From Atribacterota bacterium (GTDB lineage: Bacteria; Atribacterota; Phoenicimicrobiia; Phoenicimicrobiales; Stramentimicrobiaceae): a stretch of 64,000 nucleotides of DNA. The translations under genes and the position numbers were made by a program. The notes under the pieces are model-generated. The model was given only the letters and a program-made list of their open reading frames with translations, made no database searches and was not told where the DNA came from. The DNA is taken from assembly GCA_040767965.1 (NCBI GenBank), contig JAXGNR010000004.1, forward strand, positions 288,001-352,000, read 5' to 3'. Shown here one piece after another: positions 1 through 64,000 of the stretch (its first letter is position 1; each line of letters starts with the position of its first letter).

Positions 1-959
1 TGAAAGGTAATATAGAAGATATTTCGATTTTTTATTCTTTTCCAGCCTGGCTTATAAAAAGATGGATAAGTAGATTTGGCGAAAAATTATGCATTCAAAT
101 TTGTGAAACTATGAATAAAAAACCGAAAATAACGATCCGATCTAATCCAATCAGGGCTGATCTGGATTTATTAAAAAGAGAATTAGAAAAATTAGGAATT
201 GCTTTTCAGGAAAGCCAATATCTTTCGAAAGAGCTATTAACACTGGAGAATATTATTAATATTGCTGATTCTGATATTTTTAAAAAGGGATTTTTTTCAG
301 TGCAAGATGAAAGTTCTGCTCTTGCTTCAAGATTTTTAGCCCCCTTACCAGGAGAAACTATTCTTGACATGTGTAGTGGACCCGGAGGAAAAACCACTCA
401 TATTGCACAATTAATGAAAAACAAAGGGAAAATTATTGCTTTTGAAAAAAACAAAAAAAGGCTGAATATGGTGGAAGATGAATGCCGAAGGCTGGGAATT
501 AATAGCGTGGAAACGGTTTTGCTGGATGCTGCTAAATTATGCAGCAATTATCTGGGAATTGCTGATAGAATTTTAGTGGATGCTCCATGTTCCGGCAGCG
601 GGGTAATTAGGAGAAAACCAGATTTAAAATGGAAAAATTGGGATAATAACCACCTGAAGATTCTGAATCAGCTGCAAAAACAAATTCTCAATACTGCTGC
701 CAGGTATTTAAAAAATGGCGGAGAAATTCTTTATTCTACTTGCAGCATGGAAAAAGAAGAAAATGATGATATTATAGCTCATTTTTTAAGCAAAAATAAG
801 AATTTTATTATTCTGAACAGTGATTCTTTTTTAAAAAAATATGGTGTGTTAAAATATAATACTGATATCAGCCAATCTATTCAACTTTTGCCAGGCTACT
901 CCGGTAAGAATGTTGATGGTTTTTATATGGTTAAGATGCAAAAAGTAAATATGGAGTAA
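1..959 (+). CDS. rsmB: 16S rRNA m5C967 methyltransferase RsmB/Sun (5'-partial)
   Basis: Frame is open from the window edge (KGNIEDISIFYSFPAWLIKRW...). Motifs QDESS, DMCSGPGGKT, DAPCSGSG, YSTCS and DGFY are those of the NOL1/NOP2/Sun family. Confidence 0.95.
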   Translation, partial: KGNIEDISIFYSFPAWLIKRWISRFGEKLCIQICETMNKKPKITIRSNPIRADLDLLKRELEKLGIAFQESQYLSKELLTLENIINIADSDIFKKGFFSVQDESSALASRFLAPLPGETILDMCSGPGGKTTHIAQLMKNKGKIIAFEKNKKRLNMVEDECRRLGINSVETVLLDAAKLCSNYLGIADRILVDAPCSGSGVIRRKPDLKWKNWDNNHLKILNQLQKQILNTAARYLKNGGEILYSTCSMEKEENDDIIAHFLSKNKNFIILNSDSFLKKYGVLKYNTDISQSIQLLPGYSGKNVDGFYMVKMQKVNME

Positions 960-962
960 ACG

Positions 963-1496
963 ATGTTATTAAGACTAATATCTGGAATAACCCGATTAGC
1001 TTTTGTGCTTATGGTTGCAATAATTTCAATAGCTGCTGGAGGATATATCGCCATATTGACCTATCAGGCAATTTTTTATATACCAAATGTAACCGTTCCA
1101 TCTGTTTTAAATATGGAGATTAATGCTGCCCAACAGGAATTGCACCAAAGTGGACTAAAAATGATGATCGTTGACGAACCGGTTTTAGGAGACAGTAGCA
1201 ACTGGTTTGTGATAAGTCAGAAGCCATTGCCTGGCGCTGAAATAAAAAAGAATCGCACCATAGAAGTAGAAATAAGAGATATAAGAATATCTAATCAGAT
1301 ACCAAACTTGATTGGTAAGACTCTTCAAGAAGCAGAAAAGCTGCTTGTAGAATCAAATTATACAATTGGCAATATAGCTTACTCTATGCACCATCAAATA
1401 GCTACAGGAAGAATCATTGCACAAACACCCAATGCAGGAGAAATCTCCGCTGATAATATTGAAATCAGTGTTCTTGTAAGTAAAGGGGTTTATTAG
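963..1496 (+). CDS. Membrane-anchored PASTA-domain protein (two PASTA repeats, no kinase)
   Basis: N-terminal TM helix, then two repeats: VPSVLNM...VISQKPLPG and IPNLIGKT...IIAQTPNAG...VSKG. Confidence 0.85.
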   Translation: MLLRLISGITRLAFVLMVAIISIAAGGYIAILTYQAIFYIPNVTVPSVLNMEINAAQQELHQSGLKMMIVDEPVLGDSSNWFVISQKPLPGAEIKKNRTIEVEIRDIRISNQIPNLIGKTLQEAEKLLVESNYTIGNIAYSMHHQIATGRIIAQTPNAGEISADNIEISVLVSKGVY

Positions 1497-1545
1497 ATAT
1501 TTTTTGTAAAAAAACAGGTTTTTATTATTAAAGCTAGGTAGAAAG

Positions 1546-2670
1546 ATGATTGAAAGCAAAGAATTAAAATATTGGTTAGCCTGGAACAAAGTCAAGACCA
1601 TTGGCCCTATCAGGTTTTATAAATTAATTAAAAATTTCAACTCTTTGGAAGAAGCATGGAATAAAGCACATAAACCAGATGAAATTATTAGGGTTTTGGG
1701 TATTGGCAGGAATGCCTGGGATAAAATAAGGCAAGAAAAAGAAAAAATTAATCCTGAAGAAGAATTAAACATTTTACAAAAATCAAATATCAATACAATT
1801 ACCATTCTAGAAAAAGATTACCCTGTAATGTTAAAAAATATATATAACCCTCCTCCGATTATTTACTATAAAGGAGATTTAATATCCTCCCTGCATCAAA
1901 AGAAAGGATTTGCCATTGTCGGATCTAGAAAATCTACTTATTATGGCCGAAAAGTAGCACGTGAAATTGCTGCTGAATTATCATCATATGGCTTTGTGAT
2001 AGTAAGCGGTCTGGCAAGGGGAATTGATACAAATGCCCATCTTGGTTCTTTGGATTCTGATGGAGAAACAATTGCCGTATTAGGATGCAGTGTTGATAGA
2101 ATATACCCTCCTGAGAATAATAAATTAGCCAATCAGATAATGGAAAATGGAGCGATAATATCTGAATTCCCTCTTAATACACAACCGGAAAAGAGTAATT
2201 TCCCTAGAAGAAATAGAATTATTAGCGGATTAACCATAGGAACTTTAGTGGTTGAAGCCGCTGAAAGAAGCGGTGCTCTCATAACTGCAGATTTTGCTTT
2301 AGAGCAGGGGAGAGATGTTTTTGCAATACCTGGTAATATTCATTCTTTTCAGTCAAAAGGATGTCATAATTTAATTAAACAAGGAGCTAAATTAGTAAAT
2401 TGTGCTCAGGATATATTAGAAGAATTTACAGATGCAAGTGAATTATTCCAATCAAAATTTACAAAAAAAGAGAACGGACAGTATCTTGTTGAATTAAATG
2501 AAAACGAAAAAAAGCTTTTAAAACATATATCAATAGAACCATTGCATATTGATGAGTTGGCTGAATTAGCTAATATTCCCTATAATGAATTTAATGAAGT
2601 TTTGTTGATGCTGGAATTAAAAAATCTTATCAAGGAAATCGAAGGCAAGAGATATATCAGAATAAAATAA
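1546..2670 (+). CDS. dprA: DNA-processing protein DprA/Smf
   Basis: Motifs AIVGSR, IVSGLARGID, FPRRNRIISGL, SGALITA and VFAIPG; C-terminal winged helix. Confidence 0.96.
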   Translation: MIESKELKYWLAWNKVKTIGPIRFYKLIKNFNSLEEAWNKAHKPDEIIRVLGIGRNAWDKIRQEKEKINPEEELNILQKSNINTITILEKDYPVMLKNIYNPPPIIYYKGDLISSLHQKKGFAIVGSRKSTYYGRKVAREIAAELSSYGFVIVSGLARGIDTNAHLGSLDSDGETIAVLGCSVDRIYPPENNKLANQIMENGAIISEFPLNTQPEKSNFPRRNRIISGLTIGTLVVEAAERSGALITADFALEQGRDVFAIPGNIHSFQSKGCHNLIKQGAKLVNCAQDILEEFTDASELFQSKFTKKENGQYLVELNENEKKLLKHISIEPLHIDELAELANIPYNEFNEVLLMLELKNLIKEIEGKRYIRIK

Positions 2671-2713
2671 TATAACCGGGAAAACATTTTTCATGATTAT
2701 TTATCATATTTAG

Positions 2714-2742
2714 TTGCTAGAAAAATAGCGCTACTGTATAAT
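2714..2742 (+). promoter_or_regulatory. Sigma70-type promoter of tRNA-Pro
   Basis: TTGCTA-17 nt-TATAAT, ending 21 nt upstream of the tRNA. Confidence 0.65.
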
Positions 2743-2763
2743 AGGTTTGTATTATTCTAAAGT

Positions 2764-2841
<78 letters not shown>

Positions 2842-3082
2842 TTAATCCAAAATAATATTTACTAAAAAATGTGCATCTAGATAGAGTTCATAAGTTTATA
2901 TTTGATATTGACCTCCATAATTAATGCCTAAACCCACATTTAAAGCTGGAAAGCATTATTCTGGCTTTTTTAAAGCTTCTTTTTAATTGTGAGGAAATTT
3001 TTAATAATTTTAAATAATATTTTTCCATTATAGGATGAATAATTACTTATTTCATACACTAAAATAATTGAGGCAAGTATAA

Positions 3083-3850
3083 TTGAAAATACTATTAACA
3101 AATGATGATGGAATTCATGCGAAAGGTTTAGCAGAATTAAAAAATTGCCTCCAAAAATTTGGAGAAGTCTTGGTAGTTGCTCCGGACAGAGATAGAAGCG
3201 GTGCCGGTCCTTCCACTACTTTTTATAAAACAGTTAGCTGTAAAGAGGTCTGGTCTAAAGAAGAATTTTTTGGTTATTCGGTAAGCGGAACGCCTGTCGA
3301 TTGTGTCATTATCGGTATAGATAAATTATGTGTAGACTTTAAACCTGATTTAATTGTATCAGGTATAAATGCCGGTGCTAATCTTGGACAGGATATATTT
3401 TACTCTGGTACTGTAGGAGCTGCAATAGAAGGATTTTTCCAGGATATATTTTCCATAGCCATATCTATAAACAAAAAAGAGAAACCAAATTATGATACTG
3501 CAATTAAAGTTATAGATAAGATAATGTCCACTTTACCAACAGGGGTTTTTAAAAAGCAGCACCTTTTAAATATCAATATTCCCAATGTTGAATATCATTC
3601 AATCAAGAGAGTTATCTTAACAAAATTAGCCCAGGTTTTTCATCAAAAAAATATCAAAGAAATTTACCAAGCAGGGAGGACAAAATATTTTTGGATTGCC
3701 GGCAGTCAACCGGAAGGTTTTGCAGAAGAAGGTAGTGATTATTGGGCAGTGTGCAATAACTTTGTTTCAATAACAGATATTGCTCCACGATTAAGAAAAA
3801 AGAATACTCAATATGATCTCAAAGAATGGATTGAATGTATTAATTTTTAG
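3083..3850 (+). CDS. surE: 5'/3'-nucleotidase SurE
   Basis: Motifs ILLTNDDG, VVAP, GTPVDCV, SGINAGANLG and YSGTVGAA; TTG start. Confidence 0.95.
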   Translation: MKILLTNDDGIHAKGLAELKNCLQKFGEVLVVAPDRDRSGAGPSTTFYKTVSCKEVWSKEEFFGYSVSGTPVDCVIIGIDKLCVDFKPDLIVSGINAGANLGQDIFYSGTVGAAIEGFFQDIFSIAISINKKEKPNYDTAIKVIDKIMSTLPTGVFKKQHLLNINIPNVEYHSIKRVILTKLAQVFHQKNIKEIYQAGRTKYFWIAGSQPEGFAEEGSDYWAVCNNFVSITDIAPRLRKKNTQYDLKEWIECINF

Positions 3851-3883
3851 CATAAAAATGGAGAGAAAGTAAAATCAGCTATT

Positions 3884-4096
3884 ATGAATGAAGGGCTTTT
3901 CCTACTGGTAATTTTAATTTTTTTAATTGTTGTTTTGTCAAAAATAATAGTTAAAATGATGAATTCAGGCAATGGTAAATATAAAGTGGCAATTTTTTAC
4001 AGCAGGATGCTACTGGGCTTTTTTTTAACCATGGTTGTTTATATTGGTTATTTACTGATAAAAGGGGAAGATATCTTAATCAAATTTTTTGGTTAG
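3884..4096 (+). CDS. Small two-TM membrane protein of unknown function
   Basis: 70 aa with two hydrophobic helices; fills the gap between surE and tRNA-Gly. Confidence 0.6.
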   Translation: MNEGLFLLVILIFLIVVLSKIIVKMMNSGNGKYKVAIFYSRMLLGFFLTMVVYIGYLLIKGEDILIKFFG

Positions 4097-4107
4097 GAAA
4101 AATAACT

Positions 4108-4183
4108 TGGAGCGGGAAACGGGTTTTGAACCCGCGGCCTTTGGCTTGGGAAGCCAACGCTCTACCAACTGAGCTATTCCCGC
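4108..4183 (-). tRNA. tRNA-Gly (CCC)
   Basis: Reverse complement reads GCGGGAATAGCTCAGTTGGTAGAGCG-TTGGC-TTCCCAA-GCCAA-...GGTTCAAAACCCGTTTCCCGCTCCA. Confidence 0.97.
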
Positions 4184-4203
4184 ATCAATTTTAATTGAGT
4201 TTT

Positions 4204-4232
4204 ATTATATATTAAAATTATTATATTTTCAA
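4204..4232 (-). promoter_or_regulatory. Sigma70-type promoter of tRNA-Gly
   Basis: On the minus strand, TTGAAA-17 nt-TATAAT, ending 20 nt upstream of the tRNA. Confidence 0.55.
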
Positions 4233-4283
4233 TGTGCTTTTTATGGATAAAATAAAAAACTATCAAAAGGAAAGGAAGAACAT

Positions 4284-5669
4284 TTGAACCACAGAAATTA
4301 TTACAGTAAAAAAAAATCAGATAGAAAAAATAAAAAAATAGGGAGATTTTTAATAATCATTTTATCAGTATTTATCGCTTTTATGATTGCGTATTCCGTT
4401 GATTCATTTTTCTATAGAAATAAAATATATCCTAATGTGCATTTGTTCCAATATGGAATCGGACGTTTAAATGAAGCACAAGCCCTGGAGAAAATAAGAG
4501 ATATCAGTAATGAGATTTTAAACAACTCTCTTCTAGTTGTTTTTGAAGGCAAAGAATACAGAATAATCCCATCAGAAGATCTGGGAGCTTCTTTAAATAT
4601 AGAAAAAATATTTCAAGAAGGATATTCTGTTGCCAGAAGGGGAAATCTTTGGAATAGGATTTCTGAAAGAATCTCATTATTTAGTAAACCTCTTCAAATT
4701 TCTGAATCTATTAGATATAAAGAAGAATCATTTAATTTATTTTATGGAAAATTACAAGAATGGGTTGAACGACCTACCAGAGATGCTCAATTGGTGTCGT
4801 CAAAAGTTATTTCTTCTGAGGTTGGAGTGGAAATTAACAGGATAGAATTATTAAAAGAATTAACCAATACCATTATTAATCAGCCAGAAAGTTCAGATAT
4901 TGTTAATAAAATAATAATTCCTGTCAATCTTCAAAAACCACTAATATCGACTAATGAAATTTTAAATCAGATGGAAACAAACCAATTATTAAGTACATAC
5001 GAAACATCTCTGGCGGGAAAAGAAGAAAATACTCTCTTTAATATAAAAAAAGCAGCAGCTGATGCAAATGGAATTATATTAAAACCAGGGGAGACATTTT
5101 TCTTCAATCAGCTTATTGGCCCTGCCGAAAAGGAAGATGGTTATAAAGAGAGCATTATTATTTCCAATGGGCAATTCACGTCTGGATACGGGGGAGGAGT
5201 TTGCCAGGTGTCTACCACTATTTATAATGCTGCTTTGCTGGCTAACTTGCAAATAATAGAGAGATATAACCATTCTATTTACGGTGATGCAACAAGTTAT
5301 GTCCCTCTGGGACAGGATTCTGCAGTTTTTTATGGCTACAAAGATTTAAAATTTAAGAATAATCTGGAACAGCAAATTGTAATTTTCAGCGAGGTTGAAA
5401 AAGATAAATTAATAGTAAGAATACTGGGAGAACAGTCTTTGGATGTGAATATAAAAATAATTACAGAAGATAAGCAGATTATAGACTACGATATTATTGA
5501 ATTGAAAAGGAAAAATGGAAATTATATTGAGAACCGCATTTTGCAAGAAGGAATACCAGGTTATCAAATTACCACCTATCGGCTTATAACAGGTTCTCAG
5601 GGAGAGAGAAGGGAATTTATATCCAGGGATCAATATATTAGTGTTCCCCAAAAAATAATAGTAGATTAA
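4284..5669 (+). CDS. VanW-family protein (TM, PG-binding-4-like region, VanW, G5-like C-terminus)
   Basis: VanW core GIILKPGETFFFN, GYGGGVCQVSTTIYNA, ERYNHS, YVPLGQDSAV, DLKFKN. Confidence 0.9.
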   Translation: MNHRNYYSKKKSDRKNKKIGRFLIIILSVFIAFMIAYSVDSFFYRNKIYPNVHLFQYGIGRLNEAQALEKIRDISNEILNNSLLVVFEGKEYRIIPSEDLGASLNIEKIFQEGYSVARRGNLWNRISERISLFSKPLQISESIRYKEESFNLFYGKLQEWVERPTRDAQLVSSKVISSEVGVEINRIELLKELTNTIINQPESSDIVNKIIIPVNLQKPLISTNEILNQMETNQLLSTYETSLAGKEENTLFNIKKAAADANGIILKPGETFFFNQLIGPAEKEDGYKESIIISNGQFTSGYGGGVCQVSTTIYNAALLANLQIIERYNHSIYGDATSYVPLGQDSAVFYGYKDLKFKNNLEQQIVIFSEVEKDKLIVRILGEQSLDVNIKIITEDKQIIDYDIIELKRKNGNYIENRILQEGIPGYQITTYRLITGSQGERREFISRDQYISVPQKIIVD

Positions 5670-5729
5670 AAAAGTGAGGAATAAAATATTTTTTTAAATA
5701 GAAAACACTTTACATTTTTTAAGATAGGA

Positions 5730-6506
5730 TTGAAAATATTGTTTTCTTTATTAATTATTCATGTTTTATACCTGCAGGGGATTACTGAGGATAAGCTTTT
5801 GATTAACCGGCAAGAGATTATTCTCTGTGAAGGAACTGATTACCAGACAAACGCCTATTTATTTTCCAGTCAACAATCGGAACCTGCTATAATGATTATA
5901 GCTGGAGCTCATGGTGATGAAATTGCCGGTATTGAAGCAGCTAAAAAAATTTTAGATAATTTTAAACTGGAAAAAGGTACAGTAATTTTTATCCCGGAGG
6001 CAAATAAACTGGCTGTAGATAATCATGTTCGTGCAATAACTCCTGATGAAGATTTAAATCGTCATTATCCTGGTGATGTTACTCAGGAAGGAGTAATAAG
6101 GTTGGCTGGTGAAATATTCTCTGTTATGGAAGAAAATAATGTTATTTTTTTATTGGACTTACATGAATCTACTGATTACTATCAAAATAATGAAACTAGT
6201 TTCGGTCAAACAATTGTCATTGATGATATGGACCATACTTTTCTATTAGAAATTAGCCATTTGCTAGCAGAAAGTCTTAATGAGAGTATTGTTTTGCCAC
6301 AGAATTTATTTCAGGTGATTGAAGCTCCTATCGAAGGAAGCAGCACTTATGAATCTTTAAGAAAATATAATATTCCTGGTATCACATTTGAAACCTGTAC
6401 CCTGATTAATCTTAAGAAAAGAATTAAACTCCATTCTTATTGTATTCAATATATATTAGATTATTTTGATATAATACAAAACCAAGAAGTTGAGATAATC
6501 TATTAA
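5730..6506 (+). CDS. M14-clan zinc carboxypeptidase/deacylase (AstE/AspA-like)
   Basis: GAHGDE (HxxE), DLNRHYPG, LLDLHES and a late TFETC glutamate; hydrophobic N-terminus. Confidence 0.8.
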   Translation: MKILFSLLIIHVLYLQGITEDKLLINRQEIILCEGTDYQTNAYLFSSQQSEPAIMIIAGAHGDEIAGIEAAKKILDNFKLEKGTVIFIPEANKLAVDNHVRAITPDEDLNRHYPGDVTQEGVIRLAGEIFSVMEENNVIFLLDLHESTDYYQNNETSFGQTIVIDDMDHTFLLEISHLLAESLNESIVLPQNLFQVIEAPIEGSSTYESLRKYNIPGITFETCTLINLKKRIKLHSYCIQYILDYFDIIQNQEVEIIY

Positions 6507-6523
6507 TAATTCGAAATATGTGA

Positions 6524-6579
6524 AAATAGAAAGACCCCAAAAATAATTCTAAGATTATTTTTGGGGTCTTTCTATTTAA
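6524..6579. terminator. Bidirectional terminator-like hairpin
   Basis: Perfect 25-bp inverted repeat AAATAGAAAGACCCCAAAAAATAAT / ATTATTTTTTGGGGTCTTTCTATTT between convergent genes. Confidence 0.85.
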
Positions 6580-6619
6580 AGATACAAAGTTTATTTAAAG
6601 TTTTAATTTATTAAATTAT

Positions 6620-7696
6620 TTATTCTTCTTCTTCAAAAACTTCCTGATTTTCTCCTTCTGTAACTTCTTCTTGTAAGTTGATATCAGCATCATCTTGTTC
6701 AGTATTTTCTATCTCAGAGGTGAAGTCATAATGGATTTTGATATCAGCATCATCTTTTAGCTGGGCTAAAAGTTCGTCTAATGATGCATTTTGTTTTTGA
6801 GATTTTAAGATATTTCTAATAATTTCTTTTGAATCTTCAAATGTTTGCTGTTGTTCTTCCTGAATATCTTCACAGATAATTATATGAAAACCAAATTCTG
6901 TTTCAACAATATTGCTTATTTGGCCAATTTCCAGAGCAAAAGCGGCCTCTTCAAAAGCAGGGACTGTTTGCCCTCTAACTATATAGCCTAAATCGCCACC
7001 CTGTTCAGATGATGGGCAAATTGAATTATCCTGAGCGATGCTTTCAAAGTCAGCTATTCCATCATTTAATCTGTTTAAAATAGCCTGTGCCTCTTCATAG
7101 TCTTCAAGCAAAATATGTCTTACTTTTCTTCTTTCAGGCTGGAAAAAAAATTGTTCATTTTCTTCATAGTACTGCAGCATTTCTTCATCATTTATTTCTA
7201 TTTTATCATACTCGTTTTGAATGGCTTTCTCGATCATTAATTGCCTGTTGATATCGTTTTTTAATTGATTGACAGTAATGTTATTTCTTTTTAATGTTTC
7301 ATTAAAAGTTGACTCAGAATCGAAGTTTTCTTTGATTGATTCAAGTTCACTATCAATATCACTGCTGGAAATATTTATATTTTGTTTTTGAGCATGCTCA
7401 AATAATAAGGCAGTATTAATTAACTGATTAGTAATATTGTTTTTTAAATTAGCCAAATCAAGGTCAGTCATATTGGATAAGGTCTGATTATCATAACGGG
7501 AAATGAAATTTGTAAAAGTACTTTGCCACTGCTGGTAACTGATTCCAGAATCATTTACTTCAGCTATTAATCCGCTTACAGCCTGTTGTTGATTCCCTGA
7601 TGTTCTGTACTGGCCTAAACCATAAAAGACAGAACCAACGAAAAAAACCAGCAATGCTATAAGGATTGGCTTTAAATGCTTGCGTATATATTGCAT
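6620..7696 (-). CDS. PrsA/SurA-type parvulin peptidyl-prolyl isomerase
   Basis: SurA-N-like helical region plus rotamase motifs VRHILL, GGDLG, FEEAAFAL and ETEFGFHII; acidic tail. Confidence 0.9.
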   Translation of the reverse strand: MQYIRKHLKPILIALLVFFVGSVFYGLGQYRTSGNQQQAVSGLIAEVNDSGISYQQWQSTFTNFISRYDNQTLSNMTDLDLANLKNNITNQLINTALLFEHAQKQNINISSSDIDSELESIKENFDSESTFNETLKRNNITVNQLKNDINRQLMIEKAIQNEYDKIEINDEEMLQYYEENEQFFFQPERRKVRHILLEDYEEAQAILNRLNDGIADFESIAQDNSICPSSEQGGDLGYIVRGQTVPAFEEAAFALEIGQISNIVETEFGFHIIICEDIQEEQQQTFEDSKEIIRNILKSQKQNASLDELLAQLKDDADIKIHYDFTSEIENTEQDDADINLQEEVTEGENQEVFEEEE

Positions 7697-7877
7697 AATA
7701 TTATGTGGTCTCCTTAATATTTTTGGATTTTGATATCGATTATAAATATAATATTACCATAGATATTTGTCAAATAAAGAAAATTATAATTAGTAATTGT
7801 AATATTTCATAAATATTGAGATTTTTAGTTAATTTGTTATATACTATAAACATTAATTATTTACAAGATGATATTAA

Positions 7878-9938
<2,061 letters not shown>

Positions 9939-9963
9939 CATAATCATTAAAAGGGGTAATATC

Positions 9964-10257
9964 ATGACAGAAAAGATAATCACAAAGAAAGATGTTGAAT
10001 ATGTAGCTGGATTAGCAAAACTAGAGCTAACTGAAGAACAAAAAGAGCTCTTTGTTAAACAGTTTAATGACATTCTAACTTATTTTAAAAAGCTAAACGA
10101 GGTAGATACTGAAAACATTGAGCCGACATCTCATATTTTACCATTAGCCAATACATTCCATGAAGATTCAATTAAACCATCCTTATCACAGGAAGAGGTT
10201 ATGAAATTGACTTCTTGCACTAAAGATGGATATTTTAAAGTACCAAAAATATTATAG
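9964..10257 (+). CDS. gatC: Asp/Glu-tRNA amidotransferase subunit C
   Basis: VEYVAGLAKLEL...GYFKVPKIL; first gene of gatCAB. Start moved to the ATG after the AAGGGG SD. Confidence 0.93.
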   Translation: MTEKIITKKDVEYVAGLAKLELTEEQKELFVKQFNDILTYFKKLNEVDTENIEPTSHILPLANTFHEDSIKPSLSQEEVMKLTSCTKDGYFKVPKIL

Positions 10258-10311
10258 TGATTGAAAGTAAACAAAAGACATATCTATTTAAAACAATGGG
10301 AGGAGATTGTT

Positions 10312-11781
10312 TTGCAGCTAAATAAATTAAAAGCAATTGATTACATCGAAATGGTCCAAAAAAGAGAAGTATCTGTTGAACAGGTATTTGATGATATTTT
10401 CCAGCAAATTGATACTAAAGATAAAAAATTAAAGGCTTATTTAAGTTTAAATCGGGAAAATGCTTTATCTGAAGCAAGAGAGATGGATAAAAAAATAGCT
10501 AAAGGAGATAAAATTCCCCCTTTAGCAGGATTACCCGTTGCAATAAAGGATATTATAAGCACAAAAGGGATTGAAACAACCTGTGCTTCCAAAATGCTGC
10601 AAGGGTATATTCCTCCATATGATGCAACTGTAATAAAAAAAATTAAAGAAGCCGGAGGAATAATCATAGGTAAAACCAATATGGATGAATTTGCAATGGG
10701 TTCCTCAACTGAAAGTTCTGCTTTTCAACTAACATTGAATCCGTGGGATATCAGCAGGGTTCCTGGAGGATCTAGCGGAGGTTCGGCAGTAGCGGTTGCC
10801 GCAAATGAAGCATTGATTGCCCTAGGTACTGATACCGGAGGCTCTGTGAGATTGCCAGCTGCTTTCTGTGGGTTGGTTGGTATTAAACCTACCTATGGCA
10901 GAGTTTCCCGTTATGGAGTGATTCCTTATGCTTCTTCATTAGACCAGGTAGGTGTATTAAGTAAATGTGTCCAGGATGCAGCCTTAATGCTAAATACTAT
11001 TTGCGGGTATGATTCTCTGGATTCCACTTCTGCTAACCTTTCTGTTACTGACTTTCTTTCTTCATGTCAGGAAGGTATGGAAGATTTAAAAATTGGTGTA
11101 CCACAGGAATATTTTAAAGAAGGGTTACAAAGTGAAATAAAAAACGCTGTAATGAACACTATTCAAGGAATCAAAAATCTAGGTGGGAATATAGAGGATA
11201 CATCTTTGCCACATATTGAATATACATTGCCTGCTTATTATTTAATTGGAATGGCTGAAGCAAGCTCGAATATGGCTAAATATGATGGTGTTCAATATGG
11301 ATTAAGAATTAACGAAAACAACAACTTAGAGGATATGTATAAAAAAACCAGGAGCAGGGGATTTGGCTCAGAGGTTATCAGAAGGATAATGCTAGGAACC
11401 TATGCCCTTAGTTCAGGTTATTATGATGCCTATTACTTAAAAGCTCAAAAAATTCGAACAATAATAAAAAGAGATTTTGAAAATGTTTTTCAAAAATACG
11501 ATGTGCTTATTTGCCCTACTTCACCAGTTCCAGCATTCAAAGTTGGAGAAAAAATTGATGATCCTTTAACAATGTACTTAACTGATGCATATACAATGCC
11601 AGTTAACATGGCCGGCTTACCGGCTTTATCAATTAATTGTGGTTTTACTAAAGAAAATCTACCAATAGGAATACAAATAATTGGTAAACCTTTCCAGGAA
11701 GATAAAATATTAAAAGTTGCCTATAATATTGAAAAAAGGATAGATGGAGCTGGTTTTAAAAATCCGGAAATGAATTTTTAG
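10312..11781 (+). CDS. gatA: Asp/Glu-tRNA amidotransferase subunit A
   Basis: Amidase signature GKTNMDEFAMGSS, PGGSSGGSA, GTDTGGSVR, plus RRIMLGTYALS. Probable TTG start after GGAGGAG. Confidence 0.97.
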   Translation: MQLNKLKAIDYIEMVQKREVSVEQVFDDIFQQIDTKDKKLKAYLSLNRENALSEAREMDKKIAKGDKIPPLAGLPVAIKDIISTKGIETTCASKMLQGYIPPYDATVIKKIKEAGGIIIGKTNMDEFAMGSSTESSAFQLTLNPWDISRVPGGSSGGSAVAVAANEALIALGTDTGGSVRLPAAFCGLVGIKPTYGRVSRYGVIPYASSLDQVGVLSKCVQDAALMLNTICGYDSLDSTSANLSVTDFLSSCQEGMEDLKIGVPQEYFKEGLQSEIKNAVMNTIQGIKNLGGNIEDTSLPHIEYTLPAYYLIGMAEASSNMAKYDGVQYGLRINENNNLEDMYKKTRSRGFGSEVIRRIMLGTYALSSGYYDAYYLKAQKIRTIIKRDFENVFQKYDVLICPTSPVPAFKVGEKIDDPLTMYLTDAYTMPVNMAGLPALSINCGFTKENLPIGIQIIGKPFQEDKILKVAYNIEKRIDGAGFKNPEMNF

Positions 11782-11819
11782 AAATTAATAATAAGAAAAA
11801 CAAAGAAATGGAGTTAAGA

Positions 11820-13277
11820 ATGGTTAATGATATTGTAATTGGTTTAGAGATACATGTCCAGTTACTGACAAAAACAAAAATATTTTGTAATTGCAGTACA
11901 GATTATATAGATTGCAAACCTAATACCAATACTTGCCCGGTTTGTTTGGGTTTGCCGGGAGGATTGCCGGTCTTAAATAAAAAAGCAGTTGAATTAGCTA
12001 TAAAGACTGGAATTGCTCTTAATTGCAAGATAAATACCAGAAATATTTTTCATAGAAAAAATTATTTTTATCCTGATTTACCTAAAGCATACCAGATATC
12101 TCAATTTGACTTACCTATTGCCAGTGGTGGATTTCTGGAAATCCCAGTTGCTGATTCGGGAGAAATCAGAAAAATAGGAATAAACAGAGCTCATATGGAA
12201 GAGGACGCCGGGAAACTGGTGCATATTATTGAGCGGGGACAGATTGTTGATTCCTTAGTTGATTACAACCGCTCCTGCATACCTTTATTAGAAATAGTAA
12301 CTGAGCCTGACTTGTGCTCATCAGAAGAAGCTATAATTTTTTTGCAGAATTTAAGAAGTATTGTGCAATATTTAGGCGTCTGTGATGGAAACCTGGAAAA
12401 TGGTTCTATGCGCTGTGATGCTAATATATCTATCAGGGATGCACAAACTCATCAGCTGGGAATTAAAACAGAAGTAAAAAACATGAACTCTTTTCGTTCT
12501 ATAAAAAAAGCTCTCGATTATGAAATAGGAAGACAAAAGAGTTTGCTTAATAAGGGGGAAAAAGTATTTCAGGAAACAAGAAGATGGGATGAGGAAAATA
12601 ATCAGACAATTACCATGAGAACTAAGGAAGAAGCTCATGACTATCGCTATTTTCCAGAACCAGATTTACTGCCTCTTGTGATAGAGAAAGAGTGGATTGA
12701 AAAGATTCAAAATAATTTACCGGAATTGCCATCCGAACGCAAAGAAAGATTTTTAAAAGATTTTAAATTATCTGATTATGATGCAAACCGACTGGTTGAG
12801 ATTAAAAGTTTGGGAGATTATTTTGAAGAGGCTGTCAGTAAATATTCTGATCATAAAAAACTAACAAATTGGATATTAGGTGAGTTATTAAGATATTTGG
12901 GAGAAAAAAATTTAGAAATTACTTCATGTCCTGTGACAGCAGATAAATTAGTGGAATTGCTTGAATTAATAGACAAAGGTATTATCAGCGGGAAAATAGC
13001 TAAGACCATTTTTGAAGAAATGTGTAATACTGGAAACCGAGCTAAAATACTGGTTGAAAAAAGCGGTCTTACCCAGATAAGTGATAAAGATGAGATTGAT
13101 AGAATAATAGAAAAGGTTGTTGCTGAAAATCAGCAATCTGTGAAGGATTATTTGTCAGGAAAAGAGAAGTCTGTCCATTATCTGGTGGGCCAGGTAATGC
13201 GTTATACCAAAGGAAGGGCACAACCTGATTTAGTTTTAGATTTATTAAAAGAAAAGATGAATAAAATAGAAAATTAG
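11820..13277 (+). CDS. gatB: Asp/Glu-tRNA amidotransferase subunit B
   Basis: Motifs IGLEIHVQL, RKNYFYPDLPK, HMEEDAGK, MRCDANIS and DYRYFPEPDL. Confidence 0.98.
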   Translation: MVNDIVIGLEIHVQLLTKTKIFCNCSTDYIDCKPNTNTCPVCLGLPGGLPVLNKKAVELAIKTGIALNCKINTRNIFHRKNYFYPDLPKAYQISQFDLPIASGGFLEIPVADSGEIRKIGINRAHMEEDAGKLVHIIERGQIVDSLVDYNRSCIPLLEIVTEPDLCSSEEAIIFLQNLRSIVQYLGVCDGNLENGSMRCDANISIRDAQTHQLGIKTEVKNMNSFRSIKKALDYEIGRQKSLLNKGEKVFQETRRWDEENNQTITMRTKEEAHDYRYFPEPDLLPLVIEKEWIEKIQNNLPELPSERKERFLKDFKLSDYDANRLVEIKSLGDYFEEAVSKYSDHKKLTNWILGELLRYLGEKNLEITSCPVTADKLVELLELIDKGIISGKIAKTIFEEMCNTGNRAKILVEKSGLTQISDKDEIDRIIEKVVAENQQSVKDYLSGKEKSVHYLVGQVMRYTKGRAQPDLVLDLLKEKMNKIEN

Positions 13278-13287
13278 TTTATAATAA

Positions 13288-13321
13288 TTAAAGTTGCTTA
13301 AATAATTTTAAGTAACTTTAA
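13288..13321. terminator. Inverted repeat between gatB and rubredoxin (terminator or operator)
   Basis: TTAAAGTTGCTTAAA / TTTAAGTAACTTTAA; AT-rich, so a weak hairpin. Confidence 0.4.
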
Positions 13322-13352
13322 AAAATAAAAAAAATGTAAAGGAGATTATAAA

Positions 13353-13514
13353 ATGGATAAATATGTTTGCACAGTATGCGGTTATGTTTATGACCCTGAA
13401 AAAGGAGACCCTGATTCTGATATTGCTGCTGGAACTTCCTTTGATGATCTGCCTGAAGATTGGGTTTGTCCTTTATGTGGAGCTGGCAAAGACGAATTTG
13501 AAAAGGAGGAATAG
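13353..13514 (+). CDS. Rubredoxin (53 aa, absent from the ORF track)
   Basis: Manual translation [53 protein letters not shown] shows two CxxCG motifs; AAGGAG SD upstream. Confidence 0.97.
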
Positions 13515-13516
13515 GA

Positions 13517-14695
13517 TTGGTAGTAAGAGCTATTGGTGATAATATTTACTCAGTTGGAGTTATAGATTGGGACAGAAGACTTTTTGATGAATTAATACCT
13601 TTACCTGACGGTACCACTTATAATTCTTTTTTGGTAAAAAATAACGAAGACGCTCTATTGATTGACACTGTCGATCCATCCAAAAAAGAAGAATTTTACC
13701 AGAACCTACAAGAGGCAAAAGTAAAAAAAATCAGTTATATAATTGCGCATCACGCTGAACAGGATCATGCTGGTTGTATTGGTGATATTTTAAAAAAATA
13801 TCCTGGTTGTCGGGTTATTACAAATAAAAAATGCAAAGAGCTTTTGATAGCTGAACTGCATTTAGATGAAAATTATTTTATAGAAATAGCAGATGGTGAT
13901 TCTTTTCAGTTTGGTGATAAAAAGTTTTATTTTGTTTTTGCCCCCTGGGTTCACTGGCCCGAAACTTTTTTAACATATTTACCTGAGGAAAAAATATTAT
14001 TCACCTGTGACTTCTTTGGTTCTCATCTCGCTACCAGTGAGTTATGGGCATCCGATGATGAGCATCTATTTCTTTCTGCAAAACGTTATTATGCAGAAAT
14101 AATGATGCCTTTTAGGTCATACATTAAGAAACATTTAAAAAAGCTCAAAGATTTTTCCATAAAAACTATTGCACCAAGTCATGGTCCGGTTTATAAAAAT
14201 CCAGAATTTATAATGAATGCTTACCAGCAATGGATATCTGATAAAGTAAAAAACGAAGTAGTGCTTCCATACATTTCTATGCATGGAAGCACTGAAAAAA
14301 TGGTATTTCATTTAGTAGAAGAGCTAATGAAAAGAAATGTAAAAGTAATTCCTTATCATTTGACTAATACTGATATAGGTGAATTAGCTATGTCTTTGGT
14401 TGATGCGGCTACTATTGTTTTAGCCTCACCAACAGTATTAACCGGACCTCATCCACAAATTGTTTATGCTGCTTATCTGGCAAATGCACTAAAACCAAAA
14501 GTGAAATATGCAGGCATAATAGGCTCGTACGGATGGGGAAGTAAAATGGAGAAAGATCTTCTTCAGATATTAAGCAATTTAAAGGTTGAATTATTACCAA
14601 CTATAATGGTAAAAAGTTATCCCAGAGAAGAAGATTTAAATAAATTAAATGACTTAGCTGATACAATAGTTGAATACCATAAAAAACTAAAATAA
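13517..14695 (+). CDS. fprA: Class A flavodiiron protein (O2/NO reductase)
   Basis: MBL domain motifs GTTYNS, HAEQDH, PWVHWPE, CDFFG and PSHG; flavodoxin domain SMHGST, GSYGW. Confidence 0.95.
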   Translation: MVVRAIGDNIYSVGVIDWDRRLFDELIPLPDGTTYNSFLVKNNEDALLIDTVDPSKKEEFYQNLQEAKVKKISYIIAHHAEQDHAGCIGDILKKYPGCRVITNKKCKELLIAELHLDENYFIEIADGDSFQFGDKKFYFVFAPWVHWPETFLTYLPEEKILFTCDFFGSHLATSELWASDDEHLFLSAKRYYAEIMMPFRSYIKKHLKKLKDFSIKTIAPSHGPVYKNPEFIMNAYQQWISDKVKNEVVLPYISMHGSTEKMVFHLVEELMKRNVKVIPYHLTNTDIGELAMSLVDAATIVLASPTVLTGPHPQIVYAAYLANALKPKVKYAGIIGSYGWGSKMEKDLLQILSNLKVELLPTIMVKSYPREEDLNKLNDLADTIVEYHKKLK

Positions 14696-14804
14696 ATTCT
14701 ATTAACATTTAATTACAATAATTTTGAATCCTGTAGATAGATAGCTATAAGTTGGTTTAATTAGTGATTATTTGGCTATTATTATAGGCAGGGAGATACT
14801 ATAT

Positions 14805-15335
14805 ATGAATAAAAAAACAATTATTTTTATATTGATTGTTCTTGGCATACTTTTCTTGAACATTACAATGAATACAGTTTATGCCCAAAAAAGCTTAGAT
14901 GACATACTTTATGGGGATTTTGCTGAAATTGATAATTTTGGTTATATATTTGTAAAAATACAGGGAGAAAACTCTTCTTTAATCGGTTTAGATAGTTATG
15001 AGCTTACTAATTATGCAAAATTGAAATATAAAAATAATTTTAGCGGAATTGATTATCGAGAAATTACTGCTGATGAATATGTAATTTTTCAAGAGGAAGA
15101 AAAGGCTAAAAAAACTGGCAGTATCTGGTTTAGAATCTGGACAGCTGGAGAAGGGTATCCAATAGTTTATTATATAGAATGCAAAGCTGGAAATTATCAA
15201 AATTATGATATTTGGAATGATGAAGTGCTTGGTTTCTGTGATGAAAAAGAGATAAATCAAATTGCCCGTACTGAAATTACCAGAATGATAGAAAATTTTG
15301 CCATAACATTCTTTAAAGTTAGAGGTGAAATATAA
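14805..15335 (+). CDS. Hypothetical exported protein
   Basis: Signal peptide MNKKTIIFILIVLG...VYA; GGGAG SD; no recognisable domain. Confidence 0.7.
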   Translation: MNKKTIIFILIVLGILFLNITMNTVYAQKSLDDILYGDFAEIDNFGYIFVKIQGENSSLIGLDSYELTNYAKLKYKNNFSGIDYREITADEYVIFQEEEKAKKTGSIWFRIWTAGEGYPIVYYIECKAGNYQNYDIWNDEVLGFCDEKEINQIARTEITRMIENFAITFFKVRGEI

Positions 15336-15355
15336 TAGCAGGAGGTAACCAGCAA

Positions 15356-16192
15356 ATCAAAATAACAGTTCTAATTGACAACAATAGTATAATAGACAGA
15401 TATTTTCTTGCAGAACCAGCTCTTTCTTTTTTCATCGAAGCTGATAATAAAAAAATATTATTTGATGCAGGATATTCTGATGCTTTTCTTGCCAATGCCG
15501 AGAAAATAAAAATAGATCTGCTCAATGTTGATTATATTATTATTTCGCATGGACATATTGATCATACTGGTGGGTTGCCTTTTTTAATGAATAAAATAAG
15601 TGAAGCAAGGATTGAGAAAATACCTTATCAAAATGCGTCACTGATAACGCATCCTGCTACTTTTATGATTAAGAAAACTATGGAGATTGGCTCTATTGGA
15701 TCTTTGGTAAATGAGAATATTCTACAGGAATTTTTTCATTTACAGTATTCTAAAAAACCATTGTGGCTGACTCCAAATGTGGTATTTTTGGGAGAAATAC
15801 CCAGAGAAACCACATTTGAAATTGAAAAACCTATTGGAAAAACCATCATTAACAATATTGAAAAAGATGATTATATACTAGATGATTCTGCACTGGTAAT
15901 TCGTATGTTGGAAGGATTAGTTGTTGTAACTGGTTGTTCTCATGCTGGAATTTGCAATATAATAAATTATGCTAAAAAAATATTCCCGGAAAATAATGTT
16001 CTGGATATTATAGGCGGATTTCATCTTTTAAACCCTGGCAGAGAGCAATTGGAAGGAACAATTGATTATCTCGAGAAGATTGCACCAAATACTATTCATG
16101 CCTGTCATTGTATTGATTTACCCTCCAAAGTAGCCTTATCAAAAAGCTTACCACTTAAAGAGGTGGGCTCAGGATTAAAGATAGAATATTAA
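15356..16192 (+). CDS. MBL-fold metallo-hydrolase, probable ATC start
   Basis: Frame open upstream of the track ORF: (I/M)KITVLIDNN...LFDAG...SHGHIDHTGGL...DD...GCSHAG...GGFH...CHC. GGAGGT lies 9 nt before the ATC. Confidence 0.85.
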   Translation: MKITVLIDNNSIIDRYFLAEPALSFFIEADNKKILFDAGYSDAFLANAEKIKIDLLNVDYIIISHGHIDHTGGLPFLMNKISEARIEKIPYQNASLITHPATFMIKKTMEIGSIGSLVNENILQEFFHLQYSKKPLWLTPNVVFLGEIPRETTFEIEKPIGKTIINNIEKDDYILDDSALVIRMLEGLVVVTGCSHAGICNIINYAKKIFPENNVLDIIGGFHLLNPGREQLEGTIDYLEKIAPNTIHACHCIDLPSKVALSKSLPLKEVGSGLKIEY

Positions 16193-16309
16193 AAAAATAA
16201 TTTTTATAATTCTATAATTTATGACAATACCCACTAACAAAACTAAAAGAATTATTAATAATTATCAGAATTAATCAAATGTTAAAAAATTAATCGAGGT
16301 AAAAAGTAA

Positions 16310-17974
16310 ATGTCAAAAAAAATAATATTTTTTACTTTAATTTTCCTGATATCAATATCCAACTTTAGCCTGGCTAATCAGATAGAAGTAAATCTTGGCA
16401 CTAAAATAGAAAAAGTTTATCTTTTTCCTGATACTGCAATATTAGAAAGACATCAGAAAACTAACCTGGAAAAGGGAAGTTATCAAATAATATTTAATGA
16501 TATAATTGAAAAATTTAATGAGAAAAGTATCCAGGTAAAACTGAAAGAAAGCAATTATATTGCGAGAATTAATGGTATCGCTATTAAAAAGATCTTATTA
16601 GAGGATCAGCCAAATGAAAATTTAAAAACCTTACAGATTGAGATTACTCAACTAGAAAATGAAATTAGAATAATTAATTCTAAAAAAAATGCACTTAAAG
16701 ATAAAAAAGATTTTCTTAACTCTATGAAAAATATATTTTTTACTCAGGACTCAAAAGGCAATGTTAGTTCTACCGGAGATATAAAAATTATAGATCAAAT
16801 AGAAAATATGTATTTATTTTTAGAAAAAGAAATAAATGAAAATTATAGCCAGTCTCTAGATTATGATTTCCAAATAGAAAAGCGCCAGGAAAGAATAGAT
16901 TTTCTGCAGAGAAAAATACAGCAGATTACCAATGAAAAAATTGACGAAAAAAAAGATATTATTTTAGACTTAGAAGTATATGAAAATAGTGATTTAAACT
17001 TTATTATTTCCTATCAATTGAATGGAGAAGCTGGATGGAAACCTCATTATGATGTTAGGGCTGATATTAAAGGGAACAAAGTAGAGCTCGTAACTTACGC
17101 TCTGGTAAAACAATCAACAGGTATTGATTGGAACAATGTTTTTGCATCACTTTCTACGGCTAAACCAGCTATTTCGGGCCAGATACCGGAAATTGTGCCC
17201 TGGTTTTTAACACCATATCAATTATATCAAAAATCAGATAAATCAGTAGATGCTGCTTTTTTGCAGATGGAAAGAGAATCCTTTGCTCCGCAGTCCAGCA
17301 CAATAAATGAAGATTTTCTAATCCCTTTTGAGCATAAAGGTACTATTGTAAATTTTAACATCCCATATCAAATTTCTGTATTATCAGGAAGTACTCAGGA
17401 AAAGATATTAATATCTAAAACTGAACTAGATTGTCATTATGACTATAAAGCTTATCCCAGAGAAAATCCATTTGTATTTTTTAATGCTTCTATCAGTAAT
17501 AAATTGAATGTTCCTTTATTGCCAGGAGAGGTAAATATTTTTATTGAAGAAGCATTTGTCGGTAATTCTTTTTTTAATTATACTCCTTCTGGAGAAAATA
17601 TTGATATTTCTCTTGGTATAGCAGAAAATGTCCAGGTGAAAAGAGAATTGCTTAAAAAATATCGGGATGAAACGTTGATTGCCAATATTCCTTCAGCAAG
17701 AGCAGTTACCAATTATGAATATAAGATTTCTATTGATAATTTTCAAGAAAATGATGTATTATGCCAGATCTATGAAAATATCCCTGTTCCTGAAGATGAT
17801 AGAATACAAGTTAAAATAGAAAATATCAATATTGAACCTATAGAAAAAGACTGGAATGACAAAAAAGGTGTCTGGATGTGGGAATTTATGCTTAGACCAG
17901 GTCAACATGAAGAAATATTAATTTTCTATTCAATTGCCCATCCTCGAGATATGCAAATAATTGGATTACCATAA
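16310..17974 (+). CDS. DUF4140/DUF4139 (MuiA-like) exported protein
   Basis: Signal peptide, IEKVYLFPDTA, coiled coil, WKPHYD, QSTGIDWNNV.ASLSTAKP and LLPGEVNIF. Confidence 0.85.
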   Translation: MSKKIIFFTLIFLISISNFSLANQIEVNLGTKIEKVYLFPDTAILERHQKTNLEKGSYQIIFNDIIEKFNEKSIQVKLKESNYIARINGIAIKKILLEDQPNENLKTLQIEITQLENEIRIINSKKNALKDKKDFLNSMKNIFFTQDSKGNVSSTGDIKIIDQIENMYLFLEKEINENYSQSLDYDFQIEKRQERIDFLQRKIQQITNEKIDEKKDIILDLEVYENSDLNFIISYQLNGEAGWKPHYDVRADIKGNKVELVTYALVKQSTGIDWNNVFASLSTAKPAISGQIPEIVPWFLTPYQLYQKSDKSVDAAFLQMERESFAPQSSTINEDFLIPFEHKGTIVNFNIPYQISVLSGSTQEKILISKTELDCHYDYKAYPRENPFVFFNASISNKLNVPLLPGEVNIFIEEAFVGNSFFNYTPSGENIDISLGIAENVQVKRELLKKYRDETLIANIPSARAVTNYEYKISIDNFQENDVLCQIYENIPVPEDDRIQVKIENINIEPIEKDWNDKKGVWMWEFMLRPGQHEEILIFYSIAHPRDMQIIGLP

Positions 17975-18002
17975 CTAATCACCTTTAGAATAGTAATTAA
18001 AT

Positions 18003-18050
18003 AAAATATATAAGGGCAGACTTTTTAAAAAACCTGCCCTTATATATTTT
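18003..18050. terminator. Bidirectional terminator-like hairpin
   Basis: 17-bp inverted repeat AAAATATATAAGGGCAG / CTGCCCTTATATATTTT between convergent genes. Confidence 0.8.
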
Positions 18051-18068
18051 TAATAACAGATCTTAGTT

Positions 18069-18662
18069 TTAAGAATTAACAATTCTGTTTATTTCTTTTT
18101 TTAGATTGTCAAATTTTTTTTGGTAATTTTTTTCAAGATAATTTAGATTGTTTTTAAAATCCTCGTCCTGACTTAAATATTCTTCAAAGCCTATTTCCTT
18201 CAACATAATTTGATTACCTTGCTGGAAGGTTTGCATTCTTTTCTCAGGATTTCTTTCAAATTCTTCTTTAACGTCCTTTATTAGCTGTTCTTTTTTGTTC
18301 TCCAGCCCTTGATTAATTTTAGATAACTTATGAAAAGAATCTTCAATTTCTGTAAGTTTACTGGTTTTCTTTAAATTTTCGATAGCCAGGATACCTTTTT
18401 TTCTTTTTTCTATATCATAAACATTGCTTTGAAAGGTGAGAGATTGCAGAAAATTATTCTGTGCTTTAATTAAATATTTATCTGAAATCCCTTTTAGATT
18501 ATTCCAAAGCTCATCAGAATCTATTTGATCTTTGTAATATTTTGCCAAAATAGAATCTATCTTTTTATTCTGTTTTATTTCAGCCATTTCCTGAGGATTT
18601 AATCTATCTATTTTTTTTGATTTTTCTAAAGCAATTTCTAAAGCTGATTTTATATATGCCAT
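18069..18662 (-). CDS. Hypothetical alpha-helical protein
   Basis: 197 aa, N-terminus MAYIKSALEIALEK, AGGAGG SD; coupled to the upstream gene. Confidence 0.75.
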   Translation of the reverse strand: MAYIKSALEIALEKSKKIDRLNPQEMAEIKQNKKIDSILAKYYKDQIDSDELWNNLKGISDKYLIKAQNNFLQSLTFQSNVYDIEKRKKGILAIENLKKTSKLTEIEDSFHKLSKINQGLENKKEQLIKDVKEEFERNPEKRMQTFQQGNQIMLKEIGFEEYLSQDEDFKNNLNYLEKNYQKKFDNLKKEINRIVNS

Positions 18663-18664
18663 TT

Positions 18665-19393
18665 CTACCTCCTTCTAAATAAATCAAAAAATCGATCCTG
18701 ATAAAATTCAAATAAACCCCATCGGTCTAATTCACTTTTTAAATCTTTTGGCTCCATATTTCCGCTTTTGACTTTTTCAAACATTGCTTCTATTTCCTTT
18801 TTTGCAATAAGAGGAAGTCCTTGCCTATCTCTAGAAACAACATGTTGCCCATATTGATTATAAGAAATCAAGCCTCTCTTTCTAAGTTCAGGAAACTGAG
18901 ATTGCTGAGCACTTCTAACCATCATATCGAGAATAAATTTAGAAAGAGAAATATCCCATAAGTCTCCAACTCCCTGAATAATAGCAGCAAGGTTATCTCC
19001 TCTTTTATCAATATCACGAGATATTTTATCTGCTACAGTTTTTATATTACCTGAAACAAAGTTCATAGAATCAAATTCTCTTTTGAAATGGAATCGATAT
19101 AAAAGGCTTGCTAAATCAGGAATTTCATCTGCCAGATCAGAAAAAGCATTTTTAGCCTCATCGCTAAACCCTTCAATTCTTAAGATATAACCAGGAGTTA
19201 ATAATTGAGGCCTAAACCAGCTTACCTTTCCTTCTCTGATTACGGTTTCTTCAGTGTCCTTTGTGAATTCCTGATAGACAGGCTCGGTAAGAACATGATA
19301 ATGAATTTCCGAAGAACCAAAAGAAGAAAGCAATTGCTTTGGCCATTTCAATATTTTGGAATTTTCAAATGCGTATTGTATTCTTTTATCCAT
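18665..19393 (-). CDS. Hypothetical protein
   Basis: 242-aa ORF with AAGGGG SD and globular composition; no family recognised. Confidence 0.75.
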   Translation of the reverse strand: MDKRIQYAFENSKILKWPKQLLSSFGSSEIHYHVLTEPVYQEFTKDTEETVIREGKVSWFRPQLLTPGYILRIEGFSDEAKNAFSDLADEIPDLASLLYRFHFKREFDSMNFVSGNIKTVADKISRDIDKRGDNLAAIIQGVGDLWDISLSKFILDMMVRSAQQSQFPELRKRGLISYNQYGQHVVSRDRQGLPLIAKKEIEAMFEKVKSGNMEPKDLKSELDRWGLFEFYQDRFFDLFRRR

Positions 19394-19633
19394 ATAAGAC
19401 CCCTTTAGAATAACAAACTTATCTCTAATTTAAAATCAAATAAAAGTAAAAATAAACAATTATTTTACAGTTATTTATTCATGTATTCAACTACAACATT
19501 TTAACCTATTATAATAAAATGTCAAATAACTGTTCTGTAATTGGCATTCTGTATCTTAAAAAAATAATTAGCCTTTTGTGTATAACAAAAAAAGTTTTTA
19601 AAATAGGCTAATTATTTCTTATAACTTATAATT

Positions 19634-20095
19634 TTATTTTACCAGGAGTACGCTGCAGTCTTTCGCTTCTTGAATTACAGCGTTGCTGACACTGCCGATT
19701 AATAACCTTTCAATACCACTTAGTCCTTCACTGGCAATAACAATAAGATCAAAATTTTGCTCTTTAGCTGTTCTTACAATCATATGGGCCGGGTGTCCTT
19801 CCAGAAAAATGCTTCTGGCTTTAACGTTTTTTTCTTTAAAAAATTTAACAGCAGATGCCAGTATTTTCTTTTTTTCTTTTTTATGAACATCAAGCATAGT
19901 TTTATAATTTTGTACTTGTTCAAATGTAAAACTTTCAGCTCCTGCCAGAGAAGGAAGAGTAGAATCATGCCTTCCATCATACACGTATATTACTGCCAAA
20001 TCAGAAACAGATTTACAACCCTCAGTTAATTCTAGTGTTTTTTCTAATGCCTTTTGGCTGTGCTTGGAACCATCAGTACAAACCAGTATTTTCAT
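19634..20095 (-). CDS. Universal stress protein (UspA family)
   Basis: Motifs ILVCTDGS, GHPA, DLIVIAS.G and LLIGSVSNAV; AGGAGG SD. Confidence 0.93.
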   Translation of the reverse strand: MKILVCTDGSKHSQKALEKTLELTEGCKSVSDLAVIYVYDGRHDSTLPSLAGAESFTFEQVQNYKTMLDVHKKEKKKILASAVKFFKEKNVKARSIFLEGHPAHMIVRTAKEQNFDLIVIASEGLSGIERLLIGSVSNAVIQEAKDCSVLLVK

Positions 20096-20707
20096 TAAAC
20101 AAGACCTCCTTTTACCAATATTTTAATCATTATTGGTTAATAATATTATATCATAGTCAACAATGTAATTAAATTACATGTTGTTTGCTAGAAAAAGATG
20201 ATATAAGAGAAACAAGCATTTTAGAAAGCATAAATCAAGAAAAAAGATGCAAATAAATATAACAATGTTTTAAACAAAAAAATTAAAAAATAGCAAATTT
20301 ATAGTAATATAATAATCTATAGGAAATAAGTTCACTAATTAGATTTTATTTTGTGCATTAAATATATATTGTTATAATAAAAATTGAAAATATAATTGGA
20401 TTATAAAATGATAGATTATCATCAGAAAAAACAAAGCTTTAAAAATATATTTATAGAAGCTGATTAGAATTTCTTTAATGAAATAAATTTTCAGATCTTT
20501 TACAAAGAAATCTATACAATTGAAGAAGAATAGAAAGATTTTTTAACAATAATTACCAGTAGCTTATTAAAATATATTAAAGAAATAAATCAACAATAAG
20601 AGATTTAAATGTTAAATATAAAAATGATTTTTGATTAAAAAGCTACTTTCTAGATAAGTCAGACACATTGAATAAATATCAATTTTCATTAAATCAAAAA
20701 TATTATA

Positions 20708-21109
20708 TTGACAGGAGGGGAAAAGTTAATTAATAAAAAAGCAAATAAATATATTAGAGTTTTATTGGTTATAATAGGAACCTGTTTTGTTTTTATAGGA
20801 ATAATTGGTATTTTTTTACCGATTTTACCCACTACTCCATTTTTTCTTCTGGCAGCAGCTATCTATGCCAAAAGTTCAACTCGTTTTTATTACTGGCTTT
20901 TGCATAATAAATATTTCGGTAGTTATGTAAAAGATTATAGAGAAGGAAGAGGAATAGAAAAAACTGTAAAAATAAAGACCATATCACTGTTATGGCTCTC
21001 AATAGTAGTTTCAATATTTTTAATAGATGTGTTTATTGTCAGAGTTTTATTACTACTTATAGCCATTGCGGTAAGCATTCATATTTTTTTAATAAAACAG
21101 AAAGTTTAG
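20708..21109 (+). CDS. YbaN/DUF454 membrane protein (start uncertain)
   Basis: Motifs GIIGIFLPILPTTPFFLLAA and SSTRFYYWLL..KYFG. Confidence 0.9.
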   Translation: MTGGEKLINKKANKYIRVLLVIIGTCFVFIGIIGIFLPILPTTPFFLLAAAIYAKSSTRFYYWLLHNKYFGSYVKDYREGRGIEKTVKIKTISLLWLSIVVSIFLIDVFIVRVLLLLIAIAVSIHIFLIKQKV

Positions 21110-21193
21110 CATATTTTTATTTTTTCTGGAACAAGAATTATGCAAACTATTAATAATATAGAATATCATTATTAATAATAAGGAGACAACCTT

Positions 21194-22870
21194 ATGAGTA
21201 ATTATGTTATTGGCCTTGATTTTGGCACTGATTCAGTAAGATCATTATTGGTTGATGTTCAAAATGGCAATAAAATTAAAGAAAGTGTTGCATCTTATAA
21301 TAGATGGAACAATGGTCACTATTGTAGTCCATTAAACAATCAATTCCGCCAACATCCCCTTGATTATTTAGAAGCTATGGATAAGGCAATTCAAAAGACT
21401 TTAAGAGAATGCAGCAAAGATATAATGGAGAACATAGTAGCAATTGGTGTTGATACCACTGGTTCAACTCCTTGTGCTGTTGATAGAGAGGGAATCCCAT
21501 TAGCTCTACTGGAAAATTTTAAAGATGAGCCTGATGCTATGTTTGTTCTTTGGAAAGATCACACGGCTATACAGGAAGCTGAAGAAATAAACCAAAAGGC
21601 AAAAAATTGGGGAGGAAATGATTTTACTAAATATATAGGAGGGACTTACTCTTCAGAATGGTTTTGGGCGAAGGCTTTGCATATTTTAAGAAATAACGAG
21701 AAAATAAGAAAATCTGCTTTTTCCTGGGTTGAACAATGCGACTGGATTACGGCAGTTCTTACGGGTATTACTGATCCTTTGCAACTAAAAAGAAGCCGTT
21801 GTGCAGCAGGGCATAAAGCTATGTGGCATGAAGAATGGAATGGTTTGCCAGATGTAAACTTCTTGCAAAAGATTGACCCTTTATTGGCTGAGTTAAAATC
21901 AAGACTTTATCAGCAAACGTATACTTCAGATAAAATAGCAGGTACGCTTAATGAACAATGGGCTCAAAAATATGGTTTAAAGAAAGAAGTTGTAATTGCT
22001 GTGGGATCAATAGATGCCCATACTGGTGCAATAGGAGGAGGTATAAAAGAGGAAACTCTGGTTAAAATAATGGGTACCTCCACTTGCGATATTGTAGTTG
22101 CCTCCCCTAAAGTGATTAAAGATAAACTAATTGCCGGAATTTGTGGACAGGTAAACGGGTCAGTTATACCTGGCTTGATAGGTTTAGAAGCGGGACAATC
22201 AGCATTTGGTGATATCTATGCCTGGTTTAGAGATGTATTATTCTGGCCAACAGAATGTGTTTTACCTAAAACAAGAGTTGTTGACCAAAAAACTATTAAT
22301 CAAATTCAACAAGAAACAAGAGATAAGATTATAAGCATCCTTACTGAAGAAGCTGAAAAGATTAATACTGTACAGACAGAGCTGCTGGCTATAGATTGGC
22401 TGAATGGAAGACGTACTCCATTTGCTGACCAGGGATTAACAGGTGCTATTTTGGGCTTGAATTTAGGTTCAAATGCAGTACTTATTTTTAAAGCATTAGT
22501 TGAAGCTACTGCATTTGGAGCAAGAGCTATCAATGAACAATTTCAAAAAGAAGGAATTAAAATTAATGAAGTTATTGCCCTGGGGGGTATTGCTCAAAAA
22601 AATAATTATGTTATTCAGATTTTGAGTGATGTTTTAAATATGCCAATAAAAATATCTAAAGCTGAACAGGCTTGTGCTTTAGGTTCTGCTATGCTTGCAG
22701 CAACTTCTGCTGGTGTTTTTGAAAATGTTAAACAAGCTCAGGAAAAAATGAGCGCAGGTTTTTTAAAAACATATTATCCTAGAAAAGATTTTGTAAGTAT
22801 TTATAATAAATTATATAAAAAATACTTAAATGCTGGTAGTATACTGGAAAAGAACTTAAAAACAGATTAA
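21194..22870 (+). CDS. araB: Ribulokinase (FGGY family)
   Basis: Motifs IGLDFGTDSVR, FRQHPLDY, LWKDHTA, YSSEWFWAK, CAAGHKAMW, MGTSTC and DWLNGRRTP. Confidence 0.92.
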   Translation: MSNYVIGLDFGTDSVRSLLVDVQNGNKIKESVASYNRWNNGHYCSPLNNQFRQHPLDYLEAMDKAIQKTLRECSKDIMENIVAIGVDTTGSTPCAVDREGIPLALLENFKDEPDAMFVLWKDHTAIQEAEEINQKAKNWGGNDFTKYIGGTYSSEWFWAKALHILRNNEKIRKSAFSWVEQCDWITAVLTGITDPLQLKRSRCAAGHKAMWHEEWNGLPDVNFLQKIDPLLAELKSRLYQQTYTSDKIAGTLNEQWAQKYGLKKEVVIAVGSIDAHTGAIGGGIKEETLVKIMGTSTCDIVVASPKVIKDKLIAGICGQVNGSVIPGLIGLEAGQSAFGDIYAWFRDVLFWPTECVLPKTRVVDQKTINQIQQETRDKIISILTEEAEKINTVQTELLAIDWLNGRRTPFADQGLTGAILGLNLGSNAVLIFKALVEATAFGARAINEQFQKEGIKINEVIALGGIAQKNNYVIQILSDVLNMPIKISKAEQACALGSAMLAATSAGVFENVKQAQEKMSAGFLKTYYPRKDFVSIYNKLYKKYLNAGSILEKNLKTD

Positions 22871-22955
22871 TTATTTAGAATTTTATGTTATTTGCCTTCT
22901 AATAATTATTCATATAAAATATCTTTGCAAAAAGCAATCAAAAAGGAGTCACAAA

Positions 22956-23639
22956 ATGAAAATAATTTATGCAGGAAAAACTAAAGATGTTTATGCCCTT
23001 CAGGATGGTAATTATTTGCTTAAGTTTAAAGATGATGTAACTGGAGAGAATGGTATTTTTGATCCTGGTGCCAATACCGTGGGATTAACAATGGAGGGTG
23101 CTGGTAAAGCAGGGCTGAGGTTAACAAAATTATTTTTTGAAAAATTAAAAGAGAATAACATACCGACTCATTATTTAGATGCCAATATTGAAGAAGCAAC
23201 CATGACCGTAAAACCGGCAACATTATTCGGGAAGGGAATTGAGATTATTTGTCGATATAGAGCCGTAGGAAGTTTTTTAAAGAGATATGCATTATATGTA
23301 AAAGAAAAGCAATCCCTGGATGCTTTGGTTGAAGTAACCCTAAAAGATGATGAGAGAAACGATCCTTTAATTACTGAGGATGCCCTGGATATGCTTGGCA
23401 TACTATCTAGGGAAGAATATAAAATATTAAAAGGTTTAACCAAAAAAATATGTAATATTATAAGAGATTTTCTGGCAGAAAAAGAAATAGAACTATATGA
23501 CATTAAATTGGAATTTGGAAGGTTAAAAAATAACAATCAAATCATTCTTATTGATGAAATATCCGGTGGCAATATGCGGGCCTATAAGGATGGCAAATAT
23601 ATTGAACCTTTAGAGTTAGAAAGATTAATGCTGCAATAA
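22956..23639 (+). CDS. purC: SAICAR synthetase
   Basis: Motifs YAGKTKDVY, FKDD, EIICRY.AVGS, KDD...DP, DIKLEFG and LIDEIS. Confidence 0.9.
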   Translation: MKIIYAGKTKDVYALQDGNYLLKFKDDVTGENGIFDPGANTVGLTMEGAGKAGLRLTKLFFEKLKENNIPTHYLDANIEEATMTVKPATLFGKGIEIICRYRAVGSFLKRYALYVKEKQSLDALVEVTLKDDERNDPLITEDALDMLGILSREEYKILKGLTKKICNIIRDFLAEKEIELYDIKLEFGRLKNNNQIILIDEISGGNMRAYKDGKYIEPLELERLMLQ

Positions 23640-23739
23640 TTATTTTTGTTTAATTGTTTTTTTGATAAATAATTCAGTAAATAAATAATAATGGTATAAA
23701 TATTAGCATAATGGTAAATCTGGAAGGAATAACCTAACC

Positions 23740-24746
23740 ATGCAATTCCTTACCTGGATGGGGATTCTTTTTTACCTTTTCCAGTCAGCTTTTTTTCAAG
23801 CTTAAATCTTGGTATTTTTTCACTAAATATGCTGGAATTAAAAGTAGCTGCTAATAATGGAGATGTCAGGGCAAAAAAAGTATTAAAGCTGCGCGATAGA
23901 GCAAATTATACTCTTGTTACCATTTTATGGGGGAATATTGCAGCAAATATGCTATTGGCACTTTTGTCAGATTCAATTTTATCAGGAATAACAGCATTTA
24001 TATTCTCTACGGTTGTTATTACTATCTTTGCTGAAATATTTCTCCAATCATACTTTAGTAGACATTCTTTACAGATATCTGCTTTATTTTTACCATTCAT
24101 AATCTTTTATCAATATTTATTATATCCGGTTTCCAAACCAACTGCCTGGGTTTTAGGCAAATTATTGGGAGGAGAGCGGCTGCGTTTTTTTAAAGAAAAA
24201 GATTTAAGAAGTCTGATTAAATTACACATGGAAGCAGCAGAAAGTGATATTGAAAAGTAGAAGGGAAGGAGCACTAAATTTTTTAGAAATTGATGATGTC
24301 CCTCTTGAAGATGAAGGAGAGTTGATTGATTTAGACAGCACAATTAAATTAAAATTTAAAGATAATATTCCTGTATTTCCAGAAATCAATTTTATCCCAC
24401 AGGATGATTTCTTGCAGGCAATAAATCATCCTGGTAAAAGTTGGATAATCATTACTGATACTGAGAATGAACCATGTTTAGCTTTAAAAACCGAGGAATT
24501 TACTAGAGAGACATTGTTTAATACCAAGCATTTTAATCCTTTTAAACATTGTTATAAACCAATTATAGTCAGAAACGAGAAAAAGAGACCATGAGAGCTA
24601 ATTCAGCTTTTTTAGCAAAATCTGAACATAACCTAGATGATATCATTGAAAATGATATCATCTAGGTCTGGAATGATAAACCCCGGATAGTAACCGGAAC
24701 AGATATTTTAGGCAGATTACTTCGTGGTATTGTTAAAAAAAAGTAG
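23740..24746 (+). pseudogene. CNNM/DUF21 membrane protein pseudogene
   Basis: MQFLTWMGIL...QSAFF, frameshift, SSLNLG...LVTILWGN...FAEI...LYPVSKP, frameshift, GALNFL, frameshift, DDIIENDII*VWN...ITGTDILGRLL-like end. At least 3 frameshifts plus an in-frame TAG at 24663. Confidence 0.85.
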
Positions 24747-24861
24747 AAGATCTTTGCAGTTGAATAATATCATTAAAACATGTTAAAATCATATGGTTTA
24801 CTAAAATGAATTTTGAAATAATTTATGAGTAACAACACTATTTTATTACATGGAGGAAAAT

Positions 24862-25938
24862 ATGGACAAACCTTTTCCATTTCTAAAAGTAGAAGGAACA
24901 CACTTTGAAATTGGACAGCAGATTGGTTCAACATTTCAATCTCAAATTAAAAAATTTATTAAAATAATAATTGGAACAATGCCTATTGCAGAAGCAAAAA
25001 AAAGAGCCGCAGTATATTTACCATCTTTAAGTAAACATTGCCCTCATTTATTAGAAGAGGTAAAAGGTGTTGCAGATGGCGCTGGGATAACTTTGGAAGA
25101 GGCTCTGATTCCAAATCTGAGAAGTGCAATCGAATATGCTGGTGGCTGCACTGCCTATGTTATTGATCGGAAGCATACGGCTAATGGTGAGTTACTAATA
25201 GGCCAAAATCAGGATTTACCTGCCTCAATGCAAGATGTAGGGGTTGTTCTGCATATTGCTGCCAAAGGAGAAAGAGAAATATTAATGTGGACTTTTGCAG
25301 GTTTATTAGCTTATCATGGCATTAATGATGCCGGCTTGGGATTTTTCTGCAATGCTTTACCTCAACCACCTAAATCTTCTCCTTTTTCTGCTAAAAATAT
25401 TTTACCTGGATACTTGCCCAAGCGTCTTATGTTTGAAAATGAAGATATTGATGGTGTACTGAATCTTTTTGATAATTTAAAACTATTTACTACTCCTATA
25501 GGCGTCGTAAATTATGTTATGTGTGATAAAAAAAGAATTGCCAGTGTTGAATTGTCAGAAAATGACTATGCAGTCTTAAATGATTCAGGAAAAGGATTTA
25601 TAGCACATACTAACCATTATCTTGCAGATAAATTTAATTATTTAAATCAATATAAACTACCAGGATTAGCTATGGCTCCTCATGAAGAAGACTCCATGCC
25701 CAGACTTGCCCGTTTTAATAAACTGTTTGAGCAACAGTCTAAATTATTAGATTTGGAAGATATAAAAAGTATAATGAGTGATCATGACAATTACCCAAGC
25801 TCAATTTGCAGACACTTGCCTGAAACAGGAGATTGCGTTACTGTTGCATCAATAATAGCCGAACCGGAAAAAGGAAGAATGCATCTTTGCCCAGGGAATC
25901 CATGTGAGAATACTTTTTACACTTATGAAATGAAATAA
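24862..25938 (+). CDS. C45-family Ntn autoproteolytic acyltransferase/hydrolase
   Basis: GTHFEIGQQIG, G|CT nucleophile site, GQNQD, GINDAGL, HTNHY, SICRH and GNPC. Confidence 0.88.
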   Translation: MDKPFPFLKVEGTHFEIGQQIGSTFQSQIKKFIKIIIGTMPIAEAKKRAAVYLPSLSKHCPHLLEEVKGVADGAGITLEEALIPNLRSAIEYAGGCTAYVIDRKHTANGELLIGQNQDLPASMQDVGVVLHIAAKGEREILMWTFAGLLAYHGINDAGLGFFCNALPQPPKSSPFSAKNILPGYLPKRLMFENEDIDGVLNLFDNLKLFTTPIGVVNYVMCDKKRIASVELSENDYAVLNDSGKGFIAHTNHYLADKFNYLNQYKLPGLAMAPHEEDSMPRLARFNKLFEQQSKLLDLEDIKSIMSDHDNYPSSICRHLPETGDCVTVASIIAEPEKGRMHLCPGNPCENTFYTYEMK

Positions 25939-25954
25939 ATAAATAGCAGAACAG

Positions 25955-25996
25955 AAAAAAATATAGATATTATTCAAATAATATCTATATTTTTTT
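25955..25996. terminator. AT-rich bidirectional hairpin
   Basis: AAAAAAATATAGATATTAT / ATAATATCTATATTTTTTT between convergent genes. Confidence 0.6.
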
Positions 25997-26029
25997 TGCC
26001 TGGATCAAAATGAAGATGGGTAGATACTC

Positions 26030-26881
26030 TTAATCCGGCAAACAGATTCCTTTCACTGTGCAATAGAAATTTTTAAAGACATCTCTGCGCCCGATTACCC
26101 CTACCAGTTGATTATTTTCCACTATAGGCAGAGTGTGAATATTCCTATATTTCATTAAAGCTATAATTTCATCCAGGTTTGAATCCGGATCTGCGGTAAC
26201 GACTTCTGTAGACATTACATATCTGACTTTGGGTAGGGTGTTGTCAGGGCTGTTTTCTCTTAATATTTCTCCTGTTTTAATCATGTCCATAACTAAAAAT
26301 AAATCATTTGTAGTTATAATACCAATAATTTTATTATTTTCCATAACAGGAAAACCACTGATTCTTTTTTCAATCATTAATTCAGCAATATCGTCTAAAG
26401 TATCTTCTTTTTTGACAGTAATAACTTCTTTAGTCATTATATCTTTTGCTCTGATTTGTTTTAAGTTTTCAGTCAGCTCTTGCAAAGAGAATGTTTTTTG
26501 ATTTGTCAATTTGTATTGTGTAAAAATATCTTTAATGTTTTCTAATAAATCTTTAATTATATAAGGCTTGGGCACAAATAAATTTACACCAAGATTTTTT
26601 ATTGTATCTTCCATATTTACTTTATCAGAAATCATAATAAATGGTATTTTTTTAAAAATGTTATTTTCTTTAATTTCTTGTAAAAACTGAATACCATTCA
26701 TGCCACCTTGCAAGTTTATAGTTGAAATAATTAGATCAATCCATTTTCTTTTTAAAACCACTATAGCTTCAGTACCTTTATAAACATTATCAACAATATA
26801 GTTTTCGTTTTCTAAATTATTTTTCAATATCTCTGATTGATTAATATCTCCACTAACTATGAGAATATTTTTTTTAATCAT
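26030..26881 (-). CDS. Atypical receiver domain fused to a CBS pair
   Basis: REC fold (ILIV...DLIIS..GMNG..IPFIMIS..KP) followed by two CBS repeats (AKDIMTKEVITV...GFPV...GIIT; VMSTEVVT...LPIV...GVIGRRD). Start placed at the ATG after GGAG; the track gives 26893. Confidence 0.85.
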   Translation of the reverse strand: MIKKNILIVSGDINQSEILKNNLENENYIVDNVYKGTEAIVVLKRKWIDLIISTINLQGGMNGIQFLQEIKENNIFKKIPFIMISDKVNMEDTIKNLGVNLFVPKPYIIKDLLENIKDIFTQYKLTNQKTFSLQELTENLKQIRAKDIMTKEVITVKKEDTLDDIAELMIEKRISGFPVMENNKIIGIITTNDLFLVMDMIKTGEILRENSPDNTLPKVRYVMSTEVVTADPDSNLDEIIALMKYRNIHTLPIVENNQLVGVIGRRDVFKNFYCTVKGICLPD

Positions 26882-29372
26882 ATTTTTCTCCATTTTCTTT
26901 CAGGAAAACAGTATGTTTTTTGTTCAGACTGAAAAAATATTCTTTTTTGTATAACTTTATTTTTTGTTTATGATTTCCTTCTATGGTTTTTCCCGCTACA
27001 GGTTTTAATTCAATATCTGTTTTGTCTTTCATGATTTCAAAAACATACCAAATATCCTTATATTTTATTTTAAAATTAACCGCATCCCATTCTTCTGGCA
27101 AATCTGGCTCTACATCTATTATACCATCAACCAAATTAACACCGGCGTATCTTTTCTGAGCTATATATAGCGATCCTCCCATTACGCCAGTATGAATCCC
27201 TTCAGGAGTTGTGCCTCCTTGAATGTCATTTATATCTGAATTTAAAACATCACAATACCATTCCCATGATTGTTTAGTTTTACCTAGAATATCTGCCAGA
27301 TAGCAATGAACTACTTTGCTTAATGTAGAACCATGAGAAGTCCTTTGTACATAATAGTCATAATTTTTTTTGATTATATCTATATTCATTTCATACCCCA
27401 AACCGTTGAACAGTTCCTTTAATTCCACAATTGAGAATAAATATGGAAGCATAAGGGTATCAGCTTGTTTTGCTACTTTATACTCATTAGGAGATTTTCC
27501 TTCAGCCTTTAAAATGCGGTCCATTCGTTGAATATTTCCGTATTTTTCCTTATATGCCTTCCAATCTAATTCTTTTAAATCGAAATATCCATCAAATTGA
27601 CTTATTATACCTTCAGGGTTAATGATAATATTCATTTTTTTGGTTATATCATCCCATAATCTTAAATCATCTTTACTTATATTCAATTTTTTTAATAATG
27701 ATACTTTTTGCTTATTTGAAAGTATAGAGTTTAATAGATTTAGAGCTGTTTTTAAAGTCCAGACAATCATAATGTTTGTGTAAGCATTATCTCGTAAACC
27801 GGCATTTTCTGCTTCAGGCAATCTTTCATGAAATTCATCTGGTCCCATCAATCCTTCAGTATGGTATTTTTGGTTTTTCTTATCGAAAAATACCAGGCTT
27901 GCCCCGAAAATTGCAATAGACAAAAAGAGTTCCGCACCATAATTAATCATAAAATCCCTATTTTCTGCGATTATCCAATGTTCCCAAATGCTATATGCTA
28001 TATCAAAAGAAATATGTCTTTGATTTCTGCTGTTATCAGGTCCCCATTTCCCGGATTGAGGATTTAGATGAATAGTTTGAGTTTCTTCTTCTCCTGTGGA
28101 ACCACTTTGCCAGGGAAACATGGCTCCTTTATAACCGTTTTCTTCAGCATATTTCCTGGCTGCATCTAGTCTTCGATAACGGTAGAGAAGGGCAGATTGA
28201 GTAATTTCAGGTATTCGAAAATCGTAAACCGGCAGAATGAACACTTCATCCCAAAAGATATGGCCTCGGTAAGCTTCTCCTGACAGCCCTCTTGCCGGGA
28301 TTCCTGCATCTAATTTTGTATTGTGGATAGAGCCGGTTTGCAAAAGATGAAATATGTGTAATCTTAAAGCTTTTTGTGAAAATAAGTGATTGGAAACTCT
28401 GATGTCAAACATTTCCCATAATCCAGTCCACGCTTTTTTATTGGACTGATATAAAGTTTCAAAATCATTATTTTCACGGGTTAATTTTATTGCACTTGCT
28501 AAAGGATCTTGGGTGTCTTTGTCTTGAGAGGTATAGATAGATACAATTTTACTAAATGTATATTTTTGGTTTTTTTGTACTTTAATTAGGTATTCCTGGT
28601 AAATGGATTTATCTCTTTGTATAGTGTCAACAGAGGTAGGTTTAATATTGTTCTGACCATTTCCAGTTATAAAAAAAGTTGAAGATAGGGCAATTTTAAT
28701 TCGTGATTGGTTGGTGACTACAGATAAGCAAATACCATTATCCGCAAAGGTATCAATTTGATCAGGATCTAAATGTAAAGAGCTAAGATCGCTATACCTT
28801 TCTACGCCTTCATTTTCTATATTTCCATCTAATCCAGTTTTAATTACTATTTCTCCTTCATAATTTTCAGGTGTTATTGAATATTCTAAAGCAACCAGGT
28901 GCATTTGCTGCATACTGACAATTCTTCTAGTTTGAATAGAGGTAATTCTGCCAGACTCTTCTCTGATCGTATAATTTTTTATAAGAGCAGCTTCTTTTAA
29001 ATCCAATTTTTGATAAAAAGATATTATTTGATTTTCCTCCGGGTAAATCCAGTTATCCTGCTTATCAGTTTTAAAGGTCAGCGGAAGCCAATTAGGGCAA
29101 TTAACCAGATCTTCATTTGAAATAGTTTTACCGGCAATATGACTGTCTAATTTATTAAAAACACCTGCCATATAGGTGCCAGGGTAGAAAATTCTTGAAG
29201 AAGAGACTTCGGTGAAAGCTCCTCTGGTTCCTAAATAGCCGTTTCCCAATGTGCATAACGCTTCTCTTAATTTTTCCTGGCCGGGATCAAAATTGAAATA
29301 TTCCAAAGACCAGGGAGAAGACCCATTATTATTAAAATTATTATTTTTTTGAATTTTTGATAATTTTTTCAA
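26874..29372 (-). CDS. GH65 glycoside phosphorylase/hydrolase (trehalose/T6P-type)
   Basis: Motifs LGNGYLGTRG, ARGLSGEAYRGHIFWDE, GPDEFHE, KQAD and RTSHGSTLS. Confidence 0.92.
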   Translation of the reverse strand: MKKLSKIQKNNNFNNNGSSPWSLEYFNFDPGQEKLREALCTLGNGYLGTRGAFTEVSSSRIFYPGTYMAGVFNKLDSHIAGKTISNEDLVNCPNWLPLTFKTDKQDNWIYPEENQIISFYQKLDLKEAALIKNYTIREESGRITSIQTRRIVSMQQMHLVALEYSITPENYEGEIVIKTGLDGNIENEGVERYSDLSSLHLDPDQIDTFADNGICLSVVTNQSRIKIALSSTFFITGNGQNNIKPTSVDTIQRDKSIYQEYLIKVQKNQKYTFSKIVSIYTSQDKDTQDPLASAIKLTRENNDFETLYQSNKKAWTGLWEMFDIRVSNHLFSQKALRLHIFHLLQTGSIHNTKLDAGIPARGLSGEAYRGHIFWDEVFILPVYDFRIPEITQSALLYRYRRLDAARKYAEENGYKGAMFPWQSGSTGEEETQTIHLNPQSGKWGPDNSRNQRHISFDIAYSIWEHWIIAENRDFMINYGAELFLSIAIFGASLVFFDKKNQKYHTEGLMGPDEFHERLPEAENAGLRDNAYTNIMIVWTLKTALNLLNSILSNKQKVSLLKKLNISKDDLRLWDDITKKMNIIINPEGIISQFDGYFDLKELDWKAYKEKYGNIQRMDRILKAEGKSPNEYKVAKQADTLMLPYLFSIVELKELFNGLGYEMNIDIIKKNYDYYVQRTSHGSTLSKVVHCYLADILGKTKQSWEWYCDVLNSDINDIQGGTTPEGIHTGVMGGSLYIAQKRYAGVNLVDGIIDVEPDLPEEWDAVNFKIKYKDIWYVFEIMKDKTDIELKPVAGKTIEGNHKQKIKLYKKEYFFSLNKKHTVFLKENGEKYD

Positions 29373-30975
29373 AGAATTTTTTTACCTCTTCCGGAGAATT
29401 TAATTGGAAATCAGCAGTTGATGGTTTAAATGGATCATCAGTTACCATGATAGCAGTTCCTCTTGTGATTAAGGTTCTGAAGGCATACTCATCAGTTGTG
29501 TCATCACCTATATAAAAAGTAGATGTGTTTTCCCATAATAAGCCCATAGCATCCAGAATCCATCGAATTGCCTTTCCTTTATCCCAATCTATATTTGGTA
29601 AAATTTCAAATACCTTTTTCCCTTTCAGCATTCTTAATTCTTTGTGATCTTCTATGATTTGCTCTATAATTTTTTCAATATATTGTAAGTCACTTTCTTT
29701 TTTAACTTTCCGATAATGTGCAGCCACACTAAACTTTTTTTCTTCAACTAAAGCACCCTCTATATTTTGGAATTCATTTTTTAATTTTTCAATTATTTCT
29801 GCAACTAAAGGAATAGTTTTTTCAGCAACAGGGTGAATCATGGTAAAGCCACCAGGTCCTTTAATATCAAAACCATGGCTGCCAGCATAAAAAATATTTT
29901 TAATGTCAACCAAGTTTTGTACATCTTCTCTCATCCGCCCGCTAACTACTGCTACAGTATGCAAACTGGCTATATTTTCAATTATATCTTTCATGTCTTT
30001 TGATAGAACTGCCAGTTCCGGGCTTTCCACAATAGGTGTTAGGGTACCATCATAATCCAGGAAAAAGACAAGTTGTTTAGTAGTTTCAATCACGGATTTT
30101 CCAGAAAGATTATAATGGGGGTTAACAAGTATATTTCTGTCAGGAAAGTGTTTTTTGAAAAATAATTCTGGAGAGTTTATGATGGTATTATAATTTTCAA
30201 AAAAAGGTTTTGGTTTTCTATAAAACCAATTATTTATTACGTTTATATCAATTTCTACCAGGTCTGTAACAATTAAATCTGCTCCATGTGTGGCCAGTTC
30301 ATTTTCATTATTCTCTCTAGCAACCCCGATAACTAAACCAAATCCGCCATTCCTGCCAGCTTCCACTCCAGATGAAGCATCTTCTACTACCACTGAATTT
30401 TCAGGGAGAGAATTTAGGTTTTTTGCTGCTGTTACAAAAATATCTCCCTCCGGCTTCCCCTTTAATGAAAGTTTTTTGGAAATAACACCATCAACTCTTG
30501 TTTCAAATAGCTGCTCCAGATTTACAGATTGCAATATTTCTTGACAATTTTCAGAAGAAGAAGCGACACCAATTTTAATGCCACTATTTTTCAAATCTTT
30601 AATAAGTTTTACGGTAGATTCAAAAATTTCTGCCCCTTTTTCTTCTAGTGCTTGTTTGAAAAGAATATTTTTACGATTCCCGATGCCGCATATGGTCTCT
30701 TGTTCTGCTGAGTCAGAAGGCTTTCCAAAAGGTAAATGAATATTACGTGATTCTAAAAAATTCTTTACTCCTTCATAGCGAGGCTTGCCATCAACATATT
30801 TTAGATAATCATTTTTATAGGTGAATTCTTGAAAAGGTTCTTTATAATAATCTTTTCTAAAATTAAGGTATTCGTCAAAGGTTTTTTTCCATGCATGAGC
30901 ATGAACAGTAGCAGTTTTTGTTACAACACCATCCAAATCAAAGATTACGGATTGAAAGGCAATTTTTTTATTCAT
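29341..30975 (-). CDS. otsB: Beta-phosphoglucomutase-like HAD fused to trehalose-6-phosphate phosphatase
   Basis: N-terminal HAD motifs FDLDGV, VDGKPR, GKPEGD and VVEDA; C-terminal TPP motifs LDYDGTL, VSGR, YAGSHG, WDKG and IGDDTTDE. Confidence 0.9.
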   Translation of the reverse strand: MNKKIAFQSVIFDLDGVVTKTATVHAHAWKKTFDEYLNFRKDYYKEPFQEFTYKNDYLKYVDGKPRYEGVKNFLESRNIHLPFGKPSDSAEQETICGIGNRKNILFKQALEEKGAEIFESTVKLIKDLKNSGIKIGVASSSENCQEILQSVNLEQLFETRVDGVISKKLSLKGKPEGDIFVTAAKNLNSLPENSVVVEDASSGVEAGRNGGFGLVIGVARENNENELATHGADLIVTDLVEIDINVINNWFYRKPKPFFENYNTIINSPELFFKKHFPDRNILVNPHYNLSGKSVIETTKQLVFFLDYDGTLTPIVESPELAVLSKDMKDIIENIASLHTVAVVSGRMREDVQNLVDIKNIFYAGSHGFDIKGPGGFTMIHPVAEKTIPLVAEIIEKLKNEFQNIEGALVEEKKFSVAAHYRKVKKESDLQYIEKIIEQIIEDHKELRMLKGKKVFEILPNIDWDKGKAIRWILDAMGLLWENTSTFYIGDDTTDEYAFRTLITRGTAIMVTDDPFKPSTADFQLNSPEEVKKFFEKIIKNSKK

Positions 30976-31335
30976 AATATACTCCATTCTTTCCGTTAAT
31001 AAAATATTATTTTTTTAAAAAATATTTAAAATCACAGTAATTAACTCCTTTTAGTAGTAAAAATTCAAAGAAAAATAGATTAGCTGTGTGCAAGCATACA
31101 AGTATTTGCAAGGAACTGAATAACAATTTAATTATAACATATTATATTATAGAATATTAAAATAGTTAAGGAATTTAAATAATAATTCTTATTTAGTATA
31201 AAATATTATCAGAATTGTCAAAAATATTTTCTAATACCTATCATAATTTTATATTTTAGTTTAAAATAAATTTTTAAACCAGTTATATATGGTTTATATA
31301 ACTGAAATGAGAAATATAATTAGGATTCACAAGGT

Positions 31336-32607
31336 ATGGGTATAAATCTAAATAAGAAAAATAATTATTTTTTGATGAAAAAAACAATATTCAAAACATT
31401 ATTAATTATGTTGTTTTTAGTTTTTACATATCAAACTTTTCCTATTCAGTCACAAAGCCAGATGTCAATAGTAAAATTAGGCAATGAAGTGTTATTAGAT
31501 AATTACATTCATCTTATTGATGGTAAGAATGTTGGTTTAATTACCAATCAAACAGGAGTTGACAGTAAGGGGGTAAGCTTAATTGAGAATCTCCTTGTCA
31601 ATAAACATGCTAAACTTATTGCTCTTTATGCTCCCGAACATGGTCTTGATGGTACAGCGAAAGCGGGAGAATGGGTAAATTCTTATATTCATCCCGAATA
31701 TGATATACCGGTTTATAGTCTTTACGGCAGTACCAGAATGCCTACACAGGAAATGTTATTAAAGGTAGAAGTGCTTTTATTTGATATTCAGGATATTGGT
31801 GCTCGCAGTTATACTTATATGTCAACTTTAAATTACTGCATGATAGCAGCAGAAAAATACAACAAAAAAATAATTGTTTTAGATCGTCCAAACCCATTAG
31901 GGGGCTTAATTGTAGAGGGTCCTGTCATGGAAAATGAGTACAAATCATTTGTTGGGGTAGACAATCTTCCTATGGCTCATGGTATGACAGTAGGAGAACT
32001 GGCTTTATTTTATAATAGGAATATTGGAGCTGACTTGGTTGTAATAACCATGGAAGGATATCATAGAGGAATGTCTTATTTGGATACGGGACTTCCTTTT
32101 GTCCAAACCTCTCCTAATATTCCTGATTTAACTTCTTTATATGGATATATGGCAACAGGATTAGGAGAAGGAACTGGTGTTTTCCAAAGAGATAAATTTC
32201 AATGGATTGGCGGGAAAGGCCTTGATTCAATTCAATTTGCCTCACTGCTTAATAATGCCGGGTTAAAAGGAGTATCTTATATTCCTGAAGATAAAGATAC
32301 AGCAGGCGGAGTGCGCTTAGAAATATATGATCCAACATCTTTTAATCCAGCCAGAAGCGGGATTTATGCTTTATCATACGCTTTTATGCTGGGAGATTTT
32401 AATGTACCCAAAAGTACTGCTGATAATATTGTTATGTTCGATAAAATAATGGGCAATTCCAAAATAGGCCGTTATCTCGAAAAAAAAGCCAGCCCACTGG
32501 AAATTGAATCTTCCTATTATGATGAATTACAAGAGTTTAAAGAAAAGCGCAAGGAATATCTTATTTCTCTTTATGATCCTCCTATTCATCCTATTCATAC
32601 TGATTAG
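31336..32607 (+). CDS. namZ: Exo-beta-N-acetylmuramidase NamZ (DUF1343)
   Basis: Motifs GLITNQTG, APEHG, SLYG, FDIQDIGAR.YTY, LDRPNPLGG, HGMTVGELA and SPNIP. Start may be the ATG at 31375. Confidence 0.9.
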   Translation: MGINLNKKNNYFLMKKTIFKTLLIMLFLVFTYQTFPIQSQSQMSIVKLGNEVLLDNYIHLIDGKNVGLITNQTGVDSKGVSLIENLLVNKHAKLIALYAPEHGLDGTAKAGEWVNSYIHPEYDIPVYSLYGSTRMPTQEMLLKVEVLLFDIQDIGARSYTYMSTLNYCMIAAEKYNKKIIVLDRPNPLGGLIVEGPVMENEYKSFVGVDNLPMAHGMTVGELALFYNRNIGADLVVITMEGYHRGMSYLDTGLPFVQTSPNIPDLTSLYGYMATGLGEGTGVFQRDKFQWIGGKGLDSIQFASLLNNAGLKGVSYIPEDKDTAGGVRLEIYDPTSFNPARSGIYALSYAFMLGDFNVPKSTADNIVMFDKIMGNSKIGRYLEKKASPLEIESSYYDELQEFKEKRKEYLISLYDPPIHPIHTD

Positions 32608-32628
32608 CTAGATAAATTATTATTAACC

Positions 32629-33474
32629 TTATCTTTTATCAATATGTATTTTTGTTAATTCGGAAGAGAGGTAATTAAACGCATCGTCAACACTGTCACA
32701 AAATTTTAACAGATTCAAGTCAGCAGGGCTGATGGTTCCATAATCAATCATTGCCTGCAGATTAATTACCTTTTTCCAGTACTCAGACCCATAAATCACA
32801 ATGGGCAAGGGTTTTGTCAGTTTTCTTGTCTGTAACAAAGTTAAAACTTCAAAAAGTTCATCAAGAGTACCAAAGCCACCTGGGAAAATAACCAGTGCTT
32901 TTGCTAAAAAAACAAACCAGAATTTACGCATGAAAAAATAATGAAATTCAAAATTCAATTCAGGAGAGATATATTGATTAGGGCATTGCTCCATGGGAAT
33001 GCTTATATTTAAACCAATTGATTTACCATCAGCTTCTTTAGCGCCTTTATTGGCTGCTTCCATCATACCAAAACCACCACCAGAACAAATTATGAAACGA
33101 GAATTATCATTTAATGATTTTGACCAGGTAGTTAATTTTTTCGATAATTCCACCGCATCATTATAATAGTTAGAAAGAAATAGTTGATTCTTTGCATATT
33201 TTAGTTCTCTCTGCAGTTCTTCATTTTTTTTGTTTTCAGACAATCTAATTCTATTTTCAATTTTTTCAAGATATTCCCGAGCATCTGATGGAGATTTAGT
33301 ACGTGCAGAACCAAAAAATACAATTGTGTCGTTTATTTTTTGATTACGAAAACGTTGCATAGGCTCCAATAATTCTGCCAAAATACGAATAATTCTGGCA
33401 TCACCGCTGTTAATAAAACCCAGGTTCTTATATGCTTTTTCAGCTTTAGTTAATTTTTTTTCCATTTTTACCAC
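32629..33474 (-). CDS. LOG-family nucleotide phosphoribohydrolase
   Basis: Motifs FFGSAR, GGG.GMMEAANKGA, FHYFFMRK and FPGGFGTLDELFE. Confidence 0.92.
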   Translation of the reverse strand: MVKMEKKLTKAEKAYKNLGFINSGDARIIRILAELLEPMQRFRNQKINDTIVFFGSARTKSPSDAREYLEKIENRIRLSENKKNEELQRELKYAKNQLFLSNYYNDAVELSKKLTTWSKSLNDNSRFIICSGGGFGMMEAANKGAKEADGKSIGLNISIPMEQCPNQYISPELNFEFHYFFMRKFWFVFLAKALVIFPGGFGTLDELFEVLTLLQTRKLTKPLPIVIYGSEYWKKVINLQAMIDYGTISPADLNLLKFCDSVDDAFNYLSSELTKIHIDKR

Positions 33475-33637
33475 TTCACTTCCTTTAAGTTTGTATTTAT
33501 TATAACTTAAAAATATTGTCTAACAAAATTATTAATCTTTTTATTATAACTTATTTATTAAAATATTTATTTACATATTTACATACATATTCATATTAAA
33601 TACAAAAAATATTTAAATAAAATTTCTAAGATTAAAC

Positions 33638-33666
33638 TTGCATAATTAAGGTTAACATATTATAAT
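33638..33666 (+). promoter_or_regulatory. Sigma70-type promoter of the tup leader
   Basis: TTGCAT-17 nt-TATAAT directly upstream of the riboswitch. Confidence 0.65.
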
Positions 33667-33694
33667 CAATACCAAACTAAATTATTTTTGTAAT

Positions 33695-33797
33695 TATAAC
33701 TCCGAGCTATGTTACCTAAAAAATAATTTTTCATGGTGCATAGACGAAAGGGAATAAAAGGAAACTTTTATTCCTCCCGTGTTTGGAAAGGAGGCAT
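33695..33797 (+). ncRNA. Moco/Tuco-class riboswitch aptamer
   Basis: CTCCGAG...CCTAA...ATGGT...GGG-stem-GAAA-stem-CCTCCCGT..TTGGAAAGGAG matches the Moco RNA motif as I recall it; it lies in the 5' UTR of a tungstate ABC transporter. Confidence 0.88.
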
Positions 33798-33816
33798 GAT
33801 AATATAATTATATTTG

Positions 33817-33850
33817 CCAACACCAAACATAGTGTTGGTTTTTTTATTTT
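33817..33850 (+). terminator. Attenuator terminator of the riboswitch
   Basis: CCAACAC-loop-GTGTTGG followed by a T run, between the aptamer and the tupA start. Confidence 0.8.
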
Positions 33851-33915
33851 CTGATCTTTTCATAACAAATGTGTTTTTATATTAAACAAAAAAAGAAAGG
33901 GAAAAAGTTATACAT

Positions 33916-34737
33916 ATGAAAAATAATATAATTATAAGATCAATTCTGATAATATTAGCATTAATTACATGTGTTACTCCTATTTATGCAGAGGATGTTA
34001 CTATAAAATTAGCAACAACAACCAGTACTGAAAATTCCGGATTACTAGATATTTTACTACCACCTTTTCAAGAAAAATATAATATTAAAGTTGACGTTGT
34101 TTCAGTGGGGACTGGAGCTGCTATACAATTAGGCGAAAATGGGGATGTTGATGTAGTTCTGGTTCATGCTAGAGAAGCTGAAGATAAAATGGTAGCTGAC
34201 GGATATGGAATAAATAGAAGAGATGTTATGTATAATGATTTTATAATAGTTGGACCTGCAGATGATCCAGCAGGCATTGGCATTGAAATTGATGCAGCTT
34301 CAGCTTTATCCAAGATTGCCTCTTCTGAAAAGTTAGTTCATTTTGTATCTCGTGGTGATAATTCTGGAACCCATATGAAAGAATTAGAATTATGGAAAAG
34401 TGCCGGTATCGAACCTCAGGGAAACTGGTATCTGGAAATCGGACAGGGAATGGAAGCAGCCTTACTGGTAGCTAATGAAAATATGGGATATGTACTGGCT
34501 GATAGAGGAACTTATCTGGCAACTAAAGATAAACTGGATTTGGTAATACTATCAGAAGGTGATGCACGACTCTTCAATCCGTATGGTATTATTGCAGTTA
34601 ATCCTGCAGTACACCCTCATGTTAAGTATATGGAAGCTATGCAATTGATTGCCTGGATTACTTCAATAGAGGGTCAAAAAATTATTGGTGAATTCAAGGT
34701 TCAAGGCGAGGTTTTGTTTTTTCCAAATGCTATCTAA
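33916..34737 (+). CDS. tupA: Tungstate ABC transporter substrate-binding protein
   Basis: TupA signature ATTTS.ENSGLL, GTGAA, VLVHA, MYNDF.IVGP, FVSRGD.SGTH and LFNPY; signal peptide. Confidence 0.95.
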   Translation: MKNNIIIRSILIILALITCVTPIYAEDVTIKLATTTSTENSGLLDILLPPFQEKYNIKVDVVSVGTGAAIQLGENGDVDVVLVHAREAEDKMVADGYGINRRDVMYNDFIIVGPADDPAGIGIEIDAASALSKIASSEKLVHFVSRGDNSGTHMKELELWKSAGIEPQGNWYLEIGQGMEAALLVANENMGYVLADRGTYLATKDKLDLVILSEGDARLFNPYGIIAVNPAVHPHVKYMEAMQLIAWITSIEGQKIIGEFKVQGEVLFFPNAI

Positions 34738-34778
34738 CAAATGATATGCTCTCACTGTTATTTAAATTAAAACTAGGG

Positions 34779-34824
34779 TAAAATGTTTTAGGGCGAGTAG
34801 AAATACTTGCCCTAAAACATTTTA
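34779..34824 (+). other. Intra-operon stem-loop after tupA
   Basis: 21-bp stem (one G-U pair) with a GAAA tetraloop between tupA and tupB. Confidence 0.75.
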
Positions 34825-34857
34825 ATTAAAGATAAATATTCTGGTTGAGGTGTTAAG

Positions 34858-35550
34858 TTGAGATTTATATTAGATGGCCTGCAGAAAGCTGTTATCTTAA
34901 TTTTTTCATTCGATAAAGAAATATATCAAATTGTTTTATTCTCTTTAAGAGTATCTTCATTTGCAATTGTCTTAGCTTCATTTTTTGGAGTTCCTATAGG
35001 TTTTTTAATGGCAATAAAAGATTTTAAGGGTAAAAATATTAGTTTAATATTATTAAACAATGCTCTGGCGATTCCTACCGTGGTGATTGGCTTGCTTATT
35101 TATTCTTTTATTTCTAGAGTAGGCCCATTAGGCTACTTTGGTTTAATATACACTCCTACTGCTGTGATAATCGGACAATTTGTTCTTTCTTTGCCCATTG
35201 TTATTGCCCTTACCAATTCAGCAATACAGGGAATAGATATCAAGGTCCGTAATACTGCTTTAACTCTGGGTGCTACAGAATTGCAGGCTGCCTGGACAGT
35301 TATCAAAGAGGCTCGATATGCAGTTATGTCAGCAGTAATTGTAGGGTTTGGTCGAAATATTGCAGAAGTTGGTGCTGCAATGATGTTAGGAGGAAATATA
35401 AAAGGTTCTACTCGAACAATGACCACTGCAATCTCATTAGAAACCTCTAAAGGAGAATTTGGTTTCGGTATCGCACTGGGAATCATTTTATTATTTATTT
35501 CTCTAAGTATAAATATATTTTTAAGTTATTTACAAAATAAAAAACTATAG
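34858..35550 (+). CDS. tupB: Tungstate ABC transporter permease
   Basis: Motifs PTVVIGL, SR.GPLG, GFGR.IAEVGAAMMLGGNI and TRTMTTAI.LETSKG. Confidence 0.93.
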   Translation: MRFILDGLQKAVILIFSFDKEIYQIVLFSLRVSSFAIVLASFFGVPIGFLMAIKDFKGKNISLILLNNALAIPTVVIGLLIYSFISRVGPLGYFGLIYTPTAVIIGQFVLSLPIVIALTNSAIQGIDIKVRNTALTLGATELQAAWTVIKEARYAVMSAVIVGFGRNIAEVGAAMMLGGNIKGSTRTMTTAISLETSKGEFGFGIALGIILLFISLSINIFLSYLQNKKL

Positions 35551-35565
35551 TAAAAGGTAACAGAA

Positions 35566-36585
35566 ATGCCTGCAGAAAAATTATTAAAAGTAAAAAATTT
35601 ACAAAAAATATATCAAGAAAGAATTGTATTGGATATTGATGATCTTTATTTTGAAAAAAGCAAAATATATGCAATAGTTGGCCCTAATGGCTCAGGCAAA
35701 ACTACCTTGATTAATATTTTAAATCTTTTAGATAAGCCCACATCGGCTCAACTATTTTTTAAAGGAAAAGATGTTTTTAAATCTTCCTCTTCTGAGATTC
35801 TTAAAATTAGAAGGCAAATGACTCTAGTGCATCAAAGACCTTTTTTGTTTCAGACTACTGTCTTTAATAATGTTGCTTATGGTTTGAAAATTCGCGGTTA
35901 TTCTGTTGAAGAACAACAAAGAAAGGTCAGGGAAGCTTTAAAGATAGTCGGATTGCTTGAATTTGAAAACAGAGATGCCCAAAAACTTTCTGGAGGAGAA
36001 GCTCAAAGAATAGTAATTGCCAGATCTCTGGCCGTAAACCCGGATATTCTTTTTATGGATGAGCCTACTTCTAATATTGATCAGCGTTATATAGATGTAA
36101 TTGAAAGGATAATAAGGAAGATAAACCAAGAAATAAAAACAACAGTTATTTTTACTACTCATGATCTTTCTCAGGCTTATCGTTTGGCCGATAAAATAAT
36201 ATCTTTACTAGATGGAAAAATTGTAAGCCATGTTCCTGAAAATATTTTTAAAGGGACCATTATCCATGAGAATAACCAGCAATGGTTGAGTGTACATGAA
36301 AAAATAAAATTTTCAATAGTTACCCATAAGTATGGTACTGCATACATTTATATTGATCCCAGCGATATAATCTTATCATGTGAACAATTTTCTTCCAGTG
36401 CCAGAAATTCCTTTCAAGGGAAAATTGTCTCTATCTCTGAACAAAATAATTTAATAAGACTAGCAGTTGATATTGGGGTACACTTGGTAAGTGTTATTAC
36501 AAAAGAATCATTTAAAGAAATGAATTTGAATATCGGTAGAAAAGTTTGTTTGACTTTTAAAGCCTCTGCGGTAAAATGCTATTAA
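35566..36585 (+). CDS. tupC: Tungstate ABC transporter ATPase with TOBE domain
   Basis: Walker A GPNGSGKT, LSGGE, DEPT; C-terminal TOBE/Mop motif SSARNSFQGKI...SVIT...FKAS. Confidence 0.92.
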   Translation: MPAEKLLKVKNLQKIYQERIVLDIDDLYFEKSKIYAIVGPNGSGKTTLINILNLLDKPTSAQLFFKGKDVFKSSSSEILKIRRQMTLVHQRPFLFQTTVFNNVAYGLKIRGYSVEEQQRKVREALKIVGLLEFENRDAQKLSGGEAQRIVIARSLAVNPDILFMDEPTSNIDQRYIDVIERIIRKINQEIKTTVIFTTHDLSQAYRLADKIISLLDGKIVSHVPENIFKGTIIHENNQQWLSVHEKIKFSIVTHKYGTAYIYIDPSDIILSCEQFSSSARNSFQGKIVSISEQNNLIRLAVDIGVHLVSVITKESFKEMNLNIGRKVCLTFKASAVKCY

Positions 36586-36645
36586 CTGGAAAAATATTTT
36601 TCCTGTAATATTATGGATAAAGATAAAAAATAAAAGGAGCAAGAA

Positions 36646-36933
36646 ATGATTAGAATTGTATCAAAATCCAACATTAAAGAAGGTAAAAAAGAAGAATTTA
36701 AAAATCTGGCTGCTGAGCTGATAAAAGGAAGCCAACAAGAACCAGGATGTGTATCTTATGATTTATATGAAGACATAAATAATGTCAACACAGTAGCATT
36801 TATTGAAGAATGGAAAGACTTGGCAGCAATCGAAGGCCACAGAAAATCTCCACATTTTACAAAAATAGTACCTCAATTAGCAGAACTTCGAGAAGGAAAA
36901 CCTGAATTAAATTTATATAAGCCAGTTTTTTAG
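36646..36933 (+). CDS. ABM-domain protein (putative quinol monooxygenase)
   Basis: Motifs EPGCVSYDL, FIEEWKD and H..SPHF. Confidence 0.88.
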   Translation: MIRIVSKSNIKEGKKEEFKNLAAELIKGSQQEPGCVSYDLYEDINNVNTVAFIEEWKDLAAIEGHRKSPHFTKIVPQLAELREGKPELNLYKPVF

Positions 36934-37079
36934 ATATTTATTTATATTTAAGCTAAATAATAAAATATAATTATCTTTGCATATTTCAAAGATATTATAA
37001 GACTTTTACTTGTTTTATTAAAATTAAAATATTTAGTAATTCCAGTATATTTTATATTTTCTCAAATACAGGGGGTTTC

Positions 37080-37847
37080 ATGTTATTTGATCTTTTTTCT
37101 TTAAAAGGGAAAAACGCTTTAATAACAGGCTCCAGTCGGGGTTTAGGTTTTAATATTGCCAGAGGATTGGCTATGGCTGGAGCTAAAATCATTCTTAATG
37201 GTAGAAACCAGGAAAACCTGGATAGAACAGTTAGTGAATTGAAAAATGAAGGTTTTGAAGTATTTGGTTCTGTTTTTGATGTTACCGAAAAGAAACAAAT
37301 CAATATACAAATAGCAAGCATTGAGCAAAAAATAGGACCCATTGATATTCTTTTTAACAATGCAGGTATACAAAGAAGAAAGTCCTTGCAGGAACTTGAC
37401 GAAAAAGACTGGCAGGCAGTAATAGATACTAATTTAACAGGTGCTTTTTTGACAAGTCAGCAAGTGGTTGCCAGTATGATCAGAAGAAAAAAAGGTAAAA
37501 TAATTAACACTTGTTCGCTTATGAGCGAACTGGGGAGAGAATCTGTAGGAGCTTATAGTGCTTCTAAAGGTGGTTTAAAAATGCTCACCAAAAATATGGC
37601 TACCGAATGGGCAAAATACAATATTCAAGTAAATGGTATTGGACCAGGATATTTTGCAACTGAGATGACCCGCCCATTAAGAGAAGATCAGGAATTTGAT
37701 CACTGGTTAAAGAAAAGGACTCCTGCAAACCGTTGGGGAAATCCTGAAGAATTAATCGGGACCGCTGTTTTTTTAGCCTCTTCAGCATCTGATTTTGTTA
37801 ATGGACAAATAATTTATGTGGATGGAGGTGTTTTGGCTGCGATATAA
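37080..37847 (+). CDS. idnO: Gluconate 5-dehydrogenase-like SDR
   Basis: Motifs TGSSRGLG, NNAGIQRR, SLMSELGR, YSASKGG, IGPGYFATE, RTPANRWG and YVDGG. Confidence 0.85.
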   Translation: MLFDLFSLKGKNALITGSSRGLGFNIARGLAMAGAKIILNGRNQENLDRTVSELKNEGFEVFGSVFDVTEKKQINIQIASIEQKIGPIDILFNNAGIQRRKSLQELDEKDWQAVIDTNLTGAFLTSQQVVASMIRRKKGKIINTCSLMSELGRESVGAYSASKGGLKMLTKNMATEWAKYNIQVNGIGPGYFATEMTRPLREDQEFDHWLKKRTPANRWGNPEELIGTAVFLASSASDFVNGQIIYVDGGVLAAI

Positions 37848-38748
37848 AAAACATATTGAATGGCTAATAATTAGCTTCCTTTTTTTAGGGATGAGTTACT
37901 TTTTTAATCCCTATATTATTTTTAATTCATGGTCAGATGGGTTATTTTTAAATGCTGAAATATTTCTGAAAATTATCCTCACGGGTTTAATTTGTGTTAT
38001 TTTCAGTAATTTTTTTCTATCGGCAATTGTCTTTCGAAGCGTGAAAAGTATAGCTGATGAAAAAATAGAAAAACTTCTTCATCAAACAGCAGAAAGATTA
38101 AATTATAATAAAAAGATACCTAAAGTATTAAAAATAAACACCAGTCAATTAAATGCCATATCATTTAATATAATTAATAATCACTGTCTTGGATTGACTA
38201 CCGGTCTTGTTGATGCATATCAAAATGAACAACTTGATGATAAGGATATGGAATATATATTACTATATCTATTATCATTTCATCTCTATAAAAATACTTA
38301 TAAAAGGTATCTTCTCTCTGGTATTACAAATTTATACTCAGCTATTGGTTATATTTTTATTTATTTTGGTCGTGGATTTATGCGGTTAGCAGATTTTACA
38401 AAACAGATAATTTCTAAATGCGTTGCCTGTGTATTGGGCAGTATTTTCTTATTGATTGGCAATATATTAAAAATACCAGAAAAGATTGGTTTTTTATTTG
38501 CCAGGCAGCTAATTAAAAAATTTCAAAAAAATGCAGATCATCTTGCTATGAAATATATTGACCAGGATTTCATGCAAGAGACATTACAAAAAATAGATGA
38601 GAAAAATAAATATATTGCCCAAGATAAAAAAGTAGCTATTTTACCTTATCCGGAATATTGGTTTGTCCAACCACTCCAATTGGCAACTGTAGACAAATTG
38701 TTTCTTTTTCCCAATAATCATACGAAAAAAAATCAGGAAAAAAACTAA
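37816..38748 (+). CDS. HtpX/M48-like membrane protein lacking catalytic motifs
   Basis: The layout matches M48 (IPKV..INT..LNAISF...LGLTTGLV...LDD.DMEYIL...NAD), but HExxH is absent. Start uncertain. Confidence 0.65.
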   Translation: MWMEVFWLRYKKHIEWLIISFLFLGMSYFFNPYIIFNSWSDGLFLNAEIFLKIILTGLICVIFSNFFLSAIVFRSVKSIADEKIEKLLHQTAERLNYNKKIPKVLKINTSQLNAISFNIINNHCLGLTTGLVDAYQNEQLDDKDMEYILLYLLSFHLYKNTYKRYLLSGITNLYSAIGYIFIYFGRGFMRLADFTKQIISKCVACVLGSIFLLIGNILKIPEKIGFLFARQLIKKFQKNADHLAMKYIDQDFMQETLQKIDEKNKYIAQDKKVAILPYPEYWFVQPLQLATVDKLFLFPNNHTKKNQEKN

Positions 38749-38765
38749 TATCTAAGGAAATATTT

Positions 38766-39023
38766 ATGACAGAAAAAAAACAGGAAAATAATCAACTAAA
38801 AAAGAAAACGCCTCTATGGTGGCATGGATTTATAGGCTTTATCGGCTTAATGGGAATACAGGGTTTTGTTCATAAAAATCCGTATGAACTATTGTTTTTT
38901 TCTTTTTTTACATTTTTTGCCTATTTTAAATATTTAAAAAAGGAATTGGAATATTTAGGACTTTTGGGTGTTATTGGAACAGGAATAGCAATATTAGGAA
39001 TATTTGGAATACTTCCTCTTTAA
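38766..39023 (+). CDS. Small membrane protein
   Basis: 85 aa, three hydrophobic segments, GFIGFIG motif. Confidence 0.65.
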   Translation: MTEKKQENNQLKKKTPLWWHGFIGFIGLMGIQGFVHKNPYELLFFSFFTFFAYFKYLKKELEYLGLLGVIGTGIAILGIFGILPL

Positions 39024-39073
39024 CTGGGGAAAATTATTAGAGTAAAATTATTTTAAATTTATGAGGAAATTAT

Positions 39074-39763
39074 TTGTATTATAAGAATGTTGTTTCTGGA
39101 ATATTTATTGATAGACCAAATCGTTTTTTGGCACATGTAAAAATAAACAAAAAAATAGAAATTGTGCATGTTAGGAATTCAGGCCGCTGCAAAGAAATAT
39201 TAATACCCGGCACAAAAGTGTATCTTGAAAAAGTTGCCAAAAGCAAGAAAAGAAAAACTCAATATTCTCTAATAAGTGCGTATAAAAATTCCTGTTTAAT
39301 AAATATTGATTCGCAAATACCCAACCTGCTGGTGACTAATGCTATCCAAAATAAAGATATTTTACAGATAAATCCATTATTAAAACTCAAAAGAGAAGTC
39401 AGTTATTGCAGTTCACGCTTCGATATAATGTATGAAAATATATCCCAAAAGGGATTTATTGAAGTAAAAGGAGTTACTCTTGAGAAAGACTGTATAGCTC
39501 AATTTCCGGATGCTCCTACTATTAGAGGAACAAGACATATTCAGGAACTTATCAAGTCTTCCCAGGAAGGTTATAATAGTTATATAGTTTTTGTAATCCA
39601 AATGAAGGGTGTTAAATATTTTTGCCCTAATGATAAAATGGACCCTGAATTTGGAACAGCATTAAGAAGGGCTCATTCTCTTAACGTAAAAATAATGGCT
39701 TTTGATTGTACGGTTGAAAAGGATTCCATAGCGATAGACCAACCAGTTGAAACAATTTTGTAA
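39074..39763 (+). CDS. sfsA: Sugar fermentation stimulation protein A (PD-(D/E)xK nuclease family)
   Basis: Motifs RPNRF, HVRNSGRCKE, SRFD, IEVKGVTL and FPDAPTIRG.RH..EL. Confidence 0.95.
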   Translation: MYYKNVVSGIFIDRPNRFLAHVKINKKIEIVHVRNSGRCKEILIPGTKVYLEKVAKSKKRKTQYSLISAYKNSCLINIDSQIPNLLVTNAIQNKDILQINPLLKLKREVSYCSSRFDIMYENISQKGFIEVKGVTLEKDCIAQFPDAPTIRGTRHIQELIKSSQEGYNSYIVFVIQMKGVKYFCPNDKMDPEFGTALRRAHSLNVKIMAFDCTVEKDSIAIDQPVETIL

Positions 39764-39832
39764 TAATATATTATTATTACTATAATGGGAGATGATCAAG
39801 ATTTTAAAAAAAATGTAGAAAAATAACTAACA

Positions 39833-39861
39833 TTGACAGAACATTTATTTATTTGTATTAT
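39833..39861 (+). promoter_or_regulatory. Sigma70 promoter of the proBA leader
   Basis: TTGACA-17 nt-TATTAT. Confidence 0.75.
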
Positions 39862-39884
39862 GCTTTATAATAATTTTAAAAATA

Positions 39885-40142
39885 GAGACTTAGAAAGAGA
39901 ATAGTAGAAATATTAAAAAGGATCAGAGAGTATAGCCTATAAGCTGAAAGGCTACACACTTATATGAATATTTCAAAACCCACTCTTTTGATTTATTTTT
40001 AACATTTACGGTCTTCTTCCTTTATCAGGGAAGTAGCATGTTAATACTTCAATACAAACTTATTTCATATAAAAATAATAGGGTGGTATAGCGAACAATC
40101 TTTTCGCCTCTATTAAAAGAGGTCGGGGAGATTGTTTTTTTT
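39885..40142 (+). ncRNA. T-box riboswitch, proline specifier (CCC), with terminator
   Basis: Stem I with AGTA, AGAGAG and GCTGAAAG motifs; specifier CCC at 39979-39981; T-box AGGGTGGTATAGCG at 40080-40093; terminator AACAATCTTTTCG.../...CGGGGAGATTGTT plus T run. Upstream of proB. Confidence 0.9.
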
Positions 40143-40210
40143 GAATTGATGAAAAAGTTTATAAAATTCGACTTTGAAAACAATTAGAGAAAAAAAGAAA
40201 GGTAATTCAA

Positions 40211-41026
40211 ATGATTGATTTTAAAGATTGCAAACGGCTCGTATTAAAGATTGGAACCTCAACTATTATGAAAAGTAATAAAAAAATTAATATATCAATT
40301 TTGGAAAAAATTTCTGAAGTAATAGCTGCTTTACATAAAGATGGCAAAGAAATAGTTGTTGTATCTTCCGGGGCTATTGGAGTTGGTTCCAGCCGTATGT
40401 CTTTTACCGAAAAACCTAAAAAATTAGAAGAGAAACAGGCAACCGCTGCAATTGGACAAGGAGTTTTGATGAATATTTATGAGAATCTTTTTGGTAAACA
40501 CAATATTACTGTTGCTCAAATATTGTTAACCAGACAAGCTTGTGAAGATAGTATTCAAAGACTAAATACTACCAATACCTTCAATGCTCTTTTTAGATTT
40601 AAAGCAGTTCCGATTGTTAATGAAAATGATACTATTGCCGTGGAAGAAATTGTTTATGGGGACAATGATACTCTATCTGCAGTAGTAGCAGTATTGATTA
40701 AGGCAGATTTATTGATAATGTTGTCAGATACAGATGGACTTTATTCCGGAGATCCTCGGCAGGATAAAGATGCCCAGAAAATACCTCTTATAGAATGTGT
40801 TGATGAAAGAATTAGTTCTTTTGCTTATGGGACTGGATCTGCTTTTGGGACCGGGGGCATGAAAACAAAAATATCTGCTGCCAAATTAGCAACTAATAAT
40901 GGGATACATGCAGCTATTATTCATGGAGAAAAACCCCATCATATAATAGAGCTCATTCATGGACAAAATAATGGCACAGTATTTTTAAAAGGCAACAATG
41001 AAAAGGAGAATTGTAAAAATGACTGA
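40211..41026 (+). CDS. proB: Glutamate 5-kinase (no PUA domain)
   Basis: Motifs VLKIGTS, VSSGAI, KQATAAIGQ, PIVNEND, GDND.LSA and GTGGMKTK. Confidence 0.96.
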   Translation: MIDFKDCKRLVLKIGTSTIMKSNKKINISILEKISEVIAALHKDGKEIVVVSSGAIGVGSSRMSFTEKPKKLEEKQATAAIGQGVLMNIYENLFGKHNITVAQILLTRQACEDSIQRLNTTNTFNALFRFKAVPIVNENDTIAVEEIVYGDNDTLSAVVAVLIKADLLIMLSDTDGLYSGDPRQDKDAQKIPLIECVDERISSFAYGTGSAFGTGGMKTKISAAKLATNNGIHAAIIHGEKPHHIIELIHGQNNGTVFLKGNNEKENCKND

Positions 41027-42263
41027 TATTAAAAGTATTTGTAGAAAAGCTAAAACAGCATCATCAGAAATAGCAAAATGCTCTTCTGCCAAAAAAGAAG
41101 AAGCTATTGACAGAATTGCCCGAAAATTATTGGAAGAAAAAGAATATATTTTAGAAAATAATAAAATTGATTTACAAAATGCCCGGCAACAAAATAAACC
41201 CGCAGCTTTTATTGACAGATTGGTGTTAGATGACAAAAGAATAGAATCTATGTGTAGCGGCTTAAAAATGGTGGCTCAATTGCCTGACCCAATAGGGAAA
41301 GTTGATGGTATGATTAAAAGACCAAATGGTCTATACATTGGTAAAAAAAGAATTCCACTGGGTGTTATTGGTATAATTTATGAATCCAGACCTAATGTAA
41401 CCATTGATGCCTCTTCTTTATGTTTCAAAGCTGGTAATGCTGTTGTTTTAAGAGGAGGGAGTGAAGCAATTAACTCTAATAAGGCTTTAGTTAAAATATT
41501 TAGAGATGGTTTACAGGAAACTGGTATTAGCCCAGAAGTAATCCAATTAGTGGAAAATACTAGTCGTGCTGTTGTTTTAGAAATGATGAAAGAAAGGGAT
41601 TTTATAGATGTGCTTATTCCCAGAGGTGGCAAATCGTTAATATCAGCAGTTGTAAACAATTCCCTCATTCCGGTTATTGAAACAGGGGAGGGTAATTGCC
41701 ATATTTTTATAGACAAAGATGCTGATAAAAAAATGGCAGAAGAAATAGTTGTAAACGCTAAAACAACCAGACCAGCAGTTTGTAATGCTGCAGAGAGCTT
41801 ATTAGTATCTGCAGACATTGCTCCAAAAATACTGGTAAGGATAATTAAAAAATTACAAGACCATAATGTGGAAATAAGAGGGTGTGAAAAAGTTAAAAAA
41901 TATTATCCAAATTGTCGACTGGCCACAGAAGATGACTGGTATACTGAATATTTAGATTATATTATTGCAGTCAAAGTAGTACAAGATATTGATGAAGCAA
42001 TTAAACATATAAATAAATACAGTACTCACCACTCAGAAGTAATTGTTACCAATAATTACCAAAATGCCCAAAAATTTTTAGAAGAAATAGATTCTGCAGC
42101 AGTTTTTGTGAATGCCTCCAGCAGATTTACAGATGGGGCAGAGTTTGGTATGGGAGCAGAAATTGGTATTAGTACTCAAAAACTGCATGCCCGGGGACCA
42201 ATGGGTGTGAATGAATTAACTACTTACAAATATATTATCTATGGTAATGGACAAATACGGTAA
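41019..42263 (+). CDS. proA: Gamma-glutamyl phosphate reductase
   Basis: Motifs PLGVIGIIYESRPNVT, LIPRGG, VCNAAE, NASSRFTDG and GISTQKLHARGP. Confidence 0.97.
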   Translation: MTDIKSICRKAKTASSEIAKCSSAKKEEAIDRIARKLLEEKEYILENNKIDLQNARQQNKPAAFIDRLVLDDKRIESMCSGLKMVAQLPDPIGKVDGMIKRPNGLYIGKKRIPLGVIGIIYESRPNVTIDASSLCFKAGNAVVLRGGSEAINSNKALVKIFRDGLQETGISPEVIQLVENTSRAVVLEMMKERDFIDVLIPRGGKSLISAVVNNSLIPVIETGEGNCHIFIDKDADKKMAEEIVVNAKTTRPAVCNAAESLLVSADIAPKILVRIIKKLQDHNVEIRGCEKVKKYYPNCRLATEDDWYTEYLDYIIAVKVVQDIDEAIKHINKYSTHHSEVIVTNNYQNAQKFLEEIDSAAVFVNASSRFTDGAEFGMGAEIGISTQKLHARGPMGVNELTTYKYIIYGNGQIR

Positions 42264-42309
42264 ATGTATGTTAAGGTATTTTTAAAAAAATTCCAGCAAA
42301 GAGAAAAAA

Positions 42310-43275
42310 GTGAGAATAAAAAAGAAAATAATTGCTCAAAATTGTCTAAAACAATTGACACTGAATTCCATAATACTCATCCTTATTTGTTGCTCTTTTT
42401 TTATGATTGATAGATCATTTGCAGCCGAAGCTTTCCTTAAGAAAGATATATTATTTGAAATAAATGAAAATATAATTTTACAAGAAAATGAAATAGCTTC
42501 TAATATCTTTTCCTTGAATGGCCAGATAGAAGTAAATGGAATTGTTGAAGGTTCTGTTTTCTCTATAGGGAAACCTGTTTATATTAAAGGATTAGTTGAA
42601 GAAAATGTGATTGTTTTAGCCGGGGATATTGTTTTATTGGAAAACAGTTCCGTTAGAGGGAATGCCATTGCAATTAATGGTGATGTATTGCAAAGTTATG
42701 GCTCTATGGTCTGGGGAGGAATAAAAGAAGTAAAAATTATTCCAGATTTATCAAAATTTCCACTATTTAAAAATGTCAATAAATTTTCTTGGCATCCATT
42801 TTATTATTTGGAATTGCCAATACTTTCTCTTGTTTTTCAGTTTATAACAAAATTATTTTTAGCCATTTTCTTTGTTCTTTTAATGCCTAACAAAATAATG
42901 TATTATGCCAGATCAGTTCAGGAAAGACCATGGAAAAATCTTTTTCTGGGGATAATAGTATTATTCAGTATGCCAATTCTCATTATTTTTTTAGGGTTAA
43001 CCATTCTAGGCATACCCCTTATTCCAATATTAATTTTACTTTCTTTATTTATTGGATATCTGGGTGGATTAGCAATAAAATATGCATTAGGAGATATCTT
43101 ATTAAATAAAATCAATATTAAAAATAAATCTCCCATATTAATAATGTTTATTGGCCTGTTAATATTGGAATTATTTATGATTACTCCAATTTTAAGGATA
43201 ATCCTACCTGTTTTTTATTTCCTGGGGCTGGGAACAATTATTAATAACTTGTTTTTTAGCAAGGAAAGGGAATAA
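42310..43275 (+). CDS. Membrane protein with a bactofilin-like beta-helix N-domain and multi-TM C-domain
   Basis: Repeats of the type G.V.G.V (NGIVEGSVF, KGLVEENVI, SSVRGNAI), then 5-6 TM helices including TILGIPL. Confidence 0.75.
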   Translation: MRIKKKIIAQNCLKQLTLNSIILILICCSFFMIDRSFAAEAFLKKDILFEINENIILQENEIASNIFSLNGQIEVNGIVEGSVFSIGKPVYIKGLVEENVIVLAGDIVLLENSSVRGNAIAINGDVLQSYGSMVWGGIKEVKIIPDLSKFPLFKNVNKFSWHPFYYLELPILSLVFQFITKLFLAIFFVLLMPNKIMYYARSVQERPWKNLFLGIIVLFSMPILIIFLGLTILGIPLIPILILLSLFIGYLGGLAIKYALGDILLNKINIKNKSPILIMFIGLLILELFMITPILRIILPVFYFLGLGTIINNLFFSKERE

Positions 43276-43365
43276 GCATATTTTAAAAATATTTGATTTT
43301 TTTCGTTGTTATCTATAGAATAGTTGCAATTAAATATTTTGCAATCAAAAACAAAGGTTAATAAA

Positions 43366-44016
43366 ATGGTAAAAATATTAACAGATAGAACAACTATTAT
43401 TATTGTCAGGCATGGAGAATGTAAAGGGAATAGAGAAGGTTTGTTTCGAGGCAGAAGTGACTTCCCTTTAAATAAAACAGGAATCAAACAGGCTCATTCT
43501 CTTGCAAAAGAAATGATATCTTTCAAACCCCAAAAAATATTTACCAGTCCTCTGGCTCGAGCAAAGCAGACTGCTGAAGCAATCAGGTTACAGTGCAATG
43601 TAGAAATAGAAGAAAGAACTGACTTAAATAATATTGAATTGGGTCCATGGGAAGGAAAATCAAAAGATTATATTGCTCAGGAATATCCTCATGATTGGCA
43701 AATATGGTTAACAGAACCTGAGACCTTAAATTTACCGGGAATGGAGTCACTTATTCAAGTACAGAAAAGAGCCAGAGAGGGTCTTGATAAAATCGCAAAT
43801 GATTATTTCGGAAAAACAGTAATATTAGTATCCCATCGAGCTGTTATTAAACCCTTGATTGCTTCCTGTATAGGAATGAACAGCCCTTATTTCTGGCATA
43901 TTCATCTGGATACTGCATCTTATAGTATCGTTCATTATCATAAAAAAATTGGCTTTATTTTAGTTCAATTGAATCAAAATAAACATCTGACAGAGTATAT
44001 TTCTGAATGGCAGTAA
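43366..44016 (+). CDS. Histidine phosphatase (PhoE/CobC/GpmB-like)
   Basis: Motifs RHGE, PLN..G..QA, SPLARAKQTA, G.WEG and VSH. Confidence 0.9.
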   Translation: MVKILTDRTTIIIVRHGECKGNREGLFRGRSDFPLNKTGIKQAHSLAKEMISFKPQKIFTSPLARAKQTAEAIRLQCNVEIEERTDLNNIELGPWEGKSKDYIAQEYPHDWQIWLTEPETLNLPGMESLIQVQKRAREGLDKIANDYFGKTVILVSHRAVIKPLIASCIGMNSPYFWHIHLDTASYSIVHYHKKIGFILVQLNQNKHLTEYISEWQ

Positions 44017-44060
44017 ATTATGAAACGTTCTATTTTGAATAAATATCAATGAGGAAAAGA

Positions 44061-44243
44061 ATGATCAAAATTAATTTTAAAAATATCAAAAAGCCTTTAT
44101 TTATTTTTATTGTATTGATTCTTACAAGCCTGACAGTACCTTATTTATTACCATCCACTTTTACTGGTTCATATTTGCTCTGGATTATCTTGCCGGTAAT
44201 AACTATATTATATGGACTTATAGTGCTTGGAGGTATAAAATGA
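44061..44243 (+). CDS. Small two-TM accessory protein of the SSS symporter
   Basis: Hydrophobic ~60-aa ORF overlapping the symporter start (ATGA); GAGG SD. Confidence 0.7.
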   Translation: MIKINFKNIKKPLFIFIVLILTSLTVPYLLPSTFTGSYLLWIILPVITILYGLIVLGGIK

Positions 44244-45676
44244 CACGCTCATCAATTATGCTTTTAGGAATTTTTATTTGGTTTGTTATAGGTTGCTATA
44301 TTTCTTTTACTGCCAGGAAGAAGACCGGACCTGGAATTGCCGAGTATTTTATTGCAAATAGAACAATTGGTGGTTTTGTGGCAGCCATGACTTACAGCGC
44401 CACAACCTATAGTGCTTTTATGATGGTGGGATTGGTGGGAATGACTTACACTTTTGGCATTAGCACAATGGGATTCGAATTATCATATCTAATGGGGACA
44501 ATCTTATTGCTTGTTTTGTTTGCCCCTTATTTCTGGTCAATGAGCAGAAAATATAATTGCATTACTCCATCTGAATTGCTTGGCAAAGCTTACGGAAGTC
44601 AGTTGTTAGGCGGAATCACTACAATATTTTCCCTTTTAATGTTAATACCATATATGTCTGTTCAATTTACCGGGATTGGCTATTTATTGGAAACATTAAC
44701 TGGTATCTCTTATGAAAGAGGTGTATTTCTTACTTTGATAATCGTGCTTGTTTTTACCTTATGGGCAGGAATGCGCTCAGTAGCCTGGACAGATACCCTA
44801 CAATCACTTATCATGTTTATTTCATCAATTATTCTTTTAATATATGTGATGAATCACTTTTTTGGAGGTTTTAGCCAGTTTTTTCAGATTATGCAAAATG
44901 AGCATGCTGATATGTTAAATGCCAGTAAAATGAATTATCAAAGATTTCTTGGTTTAACCATACCATGGTTATTTTTTGCATTAACTAACCCGCAAGTAGC
45001 CCAAAGAATGTTTATTTCTCGTAATAAAAAGAGTCTGAAAATTATGATTGCCGGTTTTTCTATTTTTGGTTTGTTTTATACTCTTATAGTGGTGCATTTA
45101 GGATTAGCAGCTAAACATATTTTCCCGCAAATTACTAATACCGATTTGATAACTCCCATGATTTTGGAAAAAACACCTGTTTTTTTGGCGCTGGTAGTTT
45201 TTTTAGGAATCGTAGCTGCCTCTGTTTCTACAGTTAATTCTATCATCCTTACTTTAAGCTCAATGTGCACGGTAGATATTTATGGAAAATTGTTTTCTGC
45301 AGGAGAAGATAAAAGATTGTTATTTGGGAAAATAATGGTACCTGTCATTTCTATGGCAGCATTTTTCTTTTCCTTGGGAAGATTTGGTATTATTGTAGAA
45401 TTATCTGTAATGTCTTCAGCAGGCTTATTAGCATTGGTCCCTAGTTATTTTGGCATTTTCTGGCAAAAAGGGGATAAAGTAGCAGCAATTAGTAGTATTA
45501 TAAGTGGTGGTCTGGCGACAATTACAATGTATTTTACCGGCTATTTTCCGTTAGGCATCTGGCCTGGTATCTGGTGTTTAATAATATCAACCCTGGTATT
45601 TATATTAATAAGCCAAATACGTTTTGACAAAACAGCTTTTAATATGAATGATGCGGAAGAGATAAAAATATATTAG
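44240..45676 (+). CDS. Sodium:solute symporter family protein
   Basis: Motifs EYFIANR, ATTYSAF, GMRSVAWTD.LQ, PQ..QR and AAS.ST; about 13 TM helices. Confidence 0.92.
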   Translation: MTRSSIMLLGIFIWFVIGCYISFTARKKTGPGIAEYFIANRTIGGFVAAMTYSATTYSAFMMVGLVGMTYTFGISTMGFELSYLMGTILLLVLFAPYFWSMSRKYNCITPSELLGKAYGSQLLGGITTIFSLLMLIPYMSVQFTGIGYLLETLTGISYERGVFLTLIIVLVFTLWAGMRSVAWTDTLQSLIMFISSIILLIYVMNHFFGGFSQFFQIMQNEHADMLNASKMNYQRFLGLTIPWLFFALTNPQVAQRMFISRNKKSLKIMIAGFSIFGLFYTLIVVHLGLAAKHIFPQITNTDLITPMILEKTPVFLALVVFLGIVAASVSTVNSIILTLSSMCTVDIYGKLFSAGEDKRLLFGKIMVPVISMAAFFFSLGRFGIIVELSVMSSAGLLALVPSYFGIFWQKGDKVAAISSIISGGLATITMYFTGYFPLGIWPGIWCLIISTLVFILISQIRFDKTAFNMNDAEEIKIY

Positions 45677-45686
45677 CTTGTAATGA

Positions 45687-45740
45687 CCATATTTAAAATG
45701 CAGTTACATTAAGAATAATATAACTGCATTTTAAATATGG
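45687..45740. terminator. Bidirectional terminator-like hairpin
   Basis: Perfect 20-bp inverted repeat CCATATTTAAAATGCAGTTA / TAACTGCATTTTAAATATGG between convergent genes. Confidence 0.75.
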
Positions 45741-45751
45741 CGGGTAATGCA

Positions 45752-46909
45752 TTAGTGTTGCTGGAAGTATTTTTGTAAGCGATTCATTCCTTCTTCAATT
45801 TTATCCATAGATGTTGCATAGGATATTCTTACATAACCTTCAGCATTTTTTCCAAAATCAATACCCGGAGTAAGAGCGACTTTAGCTTTTTCTAAAATAT
45901 CAAAGGCTATTTTAAATGAATCATTTGAATATTTTTTAATATTAGCCAAAACGTAAAAAGCACCGGTTGGCTCAGACTTGACAGGAATGCCTATTTCTTG
46001 CAACTTTTTCAGCAGATAAATACGTCTTTGATTATAAACCACATTCATTTTTCTGACATCTTCATCACATTCTTTTAATGCAGCCAGACCAGCAGTTTGA
46101 GCGAAAGAGTTTGCGCAAATAAAGAAATTTTGTTGTATTTTTTGCAGAGGGCGAATATATTCTTTAGGAGAAACCAAATACCCTAAACGCCATCCAGTCA
46201 TTGCATATCGTTTAGAAAACCCATCTAAAATAAAAGTATTTCCAGTATATTCAAGCATAGAATGTTCTTCTCCCTGGTAAACCAGACCATGATATATTTC
46301 GTCTGAAAGAACATAATAACCTAAACCAGCAATAGATTCCATTTCAGCAGCAGTGTAAACTGTGCCTGTGGGATTGCCAGGAGAATTAACCATAATCATT
46401 TTAGTTTTTGGCGTTATATATTTTTTTATTCTTTCAATATCATATTTAAAACCGTTTTCTTCGAAAACAGGTACAAAAACAGGTGTTGCTCCCAAAAAAC
46501 TGATGATTTTTGGATAGCAGGCATAATGTGGATCTGGTAGGATTACTTCATCTCCTGCTTCTAAAACTGAGGAAAAAATAAGATACATGGCTGGAGAAGT
46601 ACCTGAGGTAACTATAATTTGTTCAGGAGAAATATTTGCCTGGTATTTTCTTTGGTAGTATCTGCAAATTTCTTCTCTAAATTCAAGCTTTCCCATGCTG
46701 TTAGTATAATGAGTATCACCTGTTTTAATTGCTTTAATTGCTGCCTTTTTGATAGCTTCTGGGGTTTCAAAATCAGGCTCTCCAACTTCCATGTGGATAA
46801 TGTTCTGCCCGTTTAGTTCTAATTGCTGAGCTTTTTCCATAACATCCATGGCAATAAAGGAGGGAATTGCAGCAGCTTTTTGGGTAATTTGAAAATCAGG
46901 TCCTTTCAT
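45752..46909 (-). CDS. Class I PLP-dependent aminotransferase (AspB-like)
   Basis: Motifs VGEPDF, NSPGNPTG, SDEIY, FSKRYAMTGWRLG and PG.DFG. Confidence 0.93.
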   Translation of the reverse strand: MKGPDFQITQKAAAIPSFIAMDVMEKAQQLELNGQNIIHMEVGEPDFETPEAIKKAAIKAIKTGDTHYTNSMGKLEFREEICRYYQRKYQANISPEQIIVTSGTSPAMYLIFSSVLEAGDEVILPDPHYACYPKIISFLGATPVFVPVFEENGFKYDIERIKKYITPKTKMIMVNSPGNPTGTVYTAAEMESIAGLGYYVLSDEIYHGLVYQGEEHSMLEYTGNTFILDGFSKRYAMTGWRLGYLVSPKEYIRPLQKIQQNFFICANSFAQTAGLAALKECDEDVRKMNVVYNQRRIYLLKKLQEIGIPVKSEPTGAFYVLANIKKYSNDSFKIAFDILEKAKVALTPGIDFGKNAEGYVRISYATSMDKIEEGMNRLQKYFQQH

Positions 46910-47207
46910 GATTATCACCTTTCCTACAAAATAAAATCTTTTCAGTATCTACATAGCTAATAATATTTTTGTATAATTTTACTATTTTAATATATTTTCT
47001 TCTGTTATGAAAGTAAAATCTATATTTTTTTAAAAATAATTAAAAAATAAGCAGTTTTTTTAATTACCAGGCAGTAGAAATGAGGAATATTTTATGGTAA
47101 ATTAGGTTAAAATTTAATCATTTCAGAATAAGATTTTTAAATAATATTATTAATTATATATTTAATAACATAATATTCGGGAGAAAAGGTTTGATACGAA
47201 ATACCTG

Positions 47208-47237
47208 TTGCTAAAAGAACAAGAAGTAAGGTATAAT
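47208..47237 (+). promoter_or_regulatory. Putative sigma70 promoter
   Basis: TTGCTA-18 nt-TATAAT upstream of the beta-CASP gene. Confidence 0.5.
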
Positions 47238-47323
47238 AAATGTTTAATTTTTATAGTGAAACAATTAAATTAATAGAATAATTAATAGCTGTTAATAGGC
47301 TATCTTATGGAGGAATATATTAT

Positions 47324-48988
47324 ATGAAAATAAGCTTTTTAGGCGCAAACCGTTTAGTGTCTGGATCATGCTATCTAATCCAGACTAAATATAAAAAATT
47401 TTTAATTGACTGTGGTTTATTCCGTGGAGATGAAACAATTACCAGGTTAAACTATGCACCTTTTCCATTTCGACCTGAAGATCTTGATTTTGTTATATTG
47501 ACTCATGCTCATATAGATCATTCTGGAAAAATCCCTCAACTTTTCAGAGAAGGTTTTCACGGCAATGTATATTGCACTAAGCCAACAATGGAATTATGCT
47601 CAGTAATGCTCCCAGATAGTGGACAAATTCAGGAGGAAGATGCTGAAGAAGAAAACCAAAGAAGATTAAGATCTGGAGAACCTTTTATTGAACCACTATA
47701 TGATATTGAAGATGCGCTAGACAGCCTTCTGCTCTTCCGGGATATACCATATCAATATAAAATCAGGATTGATGAAAATATAAGCTTCAGACTGCAGGAT
47801 GCCGGGCATGTATTAGGGTCTGCCATAATAGAATTATGGGTCAGGGAAGATGATAAAGAATGCAAATGGGTTTTTACAGGGGATATAGGGAGAAAAAATA
47901 AACCATTTCTACGCAATCCCCAACGTATTAAAAATGCAGATTATGTTGTGATAGAGTCAACTTACGGCGGAAGAAAACATAGACCTTACAAGCAAGAGGT
48001 AAAAAAATTCTTTTCTATCATTGATAAGACTTTAAAGAGAGGTGGAGACGTAATTATCCCTGCTTTTGCCTTACAAAGAACACAGGATATAATTTATGAG
48101 CTTAGTCAGTATTATAATATGCAAATTAAGCCTTTGAAAGGCAAGGATAAAAAGCTAAGAAAATTGAGATTCTATTTAGATAGTCCTTTAGCAATCGCAG
48201 CAACTAAAATATATAGAAATAACCCTCAAGAGTTTGCAAAAAAGAATTTAAAAATAATGGAATCAAGCAATCAATTGCTTGATTTTCAACCATTCAGAAT
48301 GACCAGAACCAGTAAGGCTTCTAAGAGAATCAGCCGGTCCAAGAGGAGTAAGATAATTATATCTGCTAGTGGAATGTGTGATGGAGGTAGAATACAATAC
48401 CATCTTAGAGATAATCTTTGGAGAAAAAAATCTTCAATAATTTTTGTTGGTTATCAAGCAGAGGGAACCATTGGTAAAAAATTAATCAGTGGAGAAAAGA
48501 TTTTGGATATAATGGAAGAGATGGTTGATGTAAAGGCAGAAATATATTATCTTGATGGCTTTTCTTCTCATGCTGATAAAGATGAGCTGATATGGTGGTT
48601 GAAAGGATTTCAAAATAAACCTGCTAAAGTTTTTATTGTACATGGTGAAAAAAGTGAATCAGAAACAATGGCAGAAAATGTCAATGAACAATTATCCTAT
48701 GATACATATATTCCGGCAATTGGAGAAACATTCCTAATCCAGGAAAACCACATTGTAACTCAAGGATTACTTAGAGATGAAAACAAAGTATTACAGTTAG
48801 ATGAAATTGTTAGAGAAGTAAGAAAAATCAGACATAAATTTAACCTTTTATTGGCTGATATGGAAATTTCAGGAGTGGAATTAAAAGAAGAAAATTTATG
48901 TTACAAAATAAAACAACAGTTAGAGCAAATACAGCAAGACATAAAGAAAGTAAAACATTTAATTAAGGAAAATGAACTGGAAGTATAA
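47324..48988 (+). CDS. MBL/beta-CASP ribonuclease (YSH1-like)
   Basis: Motifs THAHIDHSG, AGHVLGS, FTGDIG, ESTYG, SGMCDGGR, GYQAEGT, FSSHAD and VHGE. Confidence 0.93.
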   Translation: MKISFLGANRLVSGSCYLIQTKYKKFLIDCGLFRGDETITRLNYAPFPFRPEDLDFVILTHAHIDHSGKIPQLFREGFHGNVYCTKPTMELCSVMLPDSGQIQEEDAEEENQRRLRSGEPFIEPLYDIEDALDSLLLFRDIPYQYKIRIDENISFRLQDAGHVLGSAIIELWVREDDKECKWVFTGDIGRKNKPFLRNPQRIKNADYVVIESTYGGRKHRPYKQEVKKFFSIIDKTLKRGGDVIIPAFALQRTQDIIYELSQYYNMQIKPLKGKDKKLRKLRFYLDSPLAIAATKIYRNNPQEFAKKNLKIMESSNQLLDFQPFRMTRTSKASKRISRSKRSKIIISASGMCDGGRIQYHLRDNLWRKKSSIIFVGYQAEGTIGKKLISGEKILDIMEEMVDVKAEIYYLDGFSSHADKDELIWWLKGFQNKPAKVFIVHGEKSESETMAENVNEQLSYDTYIPAIGETFLIQENHIVTQGLLRDENKVLQLDEIVREVRKIRHKFNLLLADMEISGVELKEENLCYKIKQQLEQIQQDIKKVKHLIKENELEV

Positions 48989-49009
48989 TTTTTATAATAA
49001 GAGGATATA

Positions 49010-49789
49010 ATGAAACATGATATTTTGGAAAGCATGATTAGTATTTCCTTAAGGGCTGGAAGTTTGGTTCAGCATCACTATCAAAGTCGAGAATTTGGTG
49101 TATCTATCAAAAAAGATAAACATGATTTAGTAACTGATATAGATCGGGAATCTCAAAGAATTATTAAAGAAGAATTGCAAAAAAGGTTCCCTGATATTCC
49201 TATAATTGGTGAAGAGGATAACCAGATAATAAAAAATGAACATGCTTTTATTATTGACCCAATAGATGGAACTCTAAATTTTGTAAAACAAATACCGTTT
49301 TTTACTATTTCTATTGGTTACTGGAAAAAAAATCATCCTGTATGCGGTGTGGTATATGACCCTCTCAGGAATGACTTATTTTATGCCAGAAAAGATCAAG
49401 GTGCCTATCAAAATGGCAAAGAAATTAGTGTGCTTAGTTTAGAAAATAATAGGCCTATTTTAGCGTCTGATTGGGGACATGAACCAAAGCTTTACCAAAA
49501 AAATATAAATATATTACAAAAATTAATGAAGGTTGACAGATATTTATTTCGGTTTCTGGGTTGTGCCAGTTTAGCAATTTGTTATGTTGGAGCTGGTATT
49601 TTGGATGGATACTGGCATTATCAGCTCTCTCCCTGGGATATGGCCGCAGCAGTTTTAATTGCTCAAGAGGCTGGAGCAATTGTTACCAATATTAAAGGTG
49701 AACAGTTTGATTTATGGGGTAAATCTATTCTAACAACTTCACCAGCTATAAAAAAAGATGTACAAAAGGTATTTGCCAGTATTGATTGA
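49010..49789 (+). CDS. suhB: Inositol monophosphatase family protein
   Basis: Motifs DLVT..D, GEE, IDPIDGTLNF and PWDMAA. Confidence 0.88.
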   Translation: MKHDILESMISISLRAGSLVQHHYQSREFGVSIKKDKHDLVTDIDRESQRIIKEELQKRFPDIPIIGEEDNQIIKNEHAFIIDPIDGTLNFVKQIPFFTISIGYWKKNHPVCGVVYDPLRNDLFYARKDQGAYQNGKEISVLSLENNRPILASDWGHEPKLYQKNINILQKLMKVDRYLFRFLGCASLAICYVGAGILDGYWHYQLSPWDMAAAVLIAQEAGAIVTNIKGEQFDLWGKSILTTSPAIKKDVQKVFASID

Positions 49790-49829
49790 TTGATATTGTT
49801 TCTATACTGTTAATGTTTTGGAGATATGC

Positions 49830-51641
49830 ATGAAAAACAATAATGAAAACGAAAATAAAATCCCTAACAGAGAGGAAATTCCATTAGAATCCCGCTGGGA
49901 TATACAATCATTGTATTCGTCATTAGAGGAATGGGAAGAAGACTGTCAGCGGACAAAAAAACTTGCTGATGAATTACTCAAATACAAAGATAGTTTTACA
50001 GAAGAAGCAACTTCTTTCATAAAATGCCTGCAATCAAGAGACAAAATATTGGATCTAGCCCATCAGGTCTATACTTATGCCCATATGCGAAAAGATGAAG
50101 ATAATAACGATACCCAAAATCAATCAATTTATAATAAGGCTTCTAGTTTATTGGTAGAAATTGAAGATAGCTTGTCATTTATTCAGCCGGGGATATTGTC
50201 CCTGAATGCTAAAACTATTGGGAAATGGATAGCTGAAAATGAGCAATTGAAAATATATCAGCATCATCTGCAAGGTATTTTTCGCAAAAAAAAGCACATT
50301 CTTTCCCCTGAAAAAGAAAAGATAATCGCACAGGCTGGGGAAATGAGTATGATTCCAGAAAACACTTTTGGTCTTTTAAGTAATGCAGATTTAAAATTTC
50401 CTTCAGTAAAAAATCATAATGGAGAATATATAGCCATCAGTCAGGGTAATTTTGTCTCTTTGTTACGAAACAAAGATCGGAATTTTCGGAAACGAGTTTT
50501 TCGGAAATATTACCAGCAATACTTTCTACATCGCCATACCTTTGCTTCTTTATTAACAGGCAAGCTAAAAAAAGATCGATTTTTTAATAAGGTAAGGAAA
50601 TATAAAAACAGTTTATCTGCTGCACTTTTTGAAGATAATATTCCTATCGCTGTTTATGATAATTTAATTAATATTGCCCATAAAAATGTTTCATTGTTAC
50701 AAAAATATATACAGTTGAAAAAAGAGCGGCTGGGATATAAAAATTTTTATATGTATGATATGTACACTGCTTTATCTGAAAAAACAGACCGGATAGAATA
50801 TTCAAAAGCCCAGGAATTAATTCTTGCAGCACTTCAGCCTCTGGGAAGTGAATATTTAGAAATAGTTAAAAAAGCATTTAAGGAAAGATGGATTGATGTA
50901 TACGAGAATAAGGGAAAATCAAGCGGGGCTTATTCTACTGGAAGCTACAAGAGTAAACCATATATTTTACTAAACTACCAGGGCACCATGGAAGATGTCT
51001 TTACTTTGGCGCATGAGTTAGGCCATTCTTTGCATAGCTTTTATACCAATAAAGAGCAACCTTTTATCTATAGTGGTTACCCGATATTTTTAGCTGAAAT
51101 TGCATCTACTACCAATGAAGCCTTATTGATTAATTACATAATAAAAAATAATGCTGAAAGCAAAAAGGATACACTTTTAATATTAAATAATTTTTTGGAG
51201 CAATTCAGAACAACATTTTTCAGACAAACCATGTTTGCTGAATTTGAAAAAATTATTCATCAATACGAGGAAAAGGGTGGTTCCTTAACTGCAGAATGGT
51301 ATTCTCAACAATATGCTGATTTAATTTATAAATATTATGGAAATAGCGTTGTAATAGATAAAGAAATTCATATGGAATGGGCGCGACTTCCTCATTTTTA
51401 TTATGATTTTTATGTATATAAATATTCTACTGGCTTTGCATCAGCTATTGCACTTTCTCGCAGAATACTTCAAGAAGGAAAAACTGCTGTAGATGAATAT
51501 CTGAGATTTCTTGGTAAGGGAAGTTCAGAGTATCCAATTACTATTTTAAAACAAACTGGGGTAGATATGATTTCCTTGAACCCATTAACAGAAGCAATGA
51601 ATTTATTTGCTGAACTTTTAGAACAGCTGGAATCAATTTAA
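49830..51641 (+). CDS. pepF: Oligoendopeptidase F (M3B)
   Basis: Motifs RWIDVYENKGK.SGAY, PYILLN, HELGHSLH, AEIAST.NE and PHFY..FYVYKY. Confidence 0.95.
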   Translation: MKNNNENENKIPNREEIPLESRWDIQSLYSSLEEWEEDCQRTKKLADELLKYKDSFTEEATSFIKCLQSRDKILDLAHQVYTYAHMRKDEDNNDTQNQSIYNKASSLLVEIEDSLSFIQPGILSLNAKTIGKWIAENEQLKIYQHHLQGIFRKKKHILSPEKEKIIAQAGEMSMIPENTFGLLSNADLKFPSVKNHNGEYIAISQGNFVSLLRNKDRNFRKRVFRKYYQQYFLHRHTFASLLTGKLKKDRFFNKVRKYKNSLSAALFEDNIPIAVYDNLINIAHKNVSLLQKYIQLKKERLGYKNFYMYDMYTALSEKTDRIEYSKAQELILAALQPLGSEYLEIVKKAFKERWIDVYENKGKSSGAYSTGSYKSKPYILLNYQGTMEDVFTLAHELGHSLHSFYTNKEQPFIYSGYPIFLAEIASTTNEALLINYIIKNNAESKKDTLLILNNFLEQFRTTFFRQTMFAEFEKIIHQYEEKGGSLTAEWYSQQYADLIYKYYGNSVVIDKEIHMEWARLPHFYYDFYVYKYSTGFASAIALSRRILQEGKTAVDEYLRFLGKGSSEYPITILKQTGVDMISLNPLTEAMNLFAELLEQLESI

Positions 51642-51666
51642 ATATTTATAAATTAAGGATATTTTT

Positions 51667-52383
51667 ATGCAGAATAAATCTGCTGTGCTACTTTTGATAT
51701 GTCTATTATCCATCTTTTCTATTGCTTTTACAGGTTGCTGGAAGACAGGTGAATTAACCGAAAGCACTGTCCAAATCGAATTAGAAGAAGTAGAAACAGT
51801 AGAAGCAAAGGTAGTAATTTATAAAGGAAATTTACATATTACCGGTGTACAACAACTGCAATTGTTAAATTCCAAATTTTCATCTAATTTGGAAAAATGG
51901 AATCCTCAGGTTATTTATTCAACAGAAGGACATAAAGGGAAATTGAAAATTCTACAAACAGATAAGCAAAAAAATATTTCTGCTACAATAGAAAGTGATT
52001 GGTTTTTGTTTTTTAATAATATGATTCCTTTGGAATTAGATCTTATTGTTGGAAATGGAGATAATCAGCTAGACTTCAGTGAAATCAATCTTACTTCTTT
52101 AAAAGTGGCCATTGGTACTGGAGATAGTACTATTAATTTGACTGGAAACTATCGGGATGATCTTATTGTACATTTAATGGGAGGGATCGGAAACACTATT
52201 ATTGATTTACCAAAAGATACAGGTGTATGCTTACTGATTGAAGGGTTTATAAACAAAATTAATTGCAATGATTTTTATAGAATTGGCAGCTTCTATTATA
52301 ACACTTCTTTTGACTTTGCAAAAAAAAATATATTTATCACAATTTTTTCAGGATTAGGTAAAATTAATATAAATTTAGTATAA
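51667..52383 (+). CDS. Lipoprotein with toast-rack/DUF2154-like beta repeats
   Basis: Lipobox FTGC; repeats VGNGDNQLDF / IGTGDSTINL / GGIGNTIIDL. Confidence 0.75.
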   Translation: MQNKSAVLLLICLLSIFSIAFTGCWKTGELTESTVQIELEEVETVEAKVVIYKGNLHITGVQQLQLLNSKFSSNLEKWNPQVIYSTEGHKGKLKILQTDKQKNISATIESDWFLFFNNMIPLELDLIVGNGDNQLDFSEINLTSLKVAIGTGDSTINLTGNYRDDLIVHLMGGIGNTIIDLPKDTGVCLLIEGFINKINCNDFYRIGSFYYNTSFDFAKKNIFITIFSGLGKININLV

Positions 52384-52443
52384 TAATAAAAAATGCTAGT
52401 TAAAGTAAATATTAGATTCAATAAATAGGAGAATTAAATAAAG

Positions 52444-53037
52444 ATGAAAAAAAACAGTTACCTTTTCCTCATTATCCTTTATTTGTTTTTATTGTTTATT
52501 TTCACTGGATCCTCTATAGCACAAGAAGAAAAGCTTCAGACTGAATCCAGCTGGTCTTCAATAGACGATGTTTTTATTAAACAGGAAAAAAATTTTTTGT
52601 TAAATCCTATAGATGTAGATGGTTCCATTAAAATTGGATTTACAGTGAAAGAAGTGCAAAAGATTATGGGTATCCCTGATAAAATAGATATAAAAAAATA
52701 TATCTACTATTATCGAAAATCTCCTGTTTATTTTAACAATGAATGGAAAGTTCAATCATGGGATAACCGGTATGGAAATTTACGGGTAACCCATGAGATG
52801 AGCAAAATAAGCTTAGGTGCACATATATCAGAGGTATTTAAAGAAAAAGGGTTTCCACAAAGAGCAATAAAATTAAAGAACAGTTACCAACTGGAATATT
52901 CTGATTCTACAATCTATTTTAATCACAAATGGAATGTAGAAGCTATTCAGGAAAAAAATAAACCTGCTTACCGGTCAGATAGGGAAAATATGTCTTTAGA
53001 CGATTTTTTAGAAGAATACCATCAATTTTTAGAGTAA
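52444..53037 (+). CDS. Exported protein with two BamE/SmpA-like repeats
   Basis: Signal peptide; internal repeat IKIGFTVKEVQKIMGIP..YY...VYF / ISLGAHISEVFKEKGFP..EY...IYF. Confidence 0.65.
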   Translation: MKKNSYLFLIILYLFLLFIFTGSSIAQEEKLQTESSWSSIDDVFIKQEKNFLLNPIDVDGSIKIGFTVKEVQKIMGIPDKIDIKKYIYYYRKSPVYFNNEWKVQSWDNRYGNLRVTHEMSKISLGAHISEVFKEKGFPQRAIKLKNSYQLEYSDSTIYFNHKWNVEAIQEKNKPAYRSDRENMSLDDFLEEYHQFLE

Positions 53038-53075
53038 ACTTAAAATTAGGTTATAAAAATTAAAGTTAAAAAATC

Positions 53076-54653
53076 TTAAAAAACATTTATTTTACCATCT
53101 AAAAAGGTATCTTTACTTAATTGTATTTGTCGAAAAATCTGCATAGCTACCGGAAGACAGTTCATTATATCACTAGCAATCATGCCGTCTTCACCTTTTT
53201 TTCTGGCAGCAAGATCTCCTGCAAATCCGTGAATTAAAACGGCTTCTCTGACAGCTGATTCAAGAGGGAGACCTAAACTGAATACGGCAGCGATAATCCC
53301 TGTAAGCACATCGCCCGAACCAGCAGTAGCCATGCCGCTGTTACCAGTCAAATTGAGAAAAACTTTGCCTTCTGGTGTGCATATTAGCGAATGGGCTCCT
53401 TTTAAAACAGCAAAACAATTATGCTTTTGGGTAAAATCTTGCATAAAGTTAACAGCTTCCACTTTAATTTCATCAGTTGATTTTTTAAGCAGTCTTGACA
53501 TTTCCCCTATGTGTGGAGTTAAAATAGTTGGAGAAATACGATTGTTCAGAATATTGATATTCTCACTTAACACTGTTAAGGCATCTCCATCAAGTAAAAG
53601 AGGTTTTTCAATATCAATAATCAATTTTTTTATTAATTGCCTGGTTTCATGTTCAACAGACAACCCCGGCCCCAATACCACCATATTTGATTCTGCTGAC
53701 CTTTTTAGCAATTCATCATAATTTTCAAGAGCAATAGTACCGCTATTGGTTTCTTTTTGAGGCAAATACACAACCTCTTTAGCCTGTGTACCAATATAGG
53801 GGACAATAGAAGATGGTGCGGCTAAGAGTGAATATCCGCCACCACATTTTAAGAAAGATAATGATGAAAAAACAGGAGCTCCAAGATAGTTTCTAGCACC
53901 TGATATAAAAAGAGTTTTACCAAAAGTACCTTTATGGCCATTTACTGGCCTTGCAGGCAGAGGAGAAGGGGTATTTAGTTCTATTTTCAATTCTTCTTTA
54001 TTATATAAAGCTGGAGGGAAAGAAATATGAGAGATATGTAATTTCCCACAATAAGAAAAACCCGGGTAGAGGAGATTGCCAATCTTAGGTAGGCCAAAAG
54101 TTATAGTATGATCAGCCTTTATGGCAATTCCCATTATTTGACCATTATCTCCGTTAATACCTGAGGGTATATCTATACTGATTACTGGTTGTTTATGATG
54201 GTGATTAATAAAACTGATAATCTGATAATAGATTCCTTCGATATCTTTTTGTAAACCGGTACCAAACATTGCATCAACAATAATACTGTTTGGGTTAATG
54301 TTTGCTTTTGCTGTTTCCAATACTATTTTGGTAAAGACAGGTATTTGTAATTTCTTTACTATTTCCCAGTTTTTTAAGGCAGCTCTTCTATATTTAAGAG
54401 GATCATTAATAATAAATAAGCATACTTTTGCGCCACATGAATGTAATTTCCTGGCTAAAACCAGACCATCTCCGCCATTATTGCCAGTTCCGCAAAAAAT
54501 AGAAAAAGAAGTATTTTTGATTTTAAAATATTCAGCTATTACCTGATATGCTGCCAAGCCGGCGTTTTCCATTAAAATATCTTCAGTAAAGCCATATTTA
54601 TTGATAGCCTCCTGATCCATATTTTGCATTTCTCTAACAAATGTTAATTTCAT
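53076..54653 (-). CDS. nnr: Bifunctional NAD(P)H-hydrate epimerase/dehydratase
   Basis: YjeF-N motifs LMENAG, GNNGGDG, DAMFGTG and DIPSG; kinase-like motifs HKGTFG, GPGL, DGDAL, TPH.GE and MATAGSGDVLTG. Confidence 0.96.
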   Translation of the reverse strand: MKLTFVREMQNMDQEAINKYGFTEDILMENAGLAAYQVIAEYFKIKNTSFSIFCGTGNNGGDGLVLARKLHSCGAKVCLFIINDPLKYRRAALKNWEIVKKLQIPVFTKIVLETAKANINPNSIIVDAMFGTGLQKDIEGIYYQIISFINHHHKQPVISIDIPSGINGDNGQIMGIAIKADHTITFGLPKIGNLLYPGFSYCGKLHISHISFPPALYNKEELKIELNTPSPLPARPVNGHKGTFGKTLFISGARNYLGAPVFSSLSFLKCGGGYSLLAAPSSIVPYIGTQAKEVVYLPQKETNSGTIALENYDELLKRSAESNMVVLGPGLSVEHETRQLIKKLIIDIEKPLLLDGDALTVLSENINILNNRISPTILTPHIGEMSRLLKKSTDEIKVEAVNFMQDFTQKHNCFAVLKGAHSLICTPEGKVFLNLTGNSGMATAGSGDVLTGIIAAVFSLGLPLESAVREAVLIHGFAGDLAARKKGEDGMIASDIMNCLPVAMQIFRQIQLSKDTFLDGKINVF

Positions 54654-54682
54654 TTTAGACCTTTAAGTCATTATTTTAATAA

Positions 54683-54907
54683 TTAATGATTGCATGATGA
54701 ACAGTTTTTACTGTGACAGGAAGCACAGTCTGAAGTATTGGTTGACAAATTGTTTCCTTTACATAAACCAAATCCGTCAAAAATTCTCTTAATGTGATGA
54801 CTACCGCATTTATCACAAATAAAATCACCTTTTTCCATATCTTTTATTGATGCCTTTATTTCTGTTTTAGCAAAACAATCCTGACATTGAAAAGTATAAT
54901 TAGGCAT
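54683..54907 (-). CDS. FmdB-family zinc-ribbon protein
   Basis: MPNYTFQCQDC...CDKCGS..IKR with a C-terminal CASC...CSSC; GGAGG SD. Confidence 0.88.
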   Translation of the reverse strand: MPNYTFQCQDCFAKTEIKASIKDMEKGDFICDKCGSHHIKRIFDGFGLCKGNNLSTNTSDCASCHSKNCSSCNH

Positions 54908-55074
54908 ATCTTAACCTCCAAAGTTAAAGAAAGGGAAATCATACCGCTTAATTTATAATTTTATATTAACTAAAACAAAAATACAATATTTAGAAAATAA
55001 TAGTAAAATCATCTTATTATATTGTGTTTTACAAGAAGAACCACAGTCATTTTTTATAAAAATAGGCATTTGAT

Positions 55075-55102
55075 TTGCTAACCAGGATAAAGATAGTAAA
55101 AT
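55075..55102 (+). promoter_or_regulatory. Putative promoter of the giant-gene operon
   Basis: TTGCTA-16 nt-TAAAAT, ending 44 nt before the ATG. Confidence 0.4.
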
Positions 55103-55146
55103 AGTATTATAATAATTATATTTTTAAGATAAGCAGGAAAAGAAAA

Positions 55147-58100
55147 ATGCAATTATCAAAGGATGATCAAGAATTAAATTTAACCTCAATTGATATCTTA
55201 CAATATTTGAATAAAGATGAAATCCTATTAAGGCATGGCTTAAAACAAAAAGATATTACCGTAATAAAAAAAGATGCTAATTTTAACAAAACCTTAAATA
55301 ATCTGATACAACAAAAAAAATTACAGGCAAAAGATATTTTAAGTTTAGTTATTGGTAAATTGAGGGAAATAGATGAAAATCTTAATACAAAGCAATGGTT
55401 AGAAATGATTTATTATTACTGTCAATTTTTGTCTTTTCCTGAAACAAGCCCGGCAGTTCAAAATATAAATCTTCCCACGAAAAAAATATTTACAATTTTT
55501 CTTTTATTTTATCGATTCCTGGTAATCGAACCTCATCAGCTTCAGAAGAAGTATTCTGCTTCCAGTTATCCTTTATTATTTTTAACTGAGAAAGAAATTT
55601 CTTCCCTGGAACAGCCTGCTGAATATCAAAAATTTTTAGAGGCATATAATAGATTGTTTGTATACGAAATGATGGTCTTAGGAAAAGAGATATTTGGGTA
55701 CAATACATGTGATCATATCTGTGGTGTGCATACTCTAGCTTTAAGCCTGGCGAGACAATTAAAAAGCCAGGGACTGTTTCTGGATTTAGGTATCATATCC
55801 GGAGCCGCTGCCGGACACGATATAGGTAAATATGGGTGTAAAAGCAACGAACAGGAAAAAGTTCCATATTTGCATTATTATTACACTGATATCTGGTTTC
55901 AGAGGCAAAATATTCCTTATATAGGCCATATTGCAGTTAATCATTCTGTTTGGGATCTGGAATTAGAAAACCTTTCTTTAGAGTCCTTGATATTAATATA
56001 CTCAGATTTTCGGGTAAAAAATATTCCCCAAACACAGGAAATGTATATTTATTCCTTACAGGATTCATTTCGAATAATTTTAGAAAAATTAGATAATTTA
56101 GACAGACAAAAAGAGAGAAGGTACAAAAGAGTTTTTGCCAAATTACAGGATTTTGAAGAATTTTTGATTGAAAAGGGGATAGAAACCTGTCCAGTCCTTT
56201 CTGATAACACAAAAAAACAAAAAACAAAAAACAGTGTTTCCTATTCTTTACTGCATGGTGAAGAAATTATTAAACACCTCAAGCAACTGTCTTTAGAGCA
56301 CAGTTTTAATTTAATGTATCAGCTGAGAAATGAGCCTGCTGTTAATTCAATATTAGAACTTGCTCGAAGTGAAAAGAATTGGCAGAATATTCAGGATTAT
56401 TTAAGAATATTTTCTGAATATTCAACTTACCTTAATCAAAAAGAAAAATTATTCACTTTAAGATTTTTATATGAAAAACTAATTTTTCCGGAAGAAGGAA
56501 TAAGAAGAAGAAGTGCTAAATTAATTGGCTATTTAATTGCCGGTTTTGATGAAAAATATCGTAAAGAGATACCTGAAAATGTAGAGATAATATCATCTAA
56601 AATAAAAAGCTATAACTTGTTAGGGAAATATATTCAAGAAATTATTGAGCCTAAACATAAGGTTCCTGAAATGATTTATGCCAGAGTAAGAGAAAATCTT
56701 GCTTTTGTATTTGAGGCCTTGTTTGAGAAAAGTCAGGGACGTCAAATAAGGGATTTCAGAAGGGTTATCAATGGAATATATAAAAAGTATACTTATAAAC
56801 AGATTTCTAAAGATAAGGCAGTTTGTCTATTACAGGCTATCAGATATATCCCGTTCTTATTAAATGAAAATATAGATTCTGTTTTAGTAGATTTTCTAGA
56901 CCAATTTATCGAACATAAAGATGATATTTTGAGATTGAATTCCCTCTCTGTTATTGAAGAAATTATAGATAAATTACCGGAAAAAGATCCTTTTCGAGAA
57001 AAATGTCAATTTCTATTAATTAATAAACCTGACAAATCTGTTTTCCCTGTAGAAAATTATCTATGTTACAAATTGCTAACCAAGACAAAGAATAATCAGT
57101 ATTTGCCTAAACGTTTTCAAGAGTATTGTCAGCAGGACAAAGAGAAAATTGATCGAATGTATTTAACCAATTTAAAAACATCTACTGACCCTATAATCAA
57201 AAAAATACAAATTGACATACTTCTAGAAAAGGCAAAAACGGACAGAAAAGAAGCTGTCTATACAGCTCTGCATTTTTGTAATATCCTGAAAGTAAGTAGT
57301 CATGAATCTATCAGAAATTATGCTGGTAAATCCTTAATTAAAATTATCCCATATTTAAATATGGAACATAAAAATGATATTGCAATTGAATTGTTGAAGG
57401 CTTTGGAGATTGATGACTATCAGTATACAAAATATATTCCATATTATTTAGGACAATTAATTCCTTTCTTGCCGCCTGGTGAGATAGATGAATTTATTGC
57501 TGAATTTGAGCAAAAAACAAAAATATCCGATCAGTGGATCAGTGTTCTGCTTTTGAGAACAATTGCTGTGGCTATTAGCAGGTATGCTCCTTATCAAAGC
57601 AGATATAATGAAAGTTCAGAGAAGGTAGAAGATAGATTAAAGAGAATGTTAGGGATTTTGATGAATGGTTTGGTACATCAGGATTCACCGGTAAAAAGGA
57701 TTACTTCACATGCTATAGGCAGAGAGATATTTGCCTCAGAGCATCTCACTCTCAGGGAAAAGAGTGTTATTTTACGTTTTATCGCAAAAAAATTATTAAA
57801 TCTATTGTCCTCTATCTCAATTCAGGACTCACTATTATTTTTTACAAATACTGTTGCATTGCACCAGATATATGTATATATGTCTGATTATATCTTTTTT
57901 GAAGGCTCCTTAAAGCTGGCAGTTCCTACCAAAGTGGCCTTTTTCCCAGGGTCATTTGACCCTTTTTCCACCAGTCATAAAGAAATAGTAAAAGAAATTG
58001 AAAAGATGGGAATAGAAGTATATTTGTCTGTAGATGAGTATTCCTGGTCTAAAAGAACCCAACCTCATCTTTATAGAAAAAATTTAATTAATATGTCAAT

Positions 58101-60144
58101 TGCTGATGAATTAGATGTTTATTTATATCCTGAAAATCTGCCTAATAATATTGCAAATCCTACTAATCTTAAATTACTGAAAAAGCAGTTTCCATTTTCA
58201 AAAATATACATTGTTGCCGGAAGTGATGTATTGTTAAATGCTTCAGCTTATTCAGAAAGCAATAATATCGATTCTATAATGCATTTCCCTCACATTATCT
58301 TTAGCCGAAAACCTTTTCATTTAAGCAGTGAACAAAAAGATAAATATTTATCAATAATGAATAAAATAAAAGCAGAAGTTATTCAATTAAATTTAGAAAC
58401 TCCTTTTGAAGAAATAAGCTCAAGCCTGATAAGAAAAAATATTGATAATCACCGGGATATAACCGGGTTAGTTGATCCTCTTGCAGAAAGATTCATCTAT
58501 CAACACAGTTTATACCAGCGTGAACCCCAATTCAAGGCAACACTGCAAAAAGTTTTTACTGAAATAGAAATAATAGAGAAATTTAAAGATTCTTTTATCC
58601 AATCTTTAGTTGAAGATATATTCCCTGATAATTTGAAGTCGGAAGTGGAAAAATGCTTAAAATTATTAAGGAAAAAACAAAATCCCCGGCTCATTATATT
58701 AAAAGATACTCTCAAAAAAGAAAGGAAACTTGGTTTTGCAGCAGTACACTGGGTAAGGTCAAGTTTGTTTTATCACGAATTTCAGGATAACAATATTACC
58801 CAGTTTATAAGAGATTATGCTACTGGGAGAACTATTATCATAGACGGAGTTTTTATAACAGATAGCATCAAAGATGAACTACATTTAAACCAGCTAAGGC
58901 AAATCATATTAACCCAGACGCTTACTTTTTGTGTGCAAAAAGATTATGATTATGCCATTTTTAAAAATATGATTCCTTTAATGGACAACAAAGGCTTAGT
59001 GGAATTAATGGAGTTGTATGGTTTTACAGAGATACCGGTCAGCAATAAGAATTATCCTATTCTGGCAGTTGATATCCGTAAGCCTAGCACAGTAAATCTG
59101 GATATAGAAACTCTTATAAAAGAGCCTTTTGTAAAGAATAAGAGAATAATTCAGGCAATATACAATGCTCGTAAAAGTATGCTGAAGGCGATGACTCAAT
59201 TATATCCAGGTCATTTGTTGATACCTTTTAATATGGATATTGTTAACCAGTCAATTGTAAAAAAAGTATGTCATGAAAATGGTGTTTCGATTGTACAGAG
59301 CGAAGTTAATGCATCAGGCCCATTGATGTGTGTTCCTTTTGGAAAAATATTACATAAAATGGTTGTCCCCAATACAGTTACAAAGTCATTACATACTGAT
59401 AAAATATTTACACCAGATATGCAACATTTTAAAATCGATGCATTTTCTAATTATATGAGTTTGGAAAACCAGGTAAAAATGATCAAGTCTTTCAATAAGC
59501 CGGTACTATTAATTGATGATTTACTGCACAAAGGATATCGCCTTAAGGCAATCAGTCCTCTTTTACAGAAAGAAAAAATAAAAGTTCATAAAATTATTGT
59601 TGGCTTAATATCAGGAAGAGGAAAAGAATTGGCCATGATGCAAAAACGTTCTGTAGATAGCGCTTATTTTATTCCTAATTTACGAGTATGGTTTAATGAA
59701 AGTGATCTATGCCCTTTTATCGGAGGAGATGGTTTGTTTCGTCAGGAACCGGATCAGGGGAATTTGGTTCGTTCAATCAATATGATTTTACCATATGCCT
59801 ACCCAGTCTTTCTAAAAGGAGTTAAATCAGAGACTATTTATCGTTTTTCTGAAATCAGTATTGAAAATGCCATCAATATTATTCTGGCTTTAGAAGAAGA
59901 ATACCAGGAAATCTATCATCGCAAGTTAACATTAGGACATTTGGGAGAAGTATGCATCTATCCCAGGTATCCTGATCAGGGTAAAAGCATTCACTATGAT
60001 CTTGCCCTGACTGTATCTCTTTACCTGGAAAACAATCTGGAATTATTGCAGAGAAGCTGGGAAAGAGAAAAGAAAGCAAAAAAGGAAGATATGCTACTTT
60101 ATCCCAATTCCCAGGAATTTTCTAATAGAAAGGAGGTTTTATGA
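55147..60144 (+). CDS. 1665-aa multidomain protein: HD + helical repeats + NadD/PPAT-like nucleotidyltransferase + GNAT-like + PRTase-like
   Basis: HD motifs DH...GHDIGK...H...NHS...SD (aa ~188-290); nucleotidyltransferase motifs FPGSFDPFSTSH, IVAGSD and ISSSLIR (aa ~930-1125); GNAT-like GFAAV...IDGVFI...LYGF; PRT-like VLLIDDLLHKG (aa ~1455). Confidence 0.85.
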   Translation: MQLSKDDQELNLTSIDILQYLNKDEILLRHGLKQKDITVIKKDANFNKTLNNLIQQKKLQAKDILSLVIGKLREIDENLNTKQWLEMIYYYCQFLSFPETSPAVQNINLPTKKIFTIFLLFYRFLVIEPHQLQKKYSASSYPLLFLTEKEISSLEQPAEYQKFLEAYNRLFVYEMMVLGKEIFGYNTCDHICGVHTLALSLARQLKSQGLFLDLGIISGAAAGHDIGKYGCKSNEQEKVPYLHYYYTDIWFQRQNIPYIGHIAVNHSVWDLELENLSLESLILIYSDFRVKNIPQTQEMYIYSLQDSFRIILEKLDNLDRQKERRYKRVFAKLQDFEEFLIEKGIETCPVLSDNTKKQKTKNSVSYSLLHGEEIIKHLKQLSLEHSFNLMYQLRNEPAVNSILELARSEKNWQNIQDYLRIFSEYSTYLNQKEKLFTLRFLYEKLIFPEEGIRRRSAKLIGYLIAGFDEKYRKEIPENVEIISSKIKSYNLLGKYIQEIIEPKHKVPEMIYARVRENLAFVFEALFEKSQGRQIRDFRRVINGIYKKYTYKQISKDKAVCLLQAIRYIPFLLNENIDSVLVDFLDQFIEHKDDILRLNSLSVIEEIIDKLPEKDPFREKCQFLLINKPDKSVFPVENYLCYKLLTKTKNNQYLPKRFQEYCQQDKEKIDRMYLTNLKTSTDPIIKKIQIDILLEKAKTDRKEAVYTALHFCNILKVSSHESIRNYAGKSLIKIIPYLNMEHKNDIAIELLKALEIDDYQYTKYIPYYLGQLIPFLPPGEIDEFIAEFEQKTKISDQWISVLLLRTIAVAISRYAPYQSRYNESSEKVEDRLKRMLGILMNGLVHQDSPVKRITSHAIGREIFASEHLTLREKSVILRFIAKKLLNLLSSISIQDSLLFFTNTVALHQIYVYMSDYIFFEGSLKLAVPTKVAFFPGSFDPFSTSHKEIVKEIEKMGIEVYLSVDEYSWSKRTQPHLYRKNLINMSIADELDVYLYPENLPNNIANPTNLKLLKKQFPFSKIYIVAGSDVLLNASAYSESNNIDSIMHFPHIIFSRKPFHLSSEQKDKYLSIMNKIKAEVIQLNLETPFEEISSSLIRKNIDNHRDITGLVDPLAERFIYQHSLYQREPQFKATLQKVFTEIEIIEKFKDSFIQSLVEDIFPDNLKSEVEKCLKLLRKKQNPRLIILKDTLKKERKLGFAAVHWVRSSLFYHEFQDNNITQFIRDYATGRTIIIDGVFITDSIKDELHLNQLRQIILTQTLTFCVQKDYDYAIFKNMIPLMDNKGLVELMELYGFTEIPVSNKNYPILAVDIRKPSTVNLDIETLIKEPFVKNKRIIQAIYNARKSMLKAMTQLYPGHLLIPFNMDIVNQSIVKKVCHENGVSIVQSEVNASGPLMCVPFGKILHKMVVPNTVTKSLHTDKIFTPDMQHFKIDAFSNYMSLENQVKMIKSFNKPVLLIDDLLHKGYRLKAISPLLQKEKIKVHKIIVGLISGRGKELAMMQKRSVDSAYFIPNLRVWFNESDLCPFIGGDGLFRQEPDQGNLVRSINMILPYAYPVFLKGVKSETIYRFSEISIENAINIILALEEEYQEIYHRKLTLGHLGEVCIYPRYPDQGKSIHYDLALTVSLYLENNLELLQRSWEREKKAKKEDMLLYPNSQEFSNRKEVL

Positions 60145-61412
60145 TTTACTACTATCGATATTCCAATAAATTACTTTTTTCAAAGTATAAAATAAAGAAA
60201 CTGGTAACAATAAAAAATGATGATCCGGTTGTCCACCAAAAAAAATTTCTCTATTATCTGGATAGGCAAGAATGGGGAAAAGTAAGTCCTAAAAGCGTCT
60301 TGATTCACCCTGGTCAGTTGAAAGGACAGGAAGATATAAGTATATTAAAAAATACTTATGGTGATAATGATGATTTTGACTGTTTACCTGGCTGGATTAA
60401 AAAAAAGATAAAAGATAGAGAAATTGGCTTTATAAATTATAATCATCCTGGATGGAAGAAAATTCTAAAATGGGAAAAACCGGCCAGGTGGAAGGTAAAT
60501 ATTATTGGTTTAGGTAATGTAGGTGGTACTTTGTTGACTGCATTGCGCTTGATTGGAAGTGAAAAAATTACTGAAATAGGCATTTTTGATACAAATGAAC
60601 AAGCTCTTTCGCGTTGGGAACAAGAAGTAAATCAGATAGTAGATAGCTCCTCAAAAATTGACATGCCTAATGTAAAAATAATTAAAGAAAATAAAATATT
60701 TGAAGCAGATATGGTCATATTCTGTATTTCTATAGGGGTTCCTCCACCAGGACAAAAAATAAAAGATGTTAGAATGATGCAATTTACTGCCAACTCAGGA
60801 ATTATTAATATCTATGCCCAACAAGCTAGAAAGTTAGGTTATAACGGTATTTTTGCAGTTGTTTCCGATCCTGTTGATTTATTGTGCCAAAGTGCTTTTT
60901 TAACAAGCAATCGGAACGAAAAAGGCATTTTGGATGGGGAAGGTCTTAGCCCTGATCAAATTAGAGGATTTGGATTAGGAGTAATGCATGGCAGGGCTGT
61001 TTATTATGCAAATAAAAATAAAAAGACCAGACTTTATCTTGAAAAAGGCCGTGTATTTGGCCCTCATGGAAAAGGGCTGGTTATTGCAGACAATATGGAA
61101 GATTACAACCATCAACAATCAATTGTTTTATCTAAAAAGGTACTGCAGGCAAATATTGCCATCAGAAGAACTGGTTTTAAACCATATATTGCACCGGCTC
61201 TTTCTTCTGGAGCTTTGTCAGTACTGGCTTTAATAAGTGGAGACTGGCATTATAGTGCAGCTTTTCTGGGAGGAATATTTTGGGGTGCTAAAAATAGACA
61301 AACCTCTCTCGGTTTGGAGTGGGAGCAGAACAGCATATCAACGGATTTATTTGAAAGAATAAACAATAGTTATCAATATCTTAAAAAATTAGCCCAAAAT
61401 TTGGAAAAATAA
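60141..61412 (+). CDS. Diverged lactate/malate dehydrogenase-fold protein with N-terminal extension
   Basis: Rossmann motif IIGLGNVG, plus ADMVIF, VVSDPVD and FGPHG; ATGA overlap with the upstream gene and AGGAGG SD. Confidence 0.8.
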   Translation: MIYYYRYSNKLLFSKYKIKKLVTIKNDDPVVHQKKFLYYLDRQEWGKVSPKSVLIHPGQLKGQEDISILKNTYGDNDDFDCLPGWIKKKIKDREIGFINYNHPGWKKILKWEKPARWKVNIIGLGNVGGTLLTALRLIGSEKITEIGIFDTNEQALSRWEQEVNQIVDSSSKIDMPNVKIIKENKIFEADMVIFCISIGVPPPGQKIKDVRMMQFTANSGIINIYAQQARKLGYNGIFAVVSDPVDLLCQSAFLTSNRNEKGILDGEGLSPDQIRGFGLGVMHGRAVYYANKNKKTRLYLEKGRVFGPHGKGLVIADNMEDYNHQQSIVLSKKVLQANIAIRRTGFKPYIAPALSSGALSVLALISGDWHYSAAFLGGIFWGAKNRQTSLGLEWEQNSISTDLFERINNSYQYLKKLAQNLEK

Positions 61413-61480
61413 AAAAATAACATATAATAAAAAAACTAAAAATAAAAAACTTGTCATAAAGGAATTGTCAGGAGGGGAAA

Positions 61481-62020
61481 ATGAAAGCTTTATTGATAAT
61501 TGATGTGCAAAATGATTTTATTAGAAATGGTTCTCTTGCAGTCAACAAAGCTGAAAGGATTATTCCAATTATAAATAAGTTATTACAAAAGTTTGATTAT
61601 AGTATGGCCTCTAAGGATTGTCACCCCCAGGAATCTGTTCATTTTAAAAAATGGCCACCTCATTGTGTTGCAGGTACAACAGGGGCTGCTTTCCCTTTTG
61701 ATTTAGATCAAGAAAAAATAAATCAAATTCTATATAAAGGAACCAGCAATAAAGATGATGGATATTCAGCATTTGAGGCCAACAATATAAACTTGATAGA
61801 ACATCTACAAGAAAAAGGAATAACTGACTTATACATTTGTGGAATAGCATTAGAGTTTTGCGTGAAATCCACAGTTCTGGATGCCTTAGAAAAAAGACTT
61901 AATGTCTATATGTTAAAAGATGCCATTGCTCCTTTTTCTGAAAAAGAAGAAGAGATTAAACAGTATTATTCTGAATTGGAAAATGCAGGTGCAAAAATTA
62001 TTTCCTCAACAGCAGTATAA
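61481..62020 (+). CDS. pncA: Nicotinamidase/pyrazinamidase
   Basis: Motifs IIDVQNDF..GSL, D.HP, WPPHCVAGT.GA, KG...DGYSAF and GIALEFCVKST. Confidence 0.92.
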   Translation: MKALLIIDVQNDFIRNGSLAVNKAERIIPIINKLLQKFDYSMASKDCHPQESVHFKKWPPHCVAGTTGAAFPFDLDQEKINQILYKGTSNKDDGYSAFEANNINLIEHLQEKGITDLYICGIALEFCVKSTVLDALEKRLNVYMLKDAIAPFSEKEEEIKQYYSELENAGAKIISSTAV

Positions 62021-62145
62021 CGATACAATTAATATAATGGGATACTAGGATACTTATCCAAAGGGATAGAACAATAAAGTGGAAAGATGTTAGTAAAGAC
62101 TAAGGGAAAATAGGATATAGTAAATGTACAAAGAAAGAAATTAAA

Positions 62146-62790
62146 ATGAATTCTTCAGTTAAATACCAACAAACTATTGAGATGCCGGTACAAATAAAAA
62201 ATATCATTAAAAAAAGCCGTTTTATAGCAACAGTAAAAGAAGTTGAAAAAGAAGATGAAATAAAACAGTTTTTAAAAGAAATAACACAGGAATTCCCGGA
62301 TGCAAATCATCATTGCTGGGCCTATCAAATTGGCTATACCAATAGATCCCTGTCCCATTATTCTGATGGGGGAGAACCAGCTAATTCTGCTGGTCCTCCT
62401 ATTTTACAAGCGATTAGAAAAGAAATGGTAACAAATGTAATGGTAATTGTAACCCGTTATTTTGGAGGAATAAAACTGGGAATCAGCGGACTAATCAAAG
62501 CTTATAGGGAAACAGCGTTAATAGGCATTCAATCAGCAGGAAAAATTAAAAAATATCCCCTGAGAGAGTACATTTTCGAAAATATTGATTATCAAATTCT
62601 GGGTAATATAATACAGTTAATAGAAAGTCAGTCTGGCAGAATAGAAAAAATAGATTACCGAGAAAAAGTAAAAATAATGGTTCTTCTGCCAGACAATTTA
62701 AAGGAATGGCTTGTCAGTAATCTTTATAATTTTTCTCAGGGCAATATACATATTAACCAGGGAGAGATTCATTGGTTCAGTAAAAAATAA
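62146..62790 (+). CDS. YigZ/IMPACT family protein
   Basis: Motifs IKKSRFI, ANHHCWAY, SDGGEP..SAG.P and VTRYFGGIKLG..GL..AY. Confidence 0.93.
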   Translation: MNSSVKYQQTIEMPVQIKNIIKKSRFIATVKEVEKEDEIKQFLKEITQEFPDANHHCWAYQIGYTNRSLSHYSDGGEPANSAGPPILQAIRKEMVTNVMVIVTRYFGGIKLGISGLIKAYRETALIGIQSAGKIKKYPLREYIFENIDYQILGNIIQLIESQSGRIEKIDYREKVKIMVLLPDNLKEWLVSNLYNFSQGNIHINQGEIHWFSKK

Positions 62791-62855
62791 AATAATAAGT
62801 AAATATTTAAAATAAAATAAATATTTCAAACTGGATCTGATTAGAGGTAAAAAAG

Positions 62856-63347
62856 ATGAAAATATTAATAACATATTATTCTCGTTCCGGTAAGACAGAA
62901 AAAATCGCTGAACAGGTTGCTCTTAAAATTAATGCAGAACTCCAAAAAATTAGTGATCAAAAAAACAGGGCAGGCATTTTTGGTTTTATTTCCAGCGGTA
63001 ATGAAGCTTATCTCAAACAAACAACAACTATTGATAAATTAGAAAAAGATCCGGCTAATTTTGATCTAATAATTATAGGTACCCCCGTTTGGGCTGGCAA
63101 TGTATCATCTCCTGTGAGAAGTTTTTTACAGGAATACAATTCTAAATTTAAAAAAGTTGCCTTCTTCTGTACCAGTATGGGTTCAGATCCCGGTCCGATA
63201 TTTTCAGCAATGGAAAAGCTGGCAACTCAAAAGCCCCTAGCCGTTATGAATGTTACAGCCCGTGACATGAAAAAGCATTTTCAGAAAGAACTGATCGCCG
63301 ATTTTGTTGCTTTAATTGGAAAACAAAGCAATGATGGATATATATGA
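62856..63347 (+). CDS. Flavodoxin-family protein
   Basis: Motifs YYSRSGKTE, IGTPVW and VAFFCT. Confidence 0.88.
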   Translation: MKILITYYSRSGKTEKIAEQVALKINAELQKISDQKNRAGIFGFISSGNEAYLKQTTTIDKLEKDPANFDLIIIGTPVWAGNVSSPVRSFLQEYNSKFKKVAFFCTSMGSDPGPIFSAMEKLATQKPLAVMNVTARDMKKHFQKELIADFVALIGKQSNDGYI

Positions 63348-63374
63348 TAAGAAAGATGAGAAAAACAATATGTT

Positions 63375-63779
63375 ATGATAAGTAAAAAAGAATTTGAAGA
63401 ATTAGTGGAAAAAGCTATAAGTGAACTGCCATTCTATTTTAGAGAAAAAATGGAAAATATTGCCATCTATGTAGAAGAGTTTCCCGATCAGGATATGCTC
63501 CAGAAGCTTGGGCATAAATCTCCATATTCGCTTTTGGGTATCTATCAGGGAGTTCCAGTAACTCGCCGTGGAATTCATTATAGGAATGTCATGCCTGATC
63601 GGATTACTATTTTTCGTAAACCAATCTTAAGAAAAAACAACAATATTGCAGATCTTAAAAATGATATAAAAAGAGTAGTTATGCATGAAATCGGTCATTA
63701 TTTTGGATTAAATGACTATGATCTCTTTTTAATAGAAAAAGAACATTTCAATAAAAACAATTCCAGCAATGAAAGCTAA
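63375..63779 (+). CDS. Zincin-like minimal metallopeptidase
   Basis: Motifs LLGIYQG.P, PDRITIFR.PI and VVMHEIGHYFG. Confidence 0.88.
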   Translation: MISKKEFEELVEKAISELPFYFREKMENIAIYVEEFPDQDMLQKLGHKSPYSLLGIYQGVPVTRRGIHYRNVMPDRITIFRKPILRKNNNIADLKNDIKRVVMHEIGHYFGLNDYDLFLIEKEHFNKNNSSNES

Positions 63780-63782
63780 AAA

Positions 63783-64000
63783 CTATGATAAAAATTTTCT
63801 GCTGCCAGGCTTAACCGGCTTACTGCCTTGCTGGCAAAGTGGACAGTCTTTTTCATCATATATTTTAATATCAAGCTGTATTCCGCTAAAAACAGGTACG
63901 CCAAGGTCTTCATGCTTTGATCTTCTGTCTACAATACAGGCTACACCCAGGACATTCCCTCCTAATTCAGAGACTAAATTTTTCACCTCTAAAGTAGATT
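63783..64000 (-). CDS. pyrE: Orotate phosphoribosyltransferase, C-terminal part (5'-partial)
   Basis: Open to the window edge: STLEVKNLV..LGGNVLGVACIVDR...CPLC.....VKPGSR, typical of the short PyrE C-terminus. Confidence 0.88.
   Translation of the reverse strand, partial: STLEVKNLVSELGGNVLGVACIVDRRSKHEDLGVPVFSGIQLDIKIYDEKDCPLCQQGSKPVKPGSRKFLS

Follow-up and report, generated by a model that had tools for sequence, protein, structure and literature searches.

Among described systems, the closest to the locus reported here is the NadD-YqeK pair (or fusion) of Firmicutes and mycoplasmas, in which a NaMN adenylyltransferase is encoded together with an HD diphosphatase (mBio 2022, PMC9426524); the giant gene of this locus likewise combines a NadD-fold adenylyltransferase with an HD phosphohydrolase. 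The giant protein differs from that pair in several respects: its nucleotidyltransferase (NTase) domain scores far under the NadD cut-offs, its HD domain is not YqeK-like, a HEAT/ARM solenoid of ~580 residues separates the two, GNAT-fold and phosphoribosyltransferase (PRT)-like domains are added, and its gene has two conserved redox partner genes, in a genome with a genuine nadD-yqeK operon of its own. The Preiss-Handler pathway (PncA, PncB/NAPRTase, NadD, NadE) shares with the locus the logic of a phosphoribosyltransferase followed by an adenylyltransferase, and a nicotinamidase gene adjoins here; however, NAPRTase is a type II PRT, whereas the domain of the giant protein is weakly type-I-like, and pncA lies outside the conserved unit. 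The redox partners also have described relatives. The product of the gene that follows the giant shares the Rossmann NAD-binding domain of the L-lactate/malate dehydrogenase family (PF00056), but it falls far under the equivalog cut-offs, has a 115-aa N-terminal extension and, apart from two decayed orphans, is tied to the giant protein. The third gene found in relatives shares the FMN_red domain and four Cys with the iron-sulfur flavoproteins/NADPH-dependent FMN reductases (PF03358), from which it differs by an extra N-terminal domain of ~160 aa.

The locus was studied in a window (the whole stretch of DNA that was analysed) of 64,000 nucleotides, and comprises the following features:

53076-54653, minus strand: nnr, an ORF of 525 aa
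54683-54907, minus strand: FmdB zinc ribbon gene, 74 aa, 29 nt upstream of nnr and on the same strand
54908-55146, no strand: intergenic region, 239 nt, AT-rich, from which FmdB and the giant gene diverge
55147-60144, plus strand: giant gene, an open frame of 1665 aa, first gene of the cassette
60141-61412, plus strand: LDH-like gene, 423 aa, second gene of the cassette
61413-61480, no strand: gap between the LDH-like gene and pncA, 68 nt, A-rich
61481-62020, plus strand: pncA-like gene, 179 aa

All five genes described in an earlier, sequence-only reading of this DNA were recovered as ORFs at these positions, as was the ATGA overlap it had pointed out, which is formed by the TGA stop of the giant gene and the ATG of the LDH-like gene at 60141-60144. 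The sequence AAGGAGG is found just 5' of this overlap, by which the LDH-like gene is predicted to be translationally coupled to the giant gene. The 68-nt gap before pncA also has the length reported, and a scan of it gave no terminator-like hairpin; a promoter-like site (TTGGAA-16-TATAAT) is present at 61401-61428, upstream of pncA, which therefore may have its own promoter. On the other side of the cassette, an Rfam search of the FmdB/giant intergenic region gave no match at E≤1, promoter-like hexamers there are weak only, and no riboswitch, NAD-related or other, was found upstream of the cassette.

The flanking genes are readily classified. The product of nnr matches Pfam YjeF_N (173 bits) and Carb_kinase (156.6 bits), scores above both NCBIfam domain cut-offs (TIGR00197, 166.4 bits vs 88.6; TIGR00196, 188.5 vs 129.85) and is a predicted bifunctional NAD(P)HX epimerase/dehydratase; the FmdB gene is above the TIGR02605 cut-off (33.3 bits vs 31.3). 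The pncA-like protein scores 93.1 bits with Pfam Isochorismatase (PF00857, cut-off 27), aligns end to end (residues 2-174, E 1.1e-32) with the solved pyrazinamidase/nicotinamidase 1ilw, and stays below the E. coli-type equivalog PRK11609 (120 vs 174); isochorismatase fold and full-length match to solved nicotinamidases make it a predicted member of the nicotinamidase family.

We compared loci from two Atribacterota families (f1, to which the window belongs, and f2) and from metagenomes, the LDH-like gene being counted where the sequence ran on for 1400 nt or more downstream. This gene comes immediately after the giant gene in 63 of 63 loci (f1 8/8, f2 12/12, metagenome 43/43), and the two co-occur in 41 genomes, which bears out the suggestion that the LDH-like protein is the partner of the giant protein. 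Among 86 Atribacterota genomes the giant gene and the LDH-like gene are each found in 43: 41 genomes have both, two the giant gene only (cut at contig ends), two the LDH-like gene only, and 41 neither; in families f3-f7 the cassette occurs in 0/34. A third cassette gene usually follows the LDH-like gene (f1 8/8, f2 11/12, metagenome 33/35) and encodes an Fe-S flavoprotein of ~350 aa. Its FMN_red domain (66-76 bits) is C-terminal, four invariant Cys are grouped in a compact motif, and no family match was found for the N-terminal domain of ~160 aa. In the 8/8 f1 relatives this gene stands between the LDH-like gene and pncA; it is absent from the window, which explains the 68-nt adjacency of these two genes there. 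Third-gene ORFs (a cluster from 46 loci) gave 0 matches by tblastn against the whole genome of the window, which is 98% complete. In three other loci (L049, L085, L091), likewise, no flavoprotein gene follows the LDH-like one, and their giant genes are intact.

Of 8000 candidates scored, 811 proteins match the giant protein at E≤0.001, and nearly all homologues among the 120 listed are ~1630-1670 aa long and align end to end. In a FastTree phylogeny of 40 giant proteins the Atribacterota sequences form one clade (support 100) among Clostridia sequences, with the f1 lineage on a long stem branch (0.6). A literature search found no paper on the giant-protein family. Widespread and strongly conserved among anaerobic Clostridia and in one Atribacterota order, the cassette is an uncharacterised unit.

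The sequence-only reading had placed nnr, FmdB and pncA in one unit with the giant and LDH-like genes. The comparison of homologous neighbourhoods that it proposed separates them: the LDH-like gene accompanies the giant gene in all 63 loci, while pncA and nnr do so only in f1. A pncA gene is near the cassette in 7/8 f1, 0/11 f2 and 1/34 metagenome loci (the one being an f1-like contig), and nnr is beside the giant gene in 7/7, 0/6 and 0/35, respectively; outside the f1 genome loci, the counts are thus 1/45 for pncA and 0/41 for nnr. Save for pncA on that one contig, no NAD-pathway gene was found to accompany the cassette outside f1. Within f1 the block around the cassette is wholly syntenic and holds unrelated genes as well (pepF, LiaF-like, YigZ, flavodoxin, zincin), so the presence of NAD genes on the flanks of a NadD-fold enzyme amounts to a single event in evolution. 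In four f1 genomes that lack the cassette (G077, G078, G082, G085), FmdB-nnr and pncA are immediate divergent neighbours, 278-303 nt apart, and genomes of the same genus that lack the cassette retain pncA and nnr: the cassette therefore sits between genes that are neighbours anyway. In other words, nnr and pncA form a local synteny block and lie outside the conserved cassette; in f1, a functional link between the NAD-related flanking genes and the NadD-fold giant is still conceivable.

With considerable confidence, as a claim on architecture and evolution, we read the region as an f1 housekeeping neighbourhood plus a separate, dispensable cassette. The former would consist of FmdB-nnr divergent from pncA-yigZ-flavodoxin-zincin, genes that adjoin whether or not the giant gene is present; the latter, lodged between FmdB and pncA, would consist here of the giant and LDH-like genes, with the usual Fe-S flavoprotein missing. 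A decay series can be recognized at this one site in f1: the full cassette in most members, a cassette without flavoprotein in the window, the LDH-like gene only in two relatives (G080, G081), and no cassette gene at all in the four genomes mentioned above. As to insertion versus ancestral presence of the cassette at the f1 site, the choice is one that we infer by parsimony, unrooted.

The giant protein is composed of five parts, encoded as follows:

55594-56181, plus strand: HD phosphohydrolase-like domain, giant residues ~150-345
56182-57918, plus strand: HEAT/ARM-like solenoid, all-helical, giant residues ~346-924
57919-58530, plus strand: NadD/NMNAT-fold nucleotidyltransferase domain, giant residues 925-1128, with FPGSFDPFSTSH and ISSSLIR
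58549-59082, plus strand: GNAT-fold domain, giant residues 1135-1312
59212-60078, plus strand: type-I-PRT-like domain, giant residues ~1356-1644, with PVLLIDDLLHKGYR

In the HD domain, H190, H224-D225, H243, H266, D270 and D287 occupy invariant alignment columns; Pfam HD is matched in 10/29 members (best 4e-5), and an alignment with the HD structure 1xx7 covers the H...HD motif (E 0.056). Its identity with YqeK was ruled out, as there is no TIGR00488 match and hhalign against the genome's own YqeK gives a probability of 0.1. The solenoid is modelled with a pLDDT of 85.8, with helices throughout after residue 372; its Foldseek matches are designed ARM proteins, importin-alpha, CAND1, PP2A and SF3b (E 4e-6 to 5e-4), and 17/29 members match Pfam HEAT.

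The NTase domain has the Rossmann-like NadD/NMNAT nucleotidyltransferase fold. NadD proteins carry an N-terminal (H/T)xGH-type motif and a C-terminal ISSTxxR motif, and both are recognizable in the giant protein: in the former (G935, F937, D938, P939, F940 and H944 invariant) the first His is replaced, and in ISSSLIR the residues I1090, S1091, S1092, I1095 and R1096 are invariant. The domain is not a NadD equivalog, being below the cut-offs of TIGR00482 (45.6 bits vs 112.45) and NF000840 (38.8 vs 150). Residues 1135-1312 adopt the GNAT fold. The loop of GNAT enzymes that binds the acyl-CoA pyrophosphate has the sequence Q/R-x-x-G-x-G/A; no conserved Gly-rich loop of this kind was found in the alignment consensus, nor a Pfam acetyltransferase match in 29 members, and the domain may be non-catalytic.

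The C-terminal domain is type-I-PRT-like. The PRPP-binding motif of type I PRTs comprises a hydrophobic strand, two acidic residues and then the phosphate-binding loop. The corresponding segment of the giant protein, VLLIDDLLHKGYR, carries the invariants D1457, D1458, G1463 and R1465, with HKGYR in place of the usual TG-T loop. In the window protein the domain is under the gathering score of PF00156 (14 bits vs 26.3); Pfam Pribosyltran is matched in 5/29 members at E≤0.1 (best 6e-5), and there are weak matches to TIGR01203 HGPRTase (E 0.0046) and to the HGPRT 4rqa (E 0.013). The model has a beta-alpha-beta core (pLDDT ~90). A profile of the domain alone found no match among PDB chains, and no PRT chain is present among the best 50 Foldseek and best 50 VIA-align rows, which are filled by NadD and GNAT matches. 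NAPRTase/PncB (PF04095, NF006415) was considered for this domain and rejected, with no such match in the giant protein.

In the LDH-like protein only the NAD-binding domain passes Pfam (Ldh_1_N, PF00056, 35.3 bits vs a cut-off of 27), and its residues 116-275, after the extension, can be aligned with MDH and LDH structures. A true L-LDH/MDH can be discarded (TIGR01771, 38.2 bits vs 303.55; NF004863, 35.2 vs 283). Family invariants include G125, V127, G128, R211, R285 and H309, the last three of which we take to be the loop Arg, substrate Arg and catalytic His of LDH; an invariant Met282 presumably holds the position of the LDH Asp that pairs with this His. The window copy keeps 42/43 family-invariant residues. 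The orphan copies of the two relatives without the giant gene have lost 10 and 8 of the 43, both being without R211 and one without H309, putative catalytic residues. Decay of the LDH-like gene where the giant gene is lost fits an obligate partnership, and is indirect evidence that the two proteins would depend on each other functionally.

The same genome has canonical NAD genes elsewhere: a NAPRTase, as a separate 344-aa protein (NF006415, 478.5 bits vs 243), and nadD (NF000840, 243.8 bits vs 150; TIGR00482, 179.7) in one operon with yqeK (TIGR00488, 142.9 bits vs 70.15). The cassette is therefore no stand-in for Preiss-Handler salvage. Of the sequence-only reading, which had seen in the giant protein the two domain classes needed for a non-orthologous salvage route, the NadD-fold adenylyltransferase and the type-I-PRT-like domain stand, while the replacement of Preiss-Handler enzymes does not; non-adjacency in other genomes and the presence of canonical genes are two of the three observations that it had itself named as refuting it. 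A nadE gene was sought in this assembly and not found, which leaves the canonical route incomplete in the assembly; nadE is present in 75/86 genomes of the phylum, cassette or not, and in many f1 relatives it is found at the start of a contig.

Other readings of the locus are less probable. It is unlikely, if still worth considering, that the giant protein edits, recycles or senses NaAD, NAD or damaged forms in a non-essential role, as an enlarged analogue of the NadD-YqeK pair. Its position in f1, with nnr (NAD(P)HX repair) on one side and pncA on the other, would then express a loose functional affinity, but the HD domain does not resemble YqeK, the cassette travels without NAD-pathway genes outside f1, no riboswitch was found upstream, and the PRT-like domain, the GNAT-fold domain and the Fe-S flavoprotein would be left unexplained. 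We give still less credit to the idea that the window cassette is a decaying relic, non-working after loss of the flavoprotein and heading for deletion as in sister genomes. The absence of the flavoprotein gene from a nearly complete genome, the stepwise loss among relatives and the long f1 stem branch all agree with it; however, the 1665-codon frame is intact, the giant protein retains 142 of the 147 alignment positions at which 54 other full-length members do not vary, the five changes being conservative, the LDH-like gene has not degenerated as the true orphans have, and the three other loci without flavoprotein keep intact giant genes. Finally, a single NAD-centred system, in which pncA would supply nicotinate, the giant protein would make NaMN and NaAD non-orthologously, and the LDH-like protein, nnr and FmdB would take part, is highly improbable: the neighbourhood data (pncA and nnr near the cassette almost exclusively in f1, FmdB-nnr adjoining pncA in four genomes without it, both genes kept in same-genus genomes without it, another gene parting LDH-like from pncA in f1 relatives) already largely refute it, and the canonical NAPRTase, nadD and yqeK, the NTase score far below the NadD cut-off and the occurrence of nadE regardless of the cassette are further points against it.

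Returning to the separate, dispensable cassette, its chemistry can be sketched tentatively from the domain types, as a possible series of PRT, adenylylation, HD and redox steps. The PRT-like domain would join an acceptor to ribose 5-phosphate from PRPP, and the NadD-fold domain would adenylylate the resulting mononucleotide to a dinucleotide. The HD domain might hydrolyse or proofread the nucleotide products, as YqeK does for NadD; this idea takes as its model the NadD-YqeK pair (PMC9426524). The LDH-like protein and the flavoprotein could act as redox enzymes on the same small molecule, or be its users. A further step, which we consider doubtful, is to see in the cassette a complete, self-contained route to a new dinucleotide-type cofactor or signal. 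If this were true, a new mononucleotide would come from the PRT-like domain and be adenylylated by the NadD-fold domain; editing or recycling of the product would fall to the HD domain, and its tailoring or gating to the GNAT-fold domain. The LDH-like protein and the Fe-S flavoprotein would either produce the redox-active head group of this compound or serve as its dedicated users.

The five genes from which the sequence-only reading had assembled a NAD-centred system are all present in the window as open reading frames (ORFs):

53076-54653, minus strand: nnr, an ORF that passes the NCBIfam cut-offs
54683-54907, minus strand: FmdB zinc ribbon, an ORF that passes the NCBIfam cut-off
55147-60144, plus strand: ORF of the giant protein (1665 aa)
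60141-61412, plus strand: LDH-like gene, an ORF that passes Pfam Ldh_1_N
61481-62020, plus strand: pncA, an ORF aligning end to end with 1ilw, a solved pyrazinamidase/nicotinamidase (E 1e-32)

The junctions it described are also confirmed: the stop of the giant gene and the start of the LDH-like gene overlap in ATGA, preceded by AAGGAGG, and the 68-nt gap between the LDH-like gene and pncA is A-rich, with no hairpin-plus-T terminator found by a scan of the gap. The sequence scan also revealed a promoter-like TTGGAA-16-TATAAT ahead of pncA, at 61401-61428. At E<=1 the window shows neither a riboswitch nor a leader element ahead of the giant gene; its one match, at chance level, is to the RAGATH-19 covariance model and falls inside the giant coding region (58511-58633, plus strand; 27.4 bits against a gathering threshold of 85.6, E 0.85). 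At six distant loci the matches obtained (T-box, SAM, glycine and tRNA) were unrelated and lay elsewhere. A Rex operator was not found in 52 upstream regions, the best matches to the consensus having 4-6 mismatches in 14 positions. Window DNA occurs in public sequencing runs (20 rows, 12 studies of landfill, digester and bioreactor metagenomes), 3 of them possibly RNA, at small shares.

The surroundings of the giant gene were compared in 9 genome loci of f1 (the window's own Atribacterota family), 12 loci of the sister family f2, and 55 metagenome loci with identities as low as 36%. Neighbours were counted only at loci with sufficient flanking DNA.

Neighbours of the giant gene
LDH-like gene directly downstream: f1 8/8, f2 12/12, metagenome 43/43
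Fe-S flavoprotein as third gene: f1 8/8, f2 11/12, metagenome 33/35
pncA near the giant gene: f1 7/8, f2 0/11, metagenome 1/34 (an f1-like contig)
nnr near the giant gene: f1 7/7, f2 0/6, metagenome 0/35

The product of the third gene, about 350 aa long, contains four invariant Cys and an FMN_red domain (66-76 bits). Across distant loci no gene recurs besides the giant, LDH-like and flavoprotein genes, which we call the cassette. The f1 block is syntenic throughout (pepF, LiaF-like, orf197, nnr, FmdB, cassette, pncA, YigZ, flavodoxin, zincin), and the f1 loci therefore represent one evolutionary event. In the window the genes following pncA (62146-63779) are YigZ/IMPACT, a short flavodoxin and Zincin_1, an order shared by all examined f1 genomes, including those that lack the cassette. 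The f2 cassette (for example at loci L052, L065 and L078) lies in a different conserved block, with NifU-like, NDK and GYD-domain genes upstream and, downstream, RlmN-like radical SAM, CT398-like zinc-ribbon, mraZ-like and rsmH-like genes, the last two names being our reading of the sequences rather than tool output; none of the annotated genes of this block is a NAD gene.

Of 8000 candidates scored, 811 proteins match the giant at E<=0.001. Among the 120 matches listed nearly all are ~1630-1670 aa long, and their hosts are Atribacterota and Clostridia such as Alkaliphilus, Caloramator, Crassaminicella, Tepidibacter and Caminicella; identity among members is 36-64% over about 1650 residues. 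A HMMER search with the C-terminal 536 residues against 1.84 billion representatives returned 380 proteins, nearly all of the giant architecture or fragments thereof, and the ESM Atlas returned only clusters of the family itself and unnamed look-alikes about 450-506 aa long. A stand-alone 457-aa protein of Bacillota corresponds to the GNAT-fold plus PRT-like half of the giant, to which it is 38% identical (P0186, P0274-P0285 and Atlas clusters; 61 cluster members, their contigs reaching 797 kb), and in P0235 (1259 aa) the HD domain is apparently missing; thus split and shortened forms of the architecture exist. L015, a contig of 1970 nt placed in an 'uncultured Hyphomicrobiales' bin, encodes a fragment 73% identical to giant residues 930-1584; most likely it comes from Atribacterota and was misbinned. 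The single in-frame TAA in the giant gene of one f1 relative (G073:C127:11076-15956) could be a sequencing error or mark a fresh pseudogene. In a FastTree phylogeny of 40 giant proteins, rooted at midpoint only, the Atribacterota (f1 and f2) form one clade (support 100) nested among named Clostridia, with a long f1 stem (0.6); this midpoint-rooted topology fits a single acquisition of the giant by this order of Atribacterota.

For the anatomy of the giant we aligned 28 diverse relatives and predicted the structures of its N-terminal (pLDDT 85.8, pTM 0.82) and C-terminal (pLDDT 85.0, pTM 0.85) halves. A single-sequence Pfam search matched only CTP_transf_like. Three further regions are as follows:

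residues about 150-345: HD phosphohydrolase-like domain, with invariant H190, H224-D225, H243, H266, D270 and D287 (Pfam HD in 10/29 members)
residues about 346-924: HEAT/ARM solenoid, all helical in the model (Foldseek: importin-alpha, CAND1, PP2A, SF3b)
residues about 1356-1644: type-I-PRT-like domain, with an invariant DD in VLLIDDLLHKGYR and weak database support

The HD domain is not YqeK-like; its sub-profile matched 1xx7 among PDB sequences at E 0.056, and the matches listed for the N-terminal model comprise solenoid proteins and no HD structures. Against the same PDB sequences the PRT-like sub-profile gave no match at E<=10 and the GNAT-fold sub-profile a single one at chance level. 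PRT structures are absent from the best 50 matches shown of either fold search, both being filled by NadD-fold and GNAT-fold matches. A complex prediction for giant residues 1128-1665 with the LDH-like protein scored 0.00, which weighs neither way.

Among 86 Atribacterota genomes 43 have the giant and 43 the LDH-like gene; 41 carry both and 41 neither; two genomes have only the LDH-like gene and two only the giant, in both cases at contig ends. Families f3-f7 lack the cassette genes altogether (0/34 genomes). In f1 the cassette is lodged between two units, FmdB-nnr and pncA, that adjoin anyway, as is seen at one site in a single genus: genomes G079, G083 and G084 carry the full cassette; G080 and G081 keep the LDH-like gene alone, the giant and the flavoprotein being gone; and in G077, G078, G082 and G085 nothing of it is left, 278-303 nt separating FmdB-nnr from a directly adjoining, divergent pncA. 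Of 43 columns invariant among 53 cassette-linked LDH-like proteins, the orphan genes of G080 and G081 (L117:1521-2789 and L118:8469-9740) keep 33 and 35 and have lost 10 and 8, the losses including R211 in both and H309 in one, which we take to correspond to the loop Arg and catalytic His of LDH. Though still open frames, the orphans seem to be on the way to becoming pseudogenes, an indirect indication at the sequence level that the giant and the LDH-like protein are functionally interdependent.

What is established for the cassette is its domain folds and motifs, a strict pairing with the dehydrogenase, a usual pairing with the Fe-S flavoprotein, and its dispensability. The LDH-like partner keeps putative substrate-binding and catalytic residues. 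We tentatively propose a joint mechanism, which is possible rather than probable. An acceptor would be ribosylated in a PRPP-dependent step and next adenylylated by the NadD-fold domain; the HD domain may edit or recycle by hydrolysis, as in the analogous NadD-YqeK pair (PMC9426524), and the two redox proteins, LDH-like and Fe-S flavoprotein, would use the product or act upon it. A narrower and unlikely alternative is that the giant serves a non-essential editing or sensing of pyridine nucleotides themselves.

The window itself has the first two cassette genes without the flavoprotein, a state shared by three other loci (L049, L085, L091). A tblastn search of the whole 98%-complete genome with the ORFs of the flavoprotein cluster, taken from 46 loci, found no flavoprotein gene. 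Its absence accounts for the 68-nt adjacency of the LDH-like gene and pncA, which the flavoprotein separates in 8/8 f1 relatives. That the cassette of this genome is a relic in decay is quite improbable, since the giant retains 142 of 147 columns invariant in 54 other members, the five changes being conservative, and the LDH-like protein 42/43; by this degree of conservation the pair looks functional in the absence of the flavoprotein.

Public records label the giant 'nicotinate-nucleotide adenylyltransferase' or 'cytidyltransferase', and these labels, combined with the adjacency of pncA and nnr, make it tempting to see a new route of NAD salvage here, a view that the comparative data fail to support. 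Canonical genes lie elsewhere in the genome: a NAPRTase (NF006415, 478.5 bits against a cut-off of 243) and a nadD-yqeK operon (nadD 243.8 bits, cut-off 150; yqeK 142.9 bits, cut-off 70.15). PF04095 has no match there, a model-coverage miss for the NAPRTase, which QRPTase_C and NF006415 recover. PnuC was not found in the genome, nor was nadE (PF02540, TIGR00552) in the 98%-complete assembly. A true pathway gap at nadE was set aside, as 75/86 genomes of the phylum encode it, irrespective of the cassette; many f1 relatives have it no more than about 170 nt from where a contig begins, suggesting a neighbouring repeat that breaks assemblies, and its absence here is probably an assembly gap. A 323-aa PP-loop ATPase outside the window (G000:C4:368509-368748; L008:1435-2406), an unassigned ATP-pyrophosphatase, gives weak matches, all far under cut-off, to models of the GuaA C-terminal region, of LarE, of NAD synthase and of TilS. 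Canonical genes are present, and outside f1 nnr is not near the giant and pncA only on the one f1-like contig; these are two of the three findings that the sequence-only reading had named as refuting it. The five-gene salvage system is scarcely credible.

These results remove a tempting but wrong annotation, suggested by NAD-type record labels and neighbours. Besides the rejection of the NAD-system idea, what is new is the series of natural losses seen at a single chromosomal site, the degeneration of the dehydrogenase after loss of the giant, and a member apparently working without the flavoprotein, all of which can guide the choice of constructs for biochemistry. We found no paper on the giant family in the open-access full-text literature; taken with the number of matches, their identity and the constant dehydrogenase partner, this places the cassette among the larger conserved enzyme systems of anaerobes that have no assigned function.
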